DNA of 64,000 nucleotides. It comes from an uncultured Acidimicrobiia bacterium (GTDB lineage Bacteria > Acidobacteriota > Terriglobia > Versatilivoradales > Versatilivoraceae). This document shows positions 1-64,000 of the stretch, piece after piece. Where the stretch lies: positions 160,001 through 224,000 of the forward strand of contig CAWBAT010000004.1 in the NCBI GenBank assembly GCA_963786955.1. Direction: 5' to 3'. The notes under the pieces were generated by a model. That model worked only from the letters and a program-made list of their open reading frames with translations. It ran no database searches and was not told where the DNA came from. Every line of letters starts with the position of its first letter. Position 1 is the stretch's first letter. Position numbers and translations under genes: made by a program.

Positions 1-963
1 TATGTCTCGGACCAGTATCCCCTCCGCGTATAAGGCATCAAAAATGAGGCTCGGTGCTCGTTTTGTTTCAAACGCAATGAAATTGGCTTCTGAAGGATAA
101 GCCCGTACCGTTGGAATTTCATTCAGCCGCTGAAACACTCTCTCACGTTCCTCAATCAACAAATCGATCTGAGGCTTCAATAAATCAAAATGTTCAACAG
201 CCGCTTCAGCGGCGACCATTGAGAAGACGTTCAAATTGTAAGGGAGTTTTGCTTTGGCTATCTCCCCAACGATACCCGGATGACCCAATAAATACCCGAC
301 CCGCAACCCAGCCATGGCCATCGCTTTTGAAAAGGTCCTCAAAACCACCAGATTCTCGAATTCTTGAAGGAGTGGAACGGCAGTCTTGCGGCTGAATTCG
401 TGGTACGCTTCATCGACGATCACGAGTCCACAAGCCGCCCTGAGGATCTGGCGTAATTCATCCAGGGTGAGGGCCGTCCCGGTTGGATTATTGGGCGTGC
501 AGAGAATCGTGACGTCGGCGCTTTGAACCGCCATCAACAGTTTCGGAACATCAAACTTCAGATCAGCCGTCAAATAAACTTCGTTACAATCTCCGCCAAG
601 AATCGTTGTCATCAATTTGTAAAGAGTAAAGGTCGGCTGGGGAAAAACAACTCGTTTTCCTTTTTCCACGGTTACAAGTAAGAGCGACTGAATAAGCTCG
701 TTAGAACCATTGCCAACCAATACTCCTTCACTTTTCCATCCTGAAAATGCAGCTAACCGTTTTGTCAATTCTTCCGGGAAGAAGGCCGGGTAGCGGGACC
801 ACAATTTACGAGCCATCACCTTTTCCACGGCGAGCTTGATCGGAGCCGGCATTTCGTAAGGATTCTCATTTTGATTGATTTTGATCTTCGCTTCGAAATG
901 CCGGAGCGTATAGGGTGCCGCCTTGAGCACCTCCGGCTTGATGGCCGACAAGCCCTTTTCCAT
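1..963 (-). CDS. hisC: Histidinol-phosphate aminotransferase (3' end runs off the window; alternative start 987)
   Basis: Manual translation: MEKGLSAIKPEV..KINQNENPY, GNGSNELI, CTPNNPTG, IVDEAYHEF, RTFSKAMAMAGLRVG (PLP lysine). Confidence 0.9.
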   Translation of the reverse strand, partial: MEKGLSAIKPEVLKAAPYTLRHFEAKIKINQNENPYEMPAPIKLAVEKVMARKLWSRYPAFFPEELTKRLAAFSGWKSEGVLVGNGSNELIQSLLLVTVEKGKRVVFPQPTFTLYKLMTTILGGDCNEVYLTADLKFDVPKLLMAVQSADVTILCTPNNPTGTALTLDELRQILRAACGLVIVDEAYHEFSRKTAVPLLQEFENLVVLRTFSKAMAMAGLRVGYLLGHPGIVGEIAKAKLPYNLNVFSMVAAEAAVEHFDLLKPQIDLLIEERERVFQRLNEIPTVRAYPSEANFIAFETKRAPSLIFDALYAEGILVRDI

Positions 964-1047
964 TTTATTATTGGATAAGATTTTCATAGGCTCAGCCCTT
1001 GGGCTGTACTCATTGACACAGCAACCCCTCTAAGACACCTTTCTCCC

Positions 1048-1281
1048 TCAAACTTTGGGCACAGGAGGAGGTAATACTCTGGCTTTGATTTCTGACTGGA
1101 ATTCCGCTCTCCGATGGCTACCGTCACAAAACGGCTTGTTCTGTGAATGTCCGCAGCGGCAAAGCGAAATGATCTTTCTCCCCGACAGATCAAATGAATT
1201 GCCCTCGGAATCACAAATGATGAAATCCCCTTCTATTTTAATGGACCCGTTATTGTTAACAACAATTTTGGTTTCAGGCAT
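1048..1281 (-). CDS. CDGSH iron-sulfur domain protein
   Basis: LCRCGHSQNKPFCDGSH motif. Confidence 0.92.
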   Translation of the reverse strand: MPETKIVVNNNGSIKIEGDFIICDSEGNSFDLSGRKIISLCRCGHSQNKPFCDGSHRRAEFQSEIKARVLPPPVPKV

Positions 1282-1438
1282 TGAACTCTCCCTTTCGATC
1301 GATTTATTCCGGCCTTAGAATGACACAGATCAGGAGAATGGATCAAGTTTGACTGGATACAGTTGATTGCATTCAGCCATTCAGTGTTATCATCACTACC
1401 CATTTGAGACACACAAGAACGATGACTCTCCGCCCAGC

Positions 1439-2323
1439 ATGATTTTGTCAAAATCAAGTCTTGGTTTTGTGTTATCCGTGATCCCAGCGTTGCTCTGGTC
1501 AACCTCTGGCGTCTTGGGAAAAGTCCTGCTCACCGGGACATTAACTCCGTCGCGTTTGGTTTTCTATCGAAGCCTGCTGGGCTCTCTGCTGCTATTTCTG
1601 ATCCTCCTTATCCGTGACAAATCGCTCCTCCGATTAAGCTGGAAAGACCTTCCCTTCTTCCTCTGTATGGGTATTTTCGGTCTCGCGTTCACGCAATTCA
1701 CCTATTACGCCGCCATTCAATCCCTGGATGTCGGTTTTGCCATTTTGCTCCAATACTTGGCTCCCCTGTGGATTCTCTTGTTTGAGCGTTTCTATTACAA
1801 GATGCCTCTGAGTTATTCGAAGATCACGGCACTGGGGTTCGCGCTTTTGGGTTGCTTCATGATTTCGACAGCAACTCCGAATTTCGACAGACTAGGCTTT
1901 CGAGGCCTCATCCTGGGAGTGACTGCGGGGATCTGTTTTGCGGCCTATGGTTTGATGACGAAACATGCTCTGAAATCGCACCATGCTTTAAACGTTTTGT
2001 TTTATAGCCTATTGTTTACGGCCATGTTTTGGGGAATTTTCGGACCCGGATCGCGGGCGCCCGTATCGGAAATTGAAGGGACGAAGGTGTGGATCATCTT
2101 CTATGTGGCCATCTTCGGTACGGTCGTGCCTTATCTGGTCTATCTTTACGCATTAAGACTGCTTGAGGCCAGCCGAGTGGGAATTATCAGTACACTTGAG
2201 CCCGTTTTTGCAGCGGCAATCGCCTGGATGTATTTGGGTGAGAACCTTTCCCTACTCCAGATCGTCGGAGGGGGATGTGTCCTTTTGGCTATTAGTATTC
2301 TTCAATCGGGGCAGAACCAGTGA
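1439..2323 (+). CDS. EamA/DMT family transporter
   Basis: About 10 hydrophobic helices in two EamA repeats, STLEPVFAA motif; start moved to MILSKSS. Confidence 0.88.
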   Translation: MILSKSSLGFVLSVIPALLWSTSGVLGKVLLTGTLTPSRLVFYRSLLGSLLLFLILLIRDKSLLRLSWKDLPFFLCMGIFGLAFTQFTYYAAIQSLDVGFAILLQYLAPLWILLFERFYYKMPLSYSKITALGFALLGCFMISTATPNFDRLGFRGLILGVTAGICFAAYGLMTKHALKSHHALNVLFYSLLFTAMFWGIFGPGSRAPVSEIEGTKVWIIFYVAIFGTVVPYLVYLYALRLLEASRVGIISTLEPVFAAAIAWMYLGENLSLLQIVGGGCVLLAISILQSGQNQ

Positions 2324-2441
2324 CCTGGATTGGGAATCCTCTGGCTTCATTTTGAGCTGCACCCGTGGGCTTTTGAGAGGCCGGAAACGTTACGTTGCCG
2401 GAGGTAGCCTAGGGCGTGGTCGTCGCGAAACCTTTTGTGAA

Positions 2442-3482
2442 TTATTCCTCGCCCTTGGTTTTGATCTGGGCCATTTGCTGAAGAATCCGCTGGTTTTCAG
2501 ACGAATCTGGATGCAATCGTAAGAATTCCTCCAATTCCCGAAGCGCTGAATCCGATTGACTCATTCGCTGATATATACCGGCCAGAACCAGCTGCGGTTG
2601 AGAATAATGCAACGGATCGATCTGCTTTGCGCGGATCAAATAGCCGACAGCCTGGTCGTCCTCGTGAAGCGCCACATAATTCAATCCAAGCAGCGCATTG
2701 GCCATCGCATCGAAAGACTGCGAGTGAAGTGCTTTGAGGTTGTAAGGCAGGGCTTCTTCAGGTTTTCCCTCAGAAAGCAAGGTCTCGCCAAGATTCACCA
2801 GAGGTTCGTAAGCTTTCGGGTCTTCCTCTAAAGCTCGGCGAAAAGTCTCTTCTGCCTTGGCATAGTCTTTTCGAAAGAAATAAACCGTGCCGAGGCGATT
2901 CAATGCCGTGATGAATCGCGGCGCCAACCGGATGGCCTCTTCGAGATGATGAATCCCGTTTTCAATTTGGCCTTTAAGCAATGCCTCATCGGCGTGGGCA
3001 TATTCGTTTTGTGCTTTGGGAGGAACGGCCAATTCCATCCACGAAACAACCTGTGGTTTGTTTCTGATTGAATTAAAGGAGCGAGGATTCAGAATAATGA
3101 CCTTGATGATTCGCCCTTTCTCATCGGCATTGGCAGGATTGATTTCCAAAGTCATGCGCTGCTCTGCCCGCTTGTTCACCTCTGCCACGAGCGTATACGA
3201 GCCTGCCTCCAGATTGCGGAAGCGAAAACTCCCGCAAAGATCAGTCCAGCCGGAAGAAGAATAAGGGTGCAAGTTCCCCGTTAAGCCGACAAAAGCGTAG
3301 GCCTTTTTGGAATTCTGTTCAGTGCCGATTCGAATTTCTCCAAAGAGCTCGAACCTTGTGGGGACGGAGGCAGGCTTCAATTTAGCCTCCGCTGCAAAGG
3401 AGGTTTGGAAAGTATTCAACATCCCCAGCGCAAGGAAAAGAAACTGGAGTTTGATAAATCTCGATGTAGCATTGCCATCCAT
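2442..3482 (-). CDS. Secreted TPR protein with an N-terminal carboxypeptidase-regulatory-like beta domain
   Basis: Signal peptide, GSFRFRNLEAGSYTL, TPR repeats (ALNRLGTVY, PLVNLGETL). Confidence 0.75.
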   Translation of the reverse strand: MDGNATSRFIKLQFLFLALGMLNTFQTSFAAEAKLKPASVPTRFELFGEIRIGTEQNSKKAYAFVGLTGNLHPYSSSGWTDLCGSFRFRNLEAGSYTLVAEVNKRAEQRMTLEINPANADEKGRIIKVIILNPRSFNSIRNKPQVVSWMELAVPPKAQNEYAHADEALLKGQIENGIHHLEEAIRLAPRFITALNRLGTVYFFRKDYAKAEETFRRALEEDPKAYEPLVNLGETLLSEGKPEEALPYNLKALHSQSFDAMANALLGLNYVALHEDDQAVGYLIRAKQIDPLHYSQPQLVLAGIYQRMSQSDSALRELEEFLRLHPDSSENQRILQQMAQIKTKGEE

Positions 3483-3611
3483 GGAATCACCGTGGAGGAC
3501 GAAATTTGCCCGATAGTTATCTAAATTACCCTCGATATTGTTATATTTTATCATCCTCCAAAAATCCTGCAAGGGAAACAAATTAATCGTATCGGGTTAT
3601 TTTCCGGTGAC

Positions 3612-3763
3612 CCGCGGGTGGCGAAGACATCGTTTTGTGATGTCTTCGATTTTTTTACGAAATCAGCTCTTCCGATTGCACACGGAAAGCCCGCAGAGAA
3701 AACGTATTGGTGTTGGCAAGGACGCTGATGCATGGCACTGGGCCGAGCAAGTTCAGGCATCTC
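3612..3763. repeat. Repeat L, copy 1 (starts with a GGTGGCGAAGACAT...ATGTCTTCG hairpin)
   Basis: Near-identical to 5648-5797. Confidence 0.9.
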
Positions 3764-4079
3764 AGTCGTGTCACTTTCTCCTTCCAAAGATGAATTAATT
3801 TAAGCCTTGCTTCACCATACTTAAATCCTAAAGGCAGTCACTTGGGTGGACTGAATGGAGATCGAACAAAATCGTTAATAATTGAAACAGCGTCAGGTAT
3901 ACTTTGTCCGTCCCGAATACCAAAAGCGAGTTCTCGATGAAAGCGAGCTGCTACCCAATTGGAGCACTACCGAGGCGGCAAAGACAAAAGAACGAGAAAC
4001 GCTTTCCCACAGGGGATATCTATGCTCTCATCTGCCAAGTTGGTAGATCAGAGTGAATGCATTAAATGAGGAGTCACGA

Positions 4080-5534
4080 ATGAAGAGATACAAGGCCGGT
4101 CTCATCATGCCCCACCCCGAAGACCAGAAGTGGGATAGCGTTTGGAAGATTTTCCGGTTTCCCAATCTGAATCTACCGACCCTTGCCGCGCTCATGCCTC
4201 AGGAGGAATGGGACATCGAGATTCAAGATGAGTTGGTGGGTCCGCTTAACTTCGAGCGCGATTATGACCTTGTCCTGATCAGCGTCACAACTTCTGTAGC
4301 AATCAAGTCCTACGAGGTAGCGCGGATCTTTCGCGCGAACGGCGCCACGGTCGTACTGGGAGGAATTCATCCGTCTGCGCTTCCGGAAGAGGCGGCCCAG
4401 CACGCGGATGCAGTGGTGATCGGCGAAGCGGAACTAACCTTGCCGCGCCTGCTCGACGATTTCAAAGAGGGACGGCTTGAAACTTTCTACCGAATGCCCG
4501 GAATGGTGGGGACATGGGACCAGAAGTTGCCTCGCTGGGATCTTTTGGACTCGAAGGGGTACCTGTTCCGCGAGTCCATGACTGCTACACGCGGCTGCAA
4601 CTACCGCTGCACGTTTTGCTCGATTCATCTGGCTTTGGGCGGGGGGGAGTACGGTTACCGAAAGCGTCCGCCCCAGGAAATCGCCCGGATTGTCGAGGGC
4701 ATCGAGGGGTCGTTCGTCATGTTTTGGGATGATGATCTGTTGTCCGAACCGCGCTATACGGCAGATCTCTGCCGGGAGCTGAAACCCCTGAAGAAGCACT
4801 GGATGAGTCAGATGAGCGCCACGTACGCTGCCCAACATCCCGAGGTGCTCAAGCTGCTCTCTGAAAGCGGATGCACGGCAATGTTCATGGGCCTGGAATC
4901 CATCAGTCAGGGCTCGCTCAAGTCAGTCAACAAGCAGAACAACGCAGCGCAATACGAGGAAACGCTCCGGCGCATACATGACAACGGCATCGACATTCAT
5001 GCCGGGTTCGTCTCCGGTCTTGACCACGAGGATGTCCACAGCTTCGAACAGACCGTCGAGTGGGCGAATCGGGTCGGACTGTGTGGCGCGATTTTCCGGA
5101 TCCTCACTCCCTATCCGGGAACAAGGCAATTTGAGGAACTCAGGGCCGCCGGCCGCCTCCTGACCACAGATTGGACCAGCTACAGCGGCGAGCACGTGGT
5201 TTTCCGACCGCTCAAAATGAGCGTTGAAGAGCTATACTGGGGGCACAAGTGGGCTAAGCGCCAGTTCTATTCATTTCGGTCGATCGGGGAGCGCGCTGTC
5301 CGGCGCGCCAAGATCCATGGGCCGGGGGAACTGTTGAACACCTTTGGCGTAGGGATGGGCTACCGCGCCATGTTCCATCTTCCCATTGAGGATCTACCCG
5401 TGAATGTGTACAGGGACAAAGGACACCTACCGCCTCAGCCTCAGCCTATCCCATACCGGTTTCCTTATCCTCCCGTGAATAATCTGAAACTGTCGATCAT
5501 GAACCGTCTCTCTGACTTGGTTCCATTCGGGTAA
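4080..5534 (+). CDS. B12-binding domain radical SAM protein
   Basis: N-terminal cobalamin-binding-like domain (VVLGGIHPS, VVIGEAE), RGCNYRCTFC CxxxCxxC, FMGLES, LTPYPGT; GAGGAG RBS. Confidence 0.88.
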   Translation: MKRYKAGLIMPHPEDQKWDSVWKIFRFPNLNLPTLAALMPQEEWDIEIQDELVGPLNFERDYDLVLISVTTSVAIKSYEVARIFRANGATVVLGGIHPSALPEEAAQHADAVVIGEAELTLPRLLDDFKEGRLETFYRMPGMVGTWDQKLPRWDLLDSKGYLFRESMTATRGCNYRCTFCSIHLALGGGEYGYRKRPPQEIARIVEGIEGSFVMFWDDDLLSEPRYTADLCRELKPLKKHWMSQMSATYAAQHPEVLKLLSESGCTAMFMGLESISQGSLKSVNKQNNAAQYEETLRRIHDNGIDIHAGFVSGLDHEDVHSFEQTVEWANRVGLCGAIFRILTPYPGTRQFEELRAAGRLLTTDWTSYSGEHVVFRPLKMSVEELYWGHKWAKRQFYSFRSIGERAVRRAKIHGPGELLNTFGVGMGYRAMFHLPIEDLPVNVYRDKGHLPPQPQPIPYRFPYPPVNNLKLSIMNRLSDLVPFG

Positions 5535-5647
5535 GCTATGTCGTGCTCTTCATAGCATTGCTTCCTCCGACTGGGACAAGAGCAGGGAAATGGGGTCATG
5601 ACTCGATATTAGATTCTGCTGCAAAACCCATCCTGATAGGCTAAAAA

Positions 5648-6098
5648 CCGCGGGTGGCGAAGACATCGTTTTGCGATGTCTTCGATTCTTTTACGAAATC
5701 AGCTCTTCCGATTGCACACGGAAAGCCGCCGAGAAACCTATTGGCGTTGGCAAGGACGCTGATGCATGGCACTGGGTCGGGCAAGTCCAGGCATCTCTGA
5801 AATGTCAAGCCACCCTCTTTCATGAAAAAAACGGCAGGAAATCTGCACCTACGCGACTTCTCAAGAAATAGAGTGAATTATTTCCCATTGCTGATGAATC
5901 ATACCCGCTCAATGCCGCATAAAATCAGGGGGGTTGCGGCAGAATCCGATGTCAAACCTGAGCCCCCTCTCTTCCCTGTTTCCTCATTTCTCTTACATAA
6001 AGCTGCTGCTTCGAAGACATGCAAATGACGCATGTCTTCGCCACCCGCCCATCTTGCTTCTCAGTTCTTGAATAATGAGATGTGGTGACCCCTTTTTT
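5648..6098. repeat. Complete L+R element with inverted terminal hairpin repeats (REPIN/MITE-like)
   Basis: GCGGGTGGCGAAGACAT at 5650 and its reverse complement ending at 6048; left half matches 3612-3763, right half matches 9741-10006. Confidence 0.85.
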
Positions 6099-6289
6099 CT
6101 CCTTTTTCCTATCCGGCGAACAGTTCGGGCAGGGTTTCGGCGATGGCGTCCATCTCGCAAGCGAAATAACTATCGGGTGGATGTGAAAATGGCCTGTGCC
6201 GGCGATTTTATGTGGCAGACCGGCGCGGTCGGTTGCTATAATTTATAGCCTCGAATGAGACCGGCGTAGCGAAACACCCTGAAGAAGCC

Positions 6290-6319
6290 TTGACTTGTGG
6301 CTTTGTAAGCAAATATTCT
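6290..6319 (+). promoter_or_regulatory. Putative sigma70 promoter of the 6426-9661 operon
   Basis: TTGACT-N18-TATTCT. Confidence 0.45.
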
Positions 6320-6425
6320 TTTTCAGATAAACCCGACGCAAGAGTCATTCCGCCTTGAACCACCCAGCGTCATGTAAAAGCGGGCGCATGAAAAACGAAT
6401 CCTATCAGTTCATTATTGGAGGTCC

Positions 6426-7754
6426 ATGATGACCCAATCGACAAAGCTCAGATTCTTTCCCCTGTACGCCCTGCTCCTGCTGATGTTGCCAGGGTGTTCC
6501 GACAAGCGGGAGGGCGGCGCCGCTCGCCGCAATGTCGAAGAGAGCCAGGCCCTGGTGCTGCTGCGTGGCCTGCCCACACTCGGCACCACCCACAGCGTCG
6601 CCATCGTCGAACTGAACCCGGACGCGGCGAATTTCGGTGCGATACTACAGGAGTTCGAACTTCCGAACCTCGCGTTCCCAATGCACCACCTTTACTACAG
6701 CCCTAACGGGCGGCTGTACTCGACCGGTCTTGACCCCAAGTGCAGCCTGGCCGAAATTGGCCTGTCGCGCAACGCCAACGGGGCCGCAGTGATCAACGGC
6801 GTCAAATGCCTCGATACCGGCGGTCAACAGGTCGGTGAAGACATCATCTGGCACAGCGTCAACGGCAAGGAATACATGTTCGTGACCTTCATGGGTGGCA
6901 CTGGCGTGGACCAGCCCGACTGCGGCTCGGTCGGCGTGTTCGATCCGCAGACTAATGCAGTTATCAAGATCGTCCAGGCGCGCAAGAGCGTTGTGGCCAA
7001 GGGTGCGCCATACATCATGTACCCGCACGGCATATCGGCGTACCAGGATCGCATGGTGCTTGGCTCTGCGGTTCACCCGGATCTCAAGACCGGCGTCGGT
7101 GATGCGATTGCCGTCATCGACCTGAACACCTTCGAGCCGATCCAGAACATCGTCGTCCAAGACGCGAAGCCGGTGGGCTTTCCATCGTCGCCGGTCGAAG
7201 TACTTTTTGTGCGACCCAGCATCGTGCCGGGCGTCGCGCCGGCCGTGCTGGTCAATACGATGTTCGGATTTGAAGTCTGGAAGATCCCGTACAACGAGGC
7301 GGACAAGAGTTTCGGCGTCCCCGTGAAGTTATACGACGGGGCGAAAGCGGGCACCGGAGTCCCACTCGAGTTCTATGGTAACGCGACCGAGTTGTTCGTC
7401 AGCCACGCTCTGCCGGGCGTCGTGAAGCGCTATAAACTCTCGGGCCTGCCTGAACTCGTTCCCTCGGGCGCGGACATCAAAGCCGAGGTGGGTGCGCACC
7501 ATATGATCTTTTTCACCACCGCCGCTGGCCGCAAGGTCATTGCAATACAGAACAACCTGCTGAATCTCGGCAACAAGGCCGACAACGATCCGACCGATGT
7601 CGATTTCATCGCCAAGCTCAACGCGCATTCGATCACCGTGCACGACCTGCAGAGCGGTGAGCTCATCGCAAAGGTCAACTTCAAGGAGCGCTACAAGAAG
7701 GGCGTCGAGAACATCGAGGCGCTGTTCGGCTCCGGCTTCGTGCACCACCATTGA
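6426..7754 (+). CDS. His-rich beta-propeller lipoprotein, SBP56/methanethiol-oxidase-like
   Basis: Lipobox LPGC; VAIVELNPDAANFGAIL..ELP..PMHH resembles the SBP56 N-terminal motif; YPHGIS, GAHHM, C-terminal HHH. Confidence 0.6.
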   Translation: MMTQSTKLRFFPLYALLLLMLPGCSDKREGGAARRNVEESQALVLLRGLPTLGTTHSVAIVELNPDAANFGAILQEFELPNLAFPMHHLYYSPNGRLYSTGLDPKCSLAEIGLSRNANGAAVINGVKCLDTGGQQVGEDIIWHSVNGKEYMFVTFMGGTGVDQPDCGSVGVFDPQTNAVIKIVQARKSVVAKGAPYIMYPHGISAYQDRMVLGSAVHPDLKTGVGDAIAVIDLNTFEPIQNIVVQDAKPVGFPSSPVEVLFVRPSIVPGVAPAVLVNTMFGFEVWKIPYNEADKSFGVPVKLYDGAKAGTGVPLEFYGNATELFVSHALPGVVKRYKLSGLPELVPSGADIKAEVGAHHMIFFTTAAGRKVIAIQNNLLNLGNKADNDPTDVDFIAKLNAHSITVHDLQSGELIAKVNFKERYKKGVENIEALFGSGFVHHH

Positions 7755-7759
7755 CGTCT

Positions 7760-8888
7760 ATGCTGCGCTTGCAAGGTGTTGTTGCTGCGGCGGCGTTGAT
7801 CGCCGCGCTGCTCGCAGCAATGGCAACAGGAGGCCTGCAATAAAGAGCGTCGGGCAGCGACCCCGCTATCCGGTTTCTCGGCGCCGTTCGTGTTCGGTCA
7901 CTTCCAGGTGCCCGCCGACAACCCGCTGACCAAGGAATCGGTGGAGCTCGGCCGGCGGCTCTTCTACGATCCACGCTTGTCGGCTAACGGTAAAGTGTCC
8001 TGCGCGACCTGTCATATCCAGCGCCTGGCCTTCACCGATGGCCGTGTCACCAGTGTCGGCGTATCCGGCAAGTCGCTGGCGTTCAACAGTATGAGCCTGG
8101 CCAACCTGATGTGGGGTCCACAGCACTTCTTCTGGAACGGGCGCGCCGCCACGCTGGAGGAGCAGGCGCTGATCCCGATCCAGCATCCGGATGAAATGGC
8201 GCAGGACCTGGGGCGACTGGTTGCCGAACTCTCCACCGATGCCAGCTACCGGGAAATGTTCGAAACGGCTTACGGCGAAGTCAGCGTGGCAGCAATCGCC
8301 CGTGCGCTGGCTTCATTCGAACGCACCTTGATCTCGTCCAATTCGCGCTACGACCAGTTCCTGCGCGGCGAGATCACACTGAATCCGCAGGAGGAACTGG
8401 GACGCAAGCTGTTCATGGCCCACCCGGACGTCAAAGTGAGTCTGCGCGGCGCCAACTGCATAGACTGTCACAGCCAGTTCCTAACCGGCGGCTTCAGTAC
8501 GCGCTACGACGGCTTCTCCAACAATGGCCTCGATGACGAGGACCACCTGCGGCCCGGCCTGCAGGTGGTCACTGGCAACCCGACACATCGCGGGCTGTTC
8601 AAGGTACCGTCGTTGCGGAACGTTGCGCTCACCGCGCCCTATATGCACGATGGCCGTTTCAAGACGCTCGAGGAGGTGCTGGATCACTACGACAGCGGGA
8701 TCAGGAACAGCAGCACACTTAGCTCCCTGATCGTGGAGGCCGACAACCGCGGCGGGGCGGCGGCAGGACGGATCAGCCTGCATCTGACGGCAACAGAGAA
8801 GGCGGCCATCATCACCTTCCTGCGCACGCTGACGGACCAGGATTTCGTGAGCGCAGAAAAGTTCTCCGATCCATTCGCGCGCAAGTGA
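7760..8888 (+). CDS. Di-heme cytochrome c peroxidase family, MbnH/MauG-like (extra base near 7834; ORF track start 7890)
   Basis: LGRRLFYDPRLS, CATCH, FWNGRA, CIDCH, FKVPSLRNVALTAPYMHDG; removing one C gives a signal peptide with lipobox ATGGC. Confidence 0.88.
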
Positions 8889-9661
8889 ATCGCATGCATA
8901 GAGCAAAGTACGTCATACCGATCCTGTTCGCGCTGGCCGCGATACTCAGCATCACAGGCTGGTGGCTATACCGCGCAGCGCAGCCGATTGAACTGGCACT
9001 GTACTTTCATCCGTTCGTCGGTCCGGAGCCGCTGGTGCTCAACGAATCGCGCTATCCCAATCCGGGTGGCGAGGGTCGTTTCAAGGTGCGCGATTTCCAG
9101 TTTTTTCTCAGCAACATCCGGCTAACGGGCGGTAACGGCGTGTACATCGAACCCGACAGTTATCACCTGGTGCGATTCGACGGCACCGAACCCGCCTTTG
9201 GCATCGTGCTGCACGACGTGCCGCGCCGGGACTACCAGCGGATCGAGTTTGGCATCGGCGTGGATGCCGCCGCCAACAAGTCGCTTGCGCAACGCGGAGA
9301 CCTGGACCCCAACGGCCGCATGGCCTGGAACTGGGAGGTCGGTTACAAATTCGTGCTGTTCGAAGGCACACTGGTGCGCGGAAACGAGAGCGTTCCGCTC
9401 GTCTATCACGTTGGATTCGAGGAGAACTACCGGCTCATCGCGACCGAGTTGCACCGCGAGCCACTGGGCCACCGCCCCGCGCGGCTGGATTTCCGGGTCG
9501 ATATCCTGCGCCTCTTCCAGGGTTCTACAACCGTCGACATGGTGGCGCTACCCAGTGTGAAGTTCGATCGGGCCGACGCGGCGCTGCTCGCGCGCAATTT
9601 TGCCACCATGGTCAAGCCGATGTGGCCTGGTGCAGCCGGTCAACCCGACGGGGTCCGTTGA
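8885..9661 (+). CDS. MbnP family copper-binding protein
   Basis: FFLSNIRL, FGIGVD, GDLDP..MAWNWEVGYKF (WxW motif), LVYHVG; overlaps the stop of the di-heme gene. Confidence 0.8.
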   Translation: MNRMHRAKYVIPILFALAAILSITGWWLYRAAQPIELALYFHPFVGPEPLVLNESRYPNPGGEGRFKVRDFQFFLSNIRLTGGNGVYIEPDSYHLVRFDGTEPAFGIVLHDVPRRDYQRIEFGIGVDAAANKSLAQRGDLDPNGRMAWNWEVGYKFVLFEGTLVRGNESVPLVYHVGFEENYRLIATELHREPLGHRPARLDFRVDILRLFQGSTTVDMVALPSVKFDRADAALLARNFATMVKPMWPGAAGQPDGVR

Positions 9662-9740
9662 TTCTGCCGCGTCTCGTGCATCACGCCTCCTCGAAACACG
9701 CCGAAGTCGCGGTGCCGTCGCTGGCCAATTGGGAGAAGGG

Positions 9741-10006
9741 AACGGCAGAAAATCTGCACCTACACAACTTCTCAAGAAATAGAGTGAATTATTTCCCATT
9801 GTTAATGAATCATACCCGCTCAATGCCGCATAAAATCAGGGGGTTCGCGGCAGAATCCGATGTCAAGACTGAGCCCCTTCTCTTCCCTCTTCTCTCATTT
9901 CTCTTATATGAGGCAGCTGCTTCGAAGACATGCAAATGACGCATGTCTTCGCCACCTACCCATCTTGCTCCTCATTTCTTGAATAATGAAATGTGACCCC
10001 TTTTTT
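9741..10006. repeat. Repeat R, copy 2
   Basis: Near-identical to 5829-6098. Confidence 0.9.
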
Positions 10007-10141
10007 CCTTTAAATCCTTGGACGCAGTGAGCCAAGATTATCTTAGTGGTTAGGGGAGCCACCGAGCCGCTGTTGCATGATGACGTGAGCTCGTTTCAGA
10101 TCTTTGCCAACCCTCAAACCGCCCACCGAAGCGGGTTCCTG

Positions 10142-12628
10142 CTAATTGGCTCTTTGAAATTCGATGTCGTCATCGACCTGAATGGAGTCTGCTAACGCTT
10201 TGCCATTCGCATTGGCCAACTCGGCTTTAGCTTCGAATTTCTCGGTATACATCTGCGAATCGGCGACGGTAAAGAGGTGATTGAGGTCCGTTCCATCGTG
10301 AGGATACATTGAGATGCCGACGCTGATTCCGAGTCGTACTTCTTTTCCAGATCTTACCTTGAGCAACAAGGAATGAATCGATTTTCGAATACGGCTGGCA
10401 ATCTTCTCAGCAGTTTCACGTTCCGCGTTATACAGGAAGGCCACGAATTCGTCACCCGCGTAGCGAATACACGTGTCGTATTTGCGCATTTCTTTTTGCA
10501 GCACTTCACTCACCTTGACCAGAACATCGTCCCCTACTTTGTGGCCATATTGGTCATTAATTTCTTTGAATCGGTTCAGGTCCATGACGAGAATGGCCAT
10601 TTTTTCTTTGCTGCGTTCGGCTTTCTTAACGTTCTGGTCAAATGCCATAAACATGTAGCGTGAATTGGGTAGCCCGGTGAGTGGATCGGTCAGCGAATTC
10701 TCTTCGAAGTATTCGAACGAAATCGCATTTTGGATGGCGACGGCAGCCCGCTCGCTGATGGTCTCCATTAACCGGGAATGATCTTCCGTAAAAGGTTCGT
10801 TGTCACGATCGGTAGAGTACAGGGCAATCGCTCCCAGGACCGTATTCTTTGCCGTGAGCGGAAAAATCATGGCGTTGGTCAGTTGATGGGGTTTTTCCAT
10901 AAAGGCCAGGTTCTTGAAATCATTCGTTGGGTCGTTATTGACGACAGGCTGGTTGAAGGCGATGGAATAACCCGTCAGACCCTCCCCTAACGCCATCCAG
11001 TTCTGACTTAACTGCTCGGAGTATTCTCCCGTGACCATGGCCGGGTAGATCATGTCGGTCTTCTTGTTCTTCAAGTAAACAACGCTGCTGGTGAAGGGAA
11101 CAATCGACTGCAGCTTGCTACAGATAATGCGCAGCGTGTCGTCCAAATTCAAGCTCTTCCCTACGGTTTGAAAGATCTCGTGCAAGGCGTAAATCTCGCG
11201 ATGCGTCGAGGCGATTTCCGTGAAGCCTTTCTTCCGCAACAAGAGTTTTTGATCCTCGGCGGAGTCCGGTGAGGTCTCGGAGAGATGCGTGTTGTTCCCG
11301 TATTTGCTGATGTCAAGCATGGCCACTTCTTCCATCAGCTCTTTAGAGACACGCAGGAAGGCAGCCACGACTTTTGCGTCATAGTGCATCCCCGATTCGT
11401 TCTTCAGCAGGTCGATGGCTTCCGCGGATGTCAGGGGTGTCCGGTAGGTTCGCTGGGCGGTTAAGGCATCAAACGTATCGGCTACGGCCAGGATTTTGGA
11501 TCCGATGGGAATCTGGTCGCCCTTCAGCCCATACGGATACCCCGATCCATTTTCCCGCTCGTGATGGTAACGGATCATCGGCACCACCGGGTAAGGGAAG
11601 TGAATGGGCTCCAGGATGTTGGCTCCGATCTCAACGTGACGCGTCATTTTAGCAAATTCGGAATCCGTCAAACTTCCCGGCTTTGAAAGGATATATTCGG
11701 GTATGGCAAGCTTGCCGATGTCGTGCAGCAGTGCAGCGGCTCTGAGAGCATCCAGATCGTCGCTATTCTCGATCCCCATGCTCTTAGCGATCCCGACTGC
11801 GTAAACCTGGACTCTTCGTGCGTGTCCGTGAGTGGAATGATCCTTGGCATCGATGGCCAGCGCCAGGGTTTCAATAATCGACATCTGTAACTGGGAATGT
11901 TCCTTGAGTTGGCGCGAGGCTTCAACGAGACGGGAAGAATAGACCTTGTAGGTAGAAAGGGCAAACAGGGAGAAAGGAACAAAGAGTAAGTAGATTTGAT
12001 TTCCCAGGGCTCCGGCAAAGAAATTCAGTAAGCCAACGGCGACCGAAACGGACAAGAAAACCAGGCTGGGAACTCTGTACTCTTTCTTCCATTCCTCGCC
12101 AAGACTGGCCCCTCTGAATATCTTTGCAGCGGTAACCCGAAACAAGGAATAGCAGAGATAATAACCCGTCACCACCAGAATGATGGGCAGTAAGGAACCA
12201 TACCGAGCAATCTCGCTCAAGGAATTATTCAGAATAAAGACTTTACCCATCAGCCACAAGGCAGCCAGGCTTGAAAGGGCATCAGGCAATTTCTCCACCA
12301 GCTTCATCTTGGAAATTCGATAGGTCCGGAACAGCCACCAACTAAACGCGACCATTGCGACTAGATTGGCATTGGATGGACCAATCCAAAAGAAGGTGCC
12401 GAGATAGATGAGGTGATAATAACGAAGCTGTTTGCCAACAAATGGCAGCATGACGCTGGATTCGGCAAAGGAAAAAGCCAGAACGACCGCAAACATTGCC
12501 AGCAGGCTCCAATCTTCGCGACAAGTTAATGATTCCCAGAGGAATAGGACTGCGAGCGCTGCGACGCTGAGAAAGATCGTGCGGCCCTGATGTTTCTTGG
12601 GGGAGGTCGTGTCCGCTGTAATTAGCAT
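10142..12628 (-). CDS. Membrane-bound HD-GYP + GAF + GGDEF protein
   Basis: N-terminal TM helices, LLHDIGK, HHERENGSGYP, GAF domain, RYAGDEF. Confidence 0.9.
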   Translation of the reverse strand: MLITADTTSPKKHQGRTIFLSVAALAVLFLWESLTCREDWSLLAMFAVVLAFSFAESSVMLPFVGKQLRYYHLIYLGTFFWIGPSNANLVAMVAFSWWLFRTYRISKMKLVEKLPDALSSLAALWLMGKVFILNNSLSEIARYGSLLPIILVVTGYYLCYSLFRVTAAKIFRGASLGEEWKKEYRVPSLVFLSVSVAVGLLNFFAGALGNQIYLLFVPFSLFALSTYKVYSSRLVEASRQLKEHSQLQMSIIETLALAIDAKDHSTHGHARRVQVYAVGIAKSMGIENSDDLDALRAAALLHDIGKLAIPEYILSKPGSLTDSEFAKMTRHVEIGANILEPIHFPYPVVPMIRYHHERENGSGYPYGLKGDQIPIGSKILAVADTFDALTAQRTYRTPLTSAEAIDLLKNESGMHYDAKVVAAFLRVSKELMEEVAMLDISKYGNNTHLSETSPDSAEDQKLLLRKKGFTEIASTHREIYALHEIFQTVGKSLNLDDTLRIICSKLQSIVPFTSSVVYLKNKKTDMIYPAMVTGEYSEQLSQNWMALGEGLTGYSIAFNQPVVNNDPTNDFKNLAFMEKPHQLTNAMIFPLTAKNTVLGAIALYSTDRDNEPFTEDHSRLMETISERAAVAIQNAISFEYFEENSLTDPLTGLPNSRYMFMAFDQNVKKAERSKEKMAILVMDLNRFKEINDQYGHKVGDDVLVKVSEVLQKEMRKYDTCIRYAGDEFVAFLYNAERETAEKIASRIRKSIHSLLLKVRSGKEVRLGISVGISMYPHDGTDLNHLFTVADSQMYTEKFEAKAELANANGKALADSIQVDDDIEFQRAN

Positions 12629-13944
12629 GTAGGCTCCGAATTCACTTCAGTTTCTGCAATCGAACACACCCGATTTCGCCCGGTTCTCTTGGCTTGGTAC
12701 AAGTACGCGTCTGCCTTCTCAATGAGTTCTTTTTGAATGACGTCCAGATCGATCTGATTATCTAAAGAGGTTTCTTGGACACCGATACTGACCGTGATGG
12801 GATCCCCCGCTTCTGTGGCAAATGTTTCACTGACCAGCTTGCGGATCCCGTCCATGATCTTATGAGCCACATCCAACTTGGTGTTGGGTAAGATCACCAC
12901 GAACTCCTCGCCTCCATAGCGAGCGATGACAGAACCTTTTCTCAGGTTCGTGCTCAAAACGAAACCAAGTTTGCAGAGAACTTTGTCTCCAGCTGCATGT
13001 CCGAAGGTGTCATTGACCTTCTTGAAATAGTCGATGTCCAACAGAGCCAAACTAACGGGGAACTTCTGCTGGCGTGCATTGGAGAGTTCAACCCGCATGC
13101 GTTCTTCAAAAAACCTTCGGTTGTATACGTTCGTCAACTTGTCCGTGATGGCCATGGTCTGCATGGCGCTAAATTGACGCGCATTGCTAAGAGCTACCGC
13201 AATATGCCCGGATACCGTATAGAAGAGAGTCTTTTCAGATTCTGTCCAAGCAACGCCCTTGGTGCATCGATGAACCACAATGATTCCGATCAGCTCTGAC
13301 TTATAGAGAAGGGGGAATGCCATGATGCCGTGAATCTTGAACTCATCGAGGACCGTTTCATGGGCGGAGAGGGAAGGCGCGCCGAGAGTCTCGTCAATGG
13401 CAACGGGTTCCATTCCATTCGAAACCATTTTCAGAAGGAGAAAGTTCAATTTGGCTGTTTTCTGGGCTGAGCAGGAACTTGTTCCTTCGGCACAGGATTC
13501 GAAATACTTGGCTACGGGTTTTTCTTTCCCTAAGGAAATAATGACGCAGCGGTCTGCCGGGATGTGTTGGACCAATTGTTGGGCCGAGTTCTTTAAAATG
13601 TCGCCTAACTCGTTGGATTCATAAACCATCTTGATAATGGCGTCGGTCTTTTCCACTTGCTTCCGCCGAGCCTGAACCTCAACTTCCTCAACGGTCCCTT
13701 TGTTTGAGGAACGTTCATCTGCCAATTGGGCGGAAATCAAAGCAATCTCCCGGGCAATTTCGTTGGCTCGGTCAAATTTGCCGGTACGCCGATAGATGTC
13801 TTCAAGGCTTTGTTTGGCAGGCAGATAACGTGGGTAGCGTTCTAGCGCATCTTCCAAAAGCTCAATGGCTTTGGCATACGATTGATACTTGATGTAAAGT
13901 TCCGTTTCTACCATCAGATCTAAGACTTCGTTTTCGTATGTCAT
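12622..13944 (-). CDS. TPR-GAF-GGDEF diguanylate cyclase
   Basis: TDKLT..NRRFF, DIDYFKKVND.FGH..GD, RYGGEEF. Confidence 0.9.
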   Translation of the reverse strand: MTYENEVLDLMVETELYIKYQSYAKAIELLEDALERYPRYLPAKQSLEDIYRRTGKFDRANEIAREIALISAQLADERSSNKGTVEEVEVQARRKQVEKTDAIIKMVYESNELGDILKNSAQQLVQHIPADRCVIISLGKEKPVAKYFESCAEGTSSCSAQKTAKLNFLLLKMVSNGMEPVAIDETLGAPSLSAHETVLDEFKIHGIMAFPLLYKSELIGIIVVHRCTKGVAWTESEKTLFYTVSGHIAVALSNARQFSAMQTMAITDKLTNVYNRRFFEERMRVELSNARQQKFPVSLALLDIDYFKKVNDTFGHAAGDKVLCKLGFVLSTNLRKGSVIARYGGEEFVVILPNTKLDVAHKIMDGIRKLVSETFATEAGDPITVSIGVQETSLDNQIDLDVIQKELIEKADAYLYQAKRTGRNRVCSIAETEVNSEPTC

Positions 13945-14187
13945 CTCTGCTGTCCTCACGTTATCTCTCCTCAAAATCTCTTTGCCAGTTGCCCTGCCTC
14001 GATCAACCGGACACCCATTGAATAGCATATGGCCTGCCAAAAATAACTTGTTTATTACCTATAACTTGATAACAACAAAGATGAAATCGGTCACTTCTGA
14101 TCGGACAAATTGTCCGAAAAGCGACCGCCCGGGAGTCTGGGCTACTTCCTACAAATGGGGATGAAGAGATTAATTAAGGAAAGGCTT

Positions 14188-14322
14188 GAAGTGTTAGAGG
14201 GCACGGGTTCGCCCGGCAAGATAACCGACTGAAGCTCTACGGCGTTGCTGAATCTTTCCTTGGGAAATACCTGGGTGGCCGCGCCGAGCCGCCCTCGGAA
14301 GCAGGGAAAGTTGACGACCTCC
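14188..14322 (-). ncRNA. Candidate structured RNA of unassigned family
   Basis: GAGGGC/GCCCUC and CUCGGC/GCCGGG nested pairings; CATACT -10-like box 6 nt upstream. Confidence 0.3.
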
Positions 14323-14370
14323 ACAAGTAGTATGATGGCGCCAAGAAGTAGGGGGAGGAGTGTTGTTTCT

Positions 14371-15570
14371 TCAAAAGGAACTCTGGTTCAGATATTTTTT
14401 CTTCAGAACCTTCATTCCCTCTTTCCAATTCTCGTTGATGCCCACTTGGCAGACAGGAACTGTCGGAAGGACGTGCTTCGTAATCTTAGGAAAGCTATCG
14501 TGGTAGCGGAATTGAGGGCCCACAAAGTAAAGTAATGGAGGATGAGGACTCAACACGAGACCGGGGAAGTAGCCATTTTTTTGAAACTCTCCTCGCTCTT
14601 GGTGCCATCTTACCCTGAGCCAATAATCCAGGCCCTGCAGCGGCAATTCAATATCCTCACTCACCTTTAATTCCAGAATAGCCAATCTTCCCTGTTTCGT
14701 TACGCTCAGGATATCGATCATCCCTCGATCACCTGCTAGGAATGCCGGGACCTGAGGATAAACAAATCGGTTGTTCAGGGCGGGATCGATGGCGCTGATG
14801 TCCTCTAAAATTACTCTTTGAAGCAATCGTTCTGCAGATCCGCAAAAGCCTTGGCGCTCGAAACCTTCCGTTAAGGATCGAGTGTGATGAACACGAGTCA
14901 AGGCAGTGTCGAGATTGCCACAATCGGATAATTCCACAAAGCGGAGAGAAGCTCGAGCGACATCCATTTCCATCAATAGAATCTGACGGCCGGCGCCAGA
15001 AATCCAAGCCAGGCGGCTCCCCAGTACGAGGGCCCTCCCCGCAGGGGCGATGAGGATCAGCTTGACCGGTTTGGCGGGCTTTCGCTCCCGAACGTATTCT
15101 CTCCACAGCAAACCATGACTCAGCAAGCCGTCAATGTTTGCCTGACTTTCGTGCGGCCCCGCAGCAATGGCGTGCAATTGGCTCGTCCCTGAATTAAAAA
15201 TGACCCGGACATATTTCCCTGAGATGGGATACGTTAGATTTGAGGCAGTACTGGATTTGAGAATTGAGGCCCGAGGAAAGTTGTGCCTGATCAGATGAGT
15301 CAGAGTCTCTTGAAATTGATGACGCAGGGCTCTCATGGAGCGGGCTGAGCCATCTTCTTTTGTTTTTTGCAGGCTGCGCTCACCAAGAAGCGGGTAAGAG
15401 GATGGTCTGCCCCCTTCCGATGCGAGGGTCCCGCCCCGTTTGCGTTCCTGGTTATGACGTGTAGCTTTTGGGAGACGGTTTTTTCTAGGATCCATTCGAC
15501 CCCTTTTCCCTTGACCACTTAAAAGGAATCTTGTTATACAGAGAAAGTGTTTTGAGATACTTTCCAACAT
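14371..15570 (-). CDS. Hypothetical protein with a C-terminal PD-(D/E)XK (NucS-like) nuclease domain; true start probably downstream
   Basis: IDILSVTKQGRLAILELK...QGLDYW. Confidence 0.65.
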   Translation of the reverse strand: MLESISKHFLCITRFLLSGQGKRGRMDPRKNRLPKATRHNQERKRGGTLASEGGRPSSYPLLGERSLQKTKEDGSARSMRALRHQFQETLTHLIRHNFPRASILKSSTASNLTYPISGKYVRVIFNSGTSQLHAIAAGPHESQANIDGLLSHGLLWREYVRERKPAKPVKLILIAPAGRALVLGSRLAWISGAGRQILLMEMDVARASLRFVELSDCGNLDTALTRVHHTRSLTEGFERQGFCGSAERLLQRVILEDISAIDPALNNRFVYPQVPAFLAGDRGMIDILSVTKQGRLAILELKVSEDIELPLQGLDYWLRVRWHQERGEFQKNGYFPGLVLSPHPPLLYFVGPQFRYHDSFPKITKHVLPTVPVCQVGINENWKEGMKVLKKKYLNQSSF

Positions 15571-15734
15571 TGTAAGTCATCCAATAAAAGCTTGTCAGCA
15601 TGGATTGTGTGCCAGCCTCGGATCGACAATATCAGTCCCAGAAAAGCATCCAGCAATCTGCCTGAGGTTGTGGCAGGCTTTTGACCCTGTTCACGTCATT
15701 CAAAGAAGAATCATTCAAAGAAAGGGGAAAGTCC

Positions 15735-16862
15735 GTGGTACGAAAGGTTAACGTTGCTCTCATTGGCCATCGGTTTATGGGAAAAGCCCATAGTAATGCC
15801 TATCGTCAAATGCCGCGCTTCTTTGAAAGCGCTACCATTCCTGTTATGAAGGTGATCTGTGGACGGAACGAAGAAGACGTCAAAAAGGCGGCGACCAACC
15901 TAGGATGGGAAGAATGGAGTACTTCCTGGGAAGACGTGCTTCAAAGGAAAGACATCGATGTGGTCGATATTTCCACCCCGGGTGACCTTCACACGCCTAT
16001 TGCGATTGCTGCCGCCAAAGCTGGAAAGGTCGTCTTTTGCGAGAAGCCCCTGGCCAACACCTTGGGCGAAGCGAAAAGAGTCCTGGCGGCAGTGCGAAAG
16101 GCAGGGGTCCTTCACATGATCTGCCACAACTACCGAAAGGTTCCGGCCATTGTGTTGGCTCAAAAACTGATTGCAGACGGCAGCCTGGGAGACATTTATC
16201 ACTTCCGCGGCACCTATCTGCAGGACTGGTGTATGGATCCTAAATTTCCACTTTACTGGCGCTTCGACAAGGCAAAAACAGGATCGGGGGCTATCGGGGA
16301 TTTAGGGTCTCATGTCACCGATCTCGCCCGATTTCTCATCGGTGAAATTACGGAGCTTTCGGCAACCCTGGAGACTTTCATTAAAGAACGTCCGTTGCTG
16401 GATAATCCGAACAAGAAGGGCAAGGTCACGGTTGACGATGCCAGTTCAGCCGTGGTCCGATTTGCCAACGGAGCTCTGGGAAGCATCGAAGTGTCCCGTT
16501 TTGCCAGCGGCCGAAAGAACTACAATCGCTTCGAGGTGAACGGCAGTAAGGGGTCCCTGGTATTTAATCTGGAACGTCTCAATGAACTGGAACTCTATCT
16601 CGGCAGTGACCCGGCTCACATACATGGTTTTCGCAACATCCTGGTTACCGAGAATGTGCACCCCTACATGAAATGGTGGCCACCCGGACACATCATTGGC
16701 TACGAGCACACCTTCACTCATATGGTTTATGACTTGATGCAGGGAATCTCGAAAAATCAAATGCCCTCGCCAAATTTTGAAGATGGAGTCAAGAACCAGT
16801 TGGTTCTCGACGCGATGGAGCGCAGTTCCAAATCGAAAAAATGGGTGAAAGTCGGCAGTTAG
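15735..16862 (+). CDS. Gfo/Idh/MocA family NAD(P)-dependent oxidoreductase
   Basis: [27 protein letters not shown]. Confidence 0.92.
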
Positions 16863-16884
16863 AAACTCCCTAAGGAGGCATGAA

Positions 16885-17886
16885 ATGTCACGACCCATTA
16901 CACTCTTCACCGGACAGTGGGCCGACCTGCCCCTGGAGGCCTTGGCTAAGAAGGCCAGCGCCTGGGGATTCGATGGACTCGAGCTAGCCTGCTGGGGCGA
17001 TCATTTTGATGTCGAGAAAGCGCTGGAAAAAGATAGTTATGTCAGAGCCAAACGAGATCTTCTGAATAAATACGGCCTCAAGTGTGCGGCCATTAGCAGT
17101 CACCTGGTTGGACAATGCATTTGTGATGAGCCGATAGACAATCGTCACAAATCCATTCTGCCGGAAAGAATCTGGGGAGACGGCAAGCCTGAAGGAGTCC
17201 GTCAAAGGGCGGCCGAGGAGATGAAAAATACCGCTCGGGCCGCGAAGTTTTTTGGAGTGGATAGGGTGAATGGCTTTACGGGCAGCAGTGTTTGGTCAAA
17301 ACTCTACTTCTTCCCACCTACCAGCCAGGCAGACATTGAAGCCGGCTATCAGGATTTTGCGAAGCGCTGGCTACCGATCCTGGAGGTTTTCAAGGCCGAG
17401 GGAGTCAAGTTTGGCCTTGAAGTGCACCCAACTGAAATCGCTTACGACATCATTACCAGTCATCGGGCTCTACAAGCGCTTAACCATCATCCAAACTTTG
17501 GATTTAACTTTGACCCGAGCCATTTTATTCATCAATTTGTAAATCCTGTGGCTTTTATTGACGAATTCCCAGATCGGATCTTCCATGTTCACGTGAAGGA
17601 TTCGCGGGTTCAGCTCAATGGGCGCAATAGTATCTTAGCTTCTCACTTGGACTTCGGAGATTCCCGTCGCGGCTGGGATTTCGTCTCACCCGGCCGGGGT
17701 GATGTGAAATGGGATGAGATTATTCGGGCCCTGAATCGAGCAGGGTACCAAGGCCCCCTGTCCATCGAATGGGAAGACTGTGGAATGGATCGGGATTGGG
17801 GCGCTCCTGAGGCCCTCGCGATGATCCGAAAGCAAGATTTTACTCCGTCGAAAGTCGCTTTCGATGCGGCTTTTGCCTCGAACTGA
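16885..17886 (+). CDS. Sugar phosphate isomerase/epimerase (AP-endonuclease-2 TIM barrel)
   Basis: [23 protein letters not shown] metal ligands. Confidence 0.9.
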
Positions 17887-17948
17887 GCAGGGTACGGGCA
17901 GGTTACACCTCGCGCTGAAGTGATTTCCAAATAGAAATTGGAGGATTC

Positions 17949-18914
17949 ATGAAAATAGGAGTTCTTACCGTTTTGCTGGCAAATAAACCTTTGGAAGAAG
18001 CCTTGGACTACCTCAAAGACCTGGGAGTCGAGGCGGTCGAGATTGGTTGCGGGGCATACCCGGGCACGGCTCACTGCAACCCGGATGTGCTTTTGTCCAG
18101 TGATCGAAAATTGAAAGCGTTTAAAGAAACGATTAGCAGTCGCGGACTCATTCTCAGCGCCCTCAGCGTGCACGGCAACCCAATTCATCCCAATAAGAAG
18201 ATCGCCAAAGCCCATCATCAAGATTTCGAAAAGGCCGTGAAACTCGCACGCAAGCTGGACGTGGAACGAGTGCTTACGTTCAGCGGTTGCCCCGGATCGG
18301 ATCCCCACGCCATGATACCCTCATGGATCACCGCTCCCTGGCCACCGGAGTTTCTCGAAGCTTTAGGTTGGCAGTGGAAAGAGCGCGTCATTCCTTATTG
18401 GAAGGATACCGTCAAGTTTGCCAAGAACAATGGAATCCGAAAGATCGGTTTGGAAATGCATCCGAATCTCGTCGTTTACAATGTGGAGTCGCTTCTAAAG
18501 CTTAGAAACGCGGTGGGCCCTGAGATTGGCTGCAATTTCGATCCCAGCCATTTATTTTGGCAGGGAGTCGATATCGGCGCCACGATTCGGGCTTGTGGCG
18601 ACGCCATCTTTCACGTTCATGCCAAAGACTGCAAGCTGGATCCTCGCAACATCGCGGTCAATGGGGTTCTGGATCCGAAAAATTATACCGACGAAATTCA
18701 TCGATCCTGGATCTTCCGGACTGTCGGCTATGGGAATGACTATGCCGTTTGGAAAGACATCGTGAGCAATCTCAGACTGGTGGGATACGATTATGTCTTG
18801 AGCATTGAACATGAAGATAGTTTGATGTCTTCTAATGAAGGTCTCCGCAAAGCCATCCATTTCCTCAAGCAGGTCGTCATCTCAGAACCGAGAGGCGAGG
18901 CCTATTGGGCATGA
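17949..18914 (+). CDS. Second sugar phosphate isomerase/epimerase (TIM barrel)
   Basis: LEMHP, FDPSHLFW, HVHAKD, SIEHED. Confidence 0.9.
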   Translation: MKIGVLTVLLANKPLEEALDYLKDLGVEAVEIGCGAYPGTAHCNPDVLLSSDRKLKAFKETISSRGLILSALSVHGNPIHPNKKIAKAHHQDFEKAVKLARKLDVERVLTFSGCPGSDPHAMIPSWITAPWPPEFLEALGWQWKERVIPYWKDTVKFAKNNGIRKIGLEMHPNLVVYNVESLLKLRNAVGPEIGCNFDPSHLFWQGVDIGATIRACGDAIFHVHAKDCKLDPRNIAVNGVLDPKNYTDEIHRSWIFRTVGYGNDYAVWKDIVSNLRLVGYDYVLSIEHEDSLMSSNEGLRKAIHFLKQVVISEPRGEAYWA

Positions 18915-18962
18915 TTTTCTGAAGGTTTTCAGTTGCTGATTGATCGATAAAGGAGAACCTCA

Positions 18963-20159
18963 ATGAAAGCTCAGTTCATTTATTATTTCGTCACCTTCTC
19001 AAGCTTAGTACTCTTGCCCTTAAGTGTTTCCGGTCAAAAATATTCAGGACGCAAGGTCTGGGTGCTAAAAAATGACAAGGTAGAAGTCATGATCACGCCA
19101 GGTGGCGGGCATATCGCCAGTGCCAAGCTGGTCTCAGGCAGAGGAGCCGATCTCAATCCATTTTGGCAGCCGCACTGGAAAAGCATCGAGCCCGAGGAAT
19201 GGAATCCTTCGCTCCCGGAATATGGCGATCCACCCGAAGCCCGCCTCTTGGCCTCAATTCTGGGGCACAATATTTGTCTAGATTTTTTTGGGTCGGTGAG
19301 TCCCGCCGAATCGGCAGCCGGAATGACGGTTCACGGAGAGGCACCCATACAAACTTGGAAGGAGTTGGGCGTAACCGACTCGAGCTTGTCTTACAGCGCC
19401 ACTTTGCCAAAAGCTCAACTGAAAGTTACCCGTCAAGTGGCACTCACGCCGAATTCGTCCGTCCTATGGATTGTCGAAAGTGTAGAGAATTTGGGAGATT
19501 TCGATCGTCCATTTGGCTGGCAGCAACATCCGACGATGGGTAGACCTTTTCTGGAAAAGGGGGCATCGTTTTTTGATGCTTCAGCGACCTGGTGCAGGGT
19601 GGGCCCCGGATCCTTTAGTAAAGGGAATCGATTAAAGAGTGGCGCTGAATTCCAGTGGCCGAATGCACCCGGCGTAGACGGGAAAACCGTCGATCTCAGA
19701 GCATGGCCACAAGGGGAAAAGTCCAGCGATTTCGTTACGACTTTGATGGATCCTTCCCGCGAATGGGCTTATTTCACAGCTATCAACCGAAGCAAGGGGC
19801 TTCTGGTCGGATATATCTGGCCGCGAAAGGAATGGCCCTGGCTGGGAATCTGGGAAGAAAATCTATTTCGAAGCGCCAAGCCGTGGCAGGAGCGTGAAGT
19901 GACACGCGGACTCGAATTTGGGACCACGGCCTTTCCGGATTCTCGCCGTGCGGCCATTGAAATGGGTCATCTGAACGGTGTCCAGACTTATCGCTGGATA
20001 TCGGCTCGTGAGAAACAGACGATTGGCTACGGGCTATTCCTGGCCTCCATCCCGGAAGACGCAACCGGTGTGAGTGATGTACAGATGATGGAGAATTCAA
20101 TCGTTATTCACCTCACGGGCGTGAAAGAGAGCATTAAATTGGCTGTGAAGCGGCCCTGA
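18963..20159 (+). CDS. Secreted galactose-mutarotase-like (aldose epimerase fold) protein
   Basis: Signal peptide; GGHIAS, VHGEA, GWQQHPT, GLEFG motifs. Confidence 0.6.
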   Translation: MKAQFIYYFVTFSSLVLLPLSVSGQKYSGRKVWVLKNDKVEVMITPGGGHIASAKLVSGRGADLNPFWQPHWKSIEPEEWNPSLPEYGDPPEARLLASILGHNICLDFFGSVSPAESAAGMTVHGEAPIQTWKELGVTDSSLSYSATLPKAQLKVTRQVALTPNSSVLWIVESVENLGDFDRPFGWQQHPTMGRPFLEKGASFFDASATWCRVGPGSFSKGNRLKSGAEFQWPNAPGVDGKTVDLRAWPQGEKSSDFVTTLMDPSREWAYFTAINRSKGLLVGYIWPRKEWPWLGIWEENLFRSAKPWQEREVTRGLEFGTTAFPDSRRAAIEMGHLNGVQTYRWISAREKQTIGYGLFLASIPEDATGVSDVQMMENSIVIHLTGVKESIKLAVKRP

Positions 20160-20246
20160 GCGGCACAAGGTTGCCGCCTGGACTTTGGTTTAAATGTAAT
20201 TTGGAGCAATAAAACATTGTTTGTTAGTAAATCTTCACCCCCAATC

Positions 20247-20411
20247 GTCCCCCCTTGTCCAAGGGGGGACGATTGGAAAGAAGCAAGCGGGAATCCGGAA
20301 GATCACGCATTGGATACAGTGCCGATTTTGGAGGTTCCACAAATCCGACAATAGCAATCAGAATAGCAAGAACGGTGTCCCCCCTTCGACAAGGGGGGAC
20401 TTCAGGGGGGA
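20247..20411. repeat. Pair of CCCCCTT..AAGGGGG palindromes (REP-like)
   Basis: Hairpins near 20247 and 20377 between convergent genes. Confidence 0.7.
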
Positions 20412-20492
20412 TCCGTCATCCCGCAGGCAGAGATGGCAGAATGGTGAGTAACTCTCGCAGTTGGGCCAAAACAATCTTCAGCTGGTAAAATT

Positions 20493-21095
20493 CTAGCTCT
20501 GGTGCTCCGGGTGGGTACAGCCGGGAAATTCATCCAGTACGCCATTCCCTTTGTAGCCGAGTTCATCAAGACCAATTCTAGAAGTATAAAACCCTTCGAT
20601 GGTCACTTCCTTAATTGCCTTAAAGAATCTTGCTGGCAGCGGGTTGTTTGTGGGAGGATTTTTGATTTGGCTCATCTCAGTCAAGATTTCAAACTGCTGT
20701 TCTTTTGAAAGCTCAACAAAAATCTTTCCATGCCGCGAATGGCTTGTCTTGTCCAACCATTCCAGGCCATCTCGATAAAGTTTCTTGAGGCTGGATGGCG
20801 CCTGACTCACGATCATATCGATATACTCGTTCACCTTGGCTTCGCGGGCGCCCGGAGTCTCATCCGTGGGGATGATCCATGAAGCCAATTCCGTGACTGT
20901 GGCATATTGCGGCGGATTGAAAAAGACCGGGGTCTTCGCAGCATGAGGATCGGAGACCGGAGGAACGGCAGCCGGGAGGTGATGTCCTTCAGCGGACGCT
21001 TGACCTTTGAGTATAGGGAAGCTGGCCGCTGTTCCTAATCCAAGAGCAACCTCTTTGATGGCTTTCCGCCGACTCACTGGGTTACGATTTGGCAT
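20493..21095 (-). CDS. Gluconate 2-dehydrogenase subunit 3 family (Tat-exported)
   Basis: SRRKAIK twin-arginine signal; IIPTDETPGA..A.V..YID; GFYTSRIG. Confidence 0.85.
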   Translation of the reverse strand: MPNRNPVSRRKAIKEVALGLGTAASFPILKGQASAEGHHLPAAVPPVSDPHAAKTPVFFNPPQYATVTELASWIIPTDETPGAREAKVNEYIDMIVSQAPSSLKKLYRDGLEWLDKTSHSRHGKIFVELSKEQQFEILTEMSQIKNPPTNNPLPARFFKAIKEVTIEGFYTSRIGLDELGYKGNGVLDEFPGCTHPEHQS

Positions 21096-21332
21096 TAGAT
21101 TCTAACTCATCCTCTCGAGCCGCTGACACAAGTTCTCAAAGACTTGAACTCAACTTATTGAAGCTATCTTATCTCAGGTCACTTCTTTTTCAAACTTTTC
21201 GCTGGAGGATCTCCAGAAAGAGTTACATGATTGAATTTGATCTTCGAACAGCGCTCTTTGCGCTTCTCTCAGGACGGTTCGACTCCTTAAAAGGATGATA
21301 TCTGTTTGAAGAAAAAGTTTTCTTCAAAACAC

Positions 21333-21361
21333 TTGCTCATTTGGGAAGAAATCACTAAGAT
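21333..21361 (+). promoter_or_regulatory. Putative sigma70 promoter
   Basis: TTGCTC-N17-TAAGAT. Confidence 0.5.
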
Positions 21362-21562
21362 AAATTTCACTGCTTATCAACAGCCTTCCGGGTTGTTTTT
21401 CTGTGTTCGAAGTGGAGCATTCACGTGATTCGCTCCCTCCGGTTTCGAGCTTTTCTAAGGCCTGGCCCTGGTTAGCCCTGGGAGGTTCGTCGATTCAGCG
21501 TCATCTGAGTGACTTGTTCCCGTTGAAATCAGTTCGATTGGATTCGAGGAGGATCTACTAAT

Positions 21563-21967
21563 TTGAAATTTACACTTAGGGTTGTGGGAGATGTTTGTGT
21601 CCTAAAGCTCGATGGGAAATTTATGGCTGGAGGAGATAGTTTCTTCCTTCGAGAAAAATTAAAGAACGTGATCAGTATGGGAATTGAGAATGTCCTGATC
21701 GATATGGATAGTGTTCCCTATATTGACAGCACGGGAGTCGGGTTTCTCGTCAGCACGCACACTTCAATGACCAATGATGGTGGACAACTCAAGCTGCTGA
21801 AGGTGAAACCCAAAATATTGGAAGTGTTCAAGATCATGAATTTGCTCTCCGTCTTCGAGATCTTCGATGACGAAGAGCCGGCCATGAAGAGCTTTGAATC
21901 AAAAAAAGCAGTTGAGCCATCGCCCAAGAAGAAAAGGGCGACGAAGGCAGTCAAAGAAGCTGACTAG
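21563..21967 (+). CDS. STAS domain anti-sigma factor antagonist
   Basis: VPYIDSTGVG phospho-Ser motif; GAGGAGG RBS, TTG start. Confidence 0.9.
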   Translation: MKFTLRVVGDVCVLKLDGKFMAGGDSFFLREKLKNVISMGIENVLIDMDSVPYIDSTGVGFLVSTHTSMTNDGGQLKLLKVKPKILEVFKIMNLLSVFEIFDDEEPAMKSFESKKAVEPSPKKKRATKAVKEAD

Positions 21968-22087
21968 CCTGGTCAATCTGCTAGGGGGTTTTCTAAAACC
22001 TTCTGCTGTTGCCGATTTCCAGGACTTCCCGCCTGATTGAAATCCTAGCTTGGACTCTTACCCATTCATACGGCTCCAGTTCCAGAG

Positions 22088-23581
22088 TTGATTATGCTTT
22101 CCTCTATTCTGTGTGCAGTATTCCTTAGGCGGCATATTCGTGCTGCTCGTCCGTTGAAAAGGGAAAGAGCCCGGTGGCTAGCCCTGTGTCTTTATTGCTG
22201 GGCATGGGCAAAGAAACTCTGGACAGTGGCGGCACTGGCTTCCCCACTCTTCGCGCAAAGCATGGCGCCTCAATCCAAACCCATCCTGATCCAACCGGAA
22301 GTTCAATTTCAAAGATTCGATGGATTTGGAATCACGCTCGGAAATGGAGCGGCCCAAGAGATCATGGGGCTTCCCGAAAAGGAGAGAGCCCGACTGATGG
22401 ACCTACTCTTCGGATCTCAGGGGACGCATTTCAACTTGGTCCGAAATGAAATCACCTGGGCTGCGAAGCGCCTTCCCATGACCCACCCGTTGTACCTTCG
22501 CGGTCTGCAGTTTTCTCTTGTCGATGAAAAGAGTGAAACCCATCAATTCAACTTGCTCCGGGAAGCACAAAAGCGGAATGAAGTAATTCCTTATGGTTGT
22601 AACTGGAGTCCCCCCCCGCTCTGGAAGACGAATCTTTCCGAAAAAGATGGGGGAGGATTAATGACCCAGCATTACGAAGATTTTGCCGCTTACTTAGGAG
22701 CTTACATTGATTCTTACAAAAAGCTGCGGTTTCTCGAAATTCCTTTCCTGAGCTTTCAAAATAGTCCTGAAAGCTCAGGGCCGTTTCAAAGCTGCCTCTG
22801 GAAAGCCGATCAAACAACAGAGTTCCTCAAGGTGCTGGCAAAACAATTCAAAGGGCAAGGAATCCGCACTCGATTTCTCCTGCCGGAATTAGATTGGAGT
22901 TCGCTGGCCGAGTTTCTCAAACCCATCATGGCAGATCCGGAAGCACGGCAATGGGTATCCGGAATCTCGGCTCACTCTTATGCAGGAGATAACAATGACC
23001 GGTCGAAAATTAGAGAAATTTCGAAAAGGTTTAATCTGAAGTTGTGGCAGACAGAATATGCCCTACCGTCCGCAGAAGATTCGGCGGGGCTGGATGGCGG
23101 GTTGCGTCTGGCTGAACAGGTCATGAACGACCTGCTCTATGCAGAATGCCAAGCATGGTTTTACTGGGTTCCCTTGGCCTCTCCCCCATGGAAAGGTCGC
23201 ACCGCCCTTCTAGATAAAGAATCCAATTCGTTCAAGCTGACAAAGCGATTCTGGTGCCTGGCTCAATTCAGCCGTTTTATCTCAAACAATTCAGTCCGGA
23301 TTATGGCTAGCGGCGGGACCTCTCCAGTCATTGCATTCCGAAACTCCGGCTACAATGCCATTACTCTCGTCCTCTTGAATCGCTCGGAAGAGCCTGTTCA
23401 TGAAACCATCCAGACACGAGACTGGAACCTCGAGCGTACGGCGGCTTATCGCACTGCTCAAGAAGAAGACTGTGCTGTCATCCCCTTACCAGGAGAGAGC
23501 GGCCCAAAATTGTCATTGACTCTCGCCCCTCGAAGTATCACCACCTTCACAGCCCAGATTCGCCGTCTTTCCTCACGCTAG
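22088..23581 (+). CDS. GH30-like glycoside hydrolase (start uncertain; acid/base Glu replaced)
   Basis: FQRFDGFG, WSPPPLWKTN, QNSP in place of QNEP, HSY, LWQTE, AQFSRFI. Confidence 0.75.
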   Translation: MIMLSSILCAVFLRRHIRAARPLKRERARWLALCLYCWAWAKKLWTVAALASPLFAQSMAPQSKPILIQPEVQFQRFDGFGITLGNGAAQEIMGLPEKERARLMDLLFGSQGTHFNLVRNEITWAAKRLPMTHPLYLRGLQFSLVDEKSETHQFNLLREAQKRNEVIPYGCNWSPPPLWKTNLSEKDGGGLMTQHYEDFAAYLGAYIDSYKKLRFLEIPFLSFQNSPESSGPFQSCLWKADQTTEFLKVLAKQFKGQGIRTRFLLPELDWSSLAEFLKPIMADPEARQWVSGISAHSYAGDNNDRSKIREISKRFNLKLWQTEYALPSAEDSAGLDGGLRLAEQVMNDLLYAECQAWFYWVPLASPPWKGRTALLDKESNSFKLTKRFWCLAQFSRFISNNSVRIMASGGTSPVIAFRNSGYNAITLVLLNRSEEPVHETIQTRDWNLERTAAYRTAQEEDCAVIPLPGESGPKLSLTLAPRSITTFTAQIRRLSSR

Positions 23582-23674
23582 TATTCAATTTGTTTGGGAT
23601 TGGAATGGATCTTGCTTTTACCAACTCCTGAAAACCAATTCCAAAGGAAATGATTGGAAGAGGAGGACTTGCTT

Positions 23675-24337
23675 ATGCGTCGGAATTACCAGTTCATCTT
23701 TTTGAGTTGCATTCTCGTAATTGGGGTCGCCTGCAGTGGCCCTGGGGTGACCAGTTCAGATTCAACAGGTATTGAGGGGCCGGCCCTCGGCAATGTCAAG
23801 AAAGACATGGACGCCAAAAAAAGCGCTGAAACGCTCGCTCCAGGAACAGTTATTCAAGCTTCATTGCAACATTCTTTAACGACAGAGCGCAATACGCCTG
23901 GAGACCCGATCAGCCTTACCGTAATCCACGATGTCAAGTTGAATGACAAAGTGTTAATTCCTAGCGGGAGCACTGTGAAAGGTATCGTCGCGGAATCGAT
24001 GAGGTCGGGACGAGTCAAAGGCGTCGCCTACATGGCCCTGCGATTTATTGAAATCAACCTTCCCAACGGTCAGAGTTATTCTATCCAGGCCTCCAATGTT
24101 TCACGGCTAGCCGAGACGACCCATAAACGAGATGCTTTGATGATTGGTGGCGGCGCTGGAGCGGGAACATTAATTGGAGCCATCGCAGGCGGAGGCAAGG
24201 GAGCGGCCATTGGAGCCGCAGCAGGAGGCGCCGCGGGGACAGGGGCAGTGCTGGCAACGCGCGGAAAAGAAACCGGGTTCCCCTCCGGATCCACCATTCC
24301 GATCAAATTGACCCAACCACTAAAAATTGCGACTTAG
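23675..24337 (+). CDS. Lipoprotein with a TrbI-like beta domain and glycine zipper
   Basis: Lipobox GVAC; IPSGSTVKG; GGGAGAGTLIGAIAGGGKGAAIGA. Confidence 0.75.
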   Translation: MRRNYQFIFLSCILVIGVACSGPGVTSSDSTGIEGPALGNVKKDMDAKKSAETLAPGTVIQASLQHSLTTERNTPGDPISLTVIHDVKLNDKVLIPSGSTVKGIVAESMRSGRVKGVAYMALRFIEINLPNGQSYSIQASNVSRLAETTHKRDALMIGGGAGAGTLIGAIAGGGKGAAIGAAAGGAAGTGAVLATRGKETGFPSGSTIPIKLTQPLKIAT

Positions 24338-24430
24338 GAATCCAATGGGATGACATAGGCGCTTAAATGATTTCGGGGAGGGAACCACCAAGGGAGGGCT
24401 TACTCAGTTTCGAGCTGCCCCTAAAGAGAG

Positions 24431-24497
24431 GTGGAGCGGGCGCTCCTGCGCACGCTGAACGCATGCGGGGGAACAGCGGTCCCACGCGCGCATTCCA
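24431..24497. repeat. GGTGGAGCGGGCGCTCC-type REP element (relatives at about 58380-58438 and 59553-59604)
   Basis: Shared GGTGGAGCGGGCGC...GCGCACGCT core in three places. Confidence 0.7.
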
Positions 24498-24552
24498 GCC
24501 AAAGAAGTTTAGACCGTTGAAAATGTGTTTAGGTGTTTCTGAAACGCAGTAC

Positions 24553-24945
24553 TCAGTTATGGCTGGTGAAATCAAACTTCAGCTCATACACGCGACCGGG
24601 CAAATCGATAGGAACAGTGTAGTTTACATGGATCAAAATCTTGTCTGACATTCTCTCTATTTTGATATCTTGTTTCTCTAAATGGATCCCCATTTCTTTT
24701 GCCTTGTGGATCACTAAATCCTGAGTATCGAGCGCTGCTCCTTTTTTCGACGACCCCAGTCCGGAAACTTCATAGACTGCCAATTCGTCTAAGGCATCTT
24801 TCAACTCATAATGGCTTACATATGGGGGAATGAATTTGTACCCAAGATAGCCTAAAGCCCCCAGCAGGAGAAAAGAGAAGAGACACCCCAGGTTCCCCCG
24901 CCCCTGCTGGTTTTTGAGGTTTCTCCGGTTAGACGCGGATTTCAT
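24553..24945 (-). CDS. Small single-TM protein, DUF4845-like
   Basis: QQGRGNLG plus TM helix; YTVPIDLPG; overlaps the proS stop. Confidence 0.65.
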
Positions 24946-26648
24946 GGCGTTCCATTCTCCGCCAACATTTCTTTTGCTTTGGCCTCGAGTAAAGAGACCT
25001 CAATCTCATCGGTTTTCCTGGAGGCACGATGGATCCATTCGATCTTGCCCTCAGCAAACTTCTTACTACCGAAGTTGATCCGGTAAGGGATGCCGATCAG
25101 GTCAGCATCCTTGAATTTGACTCCCGGCCTTTCCTCGCGATCATCCAGCAAGACATCTATACCCAAGGAATTCAACAACGAATAAGATTTCAGAGCTGCT
25201 TCCACTAAGGATGAATCTTTCATATTCAGCACCGAGATCACACAATGGAAGGGTGCGATCGAAAAAGGCCACGCGATCCCATCGGAATCATGACGGATCT
25301 CAACTGCCGCGGCCATAATTCTCTCGAGCCCGATGCCATAGCTTCCCATCACAATGGGAACAGCCTTGCCGTCTGCCTTCAAGACATGAGCGCCCATGCT
25401 TTCGGAGTACTTTGTGCCTAACTTAAAAATGTGCCCAACTTCGAGAGCCTTGCTCACCGCCAACGAGTTGCCGCATTGGACACAGGGGTCTCCGGCCTGA
25501 ACAAGTCGAAGGTCGGCATACTCAGCCACGTAGTCTCTGCCAGGCTCTACCCCGGTGAGATGAAAGTCATCCCGGTTGGCCCCGCAAGTTAAGTTCATTT
25601 GATCTCGCAAAGCGAGGTCCGAGAGGATTCTCAGTTTCGTTACCCCGACAGGCCCTAGCGATCCAGCTCCCGCTCCCATCACTTCCTCAATTTCCTCCGG
25701 ACGCGCCGGGCGAACTTCAACCCCCAAGAAAGACTGCAGTTTCATTTCATTCAACTGGTGGTCCCCTCGAACCAAAGAGAGCACAGGTTTCCCCGCTGCC
25801 ACATAGACCAGTGTTTTGATTTGCTGCGAGGGTTTGAGCTGAAGAAAGCGGGCAACCTCTTCAATTGTTTTCTGACCGGGAGTCGATACCAGCTCAGGGC
25901 GTTCCGGGCCTTTGGTTTCATTCGTGGCCTCCGGTCGCGATGTTGCTTTCTCCATGTTGGCCGCGTAACCGCAGCTGCAATACACAATCTGATCCTCACC
26001 GGCGTCGGTAACCACCATGAATTCGTGGGATTGCCGGCCACCCATCATTCCACTATCTGCTTCAACGACACGATAGCGAAGCCCGCAGCGATCGTAAATC
26101 CGGCAATAGGCCTCATAATGTTTTTGGTAACTGATATCTAAACCTTCCCAATCCATATCAAATGAATAGGAATCCTTCATGGTAAACTGCCGGACTCGAA
26201 GCAAACCGGACTTGGGCCGGGGTTCGTCCCGAAACTTGGTTTGAATTTGATACCAAATCTGAGGAAGTTGCCGGTAGGAGCGCAGCTCATCGCGGGCAAT
26301 GGCGGTGAAGACTTCTTCATGGGTCATCCCCAAACAAAGGTCTCGGGTTGCGCGGTCTTTGAGACGAAACATATTCTGTCCCATGGCTTCCCAACGACCA
26401 CTCTCTTGCCAGAGTTCCGCTGGCTGCAAGGCCGGCAAATAAAACTCTTGGGCTCCCATCCCATCGAGTTCTTCGCGGACAATCTTGGCGATCTTATTGA
26501 GAACGCGCTGAGCCAGCGGCAAATAGGAATAAATCCCCGCAGCTAACTGGCGAATGTACCCGCCTCTCAACAAAAGCACATGACTCGGAACCTGGGCATC
26601 TGCCGGCGCTTCCCGCAACGTCGGGATGAACATGTGGCTCCAGCGCAT
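24942..26648 (-). CDS. proS: Proline--tRNA ligase
   Basis: [50 protein letters not shown]. Confidence 0.97.
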
Positions 26649-26760
26649 GAAGACTCCTTCAACCTTAATGATGGCCTCGATACCGCATTCGAAAGGAAGC
26701 CTGCAACGGGTCCACTGTCACAGAATCTTCCCGGGATCGAGGAAGCGTTAGCGAAAGGCT

Positions 26761-26789
26761 AAAGTAGTGTATCTTCCTCATGACGTCAA
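26761..26789 (-). promoter_or_regulatory. Putative proS promoter
   Basis: TTGACG-N17-TACTTT on the minus strand. Confidence 0.5.
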
Positions 26790-26867
26790 GTGAATTGTAG
26801 ATTTTAGAGTCCTCTGAAATCCAGTCCAGATGCGGATATCCAGACAAGCCCTTTCTTTGGAATTGAA

Positions 26868-26896
26868 TTGAATCTCGCGAGGATATTCGCTAGAAT
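26868..26896 (+). promoter_or_regulatory. Putative glyA promoter
   Basis: TTGAAT-N17-TAGAAT. Confidence 0.55.
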
Positions 26897-27017
26897 GCCG
26901 TTGCTTTAATTGCTGCGAACGCTCGAAATACTGTTCACCCGTCTCATTTAAGAATGATCATTTTGAAATCTGGGTTCAGCTCGAAGTGATCGATTTGCAT
27001 CCATAAGGTGAAGAGAA

Positions 27018-28289
27018 ATGCCTACAAATGTTGATGTACGCGCGGGAAACACCCTTCAATCGGTGGATCCCGAAGTCTATGCCGCTGTTTCGTCTGAGAC
27101 CAGACGCCAAGCTTTCCATCTCGAAATGATTGCTTCAGAGAACTTCGTCAGTGAGGCTGTGCTCGAGGCGATGGGCAGCGTCTTCACCAATAAGTACGCG
27201 GAAGGCTATCCCGGAAAGCGCTATTACGGAGGGTGCGAATTCACCGATGTGGTCGAGACTTTGGCTATTGAGCGCGTCAAACAACTCTTCGGGGCAGACC
27301 ATGCCAACGTTCAGCCCCATTCCGGAACCCAGGCCAATATGGCAGTCTATATGACCGTTCTCTCCCCTGGAGATACGATCCTGGGGATGAATCTCTCCCA
27401 TGGAGGCCATTTGACTCATGGCCATCCCTTGAACTTTTCGGGGAAGATGTATCGAGTCGTTCCTTACGGGGTTCACAAAGAAACGGAGACCATCGACTAT
27501 GATGAGTTGGGAAAACTTGCGCACGAACACAGACCGAAGTTAATTGTGGTCGGTGCCAGTGCCTATCCGCGAATCATTGACTTCGAACGCATTGCTAAAA
27601 TCGCAGCTTCTGCGGGTTCCCTGGTGATGGCAGATATCGCTCACATCGCGGGTCTTGTGGCCGTGGGGGAACATCCGAGCCCGGTTCCACACTGTGATTT
27701 AGTGAGCAGCACAACGCACAAAACACTTCGAGGACCTCGAGGAGGAATGATTCTCTGTAAAGAGAAATTCGCGAAAGACATCGATAAGATGGTTTTCCCC
27801 GGCACTCAGGGAGGCCCTCTCGTCCACATCATCGCTGCCAAGGCCGTTTGTTTCCACGAAGCACTCCAACCAGAATATAAGTCCTACATTCAGCAGGTCG
27901 TCAAGAACGCCAAAGTTTTGGCCTCGACCATTCAGGACCGGGGTTACCGCATCGTTTCGGGAGGCACGGACAATCACTTGATGCTCGTAGATGTTTTCTC
28001 AAAAGGAATTACAGGGAAGCAGGCCGAAAAGGCTCTTGAGAATGCCGGTATTACAGTCAATAAGAATACGATCCCATACGATACAAATTCTCCTATGGTC
28101 ACAAGCGGGGTTCGCTTAGGAACTCCCGCCTTGACGACTCGTGGAATGAAAGAAGAAGATATGAAACGGGTCGGTGCATTCATTTGCGATGTCCTGGATG
28201 ATATCTCCAATGAACTGACCCAGACCCAAACGAAAGCTAAAGTCAGAGAGTTGACCCGGAGGTTCCCACTTTACCCTTCGAGGACTTAA
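27018..28289 (+). CDS. glyA: Serine hydroxymethyltransferase
   Basis: [40 protein letters not shown]. Confidence 0.98.
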
Positions 28290-28732
28290 TGTCGCGACCA
28301 ATGAGGCATAAGTTTTCCGACTTTCGGTCGAATTGACTTGGCAGCCTCGAAAGTCACCATTCCCGGCCTAGATTTTCCGTTTGGATTCCTCATTTTCATA
28401 AGACACACGCAATTAAGAACTTCTTGGGAAATGCATCTCTCAGAAAGGGCTGTTCAATTTTGTTCTTTCATAAATGGTTGCAATGGGCACGACATACGAT
28501 CTGTCCAATTTTCAGTGGATTACGATCAAAGTAAACCTTTTGGGCTTAAAATGGATCTATTAATTTGGAGCCCAAAGTGCTTGGTGTAAGGTGTGTGTTC
28601 TAGTTTGAGGGATGGGGAAAGGCAGCCCGACCAGTGCTGTAAGACAACGCAATCGATAACTTGCTAAAATAGGGTCGGGACAACCTCAGATGAGATAACA
28701 TCAAAAGGCTAAATTAAGAAGGGGAGTCGAAA

Positions 28733-29035
28733 ATGACACTAAAATCCTGGCGAAATCTCGGTAAGGCTTCACAACATATTGTCAAGCGCTCGTTGGATAA
28801 TCGGATTGTTTTCTGCGCAAATTGTGAGGCTAATCGAATACTTGCGGTTAACTCATCAGGGACTTTGACCTGTTCAAGTTGTGGGTCTGAAAGCTGGATG
28901 TATTTATCTGCACCATTGACTGCCAATTTCAGAGAATACGATGAGAAGAAGGCTCAAGAAGAAATCGCCGTAAATCGATACCTCCACAAGTTGGAGCACG
29001 AAAACTTTTTCACCCCAGACGGGGCACTGGTTTGA
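28733..29035 (+). CDS. Small zinc-ribbon hypothetical protein
   Basis: CANC-x14-CSSCGS; AGGGGAG RBS. Confidence 0.6.
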   Translation: MTLKSWRNLGKASQHIVKRSLDNRIVFCANCEANRILAVNSSGTLTCSSCGSESWMYLSAPLTANFREYDEKKAQEEIAVNRYLHKLEHENFFTPDGALV

Positions 29036-29153
29036 TTTGATGCACACCGATGCCAGTTCTTAAAAATTCTCTCCGCTGAAGTTCCTCCTCTCCTCCTTGT
29101 CAAGTGGGGGAGACGAAGACCGCAAGATTCTTCGTTTCCCCCGTTTTTTTGTC

Positions 29154-29696
29154 TCACTCTTCGTCTTTCGTTTTCCAATACCGAGAAAACTCTTTCAAGA
29201 AACAGAGGGATTCTAAACTGCGCATCCGCTCCAGGAAGACCTTCCCGATCAGGTGGTCGTATTCATGCTGGATCACACGCCCTTGCAGCCCTTGTGCTTT
29301 AAATTCCACGACCTTGCCGCTCTCGTCATAAGCTTGGACTTTTATTTGTTTGTAGCGCGGTACCAACCCTCTTAAGTCGGGAATGCTCAGACACCCTTCC
29401 CAGTCTTCATCTAATTTTTCAGAGCTGATGGTCAAGGTGGGATTAATCAAAACCATTAAGGGTGTGGGGCTAAGCTTTGTTGTTTCAGGGTATTCCAGAG
29501 CATCGATGACCGCAATTTGAAGCGATTCATGCACTTGGGGGGCAGCAAGACCCACACCTTCGTACTCCCTCATGGTTTCGATCATGTCTTCAATCAATCC
29601 CTGAATTTGACTCCCAGGAATTCCGCTGACAGGGACGGGCTTTGCGACTTCTCTGAGGACTGGATGGCCCAGCCTGGCGACCTTAAGAAGGGACAT
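29154..29696 (-). CDS. def: Peptide deformylase
   Basis: GVGLAAPQ, EGCLS, QHEYDHL. Confidence 0.97.
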   Translation of the reverse strand: MSLLKVARLGHPVLREVAKPVPVSGIPGSQIQGLIEDMIETMREYEGVGLAAPQVHESLQIAVIDALEYPETTKLSPTPLMVLINPTLTISSEKLDEDWEGCLSIPDLRGLVPRYKQIKVQAYDESGKVVEFKAQGLQGRVIQHEYDHLIGKVFLERMRSLESLCFLKEFSRYWKTKDEE

Positions 29697-29884
29697 GGGC
29701 TTCGCTCCGTTACAATAAGAATCCTTCTATATAGATAGATGCAATTGTCAATCGATCCGACAAAATGACTCCTGCCTGATAAATTGTAGCAATTTTGTCG
29801 CTTGGAGAAATCAGGAATTCTTATACGATTTGACCTATGGGGTAATTTCGACCCAATTTCACTAGAGACTCTGACCAAAACGAT

Positions 29885-30577
29885 ATGAGACCTTTACTTG
29901 TGGGGCATCGCGGCGCGTCGGCATATGCTTTGGAAAACACCCTGGAGGCTTTTCGGCAGGCAGTGGATATGGGCGCCGATATGGTCGAGTTGGATGTCCG
30001 TGAATCTCTCAACCATGAGTTTATTGTGATCCACGACAAGGATCTGAGAAGAATTTCCGGCAAAAATGTTATCGTTCATAAAACGCACTCTCGGGATTTG
30101 TGTTCCACCCAACTCCACAACAAGGAAAGGCTCCTGCGTTTGCCGGAAGTTTTTGATCTGTTACCTACCGCCCTCGGCATCATTGTAGAACTCAAAAGCA
30201 TTCGAAGTTATCAAAAAATGGGAGACTTTATCGCTGTGCGGGCAAAAGAGCGCCCCGTTATCCTTGCTTCTTTCGACCTTTCCCTGATCAAGAGGATTCA
30301 GGACAATTCGCCAAATCTTCCCATTGGGATCGTCTCCCATACACTGAACAACATTGCCAAAGCCAGCCTTATGGGAATACGCTTTGAAAATGTTTGTCTG
30401 GATTTTCAAGCCATCAATGCGAAAGCAATTAGGGAACTCAAGATTCAAAAAATAAAAACATTTGCCTGGACGGTTGACCGGGCAGAGGATATCCGGAGAA
30501 TGATTGAAGTGGATATCGACGGGATCATTTCTAACAAGCCTGATGCGGTTCGCCGGATATTGGACCAGGTCAAGTGA
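29885..30577 (+). CDS. Glycerophosphodiester phosphodiesterase
   Basis: GHRGA..ENT, VELDV, IHD, AWTVD, DGIISNKP. Confidence 0.92.
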   Translation: MRPLLVGHRGASAYALENTLEAFRQAVDMGADMVELDVRESLNHEFIVIHDKDLRRISGKNVIVHKTHSRDLCSTQLHNKERLLRLPEVFDLLPTALGIIVELKSIRSYQKMGDFIAVRAKERPVILASFDLSLIKRIQDNSPNLPIGIVSHTLNNIAKASLMGIRFENVCLDFQAINAKAIRELKIQKIKTFAWTVDRAEDIRRMIEVDIDGIISNKPDAVRRILDQVK

Positions 30578-30703
30578 AACGGCATTCTATACGAATGTGT
30601 ACCTGCGGCTGTACAATTCTCATTGTCATGAAAACGGATTTGTGTTACCTGTTGCCCCGATTCCATCATCATTTACAAAATCAATCATTGAAGGGAGTAG
30701 ATT

Positions 30704-32257
30704 ATGCAAGGTGTTACATCAGCGGGAGCGCTTCTGGCACTGCTCTGCCTATCATCTGGAATCGCTGCGGCGCAGTCACAACAGGGCGCACCCGAACCCA
30801 GCCTCATCAGCAAGTCTGTCACGGCTATTGGTTACACGGTCGGCGGTGGCTCGACCAAAGTTGATCTGAAAGGCACGAGCTTGATGCCTCGAGCCACTGG
30901 CGAAGCCAAGGTCGAAGCCAAGAAGGGGATCACCAACGTTGAGGTTGAGATCAAGGGTTTGGCGCAACCTTCGAAACTGGGCGCGGAGTTTTTGACTTAT
31001 GTACTGTGGGTGGTATCGACGGAGGGACGGACCAGCAATATTGGGGAGCTTCTGATCAACAACGACGGCGAATGCAAACTCCAAGCGACTACTCAGTTGC
31101 AGACCTTTTCTCTGATTGTCACCGCCGAGCCGTACTTTGCCGTGCGTCGACCCAGCGAAATGGTAGTCCTGGAGAACGACGTTCGCAAGGGCACCAAGGG
31201 GAAGATTTTCCCGGTCAACGACTACAAACTCATGCAGCGGGCCCAGTACCAGAAGTTGGGCAATCCGCTGGCGCTGACGCTGGATCTGAAGAATGTTCCA
31301 TTGGACATGTATGAAGCCCGTAACGCAGTGGACATCGCCAAATCGCGCGGGGCCGATAAGTATGCGCCGGAGATTTTCACCAAAGCAGAAGCTAGCCTGA
31401 AAATGGCAGAAAATGCGCTCGCCAGTAAGGCTAACAAGAAGGAGATCATCTCGACGGCGCGGCAGGCGGTGCAATTCTCGGAAGATGCTCGGGCGCTGGC
31501 AGTGCAACGGCAGGTTGAGGAGCGGATAGTCCAGGAGCGCGAGGCCGCGGCAGCGAAGGCCAAGGCAGCAGCAGAAGCCAAGGCCGCGGCGGAAGCGGCG
31601 GAAGCCAAGCGCAAGGCCGACCTGGAGGCGAAACGCCAGGCCGAGTTGGCCGCCGCCCGGGAGGCACAGATGAAAGCCGAGGCCGAGGTCGCGGCGATGA
31701 AAGCCAAAGCTGAAGCAGACGCTGCAGCAGCTAAAGCCAAGGCGGAGCAGGACGCGCTAATGACCAAGGAAGAAGCGGCCAAGGCGGCGGCGCGGAAAGC
31801 GGAAGCCGACAAAGAGGCCATGCGGGCCAGCCTCCTCGCACAATTTAACCGCATTCTTCCAACGCGAGATACTTCTCGTGGCTTGGTGGTCAACATGGGT
31901 GACGTGCTCTTTGACACGGGAAGGTATACGCTCCGTCAAGAGGCTCGAGAGGCGCTGGCGAAGCTATCAGGCATTGTGTTAGGGCATCCAGGCCTGAACC
32001 TCGAGATCGAAGGGCACACCGACAGCACGGGCAGCGATGAGCTCAACCAGAAACTCTCTGAGCAGCGCGCCGAGTCGGTGCGAATGTACCTGATCGAACA
32101 GCAGATTCCTCCTCAATCTCTGGTCGCCAGAGGCTTTGGAAAGACAATGCCGGTCGCCAGCAACCAAACCGCTGAAGGCAGGCAGAAAAACCGCCGAGTC
32201 GAAATCATTGTCTCCGGGGAAGTCATCGGGACCAAAATCGGCGAGTCGAGTCGTTAG
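30704..32257 (+). CDS. OmpA-like peptidoglycan-binding protein with an Ala/Lys-rich coiled linker
   Basis: Signal peptide; VLFDTG, IEGHTDSTG, NQKLSEQRA, NRRVEI. Confidence 0.9.
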   Translation: MQGVTSAGALLALLCLSSGIAAAQSQQGAPEPSLISKSVTAIGYTVGGGSTKVDLKGTSLMPRATGEAKVEAKKGITNVEVEIKGLAQPSKLGAEFLTYVLWVVSTEGRTSNIGELLINNDGECKLQATTQLQTFSLIVTAEPYFAVRRPSEMVVLENDVRKGTKGKIFPVNDYKLMQRAQYQKLGNPLALTLDLKNVPLDMYEARNAVDIAKSRGADKYAPEIFTKAEASLKMAENALASKANKKEIISTARQAVQFSEDARALAVQRQVEERIVQEREAAAAKAKAAAEAKAAAEAAEAKRKADLEAKRQAELAAAREAQMKAEAEVAAMKAKAEADAAAAKAKAEQDALMTKEEAAKAAARKAEADKEAMRASLLAQFNRILPTRDTSRGLVVNMGDVLFDTGRYTLRQEAREALAKLSGIVLGHPGLNLEIEGHTDSTGSDELNQKLSEQRAESVRMYLIEQQIPPQSLVARGFGKTMPVASNQTAEGRQKNRRVEIIVSGEVIGTKIGESSR

Positions 32258-32323
32258 GGCGAATATTGCAAATGTTGGTAGTGAGATAGAAGGCGTCCGG
32301 GTCGAAGGGGGATTCTGAAGTCT

Positions 32324-33001
32324 TCATTCAGTGCTCCGATCAGTGCCGGAAACCGCCTGCATCAAACTTTCAATACCCCGGCGAGGGCCTCCTGGATGGC
32401 CGAAGATCGCGGTTCCTGCAACCAGCACCCGGGCGCCGGCTTGGACCACTTTCAAAGCCGTATGCGATTCGATCCCTCCATCGACTTCCAATTCACATTT
32501 GGGATTACATTGATCGAGCCGCTCTCGAATCGTCTGGATCTTTCGAAGTGTCAACTCGATAAAATGCTGCCCGCCGAATCCGGGATTGACCGTCATGACA
32601 AGCACGAGATCGAGATCCTCAATGATCTCATCCAGGAAGTGCGGAGGGGTTGAAGGATTGATCGCCACCCCTGCCTTTTTCCCCAATGCCTTGATCCTCT
32701 GGATCATTCGATGAAGATGGGGGGATGTTTCCTGATGGATGATCAAGGTATCGGAGCCTGCTTCAGCAAAAGTTTCCAGATACTGTTCAGGATGCACGAT
32801 CATCAAGTGTGTTTCCAAGGGGAAGGTCGTGCTCCGGCGCATGGCCTCAATGACGGGAATCCCGAAGCTGATATTAGGCACAAAACTACCGTCCATGACA
32901 TCGAGGTGGAAGCGGTCAACACCACTGACCTCCGCAGCTTTGACCTGCTCACCAAGTCGGAGAAAATCTGCAGCCAAAATGGAAGGTGCAATCTTGATCA
33001 T
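32324..33001 (-). CDS. rpe: Ribulose-phosphate 3-epimerase
   Basis: IAPSILAADF, HLDVMDG, MTVNPGFGGQ, EVDGGI. Confidence 0.97.
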   Translation of the reverse strand: MIKIAPSILAADFLRLGEQVKAAEVSGVDRFHLDVMDGSFVPNISFGIPVIEAMRRSTTFPLETHLMIVHPEQYLETFAEAGSDTLIIHQETSPHLHRMIQRIKALGKKAGVAINPSTPPHFLDEIIEDLDLVLVMTVNPGFGGQHFIELTLRKIQTIRERLDQCNPKCELEVDGGIESHTALKVVQAGARVLVAGTAIFGHPGGPRRGIESLMQAVSGTDRSTE

Positions 33002-33034
33002 GGGGAAAACTCACTATCTACTGGTCCAAAGGGA

Positions 33035-34597
33035 TTAATCAATCGCTCTCCACTGCCGACTGTCACGCTCCATAAGTTCATCGGCTTCCTTTGGGCCCCA
33101 GGTCCCTGATGTGTAGTTCGGAAAAGTTCGGGGAGGTAACGCTTTCCAGACATCGAGGATGGGTTGAATAATATTCCAGCCGGCTTCGACCATATCTGCC
33201 CGCTGGAAAAGAGTGGCATCGCCCGACATGCAATCATAGAGAAGCCTTTCATAACCTGTGCTTGGCCGGCTTCCGAAATAGTCCGTATATTTGAAATCCA
33301 TGTCCACTCCACCCATTCGCATGACCGGCCCAGGGATCTTTGCGCCAAATCTCAAAGAGATCCCTTCATCGGGTTGGATATGGATGACCAGGCGATTCGT
33401 TCGTAACCGCTCAACGGGCGTATCCCGAAACAAAACAAAGGGAGCACGCCTGAACTGAATCGCAACCTCCGTAACCCTTTTTGGCAGACGCTTGCCGGTG
33501 CGAATGTAAAAAGGCACGTCCGCCCATCTCCAGTTATCGATCAGAAGCTTTAGGGCGACGAACGTATCCGTGCCGGAGAGGGGAGCCACATTTCGCTCCT
33601 CACGATAAGCCGGAAGGCTGGTGCCATCGATGGTTCCACTGCCGTATTGCCCTCGCACGGTTTTGCTCAGCACGTCCTCAGGGTTGAGGGGTTGGATCGC
33701 ACGCAGAATCTTAGCCTGTTCGTCTCGCACCGCATCTGCCTGGAATGAGATGGGCGGCTCCATGGCCGTCAATGTGACCAGCTGAAAGAGATGATTCGGG
33801 ACCATGTCACGCAGCGCCCCCGAAGTTTCATAATAATTACCTCGAGTTTCTACGCCCACCGTTTCCGCTGCGGTGATCTGGACATGATCGATATAGCGCC
33901 GGTTCCAAATCGGCTCAAAAATTCCGTTCCCAAAGCGAAAGACTAAGATGTTTTGAACGGTTTCTTTTCCCAGGTAGTGGTCAATGCGATAAATCTGGCC
34001 CTCGTGCAGGCACTGTTTGATGTCATTGTTCAACACACGAGCTGACTCCAGATCATGGCCAAAAGGCTTCTCAATGATCACCCGCCGCCAGTGTCCATCT
34101 TGCTCGTTCGTCAAACCCACTGTCCCCAGATTGCGAACAATGTCGGAGAAATATTCAGGGGCAGTTGCCAGATAGTAAAAATAATTGCCGGAGGTCCCGT
34201 GCTCTTTGTCAACATTGGCAAGGAGCTCTTGAAGCTTTGGATAGATGCTGGGATCGTCGAAGCTTCCTTGCATATAGTGAATGCGTTCTTTAAACCAGCT
34301 CCATAGTCCTGTCTCAACCGTATCCGTCGCAAACTGCTGAATTTCCTGACTGATCTTTTCACGAAAAGTATCCGTGTTCAGCGGGGCACGTGCGACACCA
34401 ACGATGGCAAAGTCCCTGGAAAGCAGATTCTCTTTTGCCAAGTTATAGAGTGCCGGAATCAACTTTCGCTTCGTTAAATCCCCCGCCGCCCCAAAAATCA
34501 CCATCGCGCAGGCAGGCCCAGGACGTCCTATCCGTTCTTTTGCCGGATCGATCATCTCTGGTGCAACCTTCGTTAGCTTTTCCACTTTTCTCTCCAC
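33035..34597 (-). CDS. zwf: Glucose-6-phosphate 1-dehydrogenase
   Basis: [22 protein letters not shown]. Confidence 0.97.
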
Positions 34598-34621
34598 AAG
34601 AACTTACCCCCCCGGCCAATT

Positions 34622-35074
34622 TTAGACGGAATAGCGCTTCTCAATGGCATGAATCTTGTCAAGGCGGCGTTGGTGTCGGTCTTCGCCAGAGAATCGGGCT
34701 TTCAAAAAGGCATTGCTGAGTTCCAAGGCCAGCGCCTCTCCAATGATCCTCCCACCCAGGACCAAGACGTTGATGTCATCGTGTTCAACCCCCTGATGAG
34801 CCGAATAGGTATCATGGCAGAGTCCGGCTCGCACGCCGGGGATCTTGTTGGCAGCTACCGATGCGCCGACTCCACTGCCACACACCAAGATTCCGCGATC
34901 AGCCTTCCCTTCTCGGACAGCCAACGCAACAGCTTCTGCAAAGTCCGGGTAATCGACGGGCGTAGTACTGTGTGTTCCCTGGTCAAATACTTCGTAACCC
35001 AGCCCGTCGATGTGAGTTCTTATGCATTCCTTCAGTTCATAACCCGCATGATCAGACCCGATTGCGATTCTCAT
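34622..35074 (-). CDS. rpiB: Ribose 5-phosphate isomerase B
   Basis: GSDHAG, DYPD, CGSGVG, RHQRR. Confidence 0.96.
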
Positions 35075-35256
35075 CTTTGCTCCTCATCTTTTCCGTCTGG
35101 TTGCAACGCCTCTTCATTTTTCTAATCAGCGGACAGTTTAGAGTTTCATACACTACCACAGCCCGCGGGAAAATTGTAAGTGTACCTAACTGCCGAATCC
35201 GGTGGGGCAAAACCCAAGTGTCTCGAGGGCTGGGACGGCTCCCCCCGCAAAGGGAG

Positions 35257-36160
35257 ACGCACGTGAGTCCAGTTCTTTTGCTCGATGTGAGCATTGTCAT
35301 CTTTCTTGTAAGGACGGCCACGAGTGAATTGGATCTCGAGGGCCTGACAATAGCGATAGAGATGAGCATTGATAAATTCCGAGCCGTTGTCGGAGTCAAT
35401 GCCCAGCAGTTTAAACGGTAACGCTTGACGGATGGTTTCCATGGCGCAACGAACTCCTTCTTGCCCTTTGCCTAGCACGGCACGCGTCTCGACCCAGGTG
35501 GTGTGGATGTCGGTGAGGTTCAGCGAATGACAGCAGTCGCCGGAGGCAGAGCTGCCGGCATGCGAGACCAGATCGACTTCGGTGAAGCCGGGTTGGTGAA
35601 CGTCCCAGTTGTCGGTCTTGATGGGAATGTGATGCTTTAACAACGTGCCCGGTTTGGTCCGGCCGTAGATCCTTTTTTTGAGTTGGCGCTTTTTGGGGCG
35701 GAGCCGATAATCGATGGTGCGGGGACTGAGGCAGAGCAGTTGCTGTTCCAGCCGGGGCGTCAAGTGAAAACGCTTCCGAGCCCAGGGCATCCACACCGGC
35801 AGCAGCGCCTTTAGACGGACCGACCAGGGATAGCCGGCCGCTTCCCAGATGGCACTGAGCACCGAGATTACCTGAGGCCCATAGCTCGCACGCCGTTTGC
35901 GGCGCCGCGGTGGCGACGGCCTGGGCGGAGGACCGTTGAGCAAGCGAATGGCGTATTTGCGATGGTACCCACAATTGAGGCAGAACTCGTCGAGGATTGA
36001 TTGCTTCGATCTCGACGACGCGGTGGAATATCTGTGATGAATCTTTCTCAAGTATTCCCATCTTGACTGTCGACTCATGATGTAACCCCTTTCAATTAGG
36101 GTTACATCTTAATTTGCGCGACGATCATCCTCAGAGTTACATTTTAGCTTGCGCGATTGA
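35257..36160 (-). mobile_element. Truncated DDE/integrase-core transposase (IS481/ISNCY-like) with its upstream end
   Basis: GYHRKYAIR, EVDLVSH, IDSDNGSEF, RPYKKDDNAHIEQKNWTHVR then unrelated sequence; direct repeats GTTACAT..TTGCGCGA at 36101 and 36136. Confidence 0.85.
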
Positions 36161-36294
36161 ACCATCCCCTTACACCAAAATTTCGTGTATTGTGTGGGAT
36201 TCCAGGTTTATTCTACAACCTGGAAAAATTCAAGCTGTAGGGGCATATCCCTTTCATTCATATTCTTTTGTCCTGATGGAGATCTGAGGTAAAC

Positions 36295-38547
36295 ATGCAA
36301 TTAGTGAAGATCAATCATTTTCGTTCAGCTCCTGCTATTCGGCTCAGTCCCTTGCCGACCAGGCTGAAAATTGTTTTCTCCTTGATTTTATCGTTTGCTT
36401 GCAGCCAGCATTTTTTGTGGGGCCAACAGGACACGCAGAAACCTAAGCACCCCAAAGTGGGGATTGCTTTGGCGGGCGGCAGCGCACTTGGCCTGGCCCA
36501 TGTCGGGGTTTTAAAATGGCTGGAAGAGCATCACATTCCGCTCGACTATGTCGCTGGAACCAGTATGGGCGGATTGGTTGGCGGGCTCTACGCTTCAGGA
36601 TACGACTACCAGGAAATGTCCGAGTTTATCGGCAAAATAGACTGGTCAGAAGCTCTGCAATTATCGACGCCTTTTAATGACCTCACCTTTCGGCGGAAGG
36701 AAGATGCCGTGGCATTCCCAAACCAACTGGAATTGGGACTTCGACACGGTATCAGCCTTCCTCCCAGTCTCTCGTCAGGCAACGGTGTAGGTTTGATGAT
36801 CAGCCGATTTACCAGCCCCTATGCCGACATGAAGAGCTTTGATGACTTGCCGACATCATTCCGCTGTGTCGCGGTTGATCTCAAAACGGGCAAGCAGTTT
36901 ATTTTTCAGAACGGGGCTTTGTTTGACGCACTTCGATCGACAATGTCCCTCCCTGGAATTTTCTCGCCCTGGAAGGTCGGGAATGAAGTCTTTGTGGACG
37001 GGGGTGTATTGAACAATTTGCCTGTGGATGTTGCGAAGAACATGGGCTCCGATGTGGTGATTGGTGTTGCTCTCAGGAGCCAGGGAATCGAAGGGAAGCC
37101 GCCCAGTTCTATTCTAGGTATCGCCAGTCGCACCCTCGACATCCAAGTGGTCGGAAACCAGCAGCGGAATATGGGGCTCGCCGACATCCTGTTGATGCCA
37201 GAATTGGAGAATTTCGCGTCATTGGATTTCTATCGGGCGAAAGAATTGGAAGCCTTGGGCTATGAGGCAGCAGCCAAGAAAGCTCGGTTTCTAGAAACCC
37301 TGGCGGTGAATGATGCAGATTGGGCGGCTCACCTTCAGACACGACAAACCCGTCGCCTCAAAGCCACGACGACGCCGGCCTTCATCAGTGTCGCTGCGGT
37401 TCCTCGGGATCAGGTGCCTCTAATCGAAAAACAGCTTTCCCCGTTAACGGGCAAGGGCTTTAATCGGGCAGATTTAGAGAGGGATCTCACCATTATTACC
37501 GGTTACGGCCGTTATGAATCGGCCGATTACCGGTCGGCTGAAGGCAAGCAAGGTGAGGGGATTGGAGTCCATCTTCGAGCCAAAGAATATGGTCCTCCAT
37601 TTCTCAATCTTGGCTTTACGATCGATGGTTCCAACGGTGATGGCCTCAGCTTTGGGGTTGGAGGGCGTCTGACGTTCCTTGACATTGGAGGGCCCCGCTC
37701 TGAGTGGCGAACTGACTTCAATATCGGGACAGTGAACTACTTGGCAACCGAATACTACTGGCGTCCCAAAGCGGGCCCTTTCTTTATCGCGCCTCGAGTG
37801 TTTTATGGCAATTCGGCCTTTAGCTACTACAAGAATGGAGAAAACCTCTTTACGTTCAGGCTCAAAGAACCTGGTTTCGGAGCAGATCTCGGGATTGCAG
37901 GTGGTCGTTTTTCTGAATTGCGATTTGGCTATCAGCTCGCTCGTCAGACATTAAATGCGACCGAAGGCACACCAGTCATACCCGACATTCAAGGGAATCA
38001 AAGTCTTTTAAGATTGCGGTTTGCTTTCGACAATCAGGACAGGGCGGCTGTTCCCACTCGTGGAATACGTTCTATTACCGAGGCACAATGGGTGATGGCC
38101 TCACCGCTCGCCCAGAAAGCTTATCCCTATTTCAATTCAGATTTCAGTTGGGCCTATACACTGGGGCCACGCTATCTCTTCATTACAACAATCAATGGAG
38201 GAACTACAGGCTCCGGACAAATCCCGCTGCCGCTGTTTTCGCTGGGGGGGACGAATCGATTGAGGGCATTAGATCGAAATCAGCTATTAGGCAGCAGTTA
38301 TTATTACGGGAGCATGAATCTTCTGCGATCCTTATCAGACAAGCCGTTGTCCATGTTCGGGAAGCTCTATCTTGCCGGGAGTTATGAGATCGGGAATGCC
38401 TTTTTTCAACATCAATCGGCCAACCCTTTTCAGGACGGGTCATTTGGGATCGTCGGTGAAACGATCATCGGGGTTATTTTCTTCGGAGGAAGTGTGGGAG
38501 AAGACGGGGATGCCAAGATCTTCTTTCGCTTGGGACGGATGTTCTAG
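36295..38547 (+). CDS. Patatin-like phospholipase fused to POTRA/Omp85 barrel (PlpD-like, type Vd)
   Basis: GGSALG, GTSMG, DGG; C-terminal amphipathic strands ending FFRLGRMF. Confidence 0.85.
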   Translation: MQLVKINHFRSAPAIRLSPLPTRLKIVFSLILSFACSQHFLWGQQDTQKPKHPKVGIALAGGSALGLAHVGVLKWLEEHHIPLDYVAGTSMGGLVGGLYASGYDYQEMSEFIGKIDWSEALQLSTPFNDLTFRRKEDAVAFPNQLELGLRHGISLPPSLSSGNGVGLMISRFTSPYADMKSFDDLPTSFRCVAVDLKTGKQFIFQNGALFDALRSTMSLPGIFSPWKVGNEVFVDGGVLNNLPVDVAKNMGSDVVIGVALRSQGIEGKPPSSILGIASRTLDIQVVGNQQRNMGLADILLMPELENFASLDFYRAKELEALGYEAAAKKARFLETLAVNDADWAAHLQTRQTRRLKATTTPAFISVAAVPRDQVPLIEKQLSPLTGKGFNRADLERDLTIITGYGRYESADYRSAEGKQGEGIGVHLRAKEYGPPFLNLGFTIDGSNGDGLSFGVGGRLTFLDIGGPRSEWRTDFNIGTVNYLATEYYWRPKAGPFFIAPRVFYGNSAFSYYKNGENLFTFRLKEPGFGADLGIAGGRFSELRFGYQLARQTLNATEGTPVIPDIQGNQSLLRLRFAFDNQDRAAVPTRGIRSITEAQWVMASPLAQKAYPYFNSDFSWAYTLGPRYLFITTINGGTTGSGQIPLPLFSLGGTNRLRALDRNQLLGSSYYYGSMNLLRSLSDKPLSMFGKLYLAGSYEIGNAFFQHQSANPFQDGSFGIVGETIIGVIFFGGSVGEDGDAKIFFRLGRMF

Positions 38548-38649
38548 CGGGAGTGCGGCCGAGCTGCACAAACTCCAAGGGAAAGACATACGCAAATAAA
38601 ACGGGGATATCAGGAAGATCCCATTCGATGGGGGAGGACAGCTAAGACC

Positions 38650-39277
38650 TTGATATTGGAGACCATTCCCGTAGGCCCTTTACAGTGCAATTGCTATATT
38701 CTGGGTTGTGAGCAAACCCGGGAAGCTTTGCTGATTGATCCAGGCGAAGACGCCGATTTGATCTTGCCGGTCCTGGAAAAACATCAGCTCAAAGTGAAGT
38801 ACATCCTCACTACTCATGCCCACATTGATCATGTCGGCGATTTGGAAGCAGTCCGTTCTAAAACAGGAGCTGAAGCTCTATTGCATGAAAAAGATCTCTT
38901 GCTCTACGAAAATCTTCCGATACAAGCCGCCTGGTTAGGGGTCGAGACCCCGCCAACCATTAAGATCGATAACTTCATACACGATAAAGATCAGCTCCAC
39001 TTCGGCCGGCACACAGGAGAAATCCTCTTCACACCGGGCCATACCCAGGGCAGCGTTTGTTTATACCTTACCCGAACAAACGGGAAAGCTGTTCGCAGGA
39101 GATACCTTGTTCAAGCACAGCATCGGCCGGACAGATCTCTGGGGTGGCTCTTACGAATCCATTATTCAATCCATTCATGAAAAGCTGCTGACACTCGATG
39201 ACAGCACAGTCGTCTATCCAGGCCATGGGCCCACTACCACGATCGGTGAAGAAAAGAAACACAACCCCTTCTTATGA
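38650..39277 (+). CDS. MBL-fold metallo-hydrolase (glyoxalase II-like), frameshift near 39067
   Basis: THAHIDH, TPGHT; the shifted frame continues LFAGDTLF..IGRTDL..VYPGHGP..NPFL*. Confidence 0.85.
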
Positions 39278-39324
39278 AATTCATCTCCTCGATAGAATAA
39301 AAAGATTTCCTATATTTTTTGATT

Positions 39325-39648
39325 CTGACAGGCGTGAACGCCTGTCGCTGGAGTTTGGACATTTATGAAGCGGCAGGAGGCCGCTTCCTCCTTCGAGAGC
39401 CCCATCGGGGCGTTGGATTCTAGCCCAGGGCGCCGCCAGCGGCAGGAGCCGCTGCGGCCGCCCTGGGTCAGCGTTCTCACGAGTTCCTACCCTCTCCCCC
39501 AACACCCTTTCCGTGTTGGGGGAGAGGGCGAGGGTGAGGGGGTCAGAAGCTGTCGACGTCGAAGTCTCACGCTTCGTTCCGACAAACACTGCAACCACAA
39601 CGAAACGCATGATTCAGGATTTGGCAACGAATGCCCCCCACTCCCATC
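39325..39648. repeat. Cluster of REP-like palindromes left of the IS110
   Basis: GACAGGC/GCCTGTC, TAGCCCAGGGC..GCCCTGGG and CCCTCTCCCCC..GGGGGAGAGGG hairpins. Confidence 0.75.
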
Positions 39649-39656
39649 CTTATAGT

Positions 39657-40010
39657 CGGTACAACAGGGTTGCCCGAGGATGAGTATATGAATAGCCGTC
39701 GTAGCGTTTCTTTCTTTTTTGCCTCTTTTTTCTTTCTTTGTGGAAGCTGTGGATTTTGTGCAAAAGCCATGAAGGCCAACAGAACCATACCCCTCGTTGA
39801 GGGAATTGGGATTAAATGGAGGGGTTGTCACCCGCCATCCTCCCGTTACGAACAAACCACCCGATCGTGCGACGATCAGGGAGAGACTTTCGAACGGGAG
39901 GGGGCTGGAGCTGAAACGCATTCTCAGAGGCTGCCCCGAGAGGACTCCCCTATAAGGGTTGCGCGGGCCCCAGCTGGCGAGGTTCCTTCTCTTTATCCTA
40001 GAACGGGAGG
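39657..40010 (+). ncRNA. Putative IS110 bridge RNA (left non-coding end)
   Basis: Two stem/internal-loop modules with segments matching target (GGGAGAG) and donor (CTCAGAGG, CTATAAG). Confidence 0.7.
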
Positions 40011-40015
40011 AGATC

Positions 40016-41294
40016 ATGAGTTCTGATTCTGAAATTGCTGCCTTCATTGGTTTAGATTGGGCCGACCAACAACATGTCATTTGTCTGCGGGCGGCCGGCT
40101 CTGGTCAGGTCGAATCTCTAGTGGTGGACCAAAAACCGGAAAGCCTGCAAGCTTGGATCCAGCAATTGCGACTGCGATTTGGGGGCCGCCCGGTAGCCAT
40201 CATCCTGGAGCAATCGCGGGGCGCCTTGTTGTATGCCCTGATGGACGTGGACTTCTTGCGGCTCTATCCGAGTCAACCCTCTAACCTTGGCCAAGTTTCG
40301 CAAAGCCCTCTATCCCAGTGGCGCCAAGGATGATCCCACCGATGCCGCGCTCTTGCTGGAACTGCTGGAGAAGCATCGGGAGCGCCTCCGCGTTTGGGTT
40401 CCCGACGACCCCGACACCCGCTGCCTGCGCCTGCTCAGCGAAGCGCGACGCAAGCTGGTCAACCAGAAGACCGCTCTGACCAACGAGGTCACCAGCCTGT
40501 TGAAAGGCTATTTCCCTCAAGCCTTGTCCTGGGCGGGAGATCCCGACACCTTGCGGGCTTGCGATTTTCTGCAAAAGTGGTCCAGTCTGGATCAGCTGCG
40601 CCGGAGTTCCAGGACCACTCTGGAGAAATTTTACCGCCATCACGGTTGCCCCTCGGGCCGGTCGATCGACTCACTGCTGGAAGAAATTCGCTAGGCTCAA
40701 CCCCTGACGCGAGACCCTGCCGTCACCCGGGCCTCAGCCCTGATGGTGCAGGCCTTGATGCGCCAGGTTCGGGACCTGATCGAATCGATCTCCCAATTTA
40801 ACCAACAAATCAAAGAGCTGTTTGAAAAGCATCCCGACTACGATGTGTTCCACAGTTTCCCCGGGGCCGGGCCGGCTTTGGGCCCCCGCCTCCTGACTTT
40901 GTTCGGATCGGATCGGAACCGTTTTCACTTGGCCTGCGAAGTACAGCTCCTGTCGGGCATCGCCCCAGTCACCGAAAAAAGCGGCAAGTCCCATCGGGTC
41001 CATTGGCGGTGGGCTTGTCCGAAATTCTTGCGCCAAAGCGTCCAGGAATTCTCGGAACAGTCGATTCGCCGTTCCCTGTGGGCGCGGACCTGCTATGACT
41101 GCCTCCGCGCGGCCGGCAAGTCTCATCACGCGGCCCTGCGCGCCCTGGGCTACAAATGGCTTCGGATCATGTTCCGCTGTTGGAAGGAGCATACACCTTA
41201 CGACGAACAATATTACCTGGCTACCTTGCGGCATCGTGGGTCTCCCCTGGGAGAAGCATTGTCCCTCACAACCACGGAGTCCATTTGTGAATAA
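40016..41294 (+). pseudogene. IS110 DEDD recombinase, frameshift near 40270 and in-frame TAG at 40692
   Basis: IGLDWAD, IILEQS, KDDPTDA, GIAPVTEKSGKS. Confidence 0.88.
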
Positions 41295-41344
41295 ATTGTC
41301 ATTTTCCTGTGCAAATAATAGTTGACTTATCACCTCAGAGGTCT

Positions 41345-41564
41345 CTCCCCCCGAATCGCCGAAAGGCGAGCCATTCGGGGGGAGAGGAGATAATATTGGT
41401 TGAAATGCTGACCCAGGGCGGCGTGAGGAGCTCTTGCTCCTCGCTGGCCCTGGGCTAGAATTCTATCGCCCTTACAGGGCACTCAGGGGAAGCAGCGGCA
41501 TCCTGCCGCTGCACTTCTCGAAAAATTCCAATATCCAGAGACAGGCGTGGATGCCTGTCGCTAC
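41345..41564. repeat. Cluster of REP-like palindromes right of the IS110
   Basis: CTCCCCCCGAAT..ATTCGGGGGGAG; CCCAGGGCG..GCCCTGGGCTA inverted relative to 39397-39477. Confidence 0.75.
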
Positions 41565-41860
41565 TGAGGCTATCCATTTCTCGCCCTTAACGGGGCTTCA
41601 AGTGGAAGCTATTTTACTCTTGAGTGAGACGAGCTCTTGAAAGAATAAATAACGAAAATCGACGTCCATTGGTTGTCATACAAAATCACATTCGAACGGT
41701 GACAATCTGAAATCCCCTCCGCTGGAGGGGTGTAGGGGTGGGTTCGTCAATGATGAACTGATATTTGCGTTCAGTTGCGGCTAGTTTTTTGGTGAGGAGT
41801 CAAATTTTTTCCCCGTGCTCCTCGTGGTTAATTTTCCTTCAAGAAGTAGCCCCCAGCATG

Positions 41861-42778
41861 TTACAGGATTTCCTCAATCGCTTTCTGGATGACACTTTCA
41901 TCCTGGTAGTTGACAAAATGACTGCGGATGATCCCCTGTTTATCAACCAGGAATATTGTCGGGAAAAGCTGTACTCCGCCATAATTGGATTGGATTTCTG
42001 TCGTGAGATGAGCAACGGGGAAATTGACTTTGTGCCCTTCTAGGTAGGCTTTCCGATCGGAATCTTTGTAATCGAGTTCCAAGACATGATCCGCATTAAA
42101 TCCAACGACTGTGAAATCCCGATTTTGGAATCTTTTCTCCAAGGAAACCAGGTGCGGTGTAATTTGGGCACAGGGCGGACAGTTCGTAAACCAAAAATAG
42201 ATGAGATACGGCTTGCCTTTCAGTTCGCTGGAACTGATGGCACGCCCATCAAGCAACTGAGCGGTGAACGGGGGAGCAACTTTCCCTTCCCAGCCCGCGA
42301 TGCTCCGTTCGATGAGTTTGTTAAAACGGGGATCCGCCTGAATCTTTTCAATATTGACTCTCGTGATCTCTCCGCTCTTTGGATCCCGGGTGATGAACTT
42401 CGGGACCCGCGGATCGGATTCCAGTATCTTTAGAATCAAATCTGCTTCACCTTCCACTTTCAGATTGAACTGCTGCGAAAGCTCCATAAGCGTAGGAGGC
42501 CTCTTGGCGTTTTGGTAATACTGCGAAACAAAGATGGGAACTTTGAAGAAAATATTGTAAAGACGGTCAATCACCTTGCGTTCCGCGGGCGTGGTAAACA
42601 CTTCGTTATAAAGTTCGGAAACGATGACGGGTTTGCCGCTTTGGACGAGGCCTCTCAGTTGCGTCACGACTCGCGTTTCGACGTCAGGGCTGTCTTGAGG
42701 AAGACTCAGCATTGAGCAAGCGAGCAGGTAGAGAAAGACCATTGATGCTGGAAGTGATTTCAAGAAAAATGATTTCAT
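41861..42778 (-). CDS. Exported TlpA/redoxin family thiol-disulfide oxidoreductase with an extra N-terminal domain
   Basis: APPFT..LDG, FWFTNCPPC, FPTIFLVDKQG. Confidence 0.85.
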   Translation of the reverse strand: MKSFFLKSLPASMVFLYLLACSMLSLPQDSPDVETRVVTQLRGLVQSGKPVIVSELYNEVFTTPAERKVIDRLYNIFFKVPIFVSQYYQNAKRPPTLMELSQQFNLKVEGEADLILKILESDPRVPKFITRDPKSGEITRVNIEKIQADPRFNKLIERSIAGWEGKVAPPFTAQLLDGRAISSSELKGKPYLIYFWFTNCPPCAQITPHLVSLEKRFQNRDFTVVGFNADHVLELDYKDSDRKAYLEGHKVNFPVAHLTTEIQSNYGGVQLFPTIFLVDKQGIIRSHFVNYQDESVIQKAIEEIL

Positions 42779-43019
42779 CGGATAAATACCCTTTTCAAGA
42801 TTCTAATTGAACATCTTTATACTAGCATTGTCTAGGAAGCCTGAAGGGAACTAGAGTAAGAAAAGCTTCGGATCAACGTGGATTAGCGCAGATCTGCACC
42901 AGTTTTTGTAGCGCGGTGTTGCTGTTTAACTCCGCGGCTTTTTAAGCGGGCAGGTAAGCTAAACCCTTTCCTCGAGCCGGGGCCAGTAGTCCCGGCCTGA
43001 AGATTGGACCTTTTTCTTC

Positions 43020-43165
43020 GCCCTGATAAGGGCAAAATAAAATAGCCCAGGGCAGAGCGAAGGGCGAAGCCTTGAGCGCCGCCCTGGGTGATGGGTCACC
43101 TACGAAAGGGCACCCTGAAGGGGTGCAACACACCTCTCGGCCAGATTGTCGCGCCCTTTCAGGAC
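43020..43165. repeat. REP-like composite (GCCCTG..AGGGC / TAGCCCAGGGC..GCCCTGGG family)
   Basis: Same family as 39397-39477, 41408-41482 and 54560-54888. Confidence 0.7.
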
Positions 43166-43169
43166 ACCG

Positions 43170-43559
43170 ATGATTAATAAAATAAAAGAAGATCCTCATC
43201 CACCAGAGTTTTACAAAGGGTTGGAATTATTTAATCGAGAGTTCTATTTCGAATGTCATGATGTTTGGGAAGAGATTTGGGGAGATGCCAAGGGCAAGAA
43301 TAAGATTTTCTACCAGGCCCTCATCATGAGCGCGGTATCGCTCTACCACTTCGGCAACGAGAACCTGGTCGGGGCGCTGAGCTGCTACCAAAAAGCACTG
43401 CATCAGTTCAACCAACTGCCAGACCATTTTCTACGGCTGGATATCAGGGCATTCGTCGCAAGTCTTTCCGAATTCTATCGAGGGATATCCGCCAACGAGA
43501 CTCGGTTCACAGAAGAGATACTCAGAACACCCCGCCCCAGGATTGTCCTGGAGAAATAG
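43170..43559 (+). CDS. DUF309 family protein
   Basis: GLELFNREFYFECHDVWEEIW..FYQALI. Confidence 0.85.
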   Translation: MINKIKEDPHPPEFYKGLELFNREFYFECHDVWEEIWGDAKGKNKIFYQALIMSAVSLYHFGNENLVGALSCYQKALHQFNQLPDHFLRLDIRAFVASLSEFYRGISANETRFTEEILRTPRPRIVLEK

Positions 43560-43769
43560 ATGAATTGTCGTTCGGCTATGCGCGGGATAGAAAAAGATCT
43601 AGGCCGCTTGGTAGCAGGCGGGACGCCTGCACCACAAGGTTGTGGTGCGGGCCTCTGGCCTGCATGAAAAGCGCAAATACTAGCCGCACGATACCAGCCC
43701 ACGACAAACGCAGACTGCACGTTTGTCGTGGCTACCAAAGATTTCAGTAATCAACCAAGGAATTACGAT

Positions 43770-46739
43770 TCACGGCTTGTTGGCTAAGAGCGCTGTCCAG
43801 TTCTGCACCAGGGTGAGCGGAGTGTTGCCATTCACTTCTTGGATGGGCACGGCGAACCGCTTACCATCCGGGGTCACGTCATAGAGCCCAACCCCTTGCG
43901 GTAGTTTGAAGAGAACCTGCTCCTTCCAGGCTTCAAAGCTATTGCCCCTCCCGTCAACTGCTACTGCCATCATCTGTTTGTCCCCCCCAGGATAAAAGAT
44001 TTCCTTGCCGTTCCCTCGCCACCTGGCAAGAGTGCCCCCGCTGGCTGAAATTCGCCATCTGCCGGCGAGTTCGATTGCAGCCCCTGAGGCAGTACTCAAA
44101 ACCTTGGTCGCGTCGAACGGCACAACGTAAATCTCGCCTTCGCCAGATTCATGTGAGGTATAAGCCACCCAGCGGCCGTCGGGAGAGAACTGCCCGTCAT
44201 AGGCGTGTTGGACAAACAGGCGCGGTTTTCGGTCGCCGTCGAGAGGCAGAACCCAGACTTCTTGTTGTAATGGGGTAAAGGGGGGTTCCGCGCGCACGTA
44301 TAGGATGAACCTGCCATCGGGAGACCAACTTGTAGGCCATATCGTCTGATCTGAGGTCCCCTGCGCCAGCACAAGCTCCATGCCACCCCCCCCGTTCGAA
44401 TTCATCTGGTAAATGCCCCGAGCCTTGGGAGAGAGCAAACGGAACAGAATCCGGCTTCCGTCTGGCGACCAGGTCATATGTTTGTGTTCTGCCTCGGGAT
44501 CGTTGGTGAGGGGCATAGGGAAGCCGCGGGCCAATTGTTCCACCCAGATATCTGAGCCTGTCTTACCTCCCAGGAACGCGAGCTTTGCCCCATCAGGCGA
44601 GACTCGCAGAGTGCCTGAATATCCCACCGCTTCGCCGGAACCTAGTTCTTTGCCGCCCCGGTCAAACCAGGTAATTCGTCTTTGTCTTAGTAAGTCACCC
44701 GCCTGATAAATCAGCACACCGTTTTCCGATACACTAAAGAAGCCGATGCCATATGAATCCAAAGCGATCCGTTCCGCAACTGGGTGAGCATCCCCCTTGA
44801 GCTGCCCCCGCTCCGGATCGAAAGCTTGCGCCATCAGTGTCTTTTCGAGAACATAGAACAGATACCCCGAGCCATAGGTAACATTGGGTACTTCTCCCTT
44901 CAGCAGGAGCCGATTTTCTTTTCCGTCCAGGGAGGTAAAATAGGTTCTGCTAGACGCAGTGTCAAGAGCGTGAGCGTGATAGAGGAAATGCTTTCCATCG
45001 GGCAGAAATCTCGGCCCAGAACAACCCTCATATTTGGATTTGTCCACTTCAAGAACGGGGACCGGGGCGCCACCTGAGGCCGCCATCTGGTACAGGCCTT
45101 TGCTGCTATCTGGCACAAACAGGAGAGTCTCCTCGCGGTTCCAGCTTCCTCCACCATAATCTGGGACATCTGCCACGATTCTGGCGGGACCACCTGATAG
45201 CTCAATAGTCTTCAGCTTCCCGTCGGCGTTGAACCCGAGCTTCCGGCCGTTTGGCGACCAGAACGGCAGAGTCCCTCGCTCCGTTCCCGCCAGGGGCTTG
45301 GCAGCGAGTGAGTCAAAGGAACGAATCCAAAGCAGTGTCTTTCCGTTCGCATCTTTGGCAGAGAATACTACAGCGGTTCCATCTGGAGAGAGCACAGGTA
45401 GGCCGCCATAATCGAAGCCGAAATTGAATTGGGTTTTCTCCGGTGGCGGTATTTCAGAGATGATGGCACGCGCCGGAGTTCGGACCACCCACAGGAAAGC
45501 CCAAGCACCGACGATCACAGCAATAAGTAAAGCGGCTACCAGCCCCCAGGCTAGTCTCTCACGGCTCCGCGTGGGAGCGATGGGCTTCAGACCTGCTGCG
45601 GTTGCGGGAAGCGCTCCACCGGCCTCAGCAATCCACCGCAGTTCGCTGGTCAGGTCGCGAGCCGTTTGCCAACGCTCATCAGGGTCCTTGTTCATACACT
45701 TCTTGACCAAGCGTTCCAAGGCCGGTGGGGTCAGCGGTTGAATCTTGGTGATGGGCGGGGGCTCAGAGGTCAGGATAGACGCAGCGAGGCTGGCTTTGCT
45801 GTCTCCTGCAAAGGCTTTTTGCCCTGTTGCCATCTCATACATGACCACACCGAAGGCAAAGATGTCGGTCCGGGCATCTATCTCCTTCCCCTCCACCTGC
45901 TCGGGCGCCATGTATTCCAAGGTTCCTAGAATCAGGCCTTCTTCGGTTAGGCTCTCGCTTTCGGGAAGGTAGGGCGCGCTCGCTGAGCGCGCCGTATCAC
46001 CATCGTTCGCTACTCCTTCGTGGGACGGCGGTTTCGGCGAAACCGCCCTACCTGACTTCGCCAGCCCAAAATCCAGCAGCTTCGCTCCTGTCTTCGTCAG
46101 CATGATGTTGCCCGGCTTCAGATCTCTGTGGACGACACCCTTGCGATGGGCTTGGTCCAGCGCCCCGGCGATTTCGATGGCAATCCTGAGAAGTTGCTCA
46201 GTGGGCAGGGGACCCTTCTTCAGCCGCTGTGCCAGCGTCTCTCCTTCCAGGTACTCCATCACCAGATAATCAAATCCCTCTGCTTGCCCAATGTCATACA
46301 GCGTGCAAATATGTGGATGATTCAAATTCGAAATGGCCTTTGCTTCCCGCTCAAAGCGTTTCCGCAAATCCGGCCGCAAAGATAAGTGCGAGGAAAGAAC
46401 CTTAACAGCGACAGTCCGATTGAGTCGTGTGTCGGTAGCTCGATATACTTCTCCCATGCCTCCTGCGCCCAACAGAGAAACAATCTTGTAGGCGCCAATC
46501 TGTCGGCCGAGCATGGAACGCGCCATATCTCCGGCAAGTCCCTGGGCCGCCACCTGGAGCACATGCTTGTCAATGAAAGGTGCCGCCAGGGTGTCATACC
46601 CCAGCAATGATTCCACTTCCCGCTGCAGCCCGTCATCACCGGAACAAGCCTCCCTGATGAAAGCGGTCCTCTCGCTTCCGCTTCGCTCCAGAGCCGAGTG
46701 GTAAATGGTCTCGATATCTTTCCAACGATCGGAAGACAT
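43770..46739 (-). CDS. Hanks-type Ser/Thr kinase with TM helix and extracytoplasmic TolB/PD40 propeller (unit 1)
   Basis: [32 protein letters not shown]; SPDG repeats. Confidence 0.95.
45968..46052. repeat. GTAG-REP doublet inside the kinase activation loop (in frame)
   Basis: GTAGGGCGCGCTCGCTGAGCGCGCC ... GGCGGTTTCGGCGAAACCGCCCTAC; copy at 53367-53451. Confidence 0.85.
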
Positions 46740-46835
46740 AAAAACAGTGATTAGTTGTCAGTGAAAAGTTACCCGCAAGATCAAACTATCCCTTCACTAT
46801 TTCAGTTGATCAATCCGGGTCTTTGCAGCCCAGTT

Positions 46836-47429
46836 TTACCCTTTTTCAGTTTCTTTTGTCTTACGCTCTTCTATTTCCCGCAATAGCCAGGCTTTGGCCA
46901 GCCGCAAATCACGCCGAACCGTTTCGGGGGAAACACTGAGAAACTGGGCCGTCTCCTCTTCGGTCATCCCACCGAAGAACCGCAATTCCACAACCTGGCT
47001 CTTTCTTGCGTCAATTTCTGCCAATGCGTTTAAGGCCTCGTCAAGCAATACAAGGTCAAAATCGGGCTCTTCGGAAATCAGCATGGCTTCATCAAGCGCC
47101 ACCTGTTGCACACCACCCCCGCGTTTGAGGTTATTTCGGGAGCGAGCGAAATCGATCAGGATACGCCGCATCAATCGCGCCGAGACGGCAAAAAAATGCG
47201 CCCTATTCTGCCAGCTCACTTGGCTCAAGTCCACCAGGCGTAGGTACGCTTCATTAACCAGGGCCGTGGTTTGCAAGGTGTGGCCCACGCTTTGCCCGCC
47301 CATGTAGTAATGAGCCAGACGGCTCAACTCCGCATGAACCAGGGGAACAAGCCTGTCGAAGGCTCCCTGGTCTCCCTGGCTCCAGGCGAGCAAGAGCTGG
47401 GTTACCTGCGGAGAGGGGGAATTCACCAT
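46836..47429 (-). CDS. ECF sigma factor, TIGR02999-like (unit 1)
   Basis: VTQLLLAWSQGD, HTLQTTALVNEAYLRL, MRRILID, VELRFFGG. Confidence 0.93.
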   Translation of the reverse strand: MVNSPSPQVTQLLLAWSQGDQGAFDRLVPLVHAELSRLAHYYMGGQSVGHTLQTTALVNEAYLRLVDLSQVSWQNRAHFFAVSARLMRRILIDFARSRNNLKRGGGVQQVALDEAMLISEEPDFDLVLLDEALNALAEIDARKSQVVELRFFGGMTEEETAQFLSVSPETVRRDLRLAKAWLLREIEERKTKETEKG

Positions 47430-47640
47430 GAGATCCTCGCTCAAACCCGGATTTCTCACCCGGGGGAAAACGGATACGCCTTGTTTGTGCGGAATGACTT
47501 TAGTCGCGTGGGGAGCCCCGGCCTAGAAGCGGTGTAGGCCGCATGTACTCACGCAACGCTGGTGTTGAGAAACCCGATTTAACTCATTTTCTAAGATTTC
47601 AAGCGAATTATAGCATTTTTTACAGAAATTCGTCAGGACC

Positions 47641-47673
47641 TTTACCGGTTTTGAAGACGTTTCACGTCTTATA
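47641..47673 (+). promoter_or_regulatory. Putative ECF promoter 1
   Basis: TTTACCGGTTT...CGTCTTAT; same spacing as at 49579 and 55707. Confidence 0.6.
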
Positions 47674-47692
47674 GAACAAGTGAGAAAACATC

Positions 47693-47854
47693 TTGAGCCG
47701 CAAAGTCGAAGCCTGTGGGCTCACGAAGGAACCGTCTTGACCTTCTGCCGTGGGGATGATCGTTTCGGATGCATTTAATTTTCCTCCCAAGACAGTTGGA
47801 TGCAAGACAAAATTCTCCCATAACAGAGGCGGATCTGCTTCGACGCTGCCTCAA
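47693..47854 (+). ncRNA. Conserved structured leader element, copy 1
   Basis: Near-identical to 55760-55922; multi-stem fold with GTCTTG/CAAGAC cross-pairing. Confidence 0.55.
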
Positions 47855-47906
47855 AAACCTTCACTTAAAGAAGAGAAGAGAGTGAGGCCTCGGAAGAGCC
47901 GTCTAA

Positions 47907-48026
47907 GGATGATGCTGTTCATATAACCCGTTCATGCTGAGCCTATCGAAGCAAGAGCAGTTCAATTGTTCGCCATTCGAAAAACTAGGTGTGAATGGTT
48001 CTTACGTGACTGAACAGTATTGAGCC
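47907..48026. mobile_element. MITE-like element with TAA duplication and an internal REP-like pair
   Basis: TAA|GGATGATGCTGTTCA ... TGAACAGTATTGAGCC|TAA. Confidence 0.55.
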
Positions 48027-48078
48027 TAAGGAAGCTTTCGTCGTCTCAACTCCACCACGTCATTGAGGAGAGAAAATC

Positions 48079-49362
48079 ATGAAAGAAAGCCCATGCACCT
48101 GGAGAATCAAATTCCTGACGATTTCCGTGGCTCTGTCATTCGCAGCGATTCCGGTACTGTTGGCTTATTCTGTTGGGCCTCCCGCCCGGAAGACGGGCTC
48201 TTCCCGTTTTGGAGAGAATAGCTGCACCGAGTGCCATACGGGCACAGCCAATTCAGGCAGTGGGAGTTTGGAGTTGAGTGGGGTACCCAATAGTTATGTC
48301 CCCGGTCAGAAATACAATATCCGCGTCACTCTTCAGCAGGAAGGCCGCAGCCGTTGGGGATTTGAATTGGCTACCCGGACGGACAATGGGGCGCAGGCTG
48401 GGCAGTTGGAAGCGGGGGCTGATGGGTATACCCAGATTATTACGGATAACGGAGTGCAGTTCATCGAGCATACGTCAACAGGCACTCGGGCCGGTACCGC
48501 CAATGGGCCGGTGAATTTTGATTTTGCCTGGACGGCTCCGACAATCAACGTTGGAGAGATCTACTTCAGTGTAGCCGGAAACGCCGCCAACAATAACGGT
48601 GATGCCGATAGTGGTGACTCTATCTATACGAAGGAAGAGCGCGTCGATCAAACATCCGGCTCAACTGTGAGCCCCTCCTCTAACGCGTTGATCGTTCCCT
48701 TCGTGATCGATACGGCGCAATTTCGAACCAATCTTGGAATGAGCAACCTGACTTCTAATCCCGTTGATGTATCAGTAGAGCTTGTGGAAGAGAGTGGTAC
48801 TTCTCTTGCGACCAAATCATTCAGCGTCCCCGCCAGTGGACTCAATCAGGTTGGGAATGTCGTGAGGAACCTCTTGGATGCGACCTCGGTTGCCAATAAG
48901 CAAGGCTACCTTATCCTGGAACCCTCCGCTGCGGGATCGATTGCGGCCTTCGCAACTCCAATTGACAACTCCACCCAGGATTCTTCCGTGATCCAAGGCA
49001 CGCGCGGGAAGTCGACCAAAGTGGTGCTTCCCACCTCCACGTCTACAGGTCGCTTCAAGACGACGTTGACCATGATCAACGACAGCAGTGCATCCAACTC
49101 GGTCGAAATTGAGCTTTACAGCACCAGCGGAGCCAGCCTGAAGACTCAGACGGTCACGCTCGCGCCCTTCGGGTCCTTCAGCACGGATGACATCCATGCA
49201 TTCCTGGGTGCGTCAGGAACTTTCGGTCCGATTGAGCTGACCTCGACAGGTGCAAATCCAAAACCGATAATTGCCATCTCTCGAGTCTATGCGGCATTGA
49301 CCACCTCAGATGGAAAGATCGGAACAGTCAGTTCCTTCTTTGTTGCAGAACCGGTTCAATAG
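48079..49362 (+). CDS. Secreted Reeler-like domain protein with a CxxCH motif and two C-terminal beta repeats
   Basis: Signal peptide, SCTECH, YVPGQKY, WGFEL, FAWTAP, GNAANNNG; FRTNLGMSN / FKTTLTMIN repeats. Confidence 0.75.
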   Translation: MKESPCTWRIKFLTISVALSFAAIPVLLAYSVGPPARKTGSSRFGENSCTECHTGTANSGSGSLELSGVPNSYVPGQKYNIRVTLQQEGRSRWGFELATRTDNGAQAGQLEAGADGYTQIITDNGVQFIEHTSTGTRAGTANGPVNFDFAWTAPTINVGEIYFSVAGNAANNNGDADSGDSIYTKEERVDQTSGSTVSPSSNALIVPFVIDTAQFRTNLGMSNLTSNPVDVSVELVEESGTSLATKSFSVPASGLNQVGNVVRNLLDATSVANKQGYLILEPSAAGSIAAFATPIDNSTQDSSVIQGTRGKSTKVVLPTSTSTGRFKTTLTMINDSSASNSVEIELYSTSGASLKTQTVTLAPFGSFSTDDIHAFLGASGTFGPIELTSTGANPKPIIAISRVYAALTTSDGKIGTVSSFFVAEPVQ

Positions 49363-49385
49363 GGAGTAATGCAGAGTTCACCCTA

Positions 49386-49489
49386 GGGACCGGTCTTCTC
49401 TCCACGTCCTCCGAATCACAGTTCGTGCTTCGATAAACTCAGCACGAACTGTGACGCGGGTGAGACTGCCGCTGGACGAGGCCGGTCCC
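49386..49489. repeat. Long imperfect hairpin downstream of the Reeler gene (REP/terminator-like)
   Basis: GGGACCGGTCT/AGGCCGGTCCC and TCACAGTTCGTGCT/AGCACGAACTGTGA. Confidence 0.65.
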
Positions 49490-49578
49490 CCCGATTGAAT
49501 ATTGTGCCTGTTTTCTAACACACCCATTTTATCACTAAAAGGCTGACAGAGAGATCATCGAAAAAAAATTTGGCTGGC

Positions 49579-49611
49579 TTTACCGGTTTTGCCCGTCTTT
49601 TCCGCCTTATA
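49579..49611 (+). promoter_or_regulatory. Putative ECF promoter 2
   Basis: TTTACCGGTTT...CGCCTTAT. Confidence 0.6.
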
Positions 49612-49790
49612 GATTGAAGCGGAAAAACTGCCACTGAGAGTAAGGCCGACCAGCTCAGGATTAAAAGTCCCAACTCATTCGGCCTAAATCAGTTGTGGGA
49701 AGACGTTGGAGACATTGCCAACGCCACTTCTATAAAACTTGGCAAGCGGCTAGCTTCGGCCGTAGCCTCAAGGGAAAAAAGGAGAATCGC

Positions 49791-50264
49791 ATGAAATTCA
49801 CTCTCAAGAATCGTACATTCCAAATACTGGTTGCTGTGTGTGCGAGTGCCGTGCTTGCCACTACTGCCTTTGCATTTGCAACTATGTGGACCTATCAAGG
49901 GACTGTTGCGGACTACGACTTCGGAGCATTTGGACCCGGTTATCCAGTACCTGGGACTGTTCAGATTCAAGCACTTACCTTGAAACCAGGGGATGTGGTG
50001 CCGTACCATTTCCACCAGAGTCTGTCATATGTGATTCTGGCTCATGGTAATGTGACCGAACAAGAGTTAGACGGACCCAACAACTGCGGACCGATCAACC
50101 TATTTGCTGCTGGAAGCGCGTTCGTGGAAACCCCAGGAAGGATTCATTCAATAACGAATCCTGGTCCAGGAGCTGCGATAATCTATTGGGCAACTATATT
50201 TCCCAAAGACGATCCGGATGGAGGCACCAAGTTTGTCGACCCGCAACCGAATTGCAGCAATTGA
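49791..50264 (+). CDS. Secreted cupin-domain protein
   Basis: AAGGAG RBS, signal peptide ending AFA, LKPGDVVPYHFH, FVETPGRIH. Confidence 0.8.
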   Translation: MKFTLKNRTFQILVAVCASAVLATTAFAFATMWTYQGTVADYDFGAFGPGYPVPGTVQIQALTLKPGDVVPYHFHQSLSYVILAHGNVTEQELDGPNNCGPINLFAAGSAFVETPGRIHSITNPGPGAAIIYWATIFPKDDPDGGTKFVDPQPNCSN

Positions 50265-50339
50265 CGTGTAGCCACTTAGAGACTCCGGGGGGTAGCTCTT
50301 CGAATCGCCGGACGGTGACTCGAAGAATGGCTTACCGCC

Positions 50340-50716
50340 CCGGAGCTCACTGGGAACCTGAGCGATGGTTCGTATTCGAGAACGCAGATCTCCCCCGTTT
50401 GGATCGGAATTCCTGGTAGCCAGAATCAGAACGGGGCTATCGGCACCTTTTTGCCCGTCGCTCGTCAGTACGTTCACAACATCGCCTTCAAACACATTGT
50501 TCCGCGTTGACCCGTACACTGTGAAGAAGTGACGAAATTAGTCGACTTGGTGCGCGTGGGGTCAGTCATGGGGCTGGCCATCGATGGGGTGGCAAATTCT
50601 TTGGCGCCGACTGGGTGCCGCATTCTTCGATCTATTCGCTTGATTTGGATACCGGGTTGGCCACCCCGATCCTGAATAAGGGCAACCTCGTCATTAGGCC
50701 AGGTTCTGCGGACTAA
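50340..50716 (+). pseudogene. Remnants of the gene family at 55949-56584
   Basis: NLSDGSYSRTQISPV..GIPGSQNQNGAIGTF and terminal KGNLVIRPGSAD*. Confidence 0.6.
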
Positions 50717-50843
50717 GTACTTCTATTCGTAATTACGGTGACGTATCTGAGATTAGGCGCCGCGTGGGGTCACGCGGCCTACAAAGTTGTAGGCCGGGTC
50801 ACCGACCCGGCGTTAACGTCACCGTATTTATGAAAAGCAGTAC
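50717..50843. mobile_element. 127-bp MITE with ~28-bp terminal inverted repeats, TAA duplication and two internal GTAG-REPs
   Basis: GTACTTCTATTCGTAATTACGGTGACGT / ACGTCACCGTATTTATGAAAAGCAGTAC; the paralogous site at 56582 is empty. Confidence 0.8.
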
Positions 50844-50994
50844 TAAGCCACCGGCAAGCCAAAATACCACTCGGCTCACTTTCCTGGGTGAACATCGCGC
50901 GCGTCTCTTGTCGAGCAAAGGCCGTGGCTGAGGGCGGGGGATGAGGGCACCCTCATCCCCTTCAGAAAGTCAGTTCCACCAACATAAAACCGTC

Positions 50995-51113
50995 TCAGGC
51001 AGCCGCCACACGCTGCACTGGGCGGTAGAGTGTATCTCTTTCAACGGGATCGCGTCCCGCTATCCGGATCAGATGTTCGATTTCCTGATGGATCATGCCA
51101 AGTGTCATCTGTG
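50995..51113 (-). pseudogene. Second copy of the mqnE 3' end
   Basis: QEIEHLIRIAGRDPVERDTLYRPVQRVAAA* versus mqnE QEIEHLIREAGRDPVERDTLYRPVHRVAAA*. Confidence 0.9.
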
Positions 51114-51156
51114 TCTGGGCAGATGCGATCCGCCCGATTAACTAAGGCATTTGGAT

Positions 51157-54135
51157 TCACGGCTTGTTGGCTAAGAGCGCGGTCCAGTTCTGCACCAAGG
51201 TGAGCGGCGTGTTGGATTGTGACCTTTTGGGTGATAATGACGAACCGCTTCCCATCCGGGGTCACTTCATACTGGGAATTACCCCAGTCTGCTACCTTGA
51301 AGAGAGCCTGCTCCTTCCGTGCTTCAAAGCTATTACCACTCCCGTCAACTTCCGCTGCCATCATCTGATCTGGCTTCTGCCGAGGTAAAAGATTTCCTTG
51401 CCGTCCCCTCGCCACCTGGGGCACCAGCCCCACTGGTCGAAATCTGCCATTTGCCGCCCAGGTTGGTTACGGCCCCGGGGTCTGTATTCAAAACCTTAGT
51501 GGCGTCGAACGGCACAACGTAAATCTGAAATTTGCCGGATTCCACGGAGGTATACGCCACCCATCGGCCGTCAGGAGAGAATTGCCCATCAAAGGCGTTT
51601 TGGACAAAGAGCCGGGGTTTGCGGTCGCCGGCGAGAGGCAGGACCCAGAATATTGTATTGCCCGGTTAGGAGGTATCCGCGCACGAAGAGGATGAACCTG
51701 CCATCCGGAGACCAGCTCGTGGGCCATAACGATCGGACGGAGGTCTCCGCCGGCAGCAGCAGCTCCTCGCCGCCTGCCCCGTTGGAATTCTTCTGGTAAA
51801 TGCCCAACCGAGCCTTGCCCGCGACTGCAGCGAACAGAATCTGGCTTCCGTCCGGCGACCAGACCGGGGCCGTAGTCAGTCCCAGGATCTGTTTGTGAGG
51901 CGCATGTGGACACCCCGCGCCAATTCGTCCACCCAGATATCACTGCTCGATCACTTGCGTCGAATGCGAGCTTTGCCCCATCAGGCGAGAGTCGCAAGAT
52001 CTCATAGCTCCCACTTTCACCAGCACTCAGCTCTTTACCGGCGCGGTCAAACCAGGTTATTCGTTTCTCTTCTTGCGAATCACCCCCCTGATAAATCAGC
52101 ACGCCGTTTTCGGATACATCAAAGAAGCCGCGACCAAAATAATCCGAAGCGACCCGTTCCGCGACTGGGTGAGCATCCCCCTTGAGTTGCCCCCGCTCCG
52201 GATCGAAAGCTTGCGCCATCAGTGTCCTGTCGCGAAGGTAGAGCAGGAAGCCCGAGGCATACGTGGCGCTGCTGCCTCCCTTAAGCAGGAGTCGATTTTC
52301 TTTTCCGTCCAAGGAGGCAAAATAAGTCCCGCTAGACGCAGGGTCAGGAGCCCATAGCGTAGATAGAGGAAATGCTTTCCATCGGGCAGGAATTTCGGCC
52401 ATAGCGAAATACAAGTATTTGGACGGGTCCAGTTTGAAAACGGGGACCGGGGCGCCGCCTGAGGCCGCCACCTGGTACAGGCCTTTGGTGATGTCTGGCA
52501 CAAACAGGAGGGTTCCCTCGCGGTTCCAGCTTCCTCCCCCATATCTGGCGCATCAGCCACGACTGCGGCGGGTCCACCCGATACCTCAAGGGTCTTCAGC
52601 TTCCCATCGGCAAAGAACCCGAGGGCTCCGGCTGTCCGCCGACCAGAATGGACGAGCTGCCCTCCCTCCGTTCCCGCCAGGGGCCGGGCAGCCAGCGAGT
52701 CAAAGGAACGGACCCAAAGCATGCTCTTTCCGTTCGCATCCATAGCAGAAAAGGCTACAGCTCTTCCATCAGGAGAGAGCACTGGCGGGCCGGCTCCGAG
52801 TGAAAGTTGAACTGAGCTTTTTCCGGTGGCAGTATTTCAGCGATGATGGCACGCGCTGGGGTTCGGACCAGGCGCAGGTAAGAAACAGCGCTGACGATGG
52901 CTGCAACAAGAAAAGCGACGGCCAACGCCCGTACAATCAGCTCACGTCTCCGCCCTCTCGCGATGGACTTCGGTCCGGCAGTTTCTGCTCCTGCCGCCGT
53001 CGCGGAAATCGCTCCACCGGCCTCAGCAATCCACTTCAATTCGCTGGTCAAGTCACGAGCCGTCTGCCAACGCTCCTCAGGATCTTTGCTCAGGCATCTC
53101 TTGACCACAGCGCTCCAAGGCCGGTGGAGTCAGCGGTTGAATCTTGGTGATGGGCGGGGGATCAGAGGTCAGGATAGCCGCTGCTAGGCTAGCCTTGCTG
53201 TCTCCTGCAAAGGCTTTTCGCCCTGTTCCCATTTCATATAGGACCACACCGAAGGCAAAGATGTCGGTCCGCGCATCTATCTCCTTCCCCTCCACCTGCT
53301 CGGGCGCCATGTATTCCAGCGTCCCTAGAATCAGGCCTTCTTCGGTCAGGCTTTCGCTTTCGGGAAGGTAGGGCGCGCTCGCTGAGCGCGCCGTGTCACC
53401 ATCGTTCGCTACTCCTTCGTAAGACGGCGGTTTCGGCGAAACCGCCCTACCTGACTTCGCCAGCCCAAAATCCAGCAGCTTGGCACCGCTCTTGGTCAGC
53501 ATGATGTTGCCCGGCTTCAGATCTCTGTGGACGACACCCTTTCGATGGGCCTGGTCCAAGGCCGTGGCGATTTCGATGGCAATCTTGAGAAGTTGCTCAG
53601 TGGGTAGAGGCCCCTTCTTCAGCCGCTTTGCCAGCGTCTCTCCTTCCAGGTACTCCATCACCAGATAATCAAATCCCTCCGCCTGTCCAATGTCATGGAG
53701 CGTGCAGATATGCGGATGATTCAGATTCGAGATGGCCTTAGCCTCTCGTTCAAAGCGTTTCCGCAAGTCCGGCCGCAGCGACAAGTGCGCGGAAAGAACC
53801 TTAATCGCGACAGCCCGATTGAGCCGCGTGTCGGTGGCCCGATACACCTCTCCCATCCCGCCCGCACCGATCCGAGCAACAATCTGGTAATGCCCAAGCT
53901 GTTTCCCGATAAGAGACTTTCGCTCTGCAGCCAGGTTCTCCGCGCCGATTTGAAGTGCCGACCTATCAATAAACCCATCCGCTCGGGCTTCATAAGCCAG
54001 CAATGATTCCACCTCACGACGCAGCTCCTCGTCTCCCTGGCAGGCTTGTTCGAGGAAGGACGGACGCTCCTCTTCCGCCACCTCTAAGGCTGCAACATAA
54101 ATCCGGCTAATGATTTCTAAACGGTTGGAAGCCAT
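51157..54135 (-). pseudogene. Ser/Thr kinase-TolB paralog (unit 2) with multiple frameshifts
   Basis: Colinear with 43770-46739 but split over many ORF fragments. Confidence 0.85.
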
Positions 54136-54589
54136 AAGTACCGCGACGCATGTTAAGTGACATCTTCACAAACAAGAACTCGCGGAATCCTTCGCACTTT
54201 GAAGGTCTGCGGGGTCTGGAACACTGCACAGCCATGCCGCACACTCCACACTTCAAGCTCTGGATTGCCCTATTTCTCTTTAATGCCGGGAACTAGGAAT
54301 GACACCCATTATACAACAATGCCGGGCATGTTGCGGGGAATTAAGACAGGCTAACGATCGAAGATCCTCATCCATTGATCTCCCTGTGTGCAATCTGATC
54401 GTTACCCATACGTCCGATTGCTGGACACAGGAGGCGGGTATCTGGTTAGGGCGGCGGGGCATGTTCGCTCCACTTCCCCGCTCCCCCGCGCTGAGAGCGG
54501 GGTTCTGGATCCTGACAGAAAATCGCGGGGGAGCGGGGTTCATATCGGGGGAACCTCGACCCAGGGCGGCGGTCGTTCCACTCCCTTGC

Positions 54590-54858
54590 CTTATAACCAT
54601 CTTTGCCGCTATTCGAGTGATTGCTTACAAATGGACACGCATCCTGTTTCGTTGTTGGAAAGAGCGGGTTCCTTATGATGAATCCAAGTATCTTCAAGCC
54701 TTGCAGCGGCGCAATCCTCAACTGTGGGTGGCCAGCCAGCAGCCGCCTCCGCCGCGGTCCAAGAAAAAGGCGGCCTGAAGGAAATTGGCTGTGAAAAAAA
54801 TGTACCGGCTTTGAGGATAAATTTACAAGTAACACTTGACAGACCACCTCAGATGTCT
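54590..54858 (+). mobile_element. Internally deleted mini-IS110
   Basis: CT|TATAAC left end, transposase C-terminus AYKWTRILFRCWKERVPYDE, right end TTGACA-N15-CT; splits a CTTGC-CT-GGGCTA REP. Confidence 0.8.
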
Positions 54859-55048
54859 GGGCTACAGTCTTACGCCCCTCCAGGGCTGAAAACCCGTTCT
54901 CTGTGCGAGTTTCCGTACCCTCTGTGTCCAGCGGAAAAGATATGGGGCACGATCAGGTTAGCAATGAAGACCCAGTCCATTGAGGCGGCTTGAGAACTCC
55001 GTAGGCGTCACGGAGCTCCACCCTCCACCCAGAGATGCACATACTCCG

Positions 55049-55624
55049 TCATCCCTGTTTTCTGTCCATTTCTCTGAGAAGCCAGACCTTGGCCAATTTC
55101 AAGTCGCGCCGAACCGTTTGGGGTGAAACCTTCAAAACCTCCGCGGATTCTTCCTCAGTCAATCCTCCGAAAAAACGCAGTTCCACGACTTGCCCCATTC
55201 GCGGGTCAGCCGCGGACAACGCGTTTAAGGCGTCGTCGAGCGCAACCAAATCGGCATCGGGCTTCTGTAAAATAACGGTGGCTTCATCTAAGGTCACCTG
55301 CTGAGCTCCGCCTCCTCGCTTCTGGTATTTTCGAGAGCGGGCAAAGTCGACCAAGATGCGCCGCATTAACTGTGCCGAGACAGCCATAAAGTGAGCTCGA
55401 TCTTGCCAGCGCACCTGGCTTGAATCCACCAACCGCAAATAGACCTCATTGACCAGCGCCGTTGTTTGCAGGGTATGGTCTGGGCGTTCGGCGCTCAAAT
55501 AATGATGCGCCAAGCGGCTTAATTCCCCGTGAACGAGAGGAATTAACTTATCCAGAGCTGCCTGCTCTCCCTGACTCCAGGCTAGTAACAGCTCAGTCAC
55601 TTCCGAGGACGGAGACCTTGACAT
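55049..55624 (-). CDS. ECF sigma factor, TIGR02999-like (unit 2)
   Basis: VTELLLAWSQGE, HTLQTTALVNEVYLRL, VELRFFGG. Confidence 0.93.
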   Translation of the reverse strand: MSRSPSSEVTELLLAWSQGEQAALDKLIPLVHGELSRLAHHYLSAERPDHTLQTTALVNEVYLRLVDSSQVRWQDRAHFMAVSAQLMRRILVDFARSRKYQKRGGGAQQVTLDEATVILQKPDADLVALDDALNALSAADPRMGQVVELRFFGGLTEEESAEVLKVSPQTVRRDLKLAKVWLLREMDRKQG

Positions 55625-55706
55625 GCTGTCCTTTCTGATCTTGCCATGTCCCAATCATATCACCAGAGCCCAGCTACTTGGTGCTTCGAAAAAAAGTCCG
55701 TTCGAC

Positions 55707-55738
55707 TTTAGCGGTTTAGGGGTTATTTCCCGCCTTAT
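55707..55738 (+). promoter_or_regulatory. Putative ECF promoter 3
   Basis: TTTAGCGGTTT...CGCCTTAT. Confidence 0.55.
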
Positions 55739-55759
55739 GCAGCAAAGGGAGAAAACATC

Positions 55760-55922
55760 TTGAGCCGCAGATTCGAAGCCTGTGGGCTCACGAAGGAACC
55801 GTCTTGACCTTCTGTCGTGGGGATGATCGTTTCGGATGCATTTAATTTTCCTTCCAAGACAGTTGGATGCAAGGCCAAGTTCTCCCATAACAGAGGCGGA
55901 TCTGCTTCGACTGCTGCCTCAA
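55760..55922 (+). ncRNA. Conserved structured leader element, copy 2
   Basis: Near-identical to 47693-47854; ends just before the AAGGAG RBS of the 55949 gene. Confidence 0.55.
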
Positions 55923-55948
55923 AGACCTTCAACTAAAGGAGAATTATC

Positions 55949-56584
55949 ATGAAAACCATTCGTTTTCAGACCCGTGTTGCCTCGTTTGTGATCAGCGGGG
56001 CGCTGCTCGCTCTGCTTTCACCTGGGCGGGTGATGGCCCAAGGAAATGCCGTGCCCAACGATTCGTCCGCCATTCTACTGAAGGGACTCTATGGGCCCGT
56101 GGTTAAAGGACCCAACCTCGGCCTGTCGATGGTGGACTTGAATGATGGTTCAACATCAAAAACAAGATCTACCCCGTTAACGGAACTCCCGGTAACGAGA
56201 ACGAAAAAAAGGCAATCGGTGACTTTTACGCGCAGTTCCCGGCGGGGGATTTGTGTGCCTACCACCTCCCGGGAGGTTCGTTTGCAATGCGCTTCTTACG
56301 GGGGGACAATGTCACTTTGTTCCCGACGGGGTCTTTGCACCACATGTAGGAACAATCGAACTGACGATCTCCAGTTTACCGCGCACAACTATATAACGGT
56401 AGACAACCTGGCAGGCACTGCCGTGATCAAAGGTTTCGTCACGGATGGGCCGCTGGCTGGCGAGCGAGTGGATGGGGAATACCGGGTCATCAGGCCCTGC
56501 GGGATCATTAATGCACAGATCGGCTCAGGCGGCGATGTTTGTTTCCAGGGCAATCTCGTCATTAGACCAGGTTCTGCGGACTAA
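55949..56584 (+). CDS. Secreted hypothetical protein, internally frameshifted and possibly chimeric
   Basis: RBS and signal peptide; 56152-56330 reads more plausibly in another frame (IYPVNGTPG..AIGDFYAQF..LCAYHLPGG). Confidence 0.55.
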   Translation: MKTIRFQTRVASFVISGALLALLSPGRVMAQGNAVPNDSSAILLKGLYGPVVKGPNLGLSMVDLNDGSTSKTRSTPLTELPVTRTKKRQSVTFTRSSRRGICVPTTSREVRLQCASYGGTMSLCSRRGLCTTCRNNRTDDLQFTAHNYITVDNLAGTAVIKGFVTDGPLAGERVDGEYRVIRPCGIINAQIGSGGDVCFQGNLVIRPGSAD

Positions 56585-56730
56585 ACTCCCGGCAAGCCAG
56601 AAAACCCCACGGCTTACTTCCCTGGGTGAACAGGTCGCGCGGCGCTCGTCGCGCGATGGACGTGGCTGAGGGCGGGGGATGGTGGTATTCACCTCCCCCC
56701 TCAGAAAATCAATCCCACCTACAAACCGTC

Positions 56731-57846
56731 TCAAGCAGCCGCCACACGATGTACCGGCCGGTAGAGTGTATCTCTTTCGACTGGGTCCCGACCGGCTTCC
56801 CGGATCAAATGCTCGATTTCCTGACGCGTCATTCCCACGGGCGTCTGAGCGCCCGCCATGTGTACGATTTTTTCTTCGACCACTGTCCCGTCCAGATCAT
56901 CCGCTCCAAAGTTCAACCCAATCTGAGCTGTCTTGGTCCCGATCATGATCCAGTAGGACTTGATATGCGCGAAATTATCGAGCATCAATCGGGACACGGC
57001 AATCGTCCGCAAGTCGAGCATGGCTGTGGGCGGAGGCAGATGGCTCAGTTGGGTGTTGGCCGGATGAAACGCCAACGGGATGAAACATTGGAAGCCCCCG
57101 GTCTGGTCTTGAAGCTCTCTCAGCCGAATGAGGTGATCGACACGTTCCTCCACTGTTTCTACATGGCCATACAGCATTGTGGCGTTCGAGCGAAGTCCCG
57201 CTTCGTGGACTTTACGGGAAATCTCCAGCCAGCGCTCGGCGGACACTTTGTGGTCACAAATGATGTCGCGTGCTCTTTCGGCAAAGATCTCCGCCCCTCC
57301 CCCCGGGCAACTGTCCATGCCAGCTTCTTTTAGCGCTTGAATGGTTTCTTCAACTGAAAGCTTTGCCCGCCGCGCCAGGAAGTCAATTTCCACCATGGTG
57401 AAGGCTTTCAGATGGACGTTCGGCAAACGCTCCTTTAATCCCCGCAAAAGGTCCGTGAAATAAGAAAACTGCAGGTAGGGATGCAAGCCTCCGACAATGT
57501 GAATCTCGGTGACCGCTTCGGTGTAACCCTCAGAAGCGTGCTGGAAAGCTTCTTCCAGGGACATCGTGTATCCACCCTTGTTGGGTTTGCGCGCAAATCC
57601 GCAGAACTTGCAGTCAACCACGCAAACGTTGGTGGGATTAAGATGGCGGTTGATGTTGAAATAACCTACATTGCCATTCAATTTTTCCCGCACCCAATTT
57701 GCCAGTTTCCCGACTGTGTGAATATCAGGGGTCGTGTAAAGCGCAACTCCATCTTGAAAAGAAAGGGGCTTCCCTTCAAACACTTTCTCGGCAATGGCAG
57801 CCAATTCTGGGCTCATCAGGCGGCTTTCAATTGAGGATGCTTCCAT
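56731..57846 (-). CDS. mqnE: Aminofutalosine synthase (radical SAM, CofH/MqnC/MqnE family)
   Basis: NPTNVCVVDCKFCGF, EIHIVGG.HP, HLKAFT..EI, PGGGAEIF, HIKSYW, DLDGTVVEEKI. Confidence 0.88.
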   Translation of the reverse strand: MEASSIESRLMSPELAAIAEKVFEGKPLSFQDGVALYTTPDIHTVGKLANWVREKLNGNVGYFNINRHLNPTNVCVVDCKFCGFARKPNKGGYTMSLEEAFQHASEGYTEAVTEIHIVGGLHPYLQFSYFTDLLRGLKERLPNVHLKAFTMVEIDFLARRAKLSVEETIQALKEAGMDSCPGGGAEIFAERARDIICDHKVSAERWLEISRKVHEAGLRSNATMLYGHVETVEERVDHLIRLRELQDQTGGFQCFIPLAFHPANTQLSHLPPPTAMLDLRTIAVSRLMLDNFAHIKSYWIMIGTKTAQIGLNFGADDLDGTVVEEKIVHMAGAQTPVGMTRQEIEHLIREAGRDPVERDTLYRPVHRVAAA

Positions 57847-58078
57847 ATCGGTTCTATCTCACCGGCTTAGCAGAGCGCTAAAAACATCTAAGATCTGAAG
57901 AAATCATTTGTATCTGTGGTGGCTGACCACGGATAAAGCTGTAACCGGGCCCGTTGGTCCCGGCAATACAATACGGGCCGGCTTCACCGAAGCCGGCTAC
58001 AACACTGACATTCATGGCCATCTTAGCGTATGCCCTTCAGAAGTGTCAAACAGCTGAAAAGCCTGGCGTGCTAACGGC

Positions 58079-58262
58079 GTGGGGGCGAAGCATTCGATGC
58101 CATATAATATTTTCGTCTCTTCGCCCTTCTACCGAATGCTTCGCCCCTACGGCCAGCGGCGCCTACCATAAGGTTGTGGTGCGGGCGTTCTCGCATCCTG
58201 CCCGCTGTGGCGGCCTTTCCAGGCCGCATGGAGACAGGCGAGGACGCCTGCGCTCCCAGGGC
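58079..58262. repeat. REP doublets (GGGGCGAAGCATTCG/CGAATGCTTCGCCCCTAC; GTGGTGCGGGCG family)
   Basis: Inverted pairs; a related copy lies at about 43610-43665. Confidence 0.7.
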
Positions 58263-58589
58263 AACCCTGCTAGAGCCGGTTTCTGATTGCAAAGCGATGC
58301 TCATCCCGCTATTGTTTTTCTGCACCTCTACTGGGGGCGGGGGAGAAAAGTCAACTTAGGTGATAGTTTTACCCCCAGTCGCGCATTCATCGAGCGTGCG
58401 CGGGGGGACAGCGGTCCCACGCGCCCGCTCCACCTGGTGGCGTGCTTACGCGCTTCCTCTGAACTATGCTCGGTGGCCCTTACAGGGCCAGAGACCCAGG
58501 CCAGTGCCGTTCAACAAGCTCCCCTGTGTCAAGCACAAGAATTGCGGAACACGTTCAGCTCATCAAGAGGGACTGCGAGGATTGCTTTG

Positions 58590-59433
58590 TTGGAAGAAAA
58601 CTTCAATTTAGGGCATTTTGACGGCCTGCAATTACAGTGCACTCTCAGGCTTCCGCAGCCGAAAGGAAAACATCGGCTTGTCCTCGTTGCCCCCGGCTTT
58701 CTGGGATTTAAGGATTGGGGATTTTTCCCCTATCTTTGCCAGCAGCTTTGTCTTTCGGGATTTGCCACGCTCTCGTTTACCCATGCGCTCGCCGGCATCC
58801 GCGAGAATCCCTATGAAATCACTGACCTGGAAATTTTCTCCAATAACTCAACGACTCAAGAACTCAATGACTGGGAATTAGTCCTCGACGCCATTCTTGG
58901 CCAGCGTTTTCCATATTCCCAATATTTACAAGTGAATGCCTTTGGCGTGATGGGTCACAGTCGCGGAGGCAGTTACGGAATCCTGATGGCTCGAAAAACG
59001 CCACAAATCCAGTCGGTCGTGACCTGGGGGGGAATTGCAACCTTTCAACGGTACGATCGAGACACGCAAAAGCGGTGGCGCGCGCAAGGTCGACTTGAGG
59101 TCGGCAAGACTTTTTCGGGCAAATCCATTGAGCTGAAGGTCAAAGCGTTGGACGCTTTGGACCGCAACTACGACCGGCTCGATGTGGAGCGGGCAATTCG
59201 AGAGTTAGCGATTCCGGTACTGCTTTTACATGGTCGCGAGGACAAAAGAGTGTGTTGGAAAGAGTCGCAAAAACTTTGGGAGCGTTCGCTGCGTGAATCT
59301 GTCTCAATTTCACATCATTGAGGCAGCCGGTCACACCTTCAGAACGCAACATCCCTTCAAATCCTCCTCACAACCTCTCGCCGAAGCTGTGAATAGAACG
59401 ATCCGCTGGTTCGAGAAAACACTTCACGCCTAG
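58590..59433 (+). CDS. Alpha/beta hydrolase, frameshift near 59290 (start approximate)
   Basis: GFLGFKDWGFFP, GHSRGG, HGRED; the shifted frame supplies AGHTF. Confidence 0.8.
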
Positions 59434-59643
59434 GATAGAAGAATTTGCTGGCGCAGAGTTACACTATAAGATTGTGGGTCTTCCAAATGGATGTTACCGA
59501 AAAACTGTCAACGGGGAAAAAATATACAAGTATTCTGCCGATTCCGGTGAAACGCGCGCTCCGTCGCGCGTTCATCGAGCGTGCGCGGGAGCGCCCGCTC
59601 CACCATCCGGAAACAGTTCCGTAGGCCGCGTTCCCAGGCGGAC

Positions 59644-60933
59644 CTATTCTTCAAACACTCGCAGTAAGTCTGAAGCTTTCACGACTCCTACGATCTTCCC
59701 ACCATTTTGAGTGACGATCAGGAAATTCTTGTTGCCGGCCAGCATCTTCTGAATCGCTTCGGACACCGAGGCCGTTTGCTCCACCGTCATAACGCTCGTT
59801 TCCATGATTTCCGCAACACGCCGGCTGAGGCGCGCGGCGATTGGCAAAGAAGCGACATGAGCTTCGGCCGCTTCGAAATTCAGGAAGCGATGGTTGATAT
59901 AAGAAAAGAACTCGGTCGTCGAGATCTTCGATTTCCAAATCGTCATCGGCATGAGCGGTTTCCCTTCAATGAAGGCCACATAGCAATCCAATAGGGTTTG
60001 CTTGGTTTTCTTGTCAATGGAAAGCAAATAGCGCAAGGAGCTATCTGGCACCATGTCGACTTTCTTTTCTGGAATCGTACTTAAATAAATCAGACGATGA
60101 ACATCCTCCAAACTGGTATTCAAACCTTTCCAATTTTGTCCGATCATTTGGGATAAGAGGTTATCCTGGTCAGAATATTTCGGGACATACTTCTCCAGGG
60201 TGTCAATGGCATCTGCCAGAAAGACCCCCAGGGCCACATCGCGATCAAAAAGCATGCCAGCACTAACAATCGCGGCGTCGTCAGAGTGACCAGGGCCGAG
60301 CCGGTCGCGGATGTAAAAGTAACGAACGAATTCCGACTCCTGATAATTGCACTTTTCCGGAGGAACAATCATTCCGATGTCCTCGTAATTTTCAATCTCG
60401 TCGGCATGCGGTTCGTGGGCCAATTTTTCACCATCTAGATTGAGATGCTTCATGAGACGCAGGTCTACAAAATGGCAGCGCCCTCCTCCAATCTTAATGT
60501 TGTATTCTTTCTCGACGTCTTTTCGAATCTCACTGTCGTCCCGCAACCCTCCAAGGTACAACCCCTTGAGTATGGATTCCGGATTGACGCTGAGGTTCTT
60601 GAACCGGCCTGCTCTGAGAAAGGGCTGCCCTTCCCCATTCGCCAATCGCGTTGCCGCTTTTCCTTCAATGGCCTGCTGGGCATAGCGAACGATCTCGTCA
60701 ATCAACGCTTGCCGGTAGGCCTTCACCTGTTCCGGGTCATTTTGGAGCGCCGTGACGATGTCGGATATCGTAATATTCACAAAACGCCGCTTATGAAACA
60801 TGCTAGCGCCATTATGGGCATGTCCTTCGATGGACTGCATGAGGATGGCGTCCTCGGATTCTTTAGAAACGTCCAATTCCGAAGTCTTGGAAAGGTGATC
60901 AAAATCCTGCTGTACGAGTTCTTCAAAGTCCAC
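59644..60933 (-). CDS. Hypothetical protein with a C-terminal CBS domain
   Basis: VAEIMETSVMTV..GKIVGVVKASDLL; N-terminal ~370 aa not recognised. Confidence 0.75.
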   Translation of the reverse strand: MDFEELVQQDFDHLSKTSELDVSKESEDAILMQSIEGHAHNGASMFHKRRFVNITISDIVTALQNDPEQVKAYRQALIDEIVRYAQQAIEGKAATRLANGEGQPFLRAGRFKNLSVNPESILKGLYLGGLRDDSEIRKDVEKEYNIKIGGGRCHFVDLRLMKHLNLDGEKLAHEPHADEIENYEDIGMIVPPEKCNYQESEFVRYFYIRDRLGPGHSDDAAIVSAGMLFDRDVALGVFLADAIDTLEKYVPKYSDQDNLLSQMIGQNWKGLNTSLEDVHRLIYLSTIPEKKVDMVPDSSLRYLLSIDKKTKQTLLDCYVAFIEGKPLMPMTIWKSKISTTEFFSYINHRFLNFEAAEAHVASLPIAARLSRRVAEIMETSVMTVEQTASVSEAIQKMLAGNKNFLIVTQNGGKIVGVVKASDLLRVFEE

Positions 60934-61090
60934 GTTGGGTTACCCCCGCTTAGTTGGGCTTTATTTTCTTTCCCGGCAAAAACTCTTTAATGAACTTGTG
61001 GTAGTAATACAAACGCGTCATGTATTGTTACGAATCACCCACACCTCGCTTTGTTCAGCGTGGCTACCCAAGCGAAATTGCGACGCCAAT

Positions 61091-62158
61091 TTAATGCGTT
61101 TGTAGCATTTCCTCAGCCCGGTGGAGTTGTCCGCAAGCCGCATAAATATCCGCTCCACGCGGGCGACGAATGAAGACCGGAATGTCTTTGGTTCTCAGAA
61201 TCTCCTGAAATCTTTTGATCCGTTCTGGTGGTGAAGGCTGGAGATAACTTCCCTTCCCAAGATTCATAGGCAGCAGATTGACTTTAGAACGGATCTTCGA
61301 CAGAAGCTTCGCTAGCCGGCGTGCGTCTTCATCTGTGTCATTGACCTTGTCGATCAGGACATACTCAAAAGTGATCCTTTGACGAGGACGCAACGGAAAT
61401 TGCGCACAAGCATGCATCAGTTCCTCGATGGGGTACTTTCGATTGATGGGCATCAGCTCATTTCTCACCTCGTCGGTGGTTGCGGAAAGTGAGATGGCAA
61501 GATTCGGTAACACTGGGGCTTTTGCCAATTCAAGAATCTTCGGCACTAATCCTACCGTCGAAAGCGTGATGTGACGAGGGGAAATCGCGAGACCGTCCTT
61601 GTCTCCCATCAGGAGTAGCGCTTTACATACATTCTCCAAATTCAATAGGGGTTCCCCCATCCCCATCAAGACAACATTGATGGCTTTGGGAGTGGTCTGA
61701 ATCCCTTGCGTCGTCTGGTCATTCAGAATTGAAAGAATCTGTCCGACGATTTCTCCCGCCGTCAAGTTCCGGGCAAAGCCAATCAACGCCGTCAAACAAA
61801 ATTTGCAGTCCATCGGGCAACCGACTTGGGTCGAAATGCAAAGCGTGTTCCGGCGCTCTTCCGGAATAAGAACGGATTCAATCTTCTGCCCGTCGGCTAA
61901 CCGGAACAAGTATTTCGTCGTACCATCATTGGAAAGCTGGCGGGTATGGACTGCGGGAAGGGTAATAGTGGCAGCTTGGGGCAATCGCTCCCGAAGGGTG
62001 TGCGGAATTCCTTTCACTTCAACAAAAGTAAATTTTCTCCTGTGATAGATAGATTCGTAGATCTGTTGACCATGAAAGGCCTTCTCTCCAATCGATGTCA
62101 GATAATCACGCAGTTCTTGGCAATTCAGTCCCAGCAATTCCTCAGCAGTAGTTTTCAT
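61091..62158 (-). CDS. rlmN: 23S rRNA A2503 C2-methyltransferase
   Basis: CISTQVGCPMDCKFC, MGMGEPL, AACGQL. Confidence 0.97.
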   Translation of the reverse strand: MKTTAEELLGLNCQELRDYLTSIGEKAFHGQQIYESIYHRRKFTFVEVKGIPHTLRERLPQAATITLPAVHTRQLSNDGTTKYLFRLADGQKIESVLIPEERRNTLCISTQVGCPMDCKFCLTALIGFARNLTAGEIVGQILSILNDQTTQGIQTTPKAINVVLMGMGEPLLNLENVCKALLLMGDKDGLAISPRHITLSTVGLVPKILELAKAPVLPNLAISLSATTDEVRNELMPINRKYPIEELMHACAQFPLRPRQRITFEYVLIDKVNDTDEDARRLAKLLSKIRSKVNLLPMNLGKGSYLQPSPPERIKRFQEILRTKDIPVFIRRPRGADIYAACGQLHRAEEMLQTH

Positions 62159-62687
62159 CTATACAACTCTATTTATTTCAACAGGTTGAAGCTATTTTTC
62201 CGAGAAGCATCGATCTTATCTTCATTACGCCCTGCCTGTCATGATAACAAAAGACCAGGTTCCAGCGCATATGCATTCTTGAGCACAAAGAATTTAGGTT
62301 CATGGTGATCTACGATTTTTTCAGCAAATGCGCAATTAAACCCTTAAAGATGGGTGAAAAGAAAGGCTGCGGACAAAACCTGAGAATCGAAGAAACGCTC
62401 CTTAAATTTATGAAAATAAATGACATAAAAAAGTGAAGGATTTGACCCACCTTGCCTGGGTTTTGAATACTGAACCGAGTGCAAAAGTAAGTCGTTGACT
62501 TCATTGACCCAGATGGCAAGGCAGAGGAACCTGGCCTTATTGAGGTTGAAATAGCCCCATCGATATGTTACTTTGGCTGTGAAGCAAGACTGGTAGCCAC
62601 TTTCAGGCGAGCCTGCCACGCGGATCGGTCTTCACTAGAGTCTTGCACGCCGCCCTGTTTCAAACTCCATTTCAGGAAATCCTTCAC

Positions 62688-63956
62688 ATGATCAACGTCA
62701 GCAAGGAAGTCTTTGCAAATGGACTCACCATCGTTACTGAACGAATGCCCCACGTCCGTTCCATCTCGCTAGGGATATGGCTCAAGATCGGTTCGCGGAG
62801 CGAAACACCCGAAGTAAATGGGGTAGCCCATTTCATCGAGCACCTTCTCTTCAAGGGCACAGCCAATCGAACTGCCGAAGAAATTGCTCGACAAGTGGAT
62901 TCGATCGGCGGCCATCTTGACGCATTCACGGCCAAAGAAACCATTTGTTACAGCACCAAAGTCCTAGACGAGCACCTCCCCATTGCCTTTGATATTCTTT
63001 CTGATTTGCTGCTGAACCCAAAGTTCGATGTGAATGACATGGAAAAGGAACGCGGCGTCATTTTAGAAGAAATCAAGATGGTTGAAGACACCCCCGACGA
63101 TCTGGTTCATGAGATCTTCATGCAGAATTTCTGGAAAGACCAACCGTTGGGACGTCCCATTCTCGGCACCAAACAGACCGTCGGCAAGTTAGACAGAGCG
63201 CGGGTTATCGAATTCTTCAACCAGTTTTACACTCCGGGCGGCATTATCATCGCAGCGGCCGGGAATTTGGAACACGAGAAGGTGGTGGAGCTAGTCCGAG
63301 AAAAATTTGGCAACGTGGAACCTCGAAGCAATGGCCATGTAGACGCTCTAGCTCATACCCATAGCCGCATTACCTTGCGCAGCAAGAAAGAACTCGAACA
63401 AGTGCACATCTGTCTCGGAGTACCTTCCTACCCTCTTTCTCATCAAGAGCGTTATGGTTGTTATATCTTGAACACCATACTTGGTGGCGGAATGAGTTCC
63501 CGCCTCTTTCAGAATATTCGTGAAAAGCTAGGATTGGTGTACGCCATTTTTTCAGGATTGAATCCCTACCGAGACACGGGCTGCCTCTCGGTTTACGCAG
63601 GGACATCTCTCGAAAGCACCGAGAAAGTTATCGACATGATCGTTGCCGAGTTTCGGAATTTGAAAAAAATTCCGGTTGAACCGGAGGAATTGCGCCGGGC
63701 AAAAGACTACTTGAAAGGCAGTTTGATGCTCGGTCTGGAATCCACTTCCAGCCGGATGTCAAACTTGGCTCGTCAGGAAATGTATTTCGGGAAAACCATT
63801 ACCTTGGACGAGATGATCAGTCAAATCGAGTTGGTCACCCCGAATGAGATTCAAGGATTGGCCCATACCTTTTTCGACACAAAGAGCATTGCCTTGACGG
63901 TTCTGGGGAATCTGGATGGATTCAAAATTACACGCGAGCGCTTGGACTGCAATTAA
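62688..63956 (+). CDS. M16 family zinc peptidase
   Basis: AHFIEHLLFKGT (HxxEH), GGGMSSRLFQNIREKLGLVY. Confidence 0.95.
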   Translation: MINVSKEVFANGLTIVTERMPHVRSISLGIWLKIGSRSETPEVNGVAHFIEHLLFKGTANRTAEEIARQVDSIGGHLDAFTAKETICYSTKVLDEHLPIAFDILSDLLLNPKFDVNDMEKERGVILEEIKMVEDTPDDLVHEIFMQNFWKDQPLGRPILGTKQTVGKLDRARVIEFFNQFYTPGGIIIAAAGNLEHEKVVELVREKFGNVEPRSNGHVDALAHTHSRITLRSKKELEQVHICLGVPSYPLSHQERYGCYILNTILGGGMSSRLFQNIREKLGLVYAIFSGLNPYRDTGCLSVYAGTSLESTEKVIDMIVAEFRNLKKIPVEPEELRRAKDYLKGSLMLGLESTSSRMSNLARQEMYFGKTITLDEMISQIELVTPNEIQGLAHTFFDTKSIALTVLGNLDGFKITRERLDCN

Positions 63957-64000
63957 ACGATTGAATTGATTTGACAGTTGCTGAAGACTAGCCTAATTAT

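Follow-up and report, generated by a model that had tools for sequence, protein, structure and literature searches.

The segment 6426-9661 of the window, i.e., of the whole stretch of 64,000 nucleotides that was analysed, carries three closely packed genes on the + strand, encoding a lipoprotein propeller, an MbnH-type di-haem enzyme and a Cys-less protein with the MbnP fold. The reading that we favour, tentatively and just short of calling it probable, is that these genes form a self-contained and horizontally mobile cassette for a membrane-tethered periplasmic metalloprotein system, in which MbnH and MbnP would serve a predicted copper-dependent propeller oxidase. By analogy with known systems, copper delivery to such a putative oxidase, or its maturation, is plausible. 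According to this mechanism, MbnH, with peroxide as oxidant, would convert a Trp in the WNW motif of MbnP to kynurenine, giving rise to a copper site as in the methanotroph pair. MbnP would then be the dedicated copper donor to the propeller, the role that SCO1 is thought to have in mtoX-SCO1-mauG operons, and catalysis would fall to the propeller, as an oxidase that depends on copper and acts on a small molecule, possibly a thiol. In the portions of the sources available to us, MbnH forms Kyn in MbnP (PMC11951088), MtoX is described as Cu-dependent and encoded in an mtoX-SCO1-mauG operon (PMC5739008), and mbnP or mbnH mutants accumulate Cu-bound methanobactin (PMC13729199).

Organization of the cassette

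The main features of the cassette are the following.

6426..7754, + strand: propeller P0001, 442 aa, a remote SBP56-superfamily seven-bladed propeller
6426..6497, + strand: signal peptide and lipobox of the propeller (LPGC, Cys24), from the sequence
7833..8888, + strand: body of the MbnH-type di-haem enzyme (P0002 from 7890), with CATCH38, CIDCH190 and the invariant Y267
8885..9661, + strand: MbnP-fold protein P0003, 258 aa, with an N-terminal membrane helix, M146-A-W148-N-W150, invariant H94/H175 and no Cys

The three open reading frames (6426-7754, 7890-8888 and 8885-9661, all on the + strand) are tightly arranged, with 5 nt between the propeller stop codon and an ATG at 7760 and an overlap of 4 nt between the second and third genes. 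The initial annotation had described a tight operon of a lipoprotein propeller, a di-heme CxxCH enzyme and a WNW protein, and the open reading frames, their spacing and the family matches bear this description out. The motifs that it listed are likewise in place: in the propeller, the LPGC lipobox with Cys24, P85-M-H87-H88, Y199-P-H201-G, G356-A-H358-H359 and a terminal H440-H442, along with just two Trp (W142 and W285); in the second gene, CATCH38 and CIDCH190; in the third, W148-N-W150. Also in agreement with it, no TonB receptor, SCO1 or methanobactin gene was found within about 6 kb of the cassette, the sole SCO1-like match in the window being marginal (26 bits) and 32 kb away. Membrane tethering is predicted for all three proteins, through a lipobox in the propeller and in the MbnH of relatives, and through an N-terminal helix (residues 3-31) in MbnP. 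A search of 5400-10300 against Rfam gave no match, and the 890-nt spacer upstream of the propeller gene contains no convincing open reading frame.

Conservation of the gene trio

The three genes move together as a single unit across many phyla, as shown by the comparison of 63 loci of close propeller relatives, which share 64-91% identity and carry seven phylum labels, many of these labels having been taken from MAG bins and being open to error. In 57 of the 59 informative loci the propeller is followed by MbnH, and MbnP is present in 55 of 57. The two loci departing from the rule for MbnH are L046, which is cut by an IS, and L044, where phage genes come after the propeller gene; in addition, L064 holds a degraded copy of the cassette. 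Across the 63 loci, these three are the only shared gene clusters (55, 52 and 47 loci), the next largest occurring in 9, and the synteny is far above chance. Gene order and spacing are kept while the flanks differ each time. The cassette is found in cultured and harmless marine bacteria (Ruegeria, Leisingera, Alteromonas, Kordiimonas and Bowmanella), Ruegeria conchae possessing both a canonical SBP56 and this cassette, and RNA-library contigs from three studies map to it, matching contigs being present in RNA libraries of soil and sediment.

That the three genes are mere neighbours with no shared function, or that the copy in this genome is what remains of a cassette in decay, was already disfavoured and seems extremely improbable. 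The frameshift of mbnH in this genome (see below) would fit a remnant, as would the interrupted or degraded loci L046, L044 and L064; against this stand the order and spacing retained in 57/59 loci under seven phylum labels and amid varied flanks, the RNA-library contigs, and the restriction of the mbnH frameshift to this assembly.

Outside the close clade, tblastn detected neither MbnH nor MbnP in 14 loci whose propellers are distant relatives (30-40% identity), and neither family was listed when 50 open reading frames from 12 of those 14 loci were scanned with Pfam; in the metagenome scan for distant relatives, the query was an alignment of 3 sequences. Hence, the propeller fold itself does not need MbnH/MbnP. 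The coupling proposed in the initial annotation therefore holds as a near-obligate one in the close clade (57/59), where homologues do co-occur with MbnH/MbnP rather than rarely so, and does not extend to the 14 distant loci. In two distant relatives, L095 and L098, cupredoxin domains are fused or adjacent to the propeller.

Mobility and flanking repeats

The cassette entered this genome recently, as a GC-rich insertion between direct repeats. The elements that surround it are listed below.

5828..6099, + strand: left direct repeat, ~260-270 nt, with a REP-like hairpin element (repeat search, pairwise alignment)
6290..6319, + strand: promoter-like site upstream of the propeller gene, TTGACT, 16-18 nt spacer, AATATT/TATTCT (consensus scan)
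9739..10007, + strand: right direct repeat (repeat search, pairwise alignment)

The GC content is 58-65% within the cassette versus 47-51% in the flanks. Left and right repeats are 91% identical; the full-length repeat occurs at these two sites only in the genome, while its hairpin core is present ~40 times. A nucleotide identity of 95.1% to L010, a locus from a MAG labelled as another phylum, is confined to 6258-9666. The propeller gene was found in only one of 301 genomes of the window's phylum, and a clade of 15 rows carries six phylum labels. The promoter-like site falls inside the match to L010, which starts at 6258; sites of this consensus are not more numerous in the scan than expected by chance.

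A remodelled SBP56-like propeller

Comparison of structures and profiles shows that the propeller belongs, as a very remote relative, to the superfamily of SBP56 (methanethiol oxidase), and that its central site of His and carboxylate residues has been remodelled. The AlphaFold2 model (pLDDT 87.3, pTM 0.86) has a strand pattern that can be read as a seven-bladed propeller, in agreement with the fold matches. Among these, the SBP56 structure 2ECE ranks first both by Foldseek (E 1.1e-9, TM 0.60) and by VIA-align (Z 31.6, rmsd 3.3, 358 residues aligned, 14% identity); its margin as top fold is modest because the lactonases that come next score Z 29.2-27 by VIA-align. BtuG, a ligand-binding propeller lipoprotein, is also among the fold matches. 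At the sequence level, the family profile finds 2ECE in the PDB at E 2.9e-4, and hhalign joins the propeller alignment to seven canonical SBP56 sequences with 96.2% probability (E 2.6e-9, 312 columns) and to five divergent SBP56-like proteins with 98.4% (E 1e-14, 357 columns), the probability being just 44% with one SBP56 sequence alone. The single propeller sequence gave only noise-level hits in the PDB and no match among plasmids.

The initial annotation had viewed the propeller as SBP56-like. Remote homology stands on the basis of the fold, profile and hhalign results, whereas family membership does not: no Pfam or NCBIfam family matches the propeller, P0001 has no match to PF05694 (SBP56, cut-off 34 bits) at E<=0.1, and its homologues reach 20.8 bits in G001 and 19.5 bits in G005, over model positions 15-70 only and below the 34-bit cut-off. 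The hypothesis of a canonical SBP56 was consequently rejected, the Pfam cut-off being missed and the HxxH and GWNxCSSC motifs being absent. For the same reasons, thiol oxidase chemistry is not transferable to this propeller. The family is large, with 891 matches in one search.

The lipobox is kept among propeller relatives as PGC, TAC or AAC, and the invariant residues are H87, H88, E138, D139, H201, E258, E315, H358, H359, Q375 and H442. Of the SBP56 motifs, XHHX (human H73/H74; MtoX His89/His90) is present, the invariant H87/H88 aligning to the LHH of SBP56. By contrast, HxxH (human H137/H140) is lost, since the residue aligned with it, H143, varies among family members, with E138/D139 as the invariant residues nearby, and GWNxCSSC is absent, LYYSP following HH without any CSSC. 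E258 is aligned with the SBP56 Glu, and H201 stands at the position of the SBP56 Asp (human E252 and D189, respectively, with numbering mapped by motif identity). Compared with SBP56, the propeller has gained H201, H358/H359 and the C-terminal His. In the available portion of a study on human SELENBP1, H73/H74 and E252, the counterparts of H87/H88 and E258, are essential (PMC10362175). The invariant His, Glu and Asp lie on strands assigned as innermost (first) in blades 2-7, as expected for a central site, the predicted clustering being derived from strand periodicity and not from distances. Thus, both the SBP56 similarity and, on this strand-periodicity basis, the clustered His site anticipated by the initial annotation were recovered. 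Rather than copper, the metal of the predicted His/Glu/Asp site could be iron, zinc or manganese.

Instead of being an enzyme, the propeller could act in copper acquisition or trafficking: at the envelope, it would capture copper, either as such or bound to a ligand, and pass it to MbnP, in the place of MbnT, the TonB-dependent receptor that accompanies other MbnP/MbnH pairs. MbnP/MbnH pairs usually adjoin TonB receptors, according to the part of the source at hand (PMC3621798), and none lies by this cassette; besides, the accumulation of Cu-bound methanobactin in mbnP or mbnH mutants (PMC13729199, consulted as an excerpt), the invariant His-rich tail that ends the propeller and the BtuG-type ligand-binding lipoproteins among the fold matches would suit this role. 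We nevertheless judge it rather unlikely: 64-91% identity across phyla combined with invariant inner-strand residues in six blades fits a catalytic site better than a surface for binding, SBP56 enzymes are the closest relatives by structure and by profile, and no conserved transporter adjoins the cassette.

The di-haem enzyme and its frameshift

The second gene matches PF03150 (CCP_MauG) at 9.7e-60 and TIGR04039 at 5.5e-82, the latter being its best-scoring NCBIfam model with 275.5 bits, below the cut-off of 362.85. Its closest solved chain is PDB 6E1C (2.7e-63), which we take to be the MbnH of Methylosinus trichosporium OB3b, while MauG is found at about 1e-29. Y267, invariant in 23/23 cassette MbnH sequences and matched to a Tyr of 6E1C, is a candidate axial ligand of the six-coordinate haem, as in chemistry of the MauG type. 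Mean column identity among cassette MbnH proteins is unusually high, at 77%.

The di-haem open reading frame as called (7890-8888) has no signal peptide, a point that the initial annotation had overlooked. Two further features account for it.

7760..7843, + strand: orphaned mbnH start encoding the signal peptide MLRLQGVVAAAALIAALLAAMATGGLQ*, in a frame that differs from that of the enzyme body
about 7831, + strand: extra base (GGAGG versus GGGG in relatives) that frameshifts mbnH in this assembly

In six relatives, the DNA equivalent to 7760..7843 reads through to ...ATGAC-NKQRR, a lipoprotein signal. The extra base is absent from 6/6 aligned relatives and from the 2/2 contigs of public runs that bridge the site (X1, DNA; X15, RNA library). 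As a result, the export signal for c-type haem attachment is out of frame here, whereas in 6/6 relatives it is read in frame, with a lipobox at its end. Each public sequencing run contains 38% or less of the words from 7300-8400. Because the signal peptide is cut off by this 1-nt insertion, the mbnH copy of this genome is either inactive or mis-assembled at the extra base. Programmed frameshifting was rejected, since the relatives all read through.

The MbnP-fold protein and its possible partners

The third gene matches PF20243 (MbnP) at 1.1e-37, with 130.2 bits for a cut-off of 27; the TIGR04052 equivalog, at 39.2 bits, stays below its cut-off of 140. P0003 has no Cys at all and hence lacks the four-Cys motif of canonical MbnP; 7L6G is itself deposited as a 'four-Cys motif protein'. 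The model of P0003 (pLDDT 88.3) matches at E<=0.001 the chains of 7L6G only (6/6; best 4.7e-8, TM 0.54), and its MAWNW segment is identical to that of 7L6G. M146, W148 and W150 occur in 48/48 sequences, as does H175 (48/48), and H94 in 46/48; M146 and either of the two His are candidate ligands at the putative kynurenine site of the WxW motif. The mean column identity of MbnP, 54%, is much below that of the propeller and MbnH.

MbnH might modify the propeller itself, whose central site would acquire a cross-link or a cofactor derived from the protein, with MbnP being merely a copper chaperone or scaffold. MauG provides a precedent through its action on pre-methylamine dehydrogenase, and a comparable modification has been proposed for MtoX; in the accessible part of the report on mtoX operons, a MauG homologue lies beside the SBP56 enzyme, MbnP is absent and a Trp-derived cofactor is proposed (PMC5739008). 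In the cassette propeller, W285 is nearly invariant and Y90, Y98 and Y317 are conserved near the site; the 77% identity of MbnH would also fit. However, the di-haem enzyme is far nearer to MbnH-type 6E1C than to MauG, MAWNW, the motif known as its substrate, does not vary in the MbnP encoded alongside, and the propeller has two Trp only, of which W142 is not conserved. Modification of the propeller by MbnH is thus doubtful.

In another arrangement, the propeller and MbnP would be the two subunits of one stable redox enzyme, and the kynurenine-copper site carried by MbnP would transfer electrons or act as a second centre of catalysis. Methylamine dehydrogenase offers a comparison, through its light subunit and amicyanin; all three cassette proteins are predicted to be membrane-tethered, and the cupredoxins of L095 and L098 suggest that the propeller lineage works with copper electron carriers. 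Yet the identity of MbnP falls far below that of the propeller and MbnH, and the cupredoxin link is limited to distant relatives, which makes such a complex quite improbable. A prediction of the complex between MbnH, MbnP (36-246) and the propeller (36-442), run without controls, scored 0.00 against a mark of 0.32 and says nothing on binding.

Comparison with known systems

The favoured reading, a propeller oxidase served by MbnH/MbnP, draws on the mtoX-SCO1/senC-mauG operon of Hyphomicrobium sp. VS and Ruegeria pomeroyi. In that operon as in the cassette, the gene of an SBP56-superfamily seven-bladed propeller precedes those of a di-haem enzyme of the MauG type and of a small protein that handles copper. 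Both propellers have the HH motif and, judging from the alignment, a central Glu. The cassette differs in that its propeller is a lipoprotein, lies below the Pfam SBP56 cut-off with ~14% identity to 2ECE, is devoid of HxxH and GWNxCSSC, has H201 for Asp, and bears the extra H358/H359 and C-terminal His; moreover, MbnP replaces SCO1, and the di-haem enzyme resembles MbnH in type. With MbnP/MbnH of Methylosinus trichosporium OB3b (7L6G), it shares adjacent genes, a 6E1C-like enzyme, the MbnP fold and MAWNW. Unlike this methanobactin-operon pair, it comes without a methanobactin gene or TonB receptor, the pair is joined by a near-obligate third gene, its MbnP has a membrane helix and no Cys, and its MbnH and MbnP both score below the NCBIfam equivalog cut-offs. 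The locus of MauG, pre-methylamine dehydrogenase and amicyanin also combines a Trp-oxidising di-haem enzyme, a seven-bladed propeller subunit and a copper protein, a likeness by analogy only.

In nitrous oxide reductase and thiocyanate dehydrogenase, a central copper cluster is held by inner-strand His of a seven-bladed propeller. Nitrous oxide reductase (CuZ; 2IWF, Z 23.1) and thiocyanate dehydrogenase (5F75, Z 22.8, covering model residues 36-442) are fold matches of the cassette propeller, but they score below SBP56 and the lactonases, and the cassette has neither a cupredoxin domain nor nos-type maturation genes. Homology of the NosZ or TcDH type was rejected, as sequence and profile searches show no similarity.

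Significance of the cassette

The biological role of MbnP/MbnH is described as needing further study (PMC11951088); outside methanobactin operons, the two proteins were termed 'mysterious partners' in 2013 (PMC3621798), and a 2026 paper ties them only loosely to copper release (PMC13729199), each statement being taken from the part of the article available. A literature search, whose reach excluded the primary MbnP (PNAS 2021) and MbnH (Biochemistry 2023) papers, found no description of the propeller-MbnH-MbnP trio. The cassette provides MbnH/MbnP with a constant third partner, related most closely to thiol oxidases that depend on copper, and it defines a large propeller family for which Pfam and NCBIfam have no model. 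This compact and extremely conserved trio occurs in cultured marine bacteria, so that a direct test of MbnH/MbnP maturing or feeding a propeller enzyme is possible.

A broader and more speculative proposal, to which we assign a low likelihood, is that the propeller and kynurenine-copper MbnP represent a new class of widespread periplasmic cuproenzyme, in which a re-invented His-rich site of SBP56 origin would catalyse, in soils, sediments and sea water, the oxidation of a small compound, volatile or present in traces. Acting as the dedicated maturation or electron partner of propeller enzymes would then be the general job of MbnP/MbnH outside methanotrophs, and the cassette would have revealed it.

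Organization and conservation of the cassette

The cassette and the elements bracketing it are arranged in the window as follows.

5828-6099 and 9739-10007, + strand: direct repeats bracketing the cassette (~260 nt, 91% identical)
6426-7754, + strand: propeller ORF P0001, 442 aa
7760-7843, + strand: signal-peptide ORF, in a frame other than that of the mbnH body
from 7890, + strand: MbnH-type di-haem ORF P0002, with CATCH38 and CIDCH190
8885-9661, + strand: MbnP-fold ORF P0003 (Pfam MbnP)

A propeller lipoprotein, an MbnH-type di-haem enzyme and an MbnP-fold protein are encoded here in a fixed association. When species-representative genomes were scanned with the propeller, 63 loci were retrieved (54-89% identity), with MbnH after the propeller in 57 and MbnP in 55, so that the coupling proposed in the initial annotation holds for this close clade. 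The contig edge falls before mbnH at four loci (L024, L037, L047, L058) and the contig ends inside mbnH at two (L009, L042), while the true exceptions to the propeller-MbnH order are L046 and L044. By crude ORF clustering, only three clusters are widely shared around the 63 loci (in 55, 52 and 47 of them), the next largest being Ruegeria-specific (9 loci). At L046 (5980-7781, Bryobacterales MAG) an IS240-type transposase cuts the propeller gene, and phage terminase genes lie downstream of the propeller at L044 (7462-11478, Paracoccaceae MAG). A degraded copy in pieces (42-54% identity) was also observed in a Ruegeria arenilitoris strain (L064, 6343-8144).

The di-haem enzyme P0002 matched PF03150 (9.7e-60) and the MbnH model TIGR04039 (5.5e-82; 275.5 bits, short of the 362.85 cut-off). 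Among solved structures it is closest to 6E1C (2.7e-63), which we take to be the MbnH of M. trichosporium, MauG following at ~1e-29. The mbnH frame has no start codon before 7890. An extra base at ~7831 is absent from all six aligned relatives, whose sequence reads through to a lipoprotein signal (...ATGAC-NKQRR), and both public-run contigs bridging this site, from X1 (DNA) and X15 (RNA library), are also one base shorter. Since the signal peptide is out of frame and the relatives are one base shorter, the mbnH copy of the window is either inactivated or mis-assembled, a defect that the initial annotation does not mention.

P0003 matched Pfam MbnP at 1.1e-37 and reached only 39 bits on the NCBIfam MbnP equivalog (cut-off 140). 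According to its AF2 model (pLDDT 88.3), residues 3-31 form an N-terminal helix, and the solved MbnP 7L6G accounts for all six PDB matches at E<=0.001 (best 4.7e-8, next 0.011). The MAWNW segment is identical in both proteins, whereas P0003 has no Cys and 7L6G was deposited as a "four-Cys motif protein". Among the cassette MbnPs, M146, W148, W150 and H175 are conserved in 48/48 and H94 in 46/48.

RNA-library contigs from three studies (X15, X16 and X17; soil, sediment) align to the cassette with 85-99% identity, and single X15 contigs span both gene junctions (7470-8183 and 8586-8935). These lend weak support to expression of the cassette, because the contigs belong to relatives and DNA carry-over is possible.

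The propeller is a remote relative of SBP56

P0001 begins with a signal peptide and a lipobox (LPGC, Cys24). The motifs initially annotated are present (PMHH 85-88, YPHG 199-202, GAHH 356-359 and a terminal HHH), and the sequence contains only two Trp, as counted there. P0001 had no match in Pfam and NCBIfam at E<=0.1, and none in the PDB when searched as a single sequence. A search at E<=0.001 gave 891 homologues; the top 120 of them (76-91% identity) bear no Pfam domain and no name beyond "hypothetical protein". Only 120 cluster representatives among 1.84 billion matched the propeller, with a handful of distant full-length matches at 30-49% identity. In alignment A1, built from 27 selected family members, H87, H88, E138, D139, H201, E258, E315, H358, H359, Q375 and the C-terminal H442 are invariant.

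The strand pattern of the AF2 model (pLDDT 87.3, pTM 0.86) is read as a seven-bladed propeller. Invariant residues are carried by strands 86-91, 135-145, 200-206, 256-262, 311-318 and 357-364, which were assigned as the first, presumably innermost, strands of blades 2 to 7; judging from strand periodicity, these residues would be compatible with one central site. The top fold match in both searches was the SBP56 structure 2ECE (Foldseek E 1.1e-9, TM 0.60; VIA-align Z 31.6, rmsd 3.3, 358 aligned, 14% identity), with lactonase-type propellers close behind (Z 29.2-27) and NosZ and thiocyanate dehydrogenase at Z 23. The A1 profile retrieves 2ECE at E 2.9e-4. When A1 was compared by hhalign with a single Ruegeria SBP56, the probability was 44%; it was 96.2% (E 2.6e-9) with a set of seven canonical SBP56 and 98.4% (E 1e-14) with five divergent SBP56-like proteins that are exported.

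In the alignments, the HH pair of SBP56 is matched by H87/H88 and its central Glu by E258; the Asp position is occupied by H201, GGPQM is replaced by GAHHM and HxxH has no conserved counterpart in the propeller family. The human residues that correspond by motif identity, H73, H74, H137, H140, D189 and E252, are each required for activity (PMC10362175), and the copper of MtoX is thought to be bound by His89, His90, His140 and His412 (PMC5739008). From fold matches, profile homology and site comparison, P0001 is therefore a remote member of the SBP56 superfamily with a re-built and more His-rich site, outside the SBP56 family proper. The initially proposed SBP56-likeness is thus retained as remote homology; family membership was rejected, the Pfam SBP56 model scoring close homologues at 19.5-20.8 bits, below the cut-off of 34.

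The genome of the window gave no SBP56 match, and Ruegeria conchae carries a canonical SBP56 together with the cassette. SBP56 was counted in 26/201 genomes of the phylum, including one unpublished genome (G029). An exported SBP56-like clade of this phylum (L082 1092-2309, L084 1396-2643, L085 1411-2703, L086 1369-2682, L087 544-1860), with Pfam SBP56 scores of just 24-82 bits, connects canonical SBP56 to the propeller of the cassette when profiles are compared, and the PHGIS motif is shared by some of its members.

Genomic context and distribution

The cassette is read as a mobile unit that was inserted in the genome of the window. The propeller gene was found in 1/301 sampled genomes of the phylum, namely that of the window. 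The cassette has a GC content of 58-65% vs 47-51% in the flanks, and its DNA is 95.1% identical to L010, from a MAG labelled Acidimicrobiia, across 6258-9666, where the identity ends. In a tree of 58 rows, from which six rows covering <380 residues were left out (L010, L037, L046, L047, L058, L064), the window falls within a 15-row clade (support 100/98) bearing six phylum labels, many phylum labels being those of MAG bins and possibly wrong. Cultured isolates with the cassette are Alpha- and Gammaproteobacteria.

The full ~260-nt repeat has no further copy in the genome. It contains a REP-like hairpin (core GAAGACATGC...GCATGTCTTC) with ~40 copies across the contigs, which in the window occurs in both flanking repeats (5977-6050, 9888-9960) and, terminator-like, behind the radical-SAM gene (5650-5684). 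The flanking genes are unrelated (aminotransferase, EamA, TPR, B12 radical-SAM enzyme, GGDEF/HD proteins). Just upstream, the B12-binding radical-SAM gene (4053-5534; GC 54-59% vs 44-45% in the left flank) has no homologue in the 63 related loci and may be a separately acquired gene. At 10142-14040 (-), adjacent GAF-GGDEF and HD-GYP-like/GAF/GGDEF signalling genes, unrelated to the cassette, overlap by 7 nt. A marginal SCO1/SenC-like match (26 bits) lies at 42119-42271 (-), 32 kb from the cassette, and three stronger SCO1 matches occur on other contigs of the genome.

Proposed function and evolution

MbnH is described as reaching a bis-Fe(IV) state and turning a Trp of the MbnP WxW motif into kynurenine, so that a copper site is formed (PMC11951088, PMC11892367); upon loss of mbnP or mbnH, copper remains on methanobactin (PMC13729199). 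SBP56 thiol oxidases are reported to require copper (PMC10362175, PMC5739008), the bacterial ones being encoded with SCO1 and MauG (PMC5739008). In the cassette, MbnH would mature MbnP, which would then give copper, or electrons, to the propeller acting as the catalytic oxidase. Alternatively, the propeller could itself be modified by MbnH, it could form a two-subunit enzyme with MbnP, or the trio could serve non-enzymatic copper trafficking. No description of the trio was found in the literature searched, and the supplements of the 2021 PNAS MbnP and 2023 Biochemistry MbnH papers may bear on priority.

Among 14 metagenome loci of distant propellers (29-40% identity to P0001), four propellers are fused to DUF1264 (30-35% identity; L095 1158-4634, L097 2197-3843, L098 219-3420, L099 2-1702), and their neighbours (AmoA-like fragment, PAC2) suggest archaeal contigs. 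Cupredoxin domains are joined or adjacent to the propeller at L095 and L098. Neither MbnH nor MbnP was found by tblastn at any of the 14 loci, and CCP_MauG and MbnP were absent from Pfam scans of 50 ORFs from 12 of them. As neither gene was found at these distant loci, recruitment of MbnH/MbnP is taken as a derived feature of the strongly conserved propeller clade.

Follow-up and report, generated by a model that had tools for sequence, protein, structure and literature searches.

The window, by which we mean the whole stretch of 64,000 nucleotides from an uncultured Acidimicrobiia bacterium analysed here, contains a 1692-bp element of the IS110 group at 39651-41342 with a CT dinucleotide on either side. 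Its outer letters are TATAG, beginning at 39651, and GAGGT, which stops at 41342. A long non-coding left end precedes the pseudogene of an IS110-family recombinase, which is followed by a short right end, and the insertion sits inside a multi-hairpin repeat unit (Table 1). The upstream neighbour encodes a protein of the MBL superfamily that scores under every curated NCBIfam cut-off and is therefore treated as a generic hydrolase. The HIP1 motif, counted as a test for a cyanobacterial origin, shows no enrichment. Comparisons draw on published work on IS621 (Durrant et al. 2024, PMC11208160; Hiraizumi et al. 2024, PMC11208158) and on the ISPpu10 preprint (10.64898/2026.03.19.712850).

Table 1. 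Features of the element and its landing site, in window coordinates.
Feature	Position	Strand	Evidence or remark
Repeat unit of ~495 bp with several hairpins, left part	39348..39650	.	right part 41345-41538; five genome copies (blastn of flanks)
CT core, left copy (target-site duplication)	39649..39650	+	single CT in empty paralogue on C7; common to the three copies
Left end, 365 nt, non-coding, predicted to encode the bridge RNA	39651..40015	+	TATAGT 39651-56 is the -10 box of the putative junction promoter
T-rich stretch	39701..39765	+	best-conserved part of the left end: 85-92% identity vs ~65% elsewhere (relatives, related genomes)
Target-binding loop, basal stem, 5' strand	39834..39852	+	bulged A 39848; helix 1, 93.4% of cells paired
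Loop 1 internal loop, 5' side, CAAACCACCC	39853..39862	+	predicted left target guide CCACC 39857-61 plus C 39862
Target-binding loop, apical hairpin, GATCGT-GCG-ACGATC	39863..39877	+	helix 2; 3/4 pairs change on both sides
Predicted right target guide GGGAG-AG	39879..39885	+	reverse complement of CT-CTCCC; 5/5 right junctions; family matching
AC, likely handshake guide	39886..39887	+	complements GT 41341-42, with which the donor ends ahead of the core
Target-binding loop, basal stem, 3' strand	39889..39905	+	compensatory changes
Donor-binding loop, basal stems, 5' strands	39905..39920	+	CTGGAGC 39905-11, CGCA 39917-20
Predicted left donor guide CTCAGAGG	39923..39930	+	same sense as right-end terminus CTCAGAGG(T)-CT
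Donor-binding loop, apical hairpin, GCCC-CGAGA-GGAC	39933..39945	+	helix 5; C.A mismatch
Predicted right donor guide CTATA-AG (39950-56), then GG (39957-58)	39950..39958	+	reverse complement of CT-TATAG
Donor-binding loop, basal stems, 3' strands	39960..39973	+	TGCG 39960-63, GCCCCAG 39967-73
IS110-family recombinase pseudogene, 425 codons read through	40016..41294	+	PF01548 and PF02371; NF033542; tblastn with intact P0001
Right end, 48 nt	41295..41342	+	TTGACT 41322-27 is the -35 box; terminus CTCAGAGGT
CT core, right copy	41343..41344	+	copies aligned; empty paralogue
Target hairpin, remainder, CTCTCCCCCCGAATCGCC...GGCGAGCCATTCGGGGGGAGAGG	41345..41387	.	5' arm begins in the left flank at 39648

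The recombinase gene, the copies and their targets

The coding region consists of three open pieces. PF01548 matches pieces 1 and 2 (E 4.6e-4 and 1.2e-14), piece 1 alone staying under the curated cut-off of this model, and PF02371 matches piece 3 (E 7.6e-9). NF033542 ('IS110 family RNA-guided transposase') matches pieces 2 and 3, and the fragmentation of the gene keeps the score under the cut-off for the whole protein. The two lesions visible to the earlier note were recovered by comparison with the other copies and with P0001, an intact 425-aa metagenome protein with 94% identity to the query, a 199-aa C-terminal piece: beyond codon 85 the frame is shifted by an extra G at 40270, and a premature stop, TAG in place of CAG, lies at 40692-94. 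An Arg to Cys change at 41100 is private to the window copy. Metagenome DNA contigs of X1 and X2 have C at 40692 and one X1 contig is without the extra G; X1 is possibly the source sample, or represents the copy on contig C3, so these contigs offer no independent support.

Catalytic residues were compared by way of L005, an intact relative (62% identical, 428-codon open frame) on the same contig (G000:C4, ~27.1-28.9 kb). Its C-terminal domain, the only part alignable by phmmer, aligns with the IS621 transposase in 8wt6 (a chain of 328 aa, as against ~425 aa here) at E 5e-8 with SG opposite SG, and the tblastn comparison finds L005's SGKS motif in the window. The D, E, D and D residues were read by eye; residue numbers of IS621 follow PMC11208158.

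Three copies with 98-100% identity occur in the genome (G000, 9 contigs): the window's, C3:348523-350224 and C4:865-2570, the last on the minus strand. The copy on C3 has one 1-nt deletion and C4:865-2570 has many lesions. Since all three are broken, the family is no longer autonomously active in this genome. In the three-copy alignment the ends are identical throughout (left ..CT|TATAGTCGG, right ..CTCAGAGGT|CT). Terminal inverted repeats are absent and a 2-bp CT core is common to donor and target, as in the IS110 group.

The landing site could be reconstructed from empty paralogues. G000:C7:146612-146717 reads CCCATC-CT-CTCCCCC, the exact pre-insertion sequence with one CT, and a second empty site with a single CT, at C6:776140, is the counterpart of the C4:865 copy. 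The three targets in the genome are CCATC-CT-CTCCCC for the window copy, TCACC-CT-CTCCCG and CCACC-CT-CTCCCC, and each is found at the foot, on the 5' side, of a CCCTCTCCC..GGGAGAGGG hairpin. For the window's target this hairpin is CCTCTCCCCCC..GGGGGGAGAGG, the 3' arm being GGGAGAGG. The 9-mer CCCTCTCCC occurs 159 times on both strands of the genome, 54 hairpin arrangements included, where ~43 occurrences are expected by chance according to our estimate. The three copies and the empty paralogues thus bear out what the earlier note described: the element's limits, its CT core, and a target CCATC-CT-CTCCC inside a palindrome.

A related genome, G017, contains a ~90%-identical element of which the ends alone were assembled, at contig ends (four left and two right junctions). 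Its left flanks are CCACC, TCACC, CACCC and TCACC, and both right junctions read CT-CTCCCCC followed by a hairpin arm. Deviating boundaries or targets in other copies, named in the earlier note as evidence against its reading, were not encountered: the three copies agree, all six G017 junctions keep the window's boundary, and CT-CTCCC is found at 5/5 right junctions of the G000 copies and G017. The element or close relatives were also found in sediment, wetland and soil metagenomes from public runs.

When the two ends are joined, TTGACT and TATAGT come to lie on either side of a 17-nt spacer, which is the circle junction proposed from the window alone. This arrangement is present in all 44 metagenome relatives whose two ends could be located, with a spacer of 17 in 41 and of 18 in three. 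By sequence match, a promoter would be rebuilt at the right-left junction, as has been described for IS621 (PMC11208160). The joined-ends word was found zero times in the genome search, hence the assembly contains no circles or tandem copies.

A conserved two-loop structure in the left end

In order to study the left end, 42 related loci were fetched from genome contigs and the region upstream of the start codon was aligned by MAFFT without structure information. Set 1 consists of the window and 26 genome loci; L004 and L055, in which the target loops are disrupted, two duplicates and loci without an N-terminal match were left out. L004, a relative on C8, has kept its donor loop, and L055 has a deletion. 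RNAalifold, applied to the MAFFT alignment of 27 relatives, predicted a single helix, a long basal stem in which 12/15 pairs show compensatory changes. A structure of five helices was then written manually. Loop 1 has a basal stem and an apical hairpin in it, and loop 2 an apical hairpin above two basal helices. In this structure 85.6% of the cells are paired, vs 75.8% in column shuffles (0/500 reach the observed value) and 35-46% after sliding the 3' partners, and 25/37 pairs change on both sides. Helix 3 is paired in only 63%, because MAFFT misaligns its 3' strand.

In loop 1 the 3' side of the internal loop occupies 39878-88. The stem 39839-52/39889-901 enclosing GGGAGAG, seen in the single sequence, is real and reaches 39834/39905. 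The donor stem (helix 4), which reads CGAA/UUCG in 25-26 of the 27 relatives, has become CGCA/UGCG in the window, a compensatory change; the outer donor helix was read from sequence. Where the window's donor hairpin has a C.A mismatch, L004 and L005 have GUCC/GGAC. Aligning and folding homologous left ends, as the earlier note had proposed, hence yields a conserved two-loop RNA structure with a compensatory basal stem, and together with the protein domains and the loop-flank matching described below it bears out the view of an IS110-group element with a bridge RNA in its left end.

Less was obtained from searches with the window sequence itself. An Rfam scan of 39000-42000 at E<=1 returned only chance-level microRNA matches, so no model in the Rfam copy scanned recognises the RNA of this subfamily. 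Single-sequence folds of 39651-40015 and 39800-39990 had energies no better than shuffles (z -0.51 and -1.00); they recover the first stem and miss the donor loop. In relatives that are 93-96% alike, the intervals 39818-40318 and 39862-40205 are covered by contigs of two soil RNA libraries; this is to be taken as presence, not transcription, and uncovered parts carry no meaning. The start codon lies directly 3' of the left-end structure, and the stretch from 39975 to the ATG holds the ribosome-binding site GGAGGAG.

Guide positions and the choice of target

Guide positions were mapped across the family by means of the longest word shared between a loop and its own flank, with flanks of relatives that have different guides as control. 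Besides set 1, an independent set 2 was built from 80 metagenome loci, of which 68 passed the pattern and 64 were parsed. The 5' loop matches the left target plus core in both sets: the mean for cognate pairs is 5.84 (n=25) vs 3.43 in the control (n=601) for set 1 and 6.94 vs 3.86 for set 2, where words of at least 6 occur in 43/52 cognate and 114/2733 control pairs. The reverse complement of the 3' loop matches core plus right target, with 6.30 (n=23) vs 3.16 (n=541) in set 1 and 7.98 vs 3.63 in set 2 (at least 6 in 52/53 vs 13/2087). In the cross-controls, 5' loop against right target and 3' loop against left target, the signal is absent.

The structure could also be a cis-regulatory leader of the recombinase gene, acting on translation or stability, instead of a guide. 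Its place directly 5' of the start codon, with the ribosome-binding site in between, would suit this. A leader would not, however, have two loops that co-vary with outside flanks and with the element's own termini in ~90 independent relatives, and we regard this explanation as extremely improbable.

From these alignments we predict CCACC-C at 39857-62 to be the left target guide of the bridge RNA, with C 39862 reading the first core base; it is assigned to the 5' loop because family-wide guide-target matching maps there. The position that would read the second core base holds a conserved G, with which the apical hairpin begins. In L089 the arrangement is identical, CGCCACC-C|GATCG for a left flank of CGCCACC-CT. 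The guide matches perfectly at the C4:865 site and over CACC-C at the C3 site; in C4:865-2570 one C is missing from the loop that contains the left guide. At the window's own left target, CCATC, a T in place of C is the single mismatch, and loop and flank of this copy share a word of only 4; since the empty paralogue on C7 has the same T, this mismatch is older than the insertion.

The earlier note, which called the left target guide ambiguous, had proposed another place for it, CCAUCCU (39835-41), which lies 5' of the first stem and overlaps it and would pair perfectly with CCATC-CT. In the window this word matches the site at 7/7 positions, a shared word of 7 vs the 4 of the loop guide, and with a U.G wobble it would also suit the CCACC-CT sites of C4:865-2570 and G017. 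The comparative data speak against it. CCATCCT corresponds to alignment columns 16-22 of the basal stem, where it is paired in the consensus (with 39899-904) and shows compensatory changes, and the basal-stem strand is unrelated to the left target in both sets: 3.72 vs 3.75 in set 1 (n=25), with at least 6 in the window only, and 3.65 vs 3.78 in set 2, with at least 6 in 1/52. CAUCC is, moreover, stem sequence conserved in the family and present in relatives with very different targets, and also counted against the proposal is the chance expectation of CCAYCCT words in a 365-nt left end, ~0.05 by genome count. We thus consider a guide at this position improbable. The proposed test of guide and target covariation came out in favour of the right target guide and against CCATCCT, the signal for the left target residing in the 5' loop.

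The other three guides were rightly placed from the single sequence. GGGAGAG, confirmed by the family matching, occurs in the same loop in 22 of the 64 parsed metagenome relatives, L086, L087, L089 and 18 further parsed loci among them, and 17 of these 22 have a CT-CTCCC right flank on record; a ..CCACC-C left guide is found in several parsed relatives. Both donor guides lie in the conserved loop closed by the two donor basal helices. After the left donor guide comes CU, opposite T-CT in the donor, which leaves one position unpaired. The core-reading positions of the right target and right donor guides change jointly (AG, UG, AU, UU, UA and CA), the right-guide side being read by eye from the alignment.

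Bases next to the right guides might serve in the handshake pairing introduced for IS621 (PMC11208158). The AC in loop 1 begins with an A that faces donor T in 53/53 relatives, an invariant pair. GG 39957-58 is the likely handshake guide for CC, the last target bases; its first position is Watson-Crick with the last left-target base in 64/77 relatives, mostly as an invariant G-C. Since such pairs are mostly invariant, they support the handshake weakly.

It could also be the recombinase's recognition of a REP-like DNA hairpin that mainly picks the target, with RNA pairing as a second, weaker check. This corresponds to the 'dual-match' logic of ISPpu10 with the hairpin here on the right-target side, and the preprint describes a target stem-loop as an extra determinant. 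The three G000 sites and both G017 right junctions are at the 5' foot of a hairpin, an exact GGGAGAG arm lies downstream in 6/17 relatives from metagenomes that share the right guide and have a CTCTCCC flank, and ~15/17 of these flanks, read by eye, have a near-complementary arm resembling GGG[A/C]GAGG. Against this, the position of the hairpin relative to the core varies: the core is at the foot here, and within the hairpin loop or close to it in L105, L114, L126 and L141 (flanks read by eye). The sequences of the RNA loops follow the flanks base by base with any hairpin geometry. Palindromic repeats are also abundant safe sites, by which the association may be an effect of survivorship. On balance we judge a leading role of the hairpin unlikely, though less so than a left target guide in the basal stem.

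Proposed mechanism and relation to known systems

Taken together, the window very probably contains a dead copy of an IS110-group element that moves by bridge-RNA-guided recombination. Transcription of the bridge RNA, its binding by the protein and catalysis are put forward by homology to IS621. Excision would join the right and left ends as a circle and so create the promoter TTGACT-N17-TATAGT, from which the left end would be transcribed; the RNA would fold into two stem-loops with an internal loop in each. The first loop would read the target and the second the element's own joined ends, CTCAGAGG as left donor and CTATA-AG as right donor. The DEDD/Ser recombinase would then swap strands at the CT core, such that the element lands in ..CCACC-CT-CTCCC.. 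at the 5' foot of CCCTCTCCC..GGGAGAGGG hairpins.

Much of this is shared with IS621 as described in PMC11208160 and PMC11208158: a recombinase with DEDD and Tnp-Ser parts, a CT core, a junction promoter of sigma-70 type, a left end far longer than the right (365 vs 48 nt), a variable target loop beside a conserved donor loop, REP-like targets, left guides in top-strand sense with right guides as reverse complement, and bases 3' of the right guides that suit a handshake. A long non-coding left end is typical of the IS110 group, the reverse holding for the IS1111 group (PMC11208160). The differences from IS621, on the same sources, lie in the RNA besides protein length. Its target loop starts ~185 nt into the left end, where the whole IS621 RNA is ~177 nt from its start site; the basal stem has 17 bp with a conserved bulged A, unlike that of IS621; of the two core bases, the left target guide reads just the first, whereas the 9-nt guide of IS621 reads both; and the right target guide has 5+2 nt instead of 2+2.

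IS110 elements that target REP sequences have been reported before (Tobes & Pareja 2006, via PMC11208160). ISPpu10, according to its preprint, shares with the present element insertion into palindromic intergenic repeats and a stem-loop beside the bases paired by the bridge RNA. In ISPpu10 the stem-loop itself is a 5' extension and pairs with the left target, whereas here core plus right target make up the hairpin's 5' arm and the right guide has the sequence of the 3' arm, the role of the hairpin being putative. Tentatively, the bridge RNA of the 425-aa clade might follow the mirror image of ISPpu10's 'sequence plus structure' rule, a reading we judge unlikely, with core and right target as the 5' arm of a REP-like hairpin, a right target guide that reproduces the 3' arm, and a left guide that reads one core base. 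If true, the RNA would capture the target by replacing the 3' arm when the repeat breathes or extrudes and hairpin opening would become part of site selection, which would account for the clade's consistent landing at hairpin feet or loops.

Neither the kind of element nor its choice of target is new. Left-end bridge RNAs, junction promoters, loop-target covariation and REP targets have already been published (PMC11208160, PMC11208158), as has the programmability of bridge-RNA specificity (PMC11208160). The new specificity that the earlier note claimed does not hold either, because P0001 is intact and the GGGAGAG guide is common among relatives. P0001, L086 (86% identical to P0001, with an open reading frame, as in L089), L089 and L005 have the same family, RNA architecture and donor ends as the window element. 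L005 has guides of its own: its left target CTGCC-CT is matched by UUGCC-CU, its right target GGGCT by AGCCC-AG. Relatives with open frames are plentiful, with 2299 proteins at E<=1e-20 among 5746 candidates in one search. What is mildly distinctive is the clade: a protein of ~425 aa, a 17-bp stem with bulged A, a left guide reading one core base and a right target in the 5' arm of a hairpin. It may be listed already in the supplementary bridge-RNA tables of published papers.

No new question is opened by the element, and the value of the analysis is mainly one of housekeeping. Unaided reading of the sequence found three of the four bridge-RNA guides; the fourth required comparison with relatives, as even a perfect 7-mer match may fall within a stem. 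RNA architecture and guide positions are now mapped for a large, little-described clade of ~425-aa IS110 recombinases in sediment and soil, and its many natural members with open frames are directly testable.

Left end and upstream gene

Within the left end of the decayed IS110-group element, the best conserved part is the T-rich block, which shows 85-92% identity in IS110 relatives from related genomes whose identity elsewhere is approximately 65%. The gene upstream of the element, which belongs to the MBL superfamily (PF00753), seems to be divided between two frames that overlap (38650-39180 with 39107-39277); it scored under all curated NCBIfam cut-offs.

Coordinates of the element's surroundings, its relatives and the repeat-unit copies with inserts
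Feature	Position	Description
T-rich block ttcttttttgcctcttttttctttctttgtggaagctgtgg	window 39701-39765	IS110 left end, upstream of the guide loops
MBL-superfamily hydrolase gene (PF00753)	window 38650-39277	Upstream neighbour of the IS110 element
Multi-hairpin repeat unit, ~495 bp	window 39348-39650 and 41345-41538	Interrupted by the IS110 element
L166	G000:C7:144763-148678	C7 copy of the repeat unit, with inserts
L167	G000:C5:181350-182351	C5:181350 copy of the repeat unit, with insert
L005	G000:C4, about 27.1-28.9 kb	428-codon open frame
L004	G000:C8:261387-262356	Relative of the window element

Guides, cores and targets of the relatives

The source genome (G000) holds two more relatives of the element. 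The guides of L005 match its own targets (left CTGCC-CT, right GGGCT); in L004 the target loop is disrupted and the donor loop is kept. Among four other relatives (L045, L034, L026 and L027) the core's first base varies between left junction, right junction and guides, while the second base agrees; in L034, for instance, AG and TG are found at the junctions versus the CG implied by the right donor guide. Such disagreement in several relatives suggests that core position 1 may be subject to tolerance or to heteroduplex resolution.

Flanks read by eye show that relatives with other guides (L105, L114, L126, L141, L145 and the L043 group) likewise have small palindromes as landing sites, with the core in or adjoining the hairpin loop and not at the foot. 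For L037, by the same reading, the insertion place appears to be the opposite arm of its own palindrome.

The interrupted repeat unit

The multi-hairpin repeat unit hit by the element is present in five copies in the source genome. The C7 copy (L166) carries two further inserts of approximately 1.7 kb each, coding for DUF1670 (PF07900) proteins, and the C5:181350 copy (L167) has an insert of approximately 530 bp within the loop of the target hairpin. The DUF1670 genes look mobile, and several mobile elements seem to use the repeat unit as a landing pad.

Follow-up and report, generated by a model that had tools for sequence, protein, structure and literature searches.

The closest described relatives of the signalling system considered here are the ECF43 pairs EcfP/PknT of Vibrio parahaemolyticus and EcfK/PknS of Xanthomonas citri. 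According to the portions of the reports available (PMC13147305; also PMC8999054 and PMC7826278), ECF43 members carry a QTTA motif in place of the acidic motif of sigma region 2.2, and the threonine of that motif is the phosphorylation site in both EcfK and EcfP. The locus described here resembles those systems in having QTTA in place of the acidic motif and a Ser/Thr kinase gene adjoining that of the sigma factor. It differs in that its putative target gene carries a leader, none being mentioned in the portions of PMC8999054 and PMC13147305 at hand; as far as the available extracts of the literature go, no description of a conserved leader at the target genes of ECF/kinase systems was found.

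Structured cis-regulatory 5′ leaders of several kinds (riboswitch-like, protein-responsive, or serving as 5′ stabiliser hairpins) lie between promoter and ribosome binding site (RBS) and are conserved as nucleotides, not codons. The present element is like them in both respects, and also in its predicted multi-helix fold with a closing helix that includes an anti-Shine-Dalgarno-like tract. Unlike them, it is without an Rfam match, its covariation is not established, and it was found in just two genera and in environmental contigs. MicA, RybB and MicL are ECF-dependent small RNAs of the sigma-E regulon. RNA here would likewise come from an ECF-type, though putative, promoter, but in contrast to those small RNAs the leader lacks a terminator and is contiguous with a coding gene in five of six sequences. 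What it has in common with REP and MITE elements is the possession of short inverted segments; unlike them it has two copies, none scattered or inverted. The element is real and undescribed, and is a candidate leader attached to the putative target of a kinase-activated ECF sigma factor.

Two leader copies beside sigma factor and kinase genes

The window, by which is meant the whole stretch of 64,000 nucleotides that was analysed, had been the subject of a preliminary description that placed a structured block of about 165 nt at 47693-47854, with a second copy at 55760-55922. Both copies are real at those places, but the conserved block reaches beyond them: its 5′ border is AAG(G/T)GAGAAAAC at 47678 and 55745, and in the alignment its 3′ border is the RBS region, at about 47875 and 55944. 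The features that matter are as follows.

47678 to 47875, plus strand: leader copy 1 (w1), conserved block, with about 200 nt of unique sequence separating it from a gene for 427 aa
55745 to 55944, plus strand: leader copy 2 (w2), conserved block, its 3′ end at the RBS GGAGA (55938-55942) of the gene starting at 55949
47642 to 47672, plus strand: promoter-like boxes of copy 1, TTACCGGTTT (47642-47651) and CACGTCTTAT (47663-47672), a motif seen by eye in alignments
55708 to 55738, plus strand: promoter-like boxes of copy 2, TTAGCGGTTT (55708-55717) and CCCGCCTTAT (55729-55738), likewise seen by eye in alignments
46836 to 47459, minus strand: ECF43-like sigma factor of module 1 (PF07638, TIGR02999, QTTA motif)
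43770 to 46739, minus strand: Hanks-type Ser/Thr kinase with PD40 repeats, module 1
55049 to 55654, minus strand: ECF43-like sigma factor of module 2 (PF07638, TIGR02999, QTTA motif)
53077 to 54135, minus strand: kinase domain of the Ser/Thr kinase of module 2, the rest being in separate frames further downstream
55949 to 56584, plus strand: gene 3′ of copy 2, 211 aa, of which the C-terminal 72 residues belong to a secreted beta-barrel family
48079 to 49362, plus strand: gene 3′ of copy 1, 427 aa, with a choice-of-anchor V domain and a CxxCH motif, unrelated to the beta-barrel family

Over a trimmed core (47678-47854 against 55745-55922) the copies differ in 9 of 178 alignment columns, through 8 substitutions and 1 indel, and so are about 95% identical; some ten differences had originally been counted by eye. 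The divergence claimed for the flanks is also borne out: the ECF sigma genes of the two modules share 66.8% nucleotide identity, against the ~95% of the leaders, the spacers between ECF start and leader 32-33%, and the genes 3′ of the two copies are mutually unrelated. A BLAST search of the 5.65-Mb genome with 47680-47875 found exactly two places, at 100% and 94% identity (3-195 of 196), with the same orientation and the same context. As no 12-mer of the element occurs more than six times in the genome (both strands, the two copies counted; expected, about 0.7 by chance plus the two copies) and there are two copies only, the element is not a repeat of REP or MITE type. With Rfam 15, cmscan gave no match at the gathering threshold across the whole window and none at E up to 10 in 47500-48100.

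Each leader points away from an ECF sigma gene, and a gene for a Hanks-type Ser/Thr kinase comes after the latter. The two sigma genes match PF07638 (E of 1e-49 and 8e-52) and TIGR02999 (209 and 215 bits, the cut-off being 126), and LQTTALVNE, i.e., QTTA in sigma region 2.2, is invariant in all four aligned sigmas; with family type, motif and adjacent Pkinase genes all present, these are ECF43-like sigma plus Ser/Thr kinase modules. The sigmas of modules 1 and 2 are 68% identical in protein and the kinase domains 79%, and the modules are an old tandem duplication. Module 2 has a second cargo gene (56626-57333), and 47 residues of a short ORF at 50941-51141 (plus strand) are 55% identical to its N-terminus; this remnant (50959-51099) marks the duplication as having involved the whole module. 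The kinase gene of module 2 is split (51160-54135, minus strand) into a 352-aa kinase-domain ORF, 53077-54135, and subsequent fragments, in different frames, corresponding to residues 344-989 of the module 1 kinase, which is intact at 989 aa; it is either a decayed gene or the product of indel errors in assembly.

There are six ECF43-like sigmas in the genome, and the regions upstream of the other four have no similarity to the leader (local alignment scores of 24-33 against shuffle means of 29-30.5). Upstream of the closest sigma paralog (contig C8, 26444-27016; 72% amino acid identity to that of module 2) there is a similar promoter-like TTACCC...TTCCCGCCTATATAG, and the first 20 transcribed bases there are similar (AGGGAAAAATCGAG), with no leader homology past them and no significant local alignment. 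Several further observations concern the genes and the genome. Only residues 140-211 of the 211-aa ORF at 55949-56584 match the beta-barrel family, and its N-terminal two thirds look out of frame with respect to the orthologs in the related genomes G002 and G004. The choice-of-anchor V assignment of the 427-aa protein (48079-49362) is to NF041895, at 94 bits, and its motif near the N-terminus, CTECH (CxxCH), is haem-binding-like. The genome has 51.5% G+C and a sigma repertoire of planctomycete/acidobacterial type, in view of which the Acidimicrobiia label carried by the G002 and G004 contigs may be unreliable.

Relatives, cargo gene and shared ancestry

Among the 31 genomes of the family, BLAST found leader relatives in two besides the window's own genome, G000: G002, of the same genus, at 92% identity, and G004, of another genus, at 82%; the element is thus present in 3 of 31. 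An exact 21-mer scan of genome contigs recovered the same G002 and G004 loci, and such a scan of metagenome contigs yielded three contigs with two distinct sequences, L008 and L009 (the same as L010). The alignment set therefore consists of six distinct sequences: w1, w2, G002, G004, L008 and L009/L010. A covariance model (R1) run on 151 genomes gave matches in four, one of them at chance level, with nothing beyond the known relatives, and BLAST on a phylum sample gave 1 of 401 genomes and no further relatives. Two matches were set aside as chance, one by covariance model in G123 (E = 0.048, 20.8 bits) and one of 27 nt by BLAST in G044 (E = 0.0067; 61 relatives searched); no conclusion draws on G123, a genome marked as unpublished. 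Found in two genera and in environmental contigs only, the element is narrowly distributed.

Some environmental sequence can be added. Of the words sampled from 55500-56600, between 5 and 19% are present in 20 of the 24 public sequencing runs listed (15 studies), and four of the runs were compared with the window in detail. In a soil metatranscriptome run a 229-nt contig, which is possibly contaminating DNA, covers 55767-55940 with 8 differences and 3 gaps; contigs of this kind give neither strand nor ends. Contig depth summed within a sediment DNA run reaches 69 in the bin 55759-55795, the bins on either side standing at 26 and 41, and the peak coincides with the hairpin termed H2 below.

To which gene does the element belong? 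In all of its relatives (G002, G004, L008 and L009/L010) it lies just 5′ of a gene whose product is secreted and has about 165 aa. The original account had the block begin just after a promoter-like site divergent from the ECF sigma gene and, in copy 2, end just before the RBS. That placement holds, the distance from the 3′ end of the element to the cargo start codon being 15-35 nt in five of the six distinct sequences; copy 2 ends 15 nt 5′ of GGAGA and the ATG at 55949 of the 211-aa gene. Because this distance is steady while that to the ECF gene varies (90, 206, 218 and 413 nt), the element is taken to belong to the cargo gene. The cargo protein has no family in Pfam or NCBIfam, occurs in 3 of the 401 genomes of a class sample, which are exactly those with the element, and is matched by 306 cluster representatives of a large protein library at E up to 0.001. 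It is predicted to be an eight-stranded beta-barrel (pLDDT 86.6), and a fold search gave weak matches to barrels of AbyU/Cyc15 type (best E 7.4e-3, TM 0.45-0.51).

For distant pairs of loci the leader is 78-86% identical, the sigma gene 53-65% and the spacer 19-48%, the third codon positions of the sigma gene being saturated at 32-47% identity. The cargo gene, by contrast, has 69-76% identity at third positions between genera (L012, L007, L010), or 79-83% at identical residues, compared with 48% for rpoB and 32-40% for the sigma gene; for rpoB, third positions are 83% identical between G000 and G002 and 48% between either and G004. Since leader and cargo are far less diverged between genera than is the genome background, a cassette of promoter, leader and cargo gene is taken to have been recently exchanged, as these comparisons suggest. 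Strong constraint at the nucleotide level on the whole cargo gene would be an alternative, and is considered less likely.

The identity of the two copies within the window has a further source. The copy 2 sigma gene is 97% identical to that of G002 and only 67% to that of copy 1, and yet at seven columns (96, 97, 100, 107, 110, 115 and 140) w1 equals w2 and is unlike all four other sequences. Derived states that are exclusive to the two copies in this way indicate concerted evolution, by gene conversion between the modules after the split of G000 and G002, and a conversion tract of about 200 nt largely explains how identical leaders stand between diverged flanks. Recent gene conversion had been named at the outset as what might lie behind the identity and nothing more. 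For the comparison of the two copies this is largely so, as the seven shared derived columns indicate, but not for the 5′ 60 nt across lineages, where conservation exceeds that of four-fold sites. The borders of the identical block coincide with promoter and RBS, which is compatible with selection having limited the spread of conversion.

A comparison of G000 with G002 (53600-55840 against L015/L007) has a mosaic character. The N-terminus of the kinase (97% amino acid identity), the sigma gene (97% of nucleotides) and the spacer (94%) are near-identical, the 5′ half of the leader has 3 differences in 93 columns and its 3′ half 10 in 85, and the rest of the kinase (76% amino acid identity) and the cargo gene (82% of nucleotides) are diverged; this suggests that recombination breakpoints fall within both the leader and the kinase. 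Gene conversion and a recently shared cassette account for most of the striking identity. The caution of wider use is that identity of paralogs against diverged flanks can reflect gene conversion and mosaic ancestry, and not structure.

What conservation is then left for selection? Near-neutral sites of the adjacent cargo gene served as the benchmark for G002, G004 and L009/L010: among its four-fold sites 36 of 56 are invariant, and among its third positions 99 of 160, the four-fold benchmark being one gene of 164-167 codons that may itself have been recently exchanged. The whole leader has 137 of 178 columns invariant (p = 0.08 against four-fold sites, 0.003 against third positions) and columns 1-60 have 53 of 60 (p = 0.004 and 0.0001), with 30 of 31 in columns 29-59, whereas columns 61-135 (53 of 75) and 136-178 (31 of 43) are not above four-fold sites (p = 0.46 and 0.52). 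Extra constraint beyond the near-neutral benchmark is thus seen on the 5′ 60 nt of the leader only, and to this same stretch the sediment depth peak also points.

Fold of the leader

The fold proposed in the preliminary description had an outer stem, further hairpins and a loop-loop contact. The complementary segments listed for it do occur in copy 1, whose minimum-energy fold contains that outer stem and the GCAUUUAAUU hairpin, and the stability of the whole-element fold of copy 1 is ordinary (z = -1.55, 15 of 200 shuffles folding as well). On the six sequences, 87.3% of the cells of the proposed fold are paired and 35 of 276 are broken, no pair has both partners substituted, and 258 of 500 shuffles equal this result, so that the proposal is not supported. 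Its CACG/CGUG helix is broken in L008, G004 and L009, its outer stem is broken by variation at columns 16, 23, 28 and 35, and the GCAUUUAAUU hairpin is restricted to the two window copies. GTCTTG (47734-47739) and CAAGAC (47788-47793) are complementary, as had been pointed out, but the kissing loop or switch helix built on them is lost in G004 and L009, where there is a gap or mismatch at columns 60 and 62.

RNAalifold, applied to the same six-sequence alignment, gives an alternative fold with a three-way junction.

47680 to 47686, plus strand: H1, 5′ strand, GUGAGAA in copy 1 and GGGAGAA (55747-55753) in copy 2, columns 3-9, Shine-Dalgarno-like
47813 to 47819, plus strand: H1, 3′ strand, UUCUCCC (UUCUYCC, columns 136-142), 55880-55886 in copy 2, anti-Shine-Dalgarno-like
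47689 to 47728, plus strand: hairpin H2, columns 12-51, stem UGAGCC/GGCUCA, 55756-55795 in copy 2, the best conserved part
47734 to 47808, plus strand: central domain P3, columns 57-131, 55801-55875 in copy 2, with a variable loop and both compensatory pairs
47826 to 47852, plus strand: 3′ hairpin H4, GAGGCGG/CUGCCUC, columns 149-176, 55893-55920 in copy 2

With this fold 95.8% of cells are paired, all four indels fall in unpaired columns, and there are two compensatory pairs, C-G to U-A in copy 2 (columns 71/115) and U-A to C-G in G004 (columns 74/112). The structure is not statistically established, because there are only six distinct sequences and its covariation is reached by 71 of 500 shuffles. 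Variable columns number 16 of 88 paired and 37 of 90 unpaired (p = 0.001), an enrichment that is partly circular as the fold came from the same alignment; for the earlier fold the corresponding figures are 29 of 94 and 24 of 84. Within columns 12-51 all six variable columns are unpaired in the RNAalifold fold. Column shuffling of the alignment gives z = -2.77 for the plus strand, a score that 2 of 200 shuffles attain, and -1.73 for the minus strand, and 19 G-U cells of the fold would be A-C mismatches on the other strand. Folded singly, four of the six sequences agree with the RNAalifold architecture and two with the outer stem proposed earlier. H2 is predicted independently in all four isolated 5′ fragments, at ordinary stability (z of +0.30 to -1.46 for the 5′ 60 nt), and an exhaustive scan for helices of at least 4 pairs disclosed no convincing covarying helix or pseudoknot. 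The RNAalifold fold is a plausible candidate and fits the variation better than did its predecessor.

The word GGAU occurs four times, at conserved columns 77, 90, 121 and 154, in all six sequences (with one GGAC in L009), which in the window corresponds to 47754, 47767, 47798 and 47831 and to 55821, 55834, 55865 and 55898. The expectation is about 0.5-1.4 occurrences, and as many as were observed arise in 0-19 of 500 dinucleotide shuffles, for a motif chosen once the data had been seen. GGAU may be a repeated protein-binding word. Regulation by GGA-binding of the CsrA type was rejected, as a search of G000 (93% complete) for a CsrA gene (PF02599) found none and there is no enrichment of GGA.

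A cis-acting leader and its rivals

Could recent copying alone, by gene conversion between the modules and by cassette exchange, have kept alike a block with no regulatory role beyond that of a spacer? The seven derived states that w1 and w2 alone share are what such copying would leave, as is the closeness of cargo third positions between genera relative to rpoB and the ECF gene, and columns 61-178 are indistinguishable from four-fold sites. It is nevertheless unlikely to be the whole explanation, given that columns 1-60, with their nearly unbroken run at 29-59, are significantly more conserved than such sites, that environmental depth peaks on the same 5′ stretch, and that the identical block has promoter and RBS as its borders. 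A metabolite-binding riboswitch with an outer stem, two hairpins and a kissing loop or switch helix, which the preliminary description had offered as a candidate, would be of a new class as there is no Rfam match, and its architecture is the minimum-energy fold not just of copy 1 but also of L008. It is nonetheless highly improbable: the failings of that fold (compensatory pairs absent, the same 35 of 276 cells unpaired, about half of the shuffles as good) are joined by the failure of G004 and L009 to keep the loop-loop pairing and one hairpin, by the narrow distribution already described, and by a cargo that is a secreted protein without known function, neither a metabolic nor a transport gene. 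In the 31 family genomes and the sets of 151 and 401, the element was not seen to recur ahead of functionally coherent genes in many lineages. Scarcely more credible, and if anything less so, is the other candidate offered there, an independent ECF-induced small RNA acting in trans. Copy 1 might seem to suit it in having no cargo directly behind, the next gene being some 200 nt on, but the absence of a terminator after the element argues against a separate small RNA. No terminator-like site is present in 47300-48300 or at the end of copy 2, where the two sites found fall inside the downstream gene (56171-56186 and 56236-56248), and in five of six sequences the block runs straight into the RBS. 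The palindrome-like outer segments TCGAAGC/GCTTCGA had evoked a caveat about REP-type palindromes and the prospect of scattered, randomly oriented, MITE-like copies; with two copies alike in orientation and context and no 12-mer found more than six times, a mobile repeat is refuted for this genome and its probability is negligible.

Constraint confined to the 5′ 60 nt could also act on a peptide or on DNA. The relevant frame is the following.

47693 to 47740, plus strand: possible 15-codon upstream ORF, TTG...TGA, 55760-55807 in copy 2

That a translated upstream ORF of 15-38 codons, with its TTG/ATG at 47693 and 55760, is the functional unit controlling the downstream gene has in its favour that GGGAG (GUGAG in copy 1) stands 8 nt before TTG/ATG in all six sequences, that the frame is open in all six and that the sole change of start codon is TTG to ATG. 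Shine-Dalgarno and start codon are conserved, then, as in a leader peptide, but length is not, nor are the substitutions of coding type: the stop varies to give 15, 21 or 38 codons because of a 1-nt indel at column 60, and of the variable columns in codons 2-15 four of five are at first or second positions and one at a third, so that selection appears to be on nucleotides, not on a peptide. The start codon, moreover, is inside the predicted H2 stem, and the peptide reading is held to be quite unlikely. To the same degree doubtful is an element acting as DNA, in which +1 to +60 would be an operator or extended promoter, contacted by a repressor or by the sigma-RNA polymerase complex. Constraint is indeed on sequence and not on pairing, the loop and tail of H2 being as invariant as its stem, and the stretch includes both an inverted repeat, TGAGCC-N18-GGCTCA, and GGAAC-N15/16-CGY, which resembles an ECF promoter. 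The -10-like triplet of this internal motif varies, however (CGT, CAT, CGC), and its spacer changes in length, on which grounds GGAAC-N16-CGT was rejected as a true promoter; the contig from the RNA run begins upstream of the motif, and both the alignment z-score and the G-U pairs speak for RNA of the plus strand. Taken together, the G-U pairs, the strand asymmetry and the RNA-run contig, which is perhaps DNA carry-over, lean towards RNA over a DNA operator.

The reading that we favour, and to which we give a probability of about one half, is that the element is a lineage-restricted, cis-acting RNA 5′ leader of an mRNA, with its 5′ domain under constraint. A leader of about 200 nt would be transcribed from an ECF-type promoter pointing away from the pair of ECF43-like sigma and Hanks Ser/Thr kinase genes, and its normal cargo would be the small secreted beta-barrel protein, with promoter, leader and cargo gene making up one cassette whose divergence between genera is much smaller than that of the genome background or of the neighbouring sigma gene. 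Copy 1 is in a paralogous sigma-kinase module that has lost its beta-barrel gene, and recent gene conversion with copy 2 has made the two alike. Within the RNA, the 5′-proximal hairpin H2 is predicted to bury the TTG/ATG of the short upstream frame, 8 nt after the Shine-Dalgarno-like GGGAG, while H1, in which 5′-terminal GGGAGAA pairs with downstream UUCUYCC, would close the three-way junction. UUCUYCC could instead pair with the cargo RBS, GGAGA, and such a switch would set translation or stability. In constrained folds, with the 5′ end blocked, the predicted accessibility of the cargo RBS underwent no consistent change, and the step of a translational switch is therefore speculative. The fold of the leader could be a second layer of control on the mRNA, after the gating of its transcription by sigma factor phosphorylation.

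A much bolder proposition is that the leader represents a new class of sensing RNA, for ligand or protein, that would impose a post-transcriptional checkpoint beyond the phosphorylated ECF43-like sigma and travel with its cargo between genera as an exchangeable cassette; we regard this as distinctly unlikely. For now the element is a candidate of narrow distribution among uncultured bacteria of soil and sediment, and of use as an entry in a motif catalogue. If its 5′ domain is a working RNA element, an undescribed leader would be tied to kinase-activated ECF sigma signalling, a pathway for which RNA-level control is not mentioned in the portions of the literature at hand, and it would be a regulatory leader that moves with its cargo gene between genera.
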